From Paramicrosporidium saccamoebae KSL3 (taxonomy: Eukaryota > Fungi > Cryptomycota): 21,998 bases of DNA. The DNA is taken from positions 1 to 21,998 of the forward strand of contig MTSL01000211.1 in assembly GCA_002794465.1 (NCBI GenBank). Reading direction: 5' to 3'. Positions 1-21,998 of this stretch are shown here, in pieces. The position numbers were made by a program, and so were the translations under genes. The notes under the pieces are model-generated. The model was given only the letters and a program-made list of their open reading frames with translations, was not told the DNA's origin and searched no databases. Each line of letters starts with the position of its first letter. Within the stretch, counting starts at the first letter, position 1.

Positions 1-1587
1 AAAAAGGATCATCTCTTAAAGCGACAGCTAAATAGTATACGGGGAGATGAGCAACACAATGCCCTCGATTTTTCCAAATTGCAAGTGGACGCTCTCGTTA
101 AACGACGTCGACTTGCAGAACAATTGGAAAAGGTGCAGGATAGCTCGTCGATGGACTTTGAGGGCGATTACATTGGTAAATTGGAGGGGAAAAGGATTGC
201 CTCGGATGGCGGCAAGAGATATGTATTATTGAAAAATTCACTGTCCGAGGGCGGAGGATGGACAATCGATGGCACTGCTAAAGACGACGAGGTCCAGGTT
301 GCTACGAAAAAGGAGACACCTGCTGAAAATGACAATTTCGAAGCATTTTTCGGCACTCTTGATGAAAAGTACGATGTTATAGATCTGGTTGAACCGGGTA
401 TGAACGATCCCGTAGTGTCATCGTTTGTTCAACAGAATAGGAGTAAGGATGAAGAGCAGCCTACAAACTTGTCGTTCGACCCTATCGAGTACATTGCCAA
501 ACCTCTTAAAGAAGAAATGATTTTCAGTCCTTTACAAGTGATCACTATTGAAGATGAGGACAGTTCCGATACTGTAAAACCGACCCCTGAACGGTTGTTA
601 GTGGACAGCTCTGATATTGTAGAGTCGGCCCCTGAACAATTATCAGAGGATAGCTCTGATATTGTGGAATTGGACTCTAAACAGTCATCAGATGATGCGC
701 TTCCCAAAATTGGTGAAAAAGCAACAGACCAAATACTACAAGAGTTTGAAGAGCCTGTGGATCTAGCGTTGGAAGATGACGTAATTGTGGAAGAGTTGAT
801 ACCCCCAACGTATGCTAACAGGGATAATTCCGAGCTGATTGAGCAGCTCCAATCCGAAATCTCTGCATTGAAGGACTCTGCCCAGCCTGCATCTTCCAGT
901 AGCCCGGATAGTGAGCTTCTTGCAGAATTCCGCACCATGCTCACCATTATGGGAATACCGTGGATCAACGCACCGGGAGAAGCTGAGGCTCAATGCGCAC
1001 ATCTCCAAGTCATTGGTCACGTAGACGGCGTCATTACTGACGACAACGACGTACTCCTTTTTGGTGCTACCAAAGTCTATCGACACTTTTTTAACAATTC
1101 GAAGCGAATTATGCGGTTTGGCGTGAAGGAAATAGAGCGCGATCTGGCTCTTGGCAGGTCGGAACTGGCGATTCTTGCAGTAATGTTGGGTGGCGATTAT
1201 GGAACTGGTGTGCGTGGAATGGGGCCGGTCAAGAGTATGCAACTCTTGAAAATATTACGGCCAGTTGTGGAAACGGGCGAAATGTTGGCCATAATTGCTG
1301 CTGGATTGGTTGACAGCGTCTGGCCCACAGTCGATGCCGGATCTTCCGCATTCCTGAAAAAGTTATCCATCCAATGTGCCGTGTCGGACCGACGCTTATT
1401 CGATCCGGCCATTGTCGATGCTTATTTCAATCCGCTTGTTGATGAAACGTCTTCAAGATTCCAATGGTCGCTCTTGCCGGATATTACACGTTTGACCGAA
1501 TTTCTTCAGACAAAACTCCGATGGGATCCATCCGAAGTAAAGCGTACGATAGATCCGATAATCATGCGACGAACCCGCAAGAAATAA
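1..1587 (+). CDS. RAD2: XPG/Rad2 structure-specific endonuclease (nucleotide excision repair), 5'-partial
   Basis: Frame 1 is open from base 1 (KKDHLLKRQLNSIRGDEQHNALDFSKLQVDALVKRR...), so the track's TTG start at 79 is not the real start. It has the XPG N-region tail (FSKLQVDALVKR, RIASDGGKRYVL), an acidic spacer, the I-domain MGIPWINAPGEAEAQCA...ITDDNDVLLFG, an H3TH motif LGGDYGTGVRGMGPV and a terminal FQWSLLPD...LRW motif. Confidence 0.93.
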   Translation, partial: KKDHLLKRQLNSIRGDEQHNALDFSKLQVDALVKRRRLAEQLEKVQDSSSMDFEGDYIGKLEGKRIASDGGKRYVLLKNSLSEGGGWTIDGTAKDDEVQVATKKETPAENDNFEAFFGTLDEKYDVIDLVEPGMNDPVVSSFVQQNRSKDEEQPTNLSFDPIEYIAKPLKEEMIFSPLQVITIEDEDSSDTVKPTPERLLVDSSDIVESAPEQLSEDSSDIVELDSKQSSDDALPKIGEKATDQILQEFEEPVDLALEDDVIVEELIPPTYANRDNSELIEQLQSEISALKDSAQPASSSSPDSELLAEFRTMLTIMGIPWINAPGEAEAQCAHLQVIGHVDGVITDDNDVLLFGATKVYRHFFNNSKRIMRFGVKEIERDLALGRSELAILAVMLGGDYGTGVRGMGPVKSMQLLKILRPVVETGEMLAIIAAGLVDSVWPTVDAGSSAFLKKLSIQCAVSDRRLFDPAIVDAYFNPLVDETSSRFQWSLLPDITRLTEFLQTKLRWDPSEVKRTIDPIIMRRTRKK

Positions 1588-1635
1588 TCTCACCCGTTAC
1601 AAGCCCACAGACATTGCCATTACTGGACAGCTTTA

Positions 1636-1977
1636 TTAATGCAGCTTTGGATATTTGTTTGTCTCTGCCAGCGGATATTTCAGCAGCTTGGCGTCTGTCG
1701 CTAGTGGCCATGTAAACTTTTCTCCCAGTCGTACAATTGCATTCTTCCGTCCTGGCACGTAATGGCGCCCTTGACGGGTCACTTTGGGCAAGAAATTTAC
1801 CGTCCGGATATCCCGCACCTGCATCCCATACAGTCGCTCCAGATACTGTTTAATGTCCAGCTTGTTGAGAATACGCGGTACACGAAATACTACCTCATTC
1901 GGGGAGCGTTGTTTGCCGGAGCGCACAAGGGTGAAGACGAAATTGGGAAAGTACAGTTTTGGGCCCTGCGGGATCAT
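1636..1977 (-). CDS. MRPL23: Mitochondrial ribosomal protein uL23m (113 aa)
   Basis: KLYFPNFVFTLVR...VVFRVPRILNKLDIKQYLERLYGMQVRDIRTVNF...KNAIVRL matches the mitochondrial L23 pattern. The first ATG is at 1977; the track start at 1992 is a TTG. Confidence 0.85.
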   Translation of the reverse strand: MIPQGPKLYFPNFVFTLVRSGKQRSPNEVVFRVPRILNKLDIKQYLERLYGMQVRDIRTVNFLPKVTRQGRHYVPGRKNAIVRLGEKFTWPLATDAKLLKYPLAETNKYPKLH

Positions 1978-2600
1978 CTTATGATTTATCAAATAGTTTT
2001 AAAGTTATGAGGTCGAGGGTTAGACCATAATTAGATAAGCATCAAGTTTATGTTTACAGTAAAAGCAATCACCAAGAGTCAGTTTCAATTGTCACATAGA
2101 CAGTTTGGATCTTGTAAAACTGGAGGCTAAATGTTCTCCATTATTACTGTGCTTTCCCAAGCAGAATATCAAGTGTGATGGCTGTTGTAAATTGCGACAA
2201 CTGCTACTTTTGATAAACTACGCACGATAGTAAGTAAAGTGGCATTATTTAGCAGGATCGCCAATCTGCAATATGAAGCTTCAATACCTTCAGACTAGGC
2301 CATTAAATAAACACTAATATCCCCAGATAGCGTCCTCGCAGCAATTTAATCTGGTAATCAGCATACTAACTTGATTTGGCCAATAGTTGCATTGTTTCAT
2401 AAAAAGGCATCCAGCATATTCACCAAGGAGCTGTGTTTATTGGACAGCAACATACGTGGGCTACTCTGAGAAAAATGATTATATTTGTAAGAGTATAGAT
2501 GGTTTAGAGGTCCCAATAAAGAGTTTATACTTGTAGCCTCACAATCTTTCAATTTACTTATTTTTAGACCCTGCGGATACTCGTAATTTATTCAATGACT

Positions 2601-5569
2601 TTAAAGCGATGCATTGGATTGGTGAAGGAGATTGGACAGTGCATTCTGCGTAGGCTGATCTAAAGAGGAGAGGAGAGAGGATAGTTTTCCAGGTTGTTGG
2701 GACCGCGAGAGAGCAACAAGAGAATTGATAAATACTGGGGCAGGCTCGGGGAGATTGTCCAGCATCGGACATCGACGCGACGAGGCTGCGACTTTGAGCT
2801 TCCAAAATGTGCCAGACGGCTCCTCCTCAGCTTCCGCCTCCGTGTTGACTTCTCCGAGGCCGCCAGCCGGAAGCGTCGTCAGCATTGTTACAACGGTGCT
2901 GATGATGGCCGTGAAGAGGGACGAACAATCTTGATCACCAGACATTAGCTCGGGTGTTTCAGTGGCAATTTTGGCAAGCCCGACTATAACCAATTTCCGA
3001 TCGTGTCTATCGCGAATCTTGGGGCCATTGGTAAGCAAAACCCCAGTCATCAGACCTGCCAGCAGCTTTGGCTGAAGAGAGTCAAAAAGTCTTACTAGAT
3101 ACGAGCTCGCTTGGTTGACGCTGGCCGCACAAACAAAGATGCATATGAACAGGAGGAAATTCAGTGCTAATCGGGGTGTCTTGCTGCTCTGGAGGCGATT
3201 CAGGATGACCATCAATATGCCGCTAATGTAGCTTTCCATATTGCTTATTGGAACGCTCTGAATCACTGTTCCGATAATAGAAAAGGCATGCACATCGTGC
3301 ACTTTGCTGGATATCAGTGACTGAAAAATGCCCAGCACCTGTGGCATCAAATTGTTTTGGACAATATAGTTGGGATCTCTAAGGATGACTGCCTGCAAAA
3401 ACCGCGTCAAAGCGGGGATATTCTCCGACGACGACCAGAGGGCAGGAAGGAGAACTGGAGGTACGAGTGCTTGCACGGTAGCGGGGAGACCAGAGTCAGC
3501 CCGCGACTCGACATACACTGCCAAGAGCTGAAAGACGTAATGAATGAATTCAGTGACATCGTTCTGCAAAATGTTTTGCAGTACGGGCAGCAGTTGGGCG
3601 TCAATCTTGGTAGCGCCCGTGGGGTCGCCACTACAATATTTAATGATCGCCGCAGCACATTCGAACAGATTGTGGTTGAATATGGGGTTGCTTGGGTTCA
3701 CTGAGACCAAGCCAATGAGCGATGCAACACTGCTGAGAGGCTCATCCATTATGGGCAATAGGACTTCCTTTTGGGCAGTAACCAGTGTCCGGAGCACAGC
3801 CTTGACAAGAAACTCGTTTTCCGACACTTTCTCGGCCTGTTTTTTGCTCCGAAGAATCCGTAGAATCCCAGTAATGATGGCATCGGCAACGCTGGCCACA
3901 TCCGCAGACGTAAACACTGGCCCACCTTGCTTCCGAAGTGACAAAATGCGATCAATGGCAATGGCAGCGTACGTGTGAACAACAAAATGATGCGACGCAA
4001 GATGATGCTGGATCAAGGGAAAGGAGGCGACTAGCTGCTCCTTATCCAACTGGCTTCTAAAGTCAGACAAAAACTTGATGGCGTCAATTTTCAACAGTGG
4101 GTGGAGTGCTGCGTTGGATGCTTGGAGATCAGGTAGAATGTGTCGTGTAAAAAAGTCTTGGATGTTTACCAATGGGTTCACACGGGTAACCCCAAGAGAC
4201 GAAACAGCTCCACGGATGGAAATTGCAGTGAAAAGATGGACTGCAGCATTCTTATCTCTCCATTTCTGCGCAGGCGAGATGGAGTAAATCTTTAAAAACT
4301 CTTCAACATAGCTTTGCAGGATGGCTGTAATTTCATTCTCGTAAAACTCCATCAGGCCGCGAGCCAAATTTATAGCGCCGCCTCGGCGACCTTCGTCCTC
4401 GGTGCCTCCGTCTATTGATCTTCGAATAAATTCCAAGGGTTCGTCCTCGAACAATTCCAAATCTGACTCGCGCAAAAGGATATTGGGCACAATGACCTTG
4501 TCGCAGAGCAACTGTAATACCCCAGAAAATAGGCTCTTGTGACGCTCCTGCTTGGCCACAGTGGACAACAGTCGCATACACGCACCGGCAGTGGCATCAT
4601 GCTTTGGTTGTCTAGAGACGGTAGTGAGGACACTCCATGCCGCTTCTACAAACTGTCCCAGCTGGGTAAAATCTTCCTCGTATCGCATGGCATACAAGAT
4701 GGCGATTTTGGCAACAGAAGCCGGCAATTTCTCTGCAGGCCCGGCCTCCTCCTCAGAGGTCGTTTCAACAATGGCATTTTTATAGGAAAGCTGGCGCTTT
4801 AAACTCTCCATAAATTCGCCAAGATTATCTTCAAAGAATGCAGGCAAGTCCTGGGCATTTAAACTGTAATAAATTTTGTTCAACAGTATCTGCGCCCTCA
4901 AAAGCTTTTGCAACGTCTCCTTATTGCTGGCATTCGATTCAACGAGCGCATCTAGGGCCTTGTACATTTCCAGTAATGGAGAGGCCAGCTGTCCGAGGAC
5001 AAAATTAATCTCCGTGTACAATTCGTCGCTTCGAAATTCGGTCCTGTACCTCTTGAACATTCGATGTAGCGTCTTCAAAATGGCAATATTATTGTCAAAA
5101 TCGGCGGGATTTAGTCGCTCCACCAGTCGCTGTATCAAGTCTGGCCACTCTTCAGGAAAGTCCACCGCCGCAATAAGTGTCACTGCCTCACAAAGCTGAT
5201 TCTGTATCACGGGTGGCACCTTGGTCAAAATACCGACAATTTGCTGCTTCACAGCCCTTCGGTCCTCATCCGTAAAACTGGGCAGTGGCGTCTCCAACGA
5301 CCAATGCCGCTTGACAAAGTTTTTAAAGAGCAGCGCGGCGGCCATACGTACGTGTACCTCTATGACGGCAAAACTTCCATCGGCTACTGAGAGGAGCAAG
5401 AGAGGAAAGTGTGGGGATGAGAGCTCCAGTTGCTTCAGCGTGTCCTCCGCTTGACGCTGCGCCAATGGATTAAGGGTCTGTGTCAGCAGAGTGACAACAT
5501 TCTGCAGCAATGACGAGTCTACAATCAATTGAGGCTAAAAGTAGGCGTACCAAAGGCAGACGAGGCCAT
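2601..5569 (-). CDS. CSE1: Exportin-2/CAS (importin-alpha re-exporter), 2 exons
   Basis: Importin-beta N-terminal domain (AAALLFKNFVKRHW), AVDFPEEWPDL, EINFVL, YYSLNAQDLPAFFEDN, DLELFEDEPLEFIRR, LKIDAIKF and FIHYVFQLLA motifs. Exon 1 is 5569-5551 (MASSAF-G), followed by a 32-nt intron 5550-5519 (gtacgc...ttgattgtag) that restores an ATG start in frame; exon 2 is 5518-2601. Confidence 0.95.
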
Positions 5570-5606
5570 CGTTAAATTAAATGTAATTACCCGTTTCTTA
5601 AGCATC
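5570..5606. promoter_or_regulatory. Putative 37-bp bidirectional promoter between CSE1 and CDD1 start codons
   Basis: AT-rich cgttaaattaaatgtaattacccgtttcttaagcatc lies between the CSE1 ATG (5569, -) and the CDD1 ATG (5607, +). Function is inferred from position only. Confidence 0.55.
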
Positions 5607-6081
5607 ATGCAGCTGGCCGAAATTGCAGCAAAACACAATATTAGCGAGAGTACGCTTCATGAGGTTGTAACAGCATCTAAACAGGCATCCAAATCGGCAT
5701 ACGCTCCATATAGCAAATACCACGTCGGTGCGGGATTGGCGACTCCGAACGGCAAAATTTACGAGGGCTGCAATGTGGAGAATGCCTCGTATGGACTCGC
5801 AATCTGTGCCGAACGTACTGCAATCACCAAGGCCGTCTCCTGTGGTGACCGCACCTTCAACCTCATGGCCATTTACGCGTAATTGGCCTTGCCGATGATA
5901 ATCCTGTAGACCAAATGGAAGCGGAGAAGCTGCACCCTGTGGCGCATGCCGACAATTTCTCGTAGAATTTAATCCGGAAATGGTTGTGGTAGGTGTCCCA
6001 GCGCAGGGCAATGACTACGGATGCTGGAAGGCTGCCGAGTTACTACCCAAATATTTTGGCCCATCTAATCTGAACAAATAA
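5607..6081 (+). CDS. CDD1: Cytidine deaminase, tetrameric type (147 aa), 2 exons
   Basis: AYAPYSKYHVGA, GCNVENASYGLAICAERTA and Zn motif PCGACRQFLVEF. Exons are 5607-5878 and 5910-6081; a 31-nt intron 5879-5909 (gtaatt...cctgtag) joins the two track fragments in frame (444 nt total). Confidence 0.94.
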
Positions 6082-6093
6082 ATTCATGATCCA

Positions 6094-6159
6094 TAGCTCG
6101 TAGCTCGTAGCTCACAACTCACAACTCACAACTCACAGCTCACAGCTCACAACAACTCG
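6094..6159. repeat. Drifting 7-bp tandem repeat (about 9 units)
   Basis: tagctcg tagctcg tagctca caactca caactca caactca cagctca cagctca caa caactcg, located between the convergent stops of CDD1 and the TBC gene. Confidence 0.9.
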
Positions 6160-6164
6160 TAAAT

Positions 6165-7140
6165 CTATTTAAGTAGTTTTCCCATCAAAATGGAAACTAT
6201 TAGTAAGATAAGCGAAGCTCCGATGATCGCGATCAGTGAGTATTGGTGCAGCTTTGGTCCATAAACCGTCCTAGGTATTAGAAAAAGATTTAAGGATACT
6301 TGGCAATAGACTCTGATGCCTTGAATTTCAAAGATCCCACCGGATGTTTCCTCATTAACCTGGCTGTATGTAAGATTAGTGGTGAAGATCGTATTCTCTT
6401 CGGCAATTCTTTCAGTATCTGATGCATCTCTGCTTCTTCCACTGCCTGATCCAGCAACTCTCTCCTCGCAAGCATCGGCACTACGGCCGCTGCGTAAACA
6501 ATCGCCACTGGTTCATTTGCTATAAAGAAATCAAATAGTCTTCGGAGACCAGTGAGATCGGAAATGTCATGAGAGAACCAGGTGAGAAGCCAGCTTATAC
6601 AGAAAAATGGTGGGATGGAGAGACGGGAGAGGAGGCGGTGGAGGGGTGGGTCGGCGAGCTCTACAATGGCGAGCATCATTGAGACCAGGTCGTGAAGAAT
6701 GTCAAAGTCACTCTTCATCAAGTCTCTTAAGATGAATATGACCCAATACCATTATACCGAAAGTGAGTGCGAGACAACTTGGAGGCCACTCGAAATGAAT
6801 CGCTCTCATCCCTCAAAGTCAAAAGTAACACGCTGCAAATATCGTGGAACCCCTACAGTCAGTATCCTGCAGTCCGTACTTGGAAATAATGTAAATCTGG
6901 ATGCGCTGCAAAAAAGTGTGTAAGGAATTTTTCCATTTGCTTCTGTCTTGCCGCTAACTCCTCAGGTAGCGCGCTGTCAAACTGCGAAAAGGACCGAACC
7001 GAGTCTTGATGAATCTGATTGCGCAATTTTTCATCCAAATCACAATGCTCGACCTTGAAGTCGTCTAAACGAGTGTTTGCGAGCCATGCTGCCCGCCGTT
7101 CCTTTGCAGAATGATATTTTGGTATAATAGAGGCTGTCAT
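6165..7140 (-). CDS. GYP8: TBC-domain Rab GAP, TBC1D20/Gyp8 family, with C-terminal membrane anchor (295 aa), 4 exons
   Basis: Exons 7140-6880, 6852-6758, 6725-6300 and 6270-6165 (888 nt); introns of 27, 32 and 29 nt, all GTA...AG. Splicing yields QIHQDSVRSF (Arg finger), LHYFQGFHDIC (Gln finger), HFRDLM, FFCISWLLTWFSHD, RRLFDFF and a hydrophobic tail SLIAIIGASLILLIVSILMG. The start codon is less certain. Confidence 0.88.
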
Positions 7141-7433
7141 GGTAAAAGTATATCCGCGGACCAGGGGAACTTGGGGTGTAGAATGTGGGTCTTTATTTGA
7201 TACATAGTGAAACAGTTAGTATTTAAGAAATGATCGCTATTTGAAGCACAACCAGATGGAAAAATTCGTCCCATAAGTTCGTCCTGTAAAAGGTACTATA
7301 CTCTACCAAAACAGTTCTCAGTCTCTGTACGTAGGTGGAAAAGCCCTTGCGTCGGTATGCCACATTATCTGTGCTACGGATCAAAACAGTACCAATAATC
7401 GAGTTTTATTTTCATTCTTTGAATGCTAGAATG

Positions 7434-8680
7434 TCAGATCCTTTCGATATGAGTGATGCGAGTGGGGTTGACATGAACATAAAGTCTGACTCGTGTAAAC
7501 ATGAGTAGAGTGCGGGTCGCGTCAATTTGAGACTGATCAAGATCAATGTACGTCTCGGGAGGGAGCCCGAGGAAATCAGTGGCAAGGGGATCATTCAGAT
7601 ACAAGCCGCGAATAGTCCCAGTTTCGTCGGTCAATGCAAGGGGAAACCCAAAGCGAAGCTTCCATTTCGGTAATTCAGGGTTAAAAGTCTTACATACAGC
7701 GCAGGACCTGCTCCAACCTTCTTCAATGGCCTGTCTCTTGTGACACACGGGGCTAAATGTCAACAAAACGAACACGAGCCATACCAAACTGCGCTAATCA
7801 CTTTTGCAAGACCGACCCCAAGATGTGTTATATGTCCAATAACCTCCACAGTATCTTCACATCCATCGGGAACAGTTTCCATTTGAACAGTCGCGGATCG
7901 TATGTCTGTTGGTAACTCGCTGGAGACTTGCACTACTCCAGGTCCGTTGGACTCGATTTCTAGCAAAGTGTGTCGCTTCATAAATACATTGTACAAGTCT
8001 CCAAATCTCGATACTGCTCCCCCAGATAGGATCAGCACAGTATTTGTGCGAATCAAATCCAAATCTACTCTACCCCCATCCAACTTGAGCGTTGCATTTG
8101 ACCCTACAGAGTCTTGGCACAATAGCTGTAGGGTATCGTCGCGATCAGACTTTGTCATCCGACTTACTGTCAACTTTAGTCTCGGAAACGGAGACCTGAT
8201 GGAATCAAGTGGCTCAAAGGAGGGTCCCGCAATTTCCCACGGAAAGGTTACGATTCTGGCAATTTCGTCTAGCTCCCAAGTTCTGATGATCAAGTTCGAC
8301 CCAACAAGCACCTTTTGGAGACTGCATATCGTCTGGTTCACTTGAGGAGCAGTCTCCAACGGACGTATGTCAACCACCTCGATTGACACCAAGTCACCAA
8401 TCCTTGCCCCACATGTGGCTGGGACCACGCAAGCGACTGAATCGTGTTCATCCTTTAAATAGAGTGCCAATTTTGAACGAGTAGCTTCTGATAACCCGAT
8501 GATTCGTCCCAGTACCGTTCCAGAGCCACACTCAATCGCCCTTCTAAACGACAGATACTTGGCGAGACGTTGTCTCTTTGGTGATGACTCTGGAAACTCG
8601 TCAAGCTGCCATGCAGTCTCGGGCACTACTGCGCCAAAGTCTTCAAGATTCTTCCCAAAATCAGTGCTTAGCCAGCTCAT
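7434..8680 (-). CDS. MEIOB: Three-OB-fold ssDNA-binding protein with C-terminal Zn ribbon, RPA1 paralogue resembling MEIOB (404 aa), 2 exons
   Basis: Exons 8680-7785 and 7752-7434; a 32-nt intron 7784-7753 (gtatgg...ttgacatttag) creates AVCPVC...CAVC (two CxxC). The following LALTDETGTIRGLYLNDPLATDFLG...QIDATRTLLMFTRVRLY resembles the MEIOB C-terminal IDLTDHTGTL...AEETLG...QKTALKWQFLLERSKIY as I recall it. The N-terminal VLGRIIG...RIGDLVSIE resembles MEIOB OB1. OB/RPA1-like family assignment is firmer than the specific orthology. Confidence 0.62.
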
Positions 8681-8722
8681 CTGCAGCGAGCCTAATGCCA
8701 AAAGCTCTTAAATCGGCATTGC
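8681..8722. promoter_or_regulatory. Putative 42-bp bidirectional promoter between the MEIOB-like gene and LEO1
   Basis: Gap between ATG 8680 (-) and ATG 8723 (+); it would be 75 bp if LEO1 starts at the Met at 8756. Confidence 0.45.
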
Positions 8723-9886
8723 ATGAAAAATGCGACATTACCGGGGCATCGTGACATGAGCGTTATTAGTGGAGAGGACCATCTGGATCGTCTCTTTGGT
8801 AGTGACTCTGCCCAGTCTGGCGGGGAAGACACTTTCGATACTAGTGTCGATAATAATGTCGATCATAACGCCGATAATAATGCCGATAATAATGTCGAAA
8901 TGTTAGAGTCAAATGCCGGAGCCAGTTCAGAGCCCGAGGTGGACTCTTCAGATACTATGCGTCGTCCCAGTAGGAAACGAACGTTGACTGACGTCAGGAT
9001 GAAGGAAATGTCTATCAAAAAGATTCGTTCGCCTCGCGATTTAGACCAGGTGGCAATGCTGTTAAAGCTTCCCGGATTCATGGGAGTGGAAAAGAACGCT
9101 TATTCATCACGAGTGGTGATGGAAGACGAGCTGGCCGGTGTTGAGGGTAATGTCAAGGACGATGCCAATAATGCGGCCCTCCTCCTCCATGCCGCAACAT
9201 GCATTCGCTGGCGAAACGACCCCAAGACTGGCACTCGTCAGAGCAATAGTCGTCTCGTCAAATGGTCCGACGGCAGCCACTCATTAATGGTGGGAGAGGA
9301 GCTCTTTGACCTCTCCATCCAAAGCATGTCGGCTGAGAACAATTACATTTTTGGCCGGCATGCCGAGGAAGGCAGTATGGAATGTCTCGGAAAGCTCAAG
9401 GAGCGGATAATGATACGTCCATACATTACAGACGATCAGCGACACCGAAAATATTTAGCAGCAGCCGCCGTGGCATCAGCAAAAGCAAATTCTGATGTCC
9501 GAGTGAAGCTGGCAGTGACAGTTGCCGATCCCGAGATGGAAAAACAACGAATGGTCAAGCTGGAGCAGGAAAAAATCAAGGCCCGACGCAAATTGGAGGC
9601 TCAAAGGAGGAATCTAAAGCAGCGCTCCTTTGAACGGGTCGCCCGGACCGGACTTAGTGCAAAATTCCTGGAAGAGCGCGATGACGACGATTTAGGCGAA
9701 GAGGAGGACGAATATGAAGATGATTTTATTGATGACACAAAGGTTGGAGAAGAAACAGATTCCGGAGATGCAGGGTCGGAATCTGAATCCGAGGCTGAAT
9801 TTTCAGGACGAGAGGGAAGTGATACCGAAATCAAGGAACCCAAGGCCAAACGCCGGGCTGCTATTGTAGATGATGACGATGAATAA
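8723..9886 (+). CDS. LEO1: Paf1 complex subunit Leo1
   Basis: LKLPGFMGVE, CIRWR and QSNSRLVKWSDGSHSLMVGEELFD core motifs with acidic N- and C-terminal tails. An alternative start Met is at 8756. Confidence 0.92.
   Translation: MKNATLPGHRDMSVISGEDHLDRLFGSDSAQSGGEDTFDTSVDNNVDHNADNNADNNVEMLESNAGASSEPEVDSSDTMRRPSRKRTLTDVRMKEMSIKKIRSPRDLDQVAMLLKLPGFMGVEKNAYSSRVVMEDELAGVEGNVKDDANNAALLLHAATCIRWRNDPKTGTRQSNSRLVKWSDGSHSLMVGEELFDLSIQSMSAENNYIFGRHAEEGSMECLGKLKERIMIRPYITDDQRHRKYLAAAAVASAKANSDVRVKLAVTVADPEMEKQRMVKLEQEKIKARRKLEAQRRNLKQRSFERVARTGLSAKFLEERDDDDLGEEEDEYEDDFIDDTKVGEETDSGDAGSESESEAEFSGREGSDTEIKEPKAKRRAAIVDDDDE
8846..8898 (+). repeat. In-frame 12-bp tandem repeat within LEO1 (VDNN/VDHN/ADNN/ADNN)
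   Basis: gtcgataataat gtcgatcataac gccgataataat gccgataataat gtcga, in the disordered N-terminus. Confidence 0.85.
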
Positions 9887-9889
9887 ACA

Positions 9890-9925
9890 TGTTGTGATGT
9901 GATGTGATGGGGCGGGGTGGGGTGG
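9890..9925. repeat. Drifting 5-bp tandem repeat, becoming G-rich, just 3' of LEO1
   Basis: tgttg tgatg tgatg tgatg gggcg gggtg gggtg g. Confidence 0.8.
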
Positions 9926-10151
9926 AGTAATATTACATGCTTTGCCAGGCGTAAAGATATGAGGAGCTTGCTCATTGTTTCATTGTTAGCCCAACGACTT
10001 ATTTATAGTCTCGAAAACAACCCTCAAATACTCAGCTAATAGATCCTCTCTACCACACCACACATGCATATCCTCGAATGCCCAGATAATCAATCCGCTA
10101 TAATTACCAGGGATTTCCAACCCCGGCCCAAAAAGAGCCGGTCTGTGAGGG

Positions 10152-11648
10152 ATGACCACCATGGAATCGGTGCCTCTCTCATCTGCACCGAAATCATCCC
10201 CCGACCAACTATCACACGCCCTCCAGGAGGCCCAAGGCAACCGTCGTGCCATCCACCGGCTGTCCCTTCAGCTCACTACGCCCGAGTCGCTGACACATTT
10301 CCTGACTCTTGACTGGAGCGGCATCTATGATGCGTACCGGGAGGTTTTGCTAGCACTAGCCAGCATGCGACCTGGCTGCGTATCGCAGATCATGGCGGCG
10401 CTGGTCGGAAGACTGACGAAGGCTGACGACGGCGCTGTCGGGGCCATCGGAGCCCTCGTCAAATTAGCTCCGTCGTGTTGTACCTTTTTGATGCCGGCTG
10501 TAGAGTTTCATTTTCCCTTCCACTCGCGCAGTATCGAAGACCATGTCATTTATATTGGAAATTTGTTGAGAATTGCCGAGACACTGCCTATGTGGCGGTA
10601 TAAAATTTTAGAGTTGATTATTGGAAAAGCGTTGATTATTGACGTCGAGCTGCAGAATGACGCCGAACAGTTAAAGGAGCTGGACCTTTGTAAAGAAATG
10701 ACTACCTGCGGCGAGGACACGGAAATTGAAACACAGGAGCCCATTCCGGAGCATTTGCTGAAGAGGAGGAAATTACGTGCAGTCAGGAACGGGACAAAGA
10801 AGCTAGACGGCGTTCTGGAGCTAGTGTTTGCGCATATTGACCAAAGCATTCGAAAGGGAAAGGACGAGTTGGATGAGAAAAAGTCGAGGGAAATGTTCAA
10901 TTTCATGTTGACCGTCTTTGAAAAGACCATCTTGCCGACCTTCAAGTCACGTTACACACAGTTCCTGACCTTTTATATGACCAGTCTGCGTCCCACACTG
11001 GCAGATCAGTTTTTGGGCCTCTTGTTCAAGCCGCTCGTGCAGTTCTGCCAAAGTCTTGATCATGGCCGCAATTCTATGCCGAGTCCCAAACTGCTCCTCT
11101 CAGTAACCTATATTGGCAGCTTTGTGGCCCGAGCGAGGTTTCTCTCTGACGAACTGCTCCAACTGGCCTTTGAGATGCTGATCGACCTCAGCACCCGATT
11201 GCGGCTGAAAACGACCATTGGCTCACCCAGGATCCTCACAGTCATCTCGCTACAGCACATTATGTATATTTTCTGTGCTCGCTACGATCGGCTTATTGCT
11301 CGAATGGGCACACAGGAACTGGAGGATCTCTTTGATATCCTCTTTGAAGATTCCTCTGTCCTGCAGTACTGTAACGCAGACATTGTCACGCGGTTCATAG
11401 AGTTGGCTGGGGAGCGTCTAGGACTGTTACACCCGGAGGTGGCTGTTGAATACGAACAATCCAGGACGGTAAAGTTTGTGACGAAATATGAAGATTTGGA
11501 GGTTTATTTTCCATTCGACCCCATAGCGTTATCAAAATGCAAGGTTTTCATTAATGATCAAGTCTACCAAGATGTCCTAAGCGAAGACGAGGACGAAGAA
11601 GACGACAATGACGCCACGGAGACGGAATCTGGTCGTCCCTCATTGTAA
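10152..11648 (+). CDS. RRN3: RNA polymerase I transcription initiation factor Rrn3/TIF-IA
   Basis: HFPFHSRSIEDHVIYIGNLLRI...ILELIIGKALIIDVELQ, KLDGVLELVF, FEKTILPTFKSRYTQFLTFY and YFPFDP motifs. Confidence 0.92.
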   Translation: MTTMESVPLSSAPKSSPDQLSHALQEAQGNRRAIHRLSLQLTTPESLTHFLTLDWSGIYDAYREVLLALASMRPGCVSQIMAALVGRLTKADDGAVGAIGALVKLAPSCCTFLMPAVEFHFPFHSRSIEDHVIYIGNLLRIAETLPMWRYKILELIIGKALIIDVELQNDAEQLKELDLCKEMTTCGEDTEIETQEPIPEHLLKRRKLRAVRNGTKKLDGVLELVFAHIDQSIRKGKDELDEKKSREMFNFMLTVFEKTILPTFKSRYTQFLTFYMTSLRPTLADQFLGLLFKPLVQFCQSLDHGRNSMPSPKLLLSVTYIGSFVARARFLSDELLQLAFEMLIDLSTRLRLKTTIGSPRILTVISLQHIMYIFCARYDRLIARMGTQELEDLFDILFEDSSVLQYCNADIVTRFIELAGERLGLLHPEVAVEYEQSRTVKFVTKYEDLEVYFPFDPIALSKCKVFINDQVYQDVLSEDEDEEDDNDATETESGRPSL

Positions 11649-11660
11649 CCCGACCCCACT

Positions 11661-11768
11661 GTAGACTGAATTTGTTGGTTTCTCTTTATAGACAGTACCT
11701 GTTGTGCCCTCTTTGTAGACAGAACCTGTTGTGTCCTCCTTATATACAGAATCTGTTGCTCCCTCTTT
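11661..11768. repeat. 27-bp minisatellite, 4 degenerate units, immediately 3' of RRN3
   Basis: gtagactgaatttgttggtttctcttt / atagacagtacctgttgtgccctcttt / gtagacagaacctgttgtgtcctcctt / atatacagaatctgttgctccctcttt; units abut with no spacers. Confidence 0.9.
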
Positions 11769-11850
11769 ATAAATTGTTTCATACGTATCATGTTTTAAAA
11801 GAGTTAACGCCACTGGGGAATCGCCGCTGAGGATCGTCGCTAAAGAATCA

Positions 11851-11903
11851 CCTATCCTATATACTATATGCTATATCCTACCCCATCCTATATTTATTTA
11901 TTT
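11851..11903. repeat. Low-complexity cctat/ctata repeat and AATAAA-containing tract at the clathrin 3' end
   Basis: cctatcctatatactatatgctatatcctaccccatcctatatttatttattt; the minus strand reads aaataaataaata right after the CHC1 stop. Confidence 0.6.
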
Positions 11904-11905
11904 AC

Positions 11906-14900
11906 TTAAAAGGGTGCAAAGCCAAGTCGAGAACCCGATCTCGAGGTATCGCCTCTCGGATCAATCTTTTCTTGATACTCTCGAAGTGACTGACACATTA
12001 TTGGGATGGCAATGTCCATCCATCCGTTGCGCCAGGCACATTCAAGAACCACGTCGGGTACAATGGAATCGGCACAGGCATAGGCACAGCCGAGGAACAG
12101 CTGCACTAATCCCGCAGATCCCAAAAGTTTCAAGAGATCTTCGGCAACAGCCCGTTCTCGTGATTCGGCAGCCAGAGCAATGGCATCCTTAAACAGACCC
12201 TCCTTGACCAAGACTGCTACGGCCTCTTTCCACATCTTGTTCTGTCGATATAGATGGGCGCCGAGACGACGAAAGTCAATCAGCTCGTGTGTCTCGAGGC
12301 GATGAGCAAAGGCGGCGAGATCAAACTTGTCCGACTTGGCAATGGAAGTGCGCAATCCCTCAAGGTCCTCCTCGTCAAGCAGCAGCTCATTCAGGGCATT
12401 ATTCACGACCAAACTGTTGCCTGGCTGGACGGCCACCAGATAGCCCTTGATCAACGGCAGCAAATTTGACTGTCGGAAGAGTTCAACAATACGCGTTGGC
12501 TCCATGCGAGTACCCACCAGGATCAGTAGCTCATTAACTTGGAGCGGCGACTGCTCCAGGTAAAACTTTACGGCACGCAGAACCGTCTCGGGACTGGACA
12601 CTTTTTGGATCGCTCTGCACATGCGTTCGTGTTCCCAGGCATCGGGATGTTCAATCATAATAGAGACGGCTCTCTCATTCTCATCATGATGGATGAGGAG
12701 ATGGGCCATTTCTCCCCAAAAGTGTCCCTCTTGGCAGGCCAGGATTACTTTTTGCATATTCACCTTTCCACTGTACAGTTTTAGATATTCCAACAGTTTG
12801 GATGGCTTGTGGCGAGCATACTGCACCGCAAGCTCGGTAAAGATTCCTCCGTGGGCGCGCTCCAAGCCAAGACTGCTTTCCAACAGACTCATGCATTGCT
12901 CATGCATCCCTCGGCTTTCATAACTGTACACAATATTATCCAGTTCATCCGGATGAACGACAAGGTAAAGTCCACAGACTTGCGCCAAATGGTATTCCCC
13001 CGTTTCTAAACATGCCTGGTTAACATCGGCCCATACACGAAGACTATTAGCTCGCTTTGCGCACTCTACGGCACTGTTGTAATCATGAAGGTGCACCAAC
13101 GTCGTGGCTAATCTGGCGTAATTGGAGATTGATGAATAAAAGATTTTGGCAGATTCAAACAATTTTGCCTGGTAACAGCGGTCTGCAACCATCTGAATCT
13201 GGGCACCATGAGGCCTCTGCATAAACTCTTCAATGTCGGCAATCCGGTTGAGGCTGGCCAAGCAAAACAACAGCTCATTCTCCAGGGCGGAATCGCGAGT
13301 CTTGCGACGTGCCATTTGTAGATAGCGCAGCAAGTCATCAAAGTGACGACCAGAAGAGGCCGCTTTGATAATCTCGACATAGTCGGTGCAATCGTCTGCG
13401 CGAATGTAAGCGTCAATGGCCTGTGATATCCGTCCCCCAGCGCAGAGGCCACGTCCCAGCTTACTCCAGACTTCCTTGTCATTGCAATCTTCCGCAAATC
13501 CAAGCGCACGATCAAAGTCTTTGATAAATTCCACAAGAATAGTCACTGCCATTGCCAAATTACCCCCCTTCTTGTATCCAAATAGTGCTTCCTCAAAGAG
13601 ACCAGCCTGCGTGCAGGTCTTTGCGATTTCAGATCCATCAAAGTTGGTCAATTTTTTCATGTGGTCCATGACACTATCGGGTCTCGTCTTGATGGCGGTC
13701 AAAAGGAGCAGATTTTGCAGATTCTTGTTGCTCGAAAACGAGGTTCCTCCATACAAAAGCTTCTCCAAGACGGCAAGCAGCTCCTTTGCCAAATCCGCCC
13801 CAATCAAGGCTTTCACTGCGATTGATACATCATCGGCGTCTTGACTTTCCAACACGGCCGAGTTGATGACCTGATCGAGGAGTTCGTCACGGTGAGCATT
13901 GCTCTTGTCCAGGACCATTCTCCACAAATTCATGTCACGACGCTTCAACAAGTACTTGGCCTGCTCCTTGAACATGGCCGACTCGTTGGTCATAGTGATG
14001 AGCTCTTTGTCAAGCTTTCCCTTTTCATAGGCAATCAGAGCAAGATGAGGCTCGCGTTTTTCGCAAAACTTGCCAACGGCAGCGGGACTGTACAAATTGT
14101 TTTCGGTCAAGAATTCCGCAGCGTTCTGCTTCGTGACAATGTAAATCTTGGCCAGAGCATTGTAGACGGCAACATCTCGAGTATTTTCCTGACGAATCTT
14201 TTGCTCCAAAAAGGGAAGAAGAACTGGGAGCTGATCTCTCTCTTCAAGCACCTTTACAAGATTTTCAAGGGGGAAGCGGGGTGGCACCGATGACAGCAGA
14301 GATTGCATTGTGGCAGAATCGCATCCACAGTCAAATAGTGCAGCGACAACGTCGGGGGTGCGTGAAGGATTGACTTTTTGCACATAGACCTCAATGTACT
14401 TTGGCATGTTCTGTTGGAAGAGGTGCACAACAAGATCGTGTACAAGATTGAATCGGTCTGCAACAATGACAAGGGGGAGCTGATCGGGAAGTCCTTGTTC
14501 CTCTTTCAAAAAGGTCCACACCGTCTCAGGATCATAACTGCTACTCTCCTTGCAGACCTTTTCCAGCTCTTTATAATGGCCGGTGCGGGCGGCAGATTTG
14601 ATATAGGCAAAATGCACTTTGGCGTCTTTGCAGGTGGCAAGGAGGGCGCCTGTAAAGACAAAGAGTCCGTCATAATTTCCAGCATCTTCAAATATCTCCA
14701 TTAAAAAGGCTGGCGACACTTTGCTGGCCAGCTTCACGCCCGTAGTAATCACGAGCTGGACAAATTTGGCGGGATCCTGGGCCATCAAAGTCCTAAGGAT
14801 GGTGACAATGTCTTCAGTGGCAAAGTTTTGCAAATATGAGACGGTCCAATCTATGTTAATTTCCGAGGGCGCGTTCAACAGGACGCGGGTCACATCACTG

Positions 14901-16861
14901 GTATTTCGATAATGCTCCAAAGCCTAATTGTCAGAAATCACACACGGGTACTCTTTGATATAGACCAGAATTTTCACAAAGGTTGGCAATCTCGTCACGA
15001 TCATATTTGTTGAGCATCTTGGCCTGGAAAATGGCATCGGCAACTTGGGGTGCCTGTTGAATGCTGAAACGCAAGACTTTGGTCTGTAGACTGGCCAAAT
15101 CATCGGTATTCTGTTTCAGACGATCCAGGACGGAACTTGTCGCCTGCTGCACAAGACCGTGGCCAACAAATAGATCAAAGACCATTTCAACGTTCACAGC
15201 CAAAGAAGCATCCTCAAGAATCAACTTTCCAAACTCTACTGCCTTTACAGGATCAGCCGCCATCGCAGCTTCAAGGAGCGATGGATAGTCGGGCTGGATG
15301 CCAACCTTTTTGGCAAAGAGGACCAGTTTGGAGAATTGTCCGAGCTCTGCAAAACACTGACACACCTTTTCCGGAACATCGGCGCGCAGATAAATGGACA
15401 ATGCCAAAGTCGTGTCAAAGGGCTTGACAATGTCTCCGAGCTCTTCACTACACTCCAACTTGTTCTCCTTTAGCCACTTTTCCAAAAGAGCCTTTTTGTT
15501 CTGGCTGAGCACCGGTTTGGCAAGCTCAATGGACTCGTGGTGGTTCAGAGATCCCTTTTCAAGCAAAATACTGAAGTATTGCAGCAGCGGTGATGATTGT
15601 CCAGGCGAGACGGCCACTGATTTCAAAGTTTCAATGGTCTGGGGAGTGCGAAGCATCCCCCGTGGTGAGCGAGCGGCGAGCTTTCCTGCTTCGACAAAGT
15701 CGCCCATGTTAATTAGCTGAGTAAATCGGTTGGCAAAGAGCTCATCGGCGCCAGGAAGATCATTGTTATACGCCATACGAATGGCCAGGTCTGGCTGATT
15801 GTTTTGTAAGAGATATGGAACAATGGTCTCGCCATCAATCATCACTGACAGCACTTGTCCGCGGCGGTTCACACCAATCACTCCCGAATTATTGCGCCAC
15901 TCGGTGGTAACAAATACTGTCTCGCTGGAAATCCGATTGGCAAAGATGCAAGCCCCCGTGATGAGATCGAAAATCTGGATGAATCCAAATTTGGTCACCA
16001 CATAGACTACGTCAAATTTGGTTCCAATCTGCATAGAGACGGGGAAATCGCTTGCAGCCTCGGGAGGAAAGGATATGTCTAGTGCTTTTTTGGAAAAAAC
16101 TGGATTTCCTTCGCGATGATCAATCTCAACAAGATGGAGCTTGGCCGCAGTCTGAGTACGCACGGCAAACACAAATAGCTTTGTTGGGTATTGCGCACCC
16201 TCCAACATGACTTCAGCAAATCCTCCAGTGTGTCCCTCGATGGCCTGACTTACTCCACGATCCATATTATACAGCTGCATGGCTCCGACTACGCGCCCAT
16301 GCTGCGCAATAATACCAACCAACAGCAGCCAGCGTCCGGTGCTGTCTGTACGATAGCTAATAATTTGACATCCTGCCAAACTAGTGTGTCTTTCAAATAC
16401 CTTACGCGGGTCATTTCCACCCTCGAGGTCCCAATGGTACACGCACGTCTCTGACACGAGTCCAATGGTCGACGGGCCCAGCCAGCGCCAGAAGAGCACC
16501 TCTTCCGTCATCACATACGACTTTAGCTTTGCCTTTTTCTCCAGGTCGAATATCTGCACCTGGCGTCCGGCCTTGAGTGCGATTACTTTGCTGTCTGGAT
16601 TCATAATGGCCGAGTCGGCGGTAATGGGTCGGCGCATGACATTCTCTGGGTCATTCAAGTCAATAACGACGACCTGGTTCTGTTCAGCAACCTTTTCGCG
16701 AACACAAATGAAGCGGTCCGATTCGAATGTGAGCGTGTTGAAGCCTATACTAGCCGCATTGATACCAAGGGCTTGCAGCTACAGAATTACAACATGGCTG
16801 GTGAGGTTACCTGCAAGTGCTCCTGGAATTTGATGGGCAGCAACTCGTTCAAAGAGTCCAT
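11906..16861 (-). CDS. CHC1: Clathrin heavy chain (1631 aa), 3 exons
   Basis: Exons 16861-16811 (MDSLNELLPIKFQEHLQ), 16778-14952 and 14923-11906; introns of 32 nt (16810-16779) and 28 nt (14951-14924). Splicing gives LQALGINAASIGFNTLTFESDRFICVREK, RRPITADSAIMNP, GLYQR|ALEHY, YIEVYVQKVNPSRTP and ERAHGGIFTELA. Confidence 0.98.
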
Positions 16862-16902
16862 TGTTTGCCAATCCACGCTGACACAGCAATTAATGCCCTA
16901 TG

Positions 16903-16912
16903 AGCCAATCAG
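16903..16912. promoter_or_regulatory. CCAAT box upstream of CHC1
   Basis: agccaatcag matches the NF-Y/HAP-type consensus and lies about 40 bp upstream of the CHC1 ATG. Function is not shown. Confidence 0.35.
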
Positions 16913-16921
16913 GGTGTCCAC

Positions 16922-16962
16922 ACAATATGGGCAATTTTATTGGACAATAAATCAAATTGGTT
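16922..16962. repeat. 41-bp perfect direct repeat, copy 1 (identical to 17230-17270)
   Basis: acaatatgggcaattttattggacaataaatcaaattggtt, followed by acaagtc here versus caaagtc in copy 2. Confidence 0.95.
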
Positions 16963-17014
16963 ACAAGTCATGAGATGGCATGTCATAAGCCGATAATAAA
17001 GGACCTGTTGGCGG

Positions 17015-17150
17015 GTGAGCTTACTTTCATTAAAGTATACGGCTTCTTTATAGGTAGTTATTCTTGATATAACCACACTGGGCGGTGGGGCCGCTATCTG
17101 GGTCGGACTCACCAATAATAAGTGGATCTGCTTAACAGCAAACTCAATTT
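17015..17150. repeat. Dispersed non-coding element Y', homologous to about 18385-18537
   Basis: Shared collinear blocks: attaaagtatacggct (17029-17044 = 18402-18417), tatctgggtc(g/a)gac (17095-17108 vs 18473-18486), and caataata...ggat(a)ctgyttarcag (17113-17150 vs 18502-18537). Confidence 0.8.
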
Positions 17151-17229
17151 ATTAGAGCGTATGAAATATAGACAGCCATCCTTGGCGCGCTGTATTGTGG
17201 GATTGCACAAGTACAGGGCGGCTGGCTAT

Positions 17230-17270
17230 ACAATATGGGCAATTTTATTGGACAATAAATCAAATTGGTT
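17230..17270. repeat. 41-bp perfect direct repeat, copy 2; overlaps the ATG4 stop codon and 3' UTR
   Basis: Identical to 16922-16962. On the minus strand it contains the last 11 nt of the ATG4 CDS (aaccaatttga) and an AATAAA. Confidence 0.95.
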
Positions 17271-18329
17271 CAAAGTCTATTTCGACCATGTCACTGTCAA
17301 TTTCTACCACGGTGGCGTGTTCCATCTCACTAGCAGGAGCCTTGATGCTAAAAAGCTGATCTCCATAGGCCGTCTTGATTTGGACAATTTCTTCGGTCCA
17401 TTTTGCGAGAATATCGGCGTCTGATATCACAAACCCAGCAACAAGACATGGATCGATAGAGTAAAAGGCGACCCGTCCCAAATCTGCACAGCTATACGTA
17501 CTCAGATCCTGCAGGTCAATAGTAACGCTTTTCCAGATACCTCTGACGAAACATTTTCTCGTGGGGCCGGTCTGGGATAATGGGGATCCAAGTATAGCAA
17601 GTCGTTGTTTTCAAATCCAACAAAGTATAAAGCACTGTTTGGCCGCCCTCTAACGGTCAAAGATGTCAAGGTAACTGTACCCAGCAATGCCTACAGTGTA
17701 TCGATTCGTCAGCAACGCCTATTAGTATTAAAAACCCCACCGCCCCACATCTGGTACCTTAATGGGCCCAATGTAGACATCGTTTAGAGAATCCACTCCA
17801 AGCCTCATTGGAATCCAGACAAGCACCTTGGCTCCTCCAAGTAATTCGCCAATTTTCTCAAGGTCAATGGTCATATCGACAGCGCAGTATGACCGCAGTC
17901 CAACATTGAGATTTTCATTGATCAGGCCACTAAGACAGCGCGATGTGACTGAGGGCGCGTGCCACTCGCCAATGCGTCGTCCCATGGACGCTCCCGCCGA
18001 AGCAATATTATGCAACGACAGAGGTGCACTCGGCGAATCCTTGAACAAATCCACCACAAATCGTCTTACACTCTCATCCTGTTCAGCCAGCAGCCAGCCT
18101 AATGTCAGGACACTGTGTAATGTCTACCATCTCCAAAGATGGTTGCCAAGACTGCCGTGGCCGCTAACATCTGACCACATCTAATCATGCAACCCCACCC
18201 TGCGTCTGCTGTAAACGCCGTTCCTGGTATCATATCAAAGTCATAACGATAGGTAATCCAAAAAAACGCTGCTGCGATGCTTGTTGAGAGGGTAGCATCC
18301 GCTTCAGCGTCGCATCCGATTATCCTCAT
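17260..18329 (-). CDS. ATG4: Autophagy cysteine protease Atg4 (312 aa), 5 exons
   Basis: Exons 18329-18128, 18098-17758, 17718-17681, 17649-17541 and 17508-17260 (939 nt); introns of 29, 39, 31 and 32 nt. Motifs are WITYR, DAGWGCMIRCGQM (catalytic Cys), IGEWHAPS, VGIAGGRPNSALYFVG, LYLDPH (Asp/His) and IDPCLVAGF, with a C-terminal DFEPI LIR-like motif. Confidence 0.95.
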
Positions 18330-18384
18330 TTAAGGTGTGGGATAGTATAACTGCAGACCAGGGACGGGAATAAAGAGTCTGATG

Positions 18385-18537
18385 ATGAGCTAATTAATTT
18401 TATTAAAGTATACGGCTGCTTTATGTGCCGTCATCCTCAATGTGGCAGGAATAGATTGTGGGATCGCATAAATATCTGGGTCAGACGCGCCAATGCCTCG
18501 TCAATAATATAGCGGATACTGTTTAGCAGAGTCATTT
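18385..18537. repeat. Dispersed non-coding element Y, homologous to about 17015-17150
   Basis: Same shared blocks as Y'. It is also followed by ggcaattttatt (18555-18566), the 12-nt core of the 41-bp repeat. Confidence 0.8.
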
Positions 18538-18575
18538 ACTCAAACTCCATAATAGGCAATTTTATTTTTTAAAGC

Positions 18576-19769
18576 TTAAAATCGATTTTTGGAAAAATCC
18601 ATAAACTGATGGACCGTTTCGTCAGTAACGGCGGCACGACGCTCTTGGAATCCAGAAATAAAAGTCTTGAGTACCTCGGCGCATCTCTTCTTTACCTCTC
18701 CGGTCAGCATGCGGCCAGCCTTGTAATCTTCACCAATCCTTTCGAGCTCCTGGTCATCGTCGAGGAAGAACCGGAGATATTGATAGGCCACGTCGACGGT
18801 CAGATCGGCACCCTTTTCGCGCTGCTCCTCCAAAGTTGCCTGACCACCGGAAAAGGCATATTTGTTGAGCTTTGTTTCGATCTGCTTGGGAGTGTCAGTC
18901 ATAAAGATGGCAGAGTTGACATCACTTGCACTCATCTTGGTGTGGAAGCCCTGTAAGGCTGGGAAGAAAACTGAGCACATGGAGGCAGGCTTGATTAGTT
19001 TTAGTCGAGGCGCAATGTCGCGACAAAGACGAAAGTAGGGATCCTGGTCGATGGCGTAGGGAATTAAACATGGCACGTCCTTCTTACCACCAAAAAGATG
19101 GGGGAAGATTTGAGAGAAGCATGGCGCAATCTGAGAGGCAGGATAGGCAATCTTTCCAATAGAGTCGCTCTCAGTAAATCCAAAGACTGAACTTGCTTGG
19201 TTAAAGTTGATCATCTTTTGAATCCTGAGCACAGTTTCGAACATTTGGCCCATATACATGGTGTCTGGGAAGATGAAAGTCTTTTGAGGGTTGAATCCAA
19301 CAGCAATAATATCCTTGCTGTTATCAAATGCGTAGCCTTTGCACTGTTCCAGCGTAAGCGCCTCCTTGAAAAGGAATTTCTCATCGTCTGTCATTTGAAT
19401 TACCAGGAAACAATTGAACGCATCCTGAAGATATTTGCAAAAGAGAAACGGGATCATATGGCCAAGATGCATGCTGTCGCTAGAGGGCCCGCGTCCAGTG
19501 TACAAGTAAAACTCTTTCCCAGCGGCATGCAAGTCGAGAATTTTCTCCAAGTCGCGGTGACAGTAGAATGCTCCACGACGTAGGAGCGGATGCACGGGCA
19601 CTCCCGTTTGTTTCTCCAGCCTAGCCACAAGTGCTTCGCTAATGGGTTGACATCCAAACTGTTTCATTAGCTTTCCATAGTCTATTCCAACTTCCACACC
19701 GTCAATAACTTGTCCACGCACGTCCCATGGGGTAATTTTTTGTTCAGTGGAACTTGCTCCAAGATTCAT
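18576..19769 (-). CDS. WRS1: Cytoplasmic tryptophanyl-tRNA synthetase
   Basis: QKITPWDV, YLYTGRGPSSDSMHLGH (HIGH), CLIPYAIDQDPYFR, KMSAS (KMSKS) and KYAFSGG; eukaryotic cytosolic type, single exon. Confidence 0.97.
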   Translation of the reverse strand: MNLGASSTEQKITPWDVRGQVIDGVEVGIDYGKLMKQFGCQPISEALVARLEKQTGVPVHPLLRRGAFYCHRDLEKILDLHAAGKEFYLYTGRGPSSDSMHLGHMIPFLFCKYLQDAFNCFLVIQMTDDEKFLFKEALTLEQCKGYAFDNSKDIIAVGFNPQKTFIFPDTMYMGQMFETVLRIQKMINFNQASSVFGFTESDSIGKIAYPASQIAPCFSQIFPHLFGGKKDVPCLIPYAIDQDPYFRLCRDIAPRLKLIKPASMCSVFFPALQGFHTKMSASDVNSAIFMTDTPKQIETKLNKYAFSGGQATLEEQREKGADLTVDVAYQYLRFFLDDDQELERIGEDYKAGRMLTGEVKKRCAEVLKTFISGFQERRAAVTDETVHQFMDFSKNRF

Positions 19770-19960
19770 CTTTTTCGTTGCTCTATAATATAAGACGATG
19801 GCGCCAGAATATTCACTCTTCGATATTTTCAGACATTAATCTTCAATGAGACACAACGACTCCCCCCGGACCTTTTATAGTCTGCTAGTCCGGGTGAATC
19901 AATTGAGCCAACCAATAAAAACGCGCCAAGCGGCACTCAACTACGAGTCCCACGTAGACA

Positions 19961-21895
19961 ATGCGCACGTACGAAGGGTGGTGGTTCTTCTCCAACGAGA
20001 CAAAGGCAGTACAAGAGGAATTGGAGTGGATACCATTCCGGACATACGACAATGACCGTTTAGAACAGGCCCTAGAGGATGTCTCCATGCGAGAACTTCC
20101 TGATGAGCTGGTGGTCTACGATTCTTCAGGACAGCGAATGTCCAAGGTCAATGTTACCACCATGACCATGTGCCCAATATATTGGAGTGGTCCTCCCATT
20201 GCAGTGAGACGCGTAGTCTGGATGCAAATGAAGGATGATGAGGACAGTCATGGCGGCATCCCTGTCGTCCCCGAATGGGATCCCATCCTGGAGGCGGCCT
20301 ATCAAGACAATCTCGAGTGGCTTCGGGCTCCCACCTCTGAAGAGGTAGTTGAAAAGATTGTTGGTCTGGGCGATAGTCTGGCCCCGTTTGTGTTGATCCT
20401 GAGGCAAGGCTACCCGGAAACAGCAACGGTGACTCCGCGAGCGCGATTGGATGAAAAGCCCATATTTGGCAAGACTGAAAGCATTCGCCTGATCAGAGGC
20501 TATACACCGTACCATATTGCTGTGGTCTCGGCTCTGAAGATGGCTGAAGGTAACAAAGGAGGTGCTGGAAACAGCGTGGCTTTGAAGCCATTGATTCTTC
20601 CCTCTCCATTTGATCCGCCTGATCTGAGTCGGCCCAATGCGCCCTCCCAGCTGCTCTTTGTTGTCCATGGGATTGGACAGAAACTAGCGGGTAAAGTTGG
20701 AGCTGGGTTCCTCAAGGATTGCAGCTTTCTCCGCGAGCGTGTGCAATATGCCACCAATGTAAGAGAAGGGAACCCCGAGGATATTTACATCTTGCCAGTG
20801 TGTTGGAGAGATGGACTGCAGTTGGGGATGAAGACTTATTTTGAAGACATTTCCGAGGTTGAGGACACCTTTGAAGATTTGGTCTCACGGGTAACCTTGG
20901 CAAATATTCCTGCAATTCGAGGCGTTGCCACTGATGTTGGCTTGGACATTTTGCTGTACATGACCCCCGCCTACTTTTTGAGGATCATTGAGCGTACCTT
21001 GTCCGAAGTGCGACGATTGTATTCCATCTACTTGGCGACTGGTGGAGAGGGCGCCCAGACGACTACAATTTCGTTTGTGGGACATTCACTCGGTTCTGCC
21101 ATTGTCAACGACCTCTTGTCCTTTATTGTGACATCCTCCGAGTCGATTGACGATGCTGCCAAGGCAGTCTCTTCAAACCTTGGATTCACAGTGGATCGCT
21201 TCTTTGCCATTGGATCGCCCCTCCCCATGATGTTCCTCTTGAAACAACTCAAACCCATCGGATGTGTGCCTAACATCCACAAGCTTGGCTTGGACTCGGT
21301 AGCACCAAGAAGGAGTGCCTATCCCAGTGTGCCCGAGCCAGATACCAGTAATGATAGTCCACGAAAATTTGTGTTTGCGTGTCGTGAAGTGTACAACATT
21401 TTCCATCCTTACGATCCACTTGCATACCGATTAGAGCCCCTGATTGTCCCTCCGGCAGAGATGGCTCGCTTAACCTATCCGGTACGGCTACCTTATAACA
21501 AGAGGGGAGCTCTGCATTTGAAGAGACAGATGGAGGAGGGCGTCCAAGAAATTAGAAGCAAGGCTAATAAGGCCAAGGATGAGCTTGTTAATTCATTGAC
21601 AAAGTCCATGAGCTCTCTGCCAGAATGGCTTCGACCACGAATTGCTTCACCTGAAGCCCCCAAGGCCCTTGAAGAAACTGTCGAAAAACCCACACCTTTG
21701 GGCGTGAATGCGGGACTGATCAAATTCAATCATCATGGACGCGTGGACTATTCCATTGAAGAGTCATTATTTGAAAATTCTTACGTCTCTGCCATCAGGT
21801 CACATTTTTCATACTGGGATGATATTGACATTGCGTCGTTCCTAGCTGTAGAGTTGCTTTCTTTAACGCCCAAACCGTCTAGTGGCACGCTATAA
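19961..21895 (+). CDS. DDHD-domain intracellular phospholipase A1 (DDHD1/2, yeast Ddl1 family)
   Basis: LLFVVHGIGQK, lipase GxSxG motif FVGHSLGS, FFAIGSPL, YNIFHPYDPLAYRLEPLI, GRVDY and SHFSYW. The specific orthologue is not resolvable by eye. Confidence 0.9.
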   Translation: MRTYEGWWFFSNETKAVQEELEWIPFRTYDNDRLEQALEDVSMRELPDELVVYDSSGQRMSKVNVTTMTMCPIYWSGPPIAVRRVVWMQMKDDEDSHGGIPVVPEWDPILEAAYQDNLEWLRAPTSEEVVEKIVGLGDSLAPFVLILRQGYPETATVTPRARLDEKPIFGKTESIRLIRGYTPYHIAVVSALKMAEGNKGGAGNSVALKPLILPSPFDPPDLSRPNAPSQLLFVVHGIGQKLAGKVGAGFLKDCSFLRERVQYATNVREGNPEDIYILPVCWRDGLQLGMKTYFEDISEVEDTFEDLVSRVTLANIPAIRGVATDVGLDILLYMTPAYFLRIIERTLSEVRRLYSIYLATGGEGAQTTTISFVGHSLGSAIVNDLLSFIVTSSESIDDAAKAVSSNLGFTVDRFFAIGSPLPMMFLLKQLKPIGCVPNIHKLGLDSVAPRRSAYPSVPEPDTSNDSPRKFVFACREVYNIFHPYDPLAYRLEPLIVPPAEMARLTYPVRLPYNKRGALHLKRQMEEGVQEIRSKANKAKDELVNSLTKSMSSLPEWLRPRIASPEAPKALEETVEKPTPLGVNAGLIKFNHHGRVDYSIEESLFENSYVSAIRSHFSYWDDIDIASFLAVELLSLTPKPSSGTL

Positions 21896-21998
21896 TCAAA
21901 GAATTATGTGAATAAACAACGTGTGTGTGGTGAATTGCAAAGGTGGAGCTAGGAAAGCCAAAACTATGATACAATTGATGCAACTGATACAACAGAAA

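Follow-up and report, generated by a model that had tools for sequence, protein, structure and literature searches.

We conclude, with a probability of about 0.8, that the stretch of Paramicrosporidium saccamoebae DNA analysed here (the window, 21,998 nt) contains a real, selectively maintained two-exon gene whose product is a very distant MEIOB homologue without an RPA70N domain. MEIOB is a meiosis-specific paralogue of RPA1. The analyses establish the structure of the gene, its 32-nt intron, the three-OB architecture of its product and a kinship specifically with MEIOB rather than with RPA1. On the minus strand, the gene is seen in the list of open reading frames as two separate frames, 7760..8701 (313 aa) and 7434..7787 (117 aa); the first-pass annotation took them to hide a single 404-aa protein with a CPVC...CAVC motif, a reconstruction that was reproduced here. 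The publicly deposited model of the gene, PSACC_03524, carries the annotation "hypothetical protein" and has a different intron. The positions of the features are given in Table 1.

Table 1. Features of the MEIOB-like gene and its product (positions in the window; a slash marks an exon-intron boundary).
Feature	Position	Strand	Description	Basis
Exon 1	7785..8680	-	896 nt; residues 1-298 and TG of Cys299	ORF list, translation
Intron, phase 2	7753..7784	-	32 nt, GTATGG...TTGACATTTAG	Branch-site-like TTGAC 7 nt before AG
Exon 2	7434..7752	-	319 nt; third base of Cys299 to Ile404, TGA stop 7436..7434	
59-nt intron of PSACC_03524 (probably wrong)	7731..7789	-	GCA/GTTTGG...GACAG/GCC; removes V-CPVCHKRQ	Comparison of P0001 (395 aa) and the spliced protein (404 aa)
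N-terminal tail, family-specific	8549..8680	-	Residues 1-44; M-x-W-[LI]-x-x-D-F, followed by W with acidic residues and, next, a basic KRxR patch	Alignments
OB1	8285..8548	-	Residues 45-132; five-stranded barrel, no helix between strands 3 and 4	AlphaFold2, pLDDT 75-94
OB2	7952..8179	-	Residues 168-243	AlphaFold2, pLDDT 81-94
OB3	7437..7855, spans intron	-	Residues 276-404; MEIOB-like C-terminal OB domain	
Zinc ribbon	7692..7786	-	C299-x2-C302-x13-C316-x2-C319; intron within the C299 codon	

The identity of the protein is revealed by profile-to-profile comparison only, and no Pfam model matches it. When the single protein was used as the query, neither Pfam nor the PDB sequences gave any match at E up to 10; scanning 18 members of the family against Pfam gave no relevant hit either, and a word-indexed homologue search using the family alignment added nothing. 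A set of 1.84 billion representatives yielded only 17 true relatives, each of them from an uncultured sample. Three further candidates (P0006, P0013 and P0018) were rejected as repeat proteins, in which many copies of about 5 bits each inflate the total score. When the family was compared by hhalign with all MEIOB proteins, the probability was 98.5% (E 1.8e-15) over 356 collinear columns; metazoan MEIOB gave E 2.3e-14 and the fungal MEIOB-like proteins E 1.9e-9 over 335 columns, whereas RPA1 gave a probability of 17% (E 1.4e-3). A second profile comparison yielded 98.6% (E 9.8e-16) for MEIOB and 3.1% (E 0.014) for RPA1, and across comparisons the MEIOB probability ranged from 98.3 to 98.6%, with E from 1e-15 to 2e-14. 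The real family alignment scored 122, whereas reversed, shuffled and block-shuffled controls reached 10-25. Likewise, the five full-length family members scored 27-45 bits with the MEIOB HMMs and at most 0.5 bits with the RPA1 HMM, which shows that the protein does not bear the overall signature of RPA1.

As judged from these profile scores, the significant similarity to MEIOB is almost wholly within OB3. Residues 270-404 matched MEIOB with E 7e-16 (score 109) and RPA1 with E 2e-4 (score 37), and residues 322-404, which do not include the zinc ribbon, still matched MEIOB with E 8e-11, while OB1 and OB2 alone scored 15-28 against MEIOB, the level of the controls. The six blocks of human MEIOB quoted in the first-pass annotation all occur in NP_001157032 in the same order; the three N-terminal ones align collinearly over the full length of the proteins, yet are not significant alone. 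Among all PDB chain sequences, the family profile (A3) matched only yeast Rfa1, at its DBD-C (6i52_C, E 3e-4), and Ustilago RPA70 at E up to 10; POT1, CTC1, Teb1, TEBP-alpha and RADX, the proteins covered by this comparison with telomere and RPA-like proteins, gave no match. The proposed MEIOB identity is thus supported, as both profile and HMM comparisons favor MEIOB over RPA1, and, of the other outcomes that had been envisaged, clustering with RPA1 was seen neither with HMMs nor with hhalign, and clustering with POT1/CTC1 was not seen in the PDB profile search.

The domain organization agrees with what had been predicted, namely three OB folds without the RPA70 N-terminal domain. OB1 and OB2 are confidently modeled beta-barrels in AlphaFold2, OB3 is recognized by its profile match to OB3 of MEIOB, and the three are arranged in tandem; the 44 residues preceding OB1 are too short to leave room for an RPA70N domain. 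This tail has a pLDDT of about 40 in AlphaFold2, and its KRxR patch could be a nuclear localization signal. A relationship of the tail to the extensions of fungal MEIOB-like proteins was considered and rejected (E 0.035 over 13 columns). The AlphaFold2 model is that of the public protein P0001 (395 aa), from which nine residues of the zinc ribbon are missing, probably through mis-splicing of the model, and its OB3 is of low confidence; a single-sequence AlphaFold2 prediction had a pLDDT of 33. The best Foldseek matches are to RPA70 (9pd4_N, E 1e-11; 4gop_C, RPA70 A-B-C, E 1e-10), OB2 matching RPA70 DBD-A/B (1jmc_A, E 2e-7); because the PDB copy has no MEIOB chain, this fold search is unable to separate MEIOB from RPA1. 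Entries for Oxytricha TEBP-alpha, CST-POT1/TPP1, Teb1 and RADX were also returned from the PDB structure library, a resemblance to telomere OB proteins that is a generic likeness of tandem OB folds.

OB3 contains an LTDETG motif, the aspartate of which (D341) corresponds to D383 of mouse MEIOB, and a helix-turn-helix segment at about 358-385; the protein ends with the last strand of OB3, with no C-terminal helix. The four cysteines of the predicted zinc ribbon align with C345, C348, C362 and C365 of human MEIOB and are conserved in all relatives that have the C-terminal part. Three MEIOB-invariant tryptophans (W68, W211 and W222 in human) are not conserved. In the full-length hhalign alignment, W68 falls in a deletion in OB1 and W211 is replaced by Asp in OB2, so that no aromatic residue occupies either position. 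W68 and W211 of human MEIOB are presumably the equivalents of the ssDNA-stacking residues of RPA70. Binding of ssDNA may therefore be weaker or partner-dependent in the P. saccamoebae protein, since OB1 and OB2 have lost these MEIOB-invariant residues.

Selective maintenance of the gene is indicated by a dN/dS of 0.17 over 377 codons against L001, a metagenome relative with 76% identity. The order of genes (clathrin, RRN3, Leo1, the MEIOB-like gene, TBC and Cse1) is kept in a relative at 37% identity. In a neighbor-joining tree based on 400 columns, every one of the 60 bootstraps placed all RPA1 proteins apart from a group made up of the family and MEIOB, and within this group the family lay outside all MEIOB proteins in 29/60, with fungal MEIOB-like proteins in 22/60 and with holozoan MEIOB in 6/60. 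Does the protein then belong to MEIOB proper? It could instead be a lineage-specific RPA1/MEIOB paralogue, sister to MEIOB, that has taken on a role unrelated to meiosis in this intranuclear parasite, for example in a telomere-end, replication-stress or repair complex. Such a history would fit the bootstraps outside MEIOB, the OB1 and OB2 that are unrecognizable by sequence, the loss of the invariant tryptophans and of the C-terminal helix, the family's own N-terminal motif, the small number of relatives and the appearance of Oxytricha TEBP-alpha, CST and RADX in the Foldseek results. However, the basal placement in a neighbor-joining tree can be explained by long-branch effects, the MEIOB score is about three to four times the RPA1 score with a similarity extending past the zinc ribbon, no telomere OB protein was matched by sequence, and the full meiotic toolkit of the species would accommodate MEIOB; we thus regard a sister paralogue of this kind as unlikely.

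It is also improbable, though it may be kept in mind, that the protein represents a third, previously unrecognized branch of the RPA1/MEIOB superfamily rather than a plain MEIOB orthologue. In such a branch the partner-binding OB3 alone would still be recognizable, and the protein would be an adaptor docking on RPA or on a new OB-fold partner, operating without SPATA22, rather than an ssDNA binder, and could act outside meiosis. On this third-branch reading, the family would have gained a conserved N-terminal W/acidic peptide and lost the OB1/OB2 tryptophans.

A divergent MEIOB homologue remains the preferred reading, and its zinc ribbon depends on how the gene is spliced. Excision of the 32-nt intron, GTATGGCTCGTGTTCGTTTTGTTGACATTTAG (7784..7753), joins ...GCAGTTTG/CCCCGTGTG... 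(TG/CCCCGTG), which forms the TG/C codon of a cysteine; translated from the ATG at 8680, the product has 404 aa and contains CPVC at 299-302 and CAVC at 316-319 (CPVC-X13-CAVC). This ATG is only 42 nt from the ATG (8723) of the divergently transcribed Leo1 gene, which makes an upstream exon unlikely, and the start methionine and an M-x-W-[LI]-x-x-D-[FL] motif are shared by ten relatives in the alignments. Within exon 1, two GT...AG candidates (8629..8590 and 8251..8196) were rejected, as both are conserved codon by codon and their excision breaks the frame. By itself the motif match of the 32-nt intron is within chance (one match against 0.75 expected from shuffles), so that the call is decided by comparative evidence. 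L001 can be aligned gap-free across 1171 nt and has a 32-nt intron at the equivalent position, its spliced product carrying CPEC...CAVC. The 27 nt past the acceptor contain five codons changed relative to L001, four of them synonymous, and thus evolve as coding sequence; among the 94 codons of exon 2 that were compared beyond this segment, 57 are identical, 21 have synonymous and 16 non-synonymous changes. In more distant relatives, introns of other sizes (38 nt in L003 and L004, 51 nt in L002 and 31 nt in L006) interrupt the equivalent cysteine codon, likewise in phase 2, and splicing restores CxxC in each case. In P0005/L007 and P0011, CFAC and CPKC are encoded contiguously without an intron, and the predicted exon junction of L004 is matched exactly by the intron-less L007. 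That L007 might be a spliced cDNA was rejected, because it carries intergenic sequence and part of a neighboring gene; the ends of its 649-nt internal deletion are not GT...AG, which also argues against a cDNA.

A second short intron is found in the clathrin heavy chain gene, where the product, once 28 nt (14951..14924) are removed, again aligns with clathrin residues 567-672 with no gap. It has the same design as the 32-nt intron, with a YTGAC branch site close before the AG, and very short introns of this design are normal in the P. saccamoebae genome. The splice joining TG/C, as first proposed, is therefore borne out by the introns in the same codon, the intron-less relatives and the coding-like 27 nt. 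The 59-nt intron of PSACC_03524, which would delete the first zinc knuckle, is probably wrong, because the 27 nt in question evolve as coding sequence and CxxC is conserved family-wide. If the public model were right, the 59 nt would really be spliced and the protein would lack the first zinc knuckle. Its segment has GT...AG ends, keeps the frame and stands in a deposited annotation, and L001 also has the GT and AG of this intron; however, four of the five codons changed within the 27 nt that it would remove are synonymous, the CxxC lost with it is conserved throughout the relatives, the intron-less L007 and P0011 among them, the TTGAC before the AG of the 32-nt intron matches the validated clathrin intron, and a ribbon without the first CxxC would have two ligands only. 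We therefore consider splicing of the 59-nt intron very unlikely. The junction of this intron would read ...AGCGCA/GCCATT....

It is scarcely credible that the protein is simply the canonical RPA1 large subunit of P. saccamoebae, evolving fast and deprived of its N-terminal domain, since, against the RPA70 fold matches, the weak match of the family profile to yeast Rfa1 DBD-C and a zinc-ribbon spacer of X13 as in RPA1, the RPA1 HMM gives no more than 0.5 bits for every family member, the hhalign probability for RPA1 is only 3-17%, the first knuckle is CX2C while that of RPA1 is CX4C (PMC4830875), RPA1 is a highly conserved protein with 73 invariant columns in a seven-species alignment, and the assembly has been described as of high quality, citing CEGMA (PMC5701793), so that a core RPA1 is expected elsewhere in it.

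How might a MEIOB homologue of this kind work? By analogy with animal MEIOB, it would be located at resected meiotic double-strand breaks beside RPA. OB3 would serve as a platform for pairing with an RPA2- or SPATA22-like OB-fold partner; the aspartate that is critical for SPATA22 binding in mouse (D383; PMC7523692) is conserved as D341. The protein would then help to process recombination intermediates after strand invasion.

Rozellomycota are among the earliest-diverging fungal lineages and are close to Microsporidia. To our knowledge, sex has never been observed in Rozellomycota. P. saccamoebae is a parasite of amoebae. Its genome paper reported a complete meiotic gene set, including Spo11, Dmc1, Hop2, Mnd1, Msh4/5 and Rec8, from which cryptic sex was inferred (PMC5701793), and it was proposed in 2015 that fungi possess MEIOB-like genes and that MEIOB is of opisthokont origin (Ribeiro et al., PMC4830875). 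In our literature search, no publication connecting MEIOB with microsporidia or rozellids turned up. The evolutionary conclusions had been drawn before and the gain is incremental; novelty is modest because fungal MEIOB-like genes and cryptic meiosis in P. saccamoebae had already been reported. The present results extend the known MEIOB family to rozellid fungi, enlarge the set of meiotic genes in Rozellomycota by a factor of the MEIOB type and support the earlier proposal that MEIOB originated before the animal/fungal split. In addition, a public model is corrected where half of the zinc ribbon had been deleted, and the reality of 28-32-nt introns with an acceptor-adjacent branch site in P. 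saccamoebae is relevant to re-annotation.

Comparison with known systems places the protein nearer to MEIOB than to RPA1. It resembles RPA1/RPA70 in the tandem arrangement of OB folds, which is the best structural match, in a weak similarity of OB3 to DBD-C and in the X13 spacer, but RPA70N, the CX4C first knuckle (the RPA1 ribbon being CX4C-X13-CX2C) and the C-terminal trimerization helix are all missing. The fungal MEIOB-like proteins of Mortierella verticillata, Coniosporium apollinis, Pneumocystis murina and Neurospora crassa (PMC4830875) are likewise RPA1 paralogues from Holomycota, share the architecture of MEIOB, are extended at the N terminus, and group with the rozellid family in about a third of the bootstraps (22/60); however, they match it more weakly than animal MEIOB does and have extensions that are not detectably related to the rozellid tail. 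In relation to MEIOB itself, as known from animals, Capsaspora and Drosophila (hold'em), the differences are considerable: no more than about 17-19% of the residues are identical, the sequences of OB1 and OB2 are unrecognizable, the three invariant tryptophans are lost, OB1 is devoid of the helix and loop that hold W68, a 44-residue tail carries a motif of its own, and there is no counterpart to the C-terminal helix predicted for MEIOB. We know of no SPATA22 partner outside animals. SPATA22 has been described as vertebrate-specific (cited in PMC4830875), and the MEIOB ribbon is CX2C-X10-CX2C (PMC4830875), compared with the X13 spacer of the P. saccamoebae protein. Nevertheless, the two have in common three OB folds without RPA70N in a chain of similar length (404 compared with about 470 aa), the LTDxTGT motif including the equivalent of mouse D383, a CX2C first knuckle and a profile similarity of E about 1e-15 that runs over 356 columns.

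The MEIOB-like gene lies among ordinary eukaryotic housekeeping genes, which in the window encode an XPG-like nuclease, Cse1, a TBC RabGAP, Leo1, RRN3, clathrin heavy chain, a class I aminoacyl-tRNA synthetase (Trp/Tyr type) and a DDHD lipase. It is read from two overlapping ORFs. Excision of 32 nt where they overlap creates a Cys codon (TG/C) and gives a spliced CDS of 1215 nt, reproducing exactly the 404-aa protein that the first-pass annotation had described, with CPVC at residues 299-302 and CAVC at 316-319; it is 98% identical to the NCBI 'hypothetical protein PSACC_03524' (395 aa). The start codon is fixed by alignment, since ten relatives begin at the same Met in the motif M-x-W-[LI]-x-x-D-[FL]. 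The ATG of Leo1, on the opposite strand, is only 42 nt upstream, and therefore additional 5′ exons have no space; so short a gap points to a bidirectional promoter of very compact form. A distant relative (contigs L003/L004) keeps the head-to-head order, with a gap of 61 nt. In a relative with 37% identity the gene order is the same (clathrin, RRN3, Leo1, MEIOB-like gene, TBC, Cse1). Against L001, a metagenome relative with 76% protein identity, dN/dS is 0.17 (377 codons).

Coordinates of the MEIOB-like gene and of short introns in the window (forward-strand numbering)
Feature	Coordinates	Strand	Length	Sequence or location
ORF	7760..8701	-	313 aa	
ORF	7434..7787	-	117 aa	
Exon 1	8680..7785	-		
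Intron, at the ORF overlap	7784..7753	-	32 nt	GTATGGCTCGTGTTCGTTTTGTTGACATTTAG
Exon 2	7752..7434	-		
Intron of public model PSACC_03524	7789..7731	-	59 nt	
Gap between MEIOB-like gene (-) and Leo1 (+) starts	8681-8722		42 nt	
Clathrin heavy-chain ORF	14931..16658			
Clathrin heavy-chain intron	14951..14924	-	28 nt	GTACCC...CTGACAATTAG
Clathrin heavy-chain ORF	11906..14920			
Candidate intron	5519-5550	-		
Candidate intron	6271-6299	-		
Candidate intron	6853-6879	-		
Candidate intron	17509-17540	-		
Candidate intron	17650-17694	-		
Candidate intron	17719-17757	-		
Candidate intron	18099-18127	-		

Is the 32-nt intron real? Its motif by itself is within chance (1 match, 0.75 expected). Judged by comparative sequence, however, the question is settled by four independent lines, which bear out the splicing as predicted. 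First, L001 aligns gap-free over 1171 nt, its own 32-nt intron falling at the identical position (GTATAA...CTGACATTTAG), and reads CPECHKRQAVEEGWSRSCAVC after splicing. Second, distant relatives on their own contigs (L003/L004, 37% identity; L002, 26%; L006, 28%) have phase-2 introns of 38, 51 and 31 nt, respectively, in the same Cys codon, and each shows CxxC...CxxC once spliced; many exon-1 ORFs in databases terminate in '...W-Y...', the mark of read-through at TG/GTAT. Third, the motif is contiguous and intron-less in two other relatives (VICFACQKR in P0005/L007; ATCPKCHRK in P0011). At the junction predicted, L004 (TG/gtat...atag/CTTTGCATGT) has the intron and L007 (TG/TTTTGCATGT) cleanly lacks it. 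Fourth, the genome has ultra-short introns of the same design in other genes: a 28-nt intron divides the clathrin heavy-chain gene of the same window; the spliced product (...GLYQR/ALEHY...) matches clathrin heavy chain residues 567-672 without gaps (E 2e-22).

Three of these contigs have peculiarities. In L007 (1-809; ENA ERZ1079237), 649 nt of exon 1 are also gone relative to L004 (4974-6611), so that residue 17 abuts the end of OB2; the downstream spacer is much shorter and the deletion has no GT...AG borders. An assembly artefact, a deletion allele or an unusual transcript might explain this. The L001 contig, from the closest relative, has a long (GATA)n microsatellite at its end (1340-1422). 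In L002 (~1136-1500) the protein C-terminus departs after '...FLGVDVSIPQYY' with an early stop, which may reflect a second intron or a frameshift.

The 59-nt intron of the public model cuts out nine residues (V-CPVCHKRQ), half of the zinc ribbon including the first knuckle. The excised 27-nt segment behaves as coding, because most of its changed codons relative to L001 are synonymous: among the seven codons omitted by the public model, four of five changed codons are synonymous (CAC/CAT, AAG/AAA, AGA/CGC; GCC/GCG is immediately past these). Identical, synonymous and non-synonymous codons number 151, 73 and 51 in exon 1, 3-4, 4 and 1-2 in the 27 nt after the acceptor, and 57, 21 and 16 in the rest of exon 2. 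Comparative evidence thus favours the 32-nt intron, and the public model is probably wrong. Seven further candidate ultra-short introns of 27-45 nt (GTA...YTRAY...YAG) lie near Cse1, the TBC gene and an ORF-poor stretch at 16.8-18.5 kb; this suggests that several genes there are multi-exon and that their public models may need to be re-checked.

Searched singly, the spliced protein had no match in Pfam (E up to 10) and none among PDB chains by phmmer. An exhaustive phmmer search over 1.84 billion representative proteins gave only 20 matches, of which 17 are relatives, all metagenome or Logan fragments. The other three (P0006, P0013 and P0018) were rejected as long repeat proteins (a 14-fold unit, a 17-fold unit and an array of 17 repeats); their E-values of 1e-6 to 1e-25 arise because many near-identical copies of about 5 bits each sum up. 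Profile comparison used the MEIOB, MEIOB-like and RPA1 sequences that Ribeiro et al. (2015; PMC4830875) give as supplementary data, where all six blocks of human MEIOB quoted in the first-pass annotation are found in the same order. The family profile matched all MEIOB at 98.5% (E 1.8e-15, score 122) over 356 collinear columns (51-409 versus 64-501), metazoan, Capsaspora and hold'em MEIOB at 98.3% (E 2.3e-14, score 112, 197 columns) and fungal MEIOB-like proteins at 96.3% (E 1.9e-9, score 77, 335 columns), versus 17% for RPA1 (E 1.4e-3, score 36, 175 columns). In a second profile comparison MEIOB reached 98.6% (E 9.8e-16) and RPA1 3.1% (E 0.014); reversed, column-shuffled and block-shuffled controls scored 10-25. 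The P. saccamoebae sequence alone matched the MEIOB profile at E 6e-13, and all five full-length family members scored 27-45 bits with MEIOB HMMs and 0.5 bits or less with the RPA1 HMM. Among PDB chain sequences, a C-terminal-inclusive family profile matched yeast Rfa1 DBD-C (6i52_C, E 3e-4) and no chain of POT1, CTC1, Teb1 or RADX.

The similarity to MEIOB lies nearly all in OB3, where residues 270-404 have scores of 107-109 with MEIOB (E ~1e-15) and 37 with RPA1. The match is independent of the cysteines, since residues 322-404 taken alone still match MEIOB at E 8e-11 and yield no sensible RPA1 match. The four Cys align with human C345, C348, C362 and C365, LTDETGT with LTDHTGT, FLGLPPETY with TLGCTVHEF, and DQSQIDATRTLLMFTRVRLY with TDEQKTALKWQFLLERSKIY. 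The three N-terminal blocks proposed earlier are collinear with MEIOB but have no significance on their own, OB1 and OB2 each scoring at control level against the MEIOB profile. An AlphaFold2 model built from an 18-sequence alignment and the mis-spliced public sequence has two beta-barrels (residues 45-132 and 168-243, pLDDT 75-94), which identify these regions as OB folds; its C-terminal third is unreliable, the alignment being shallow there and the query mis-spliced. The best Foldseek matches are RPA70 chains (9pd4_N, E 1e-11; 4gop_C, E 1e-10; 1jmc_A, E 2e-7), followed by other tandem-OB proteins (TEBP-alpha, RADX, HIN-200, CST and Teb1).

Could the gene nevertheless cluster with canonical RPA1? 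In a neighbour-joining tree (400 columns), all RPA1 stood apart from the family and MEIOB in 60/60 bootstraps. The family was sister to all MEIOB in 29/60, grouped with fungal MEIOB-like proteins in 22/60 and with holozoan MEIOB in 6/60, and as the three groups are long-branched the tree is no proof of orthology. The profile-score asymmetry is the stronger argument for the MEIOB relation, because RPA1 evolves slowly and a lineage equally related to both would be expected to match RPA1 no worse than MEIOB. The MEIOB identity proposed at first pass is supported, and gene structure, architecture and homology to MEIOB are shown.

MEIOB-like genes had been reported in Mortierella, Neurospora, Coniosporium and Pneumocystis, with a proposed opisthokont origin (Ribeiro et al., 2015), and the full set of core genes specific to meiosis, with probable diploidy, had been reported for P. 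saccamoebae (Quandt et al., 2017; PMC5701793). The novelty is therefore modest: the gene adds a new and very divergent member to an already known family and corrects a public gene model, and the kind of system is not new. A literature search for MEIOB with rozellids or microsporidia found no linking paper. The evidence is compatible with the suggested cryptic meiosis, which adds nothing new. By analogy with animal MEIOB, the protein would act with RPA on resected meiotic DNA ends, would use OB3 to pair with an OB protein of RPA2- or SPATA22-like type, and may aid processing of recombination intermediates.

Compared with MEIOB, the protein has an N-terminal tail of 44 residues peculiar to the family, in which W/acidic and basic motifs are conserved, and its zinc-ribbon spacer has the 13-residue length of RPA1 where MEIOB has 10 (PMC4830875). 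It stops at the last beta-strand without the C-terminal helix, which in human MEIOB is dispensable for SPATA22 binding (bioRxiv 10.1101/358242). W68, W211 and W222 of human MEIOB, invariant in the MEIOB alignment, are not kept; the W68 site falls within a deletion that also takes out the OB1 helix linking strands 3 and 4. Loss of these tryptophans suggests that ssDNA binding is weaker or partner-dependent. D383 of mouse MEIOB, which is critical for SPATA22 binding (PMC7523692), is kept as D341 in the family members carrying the region.
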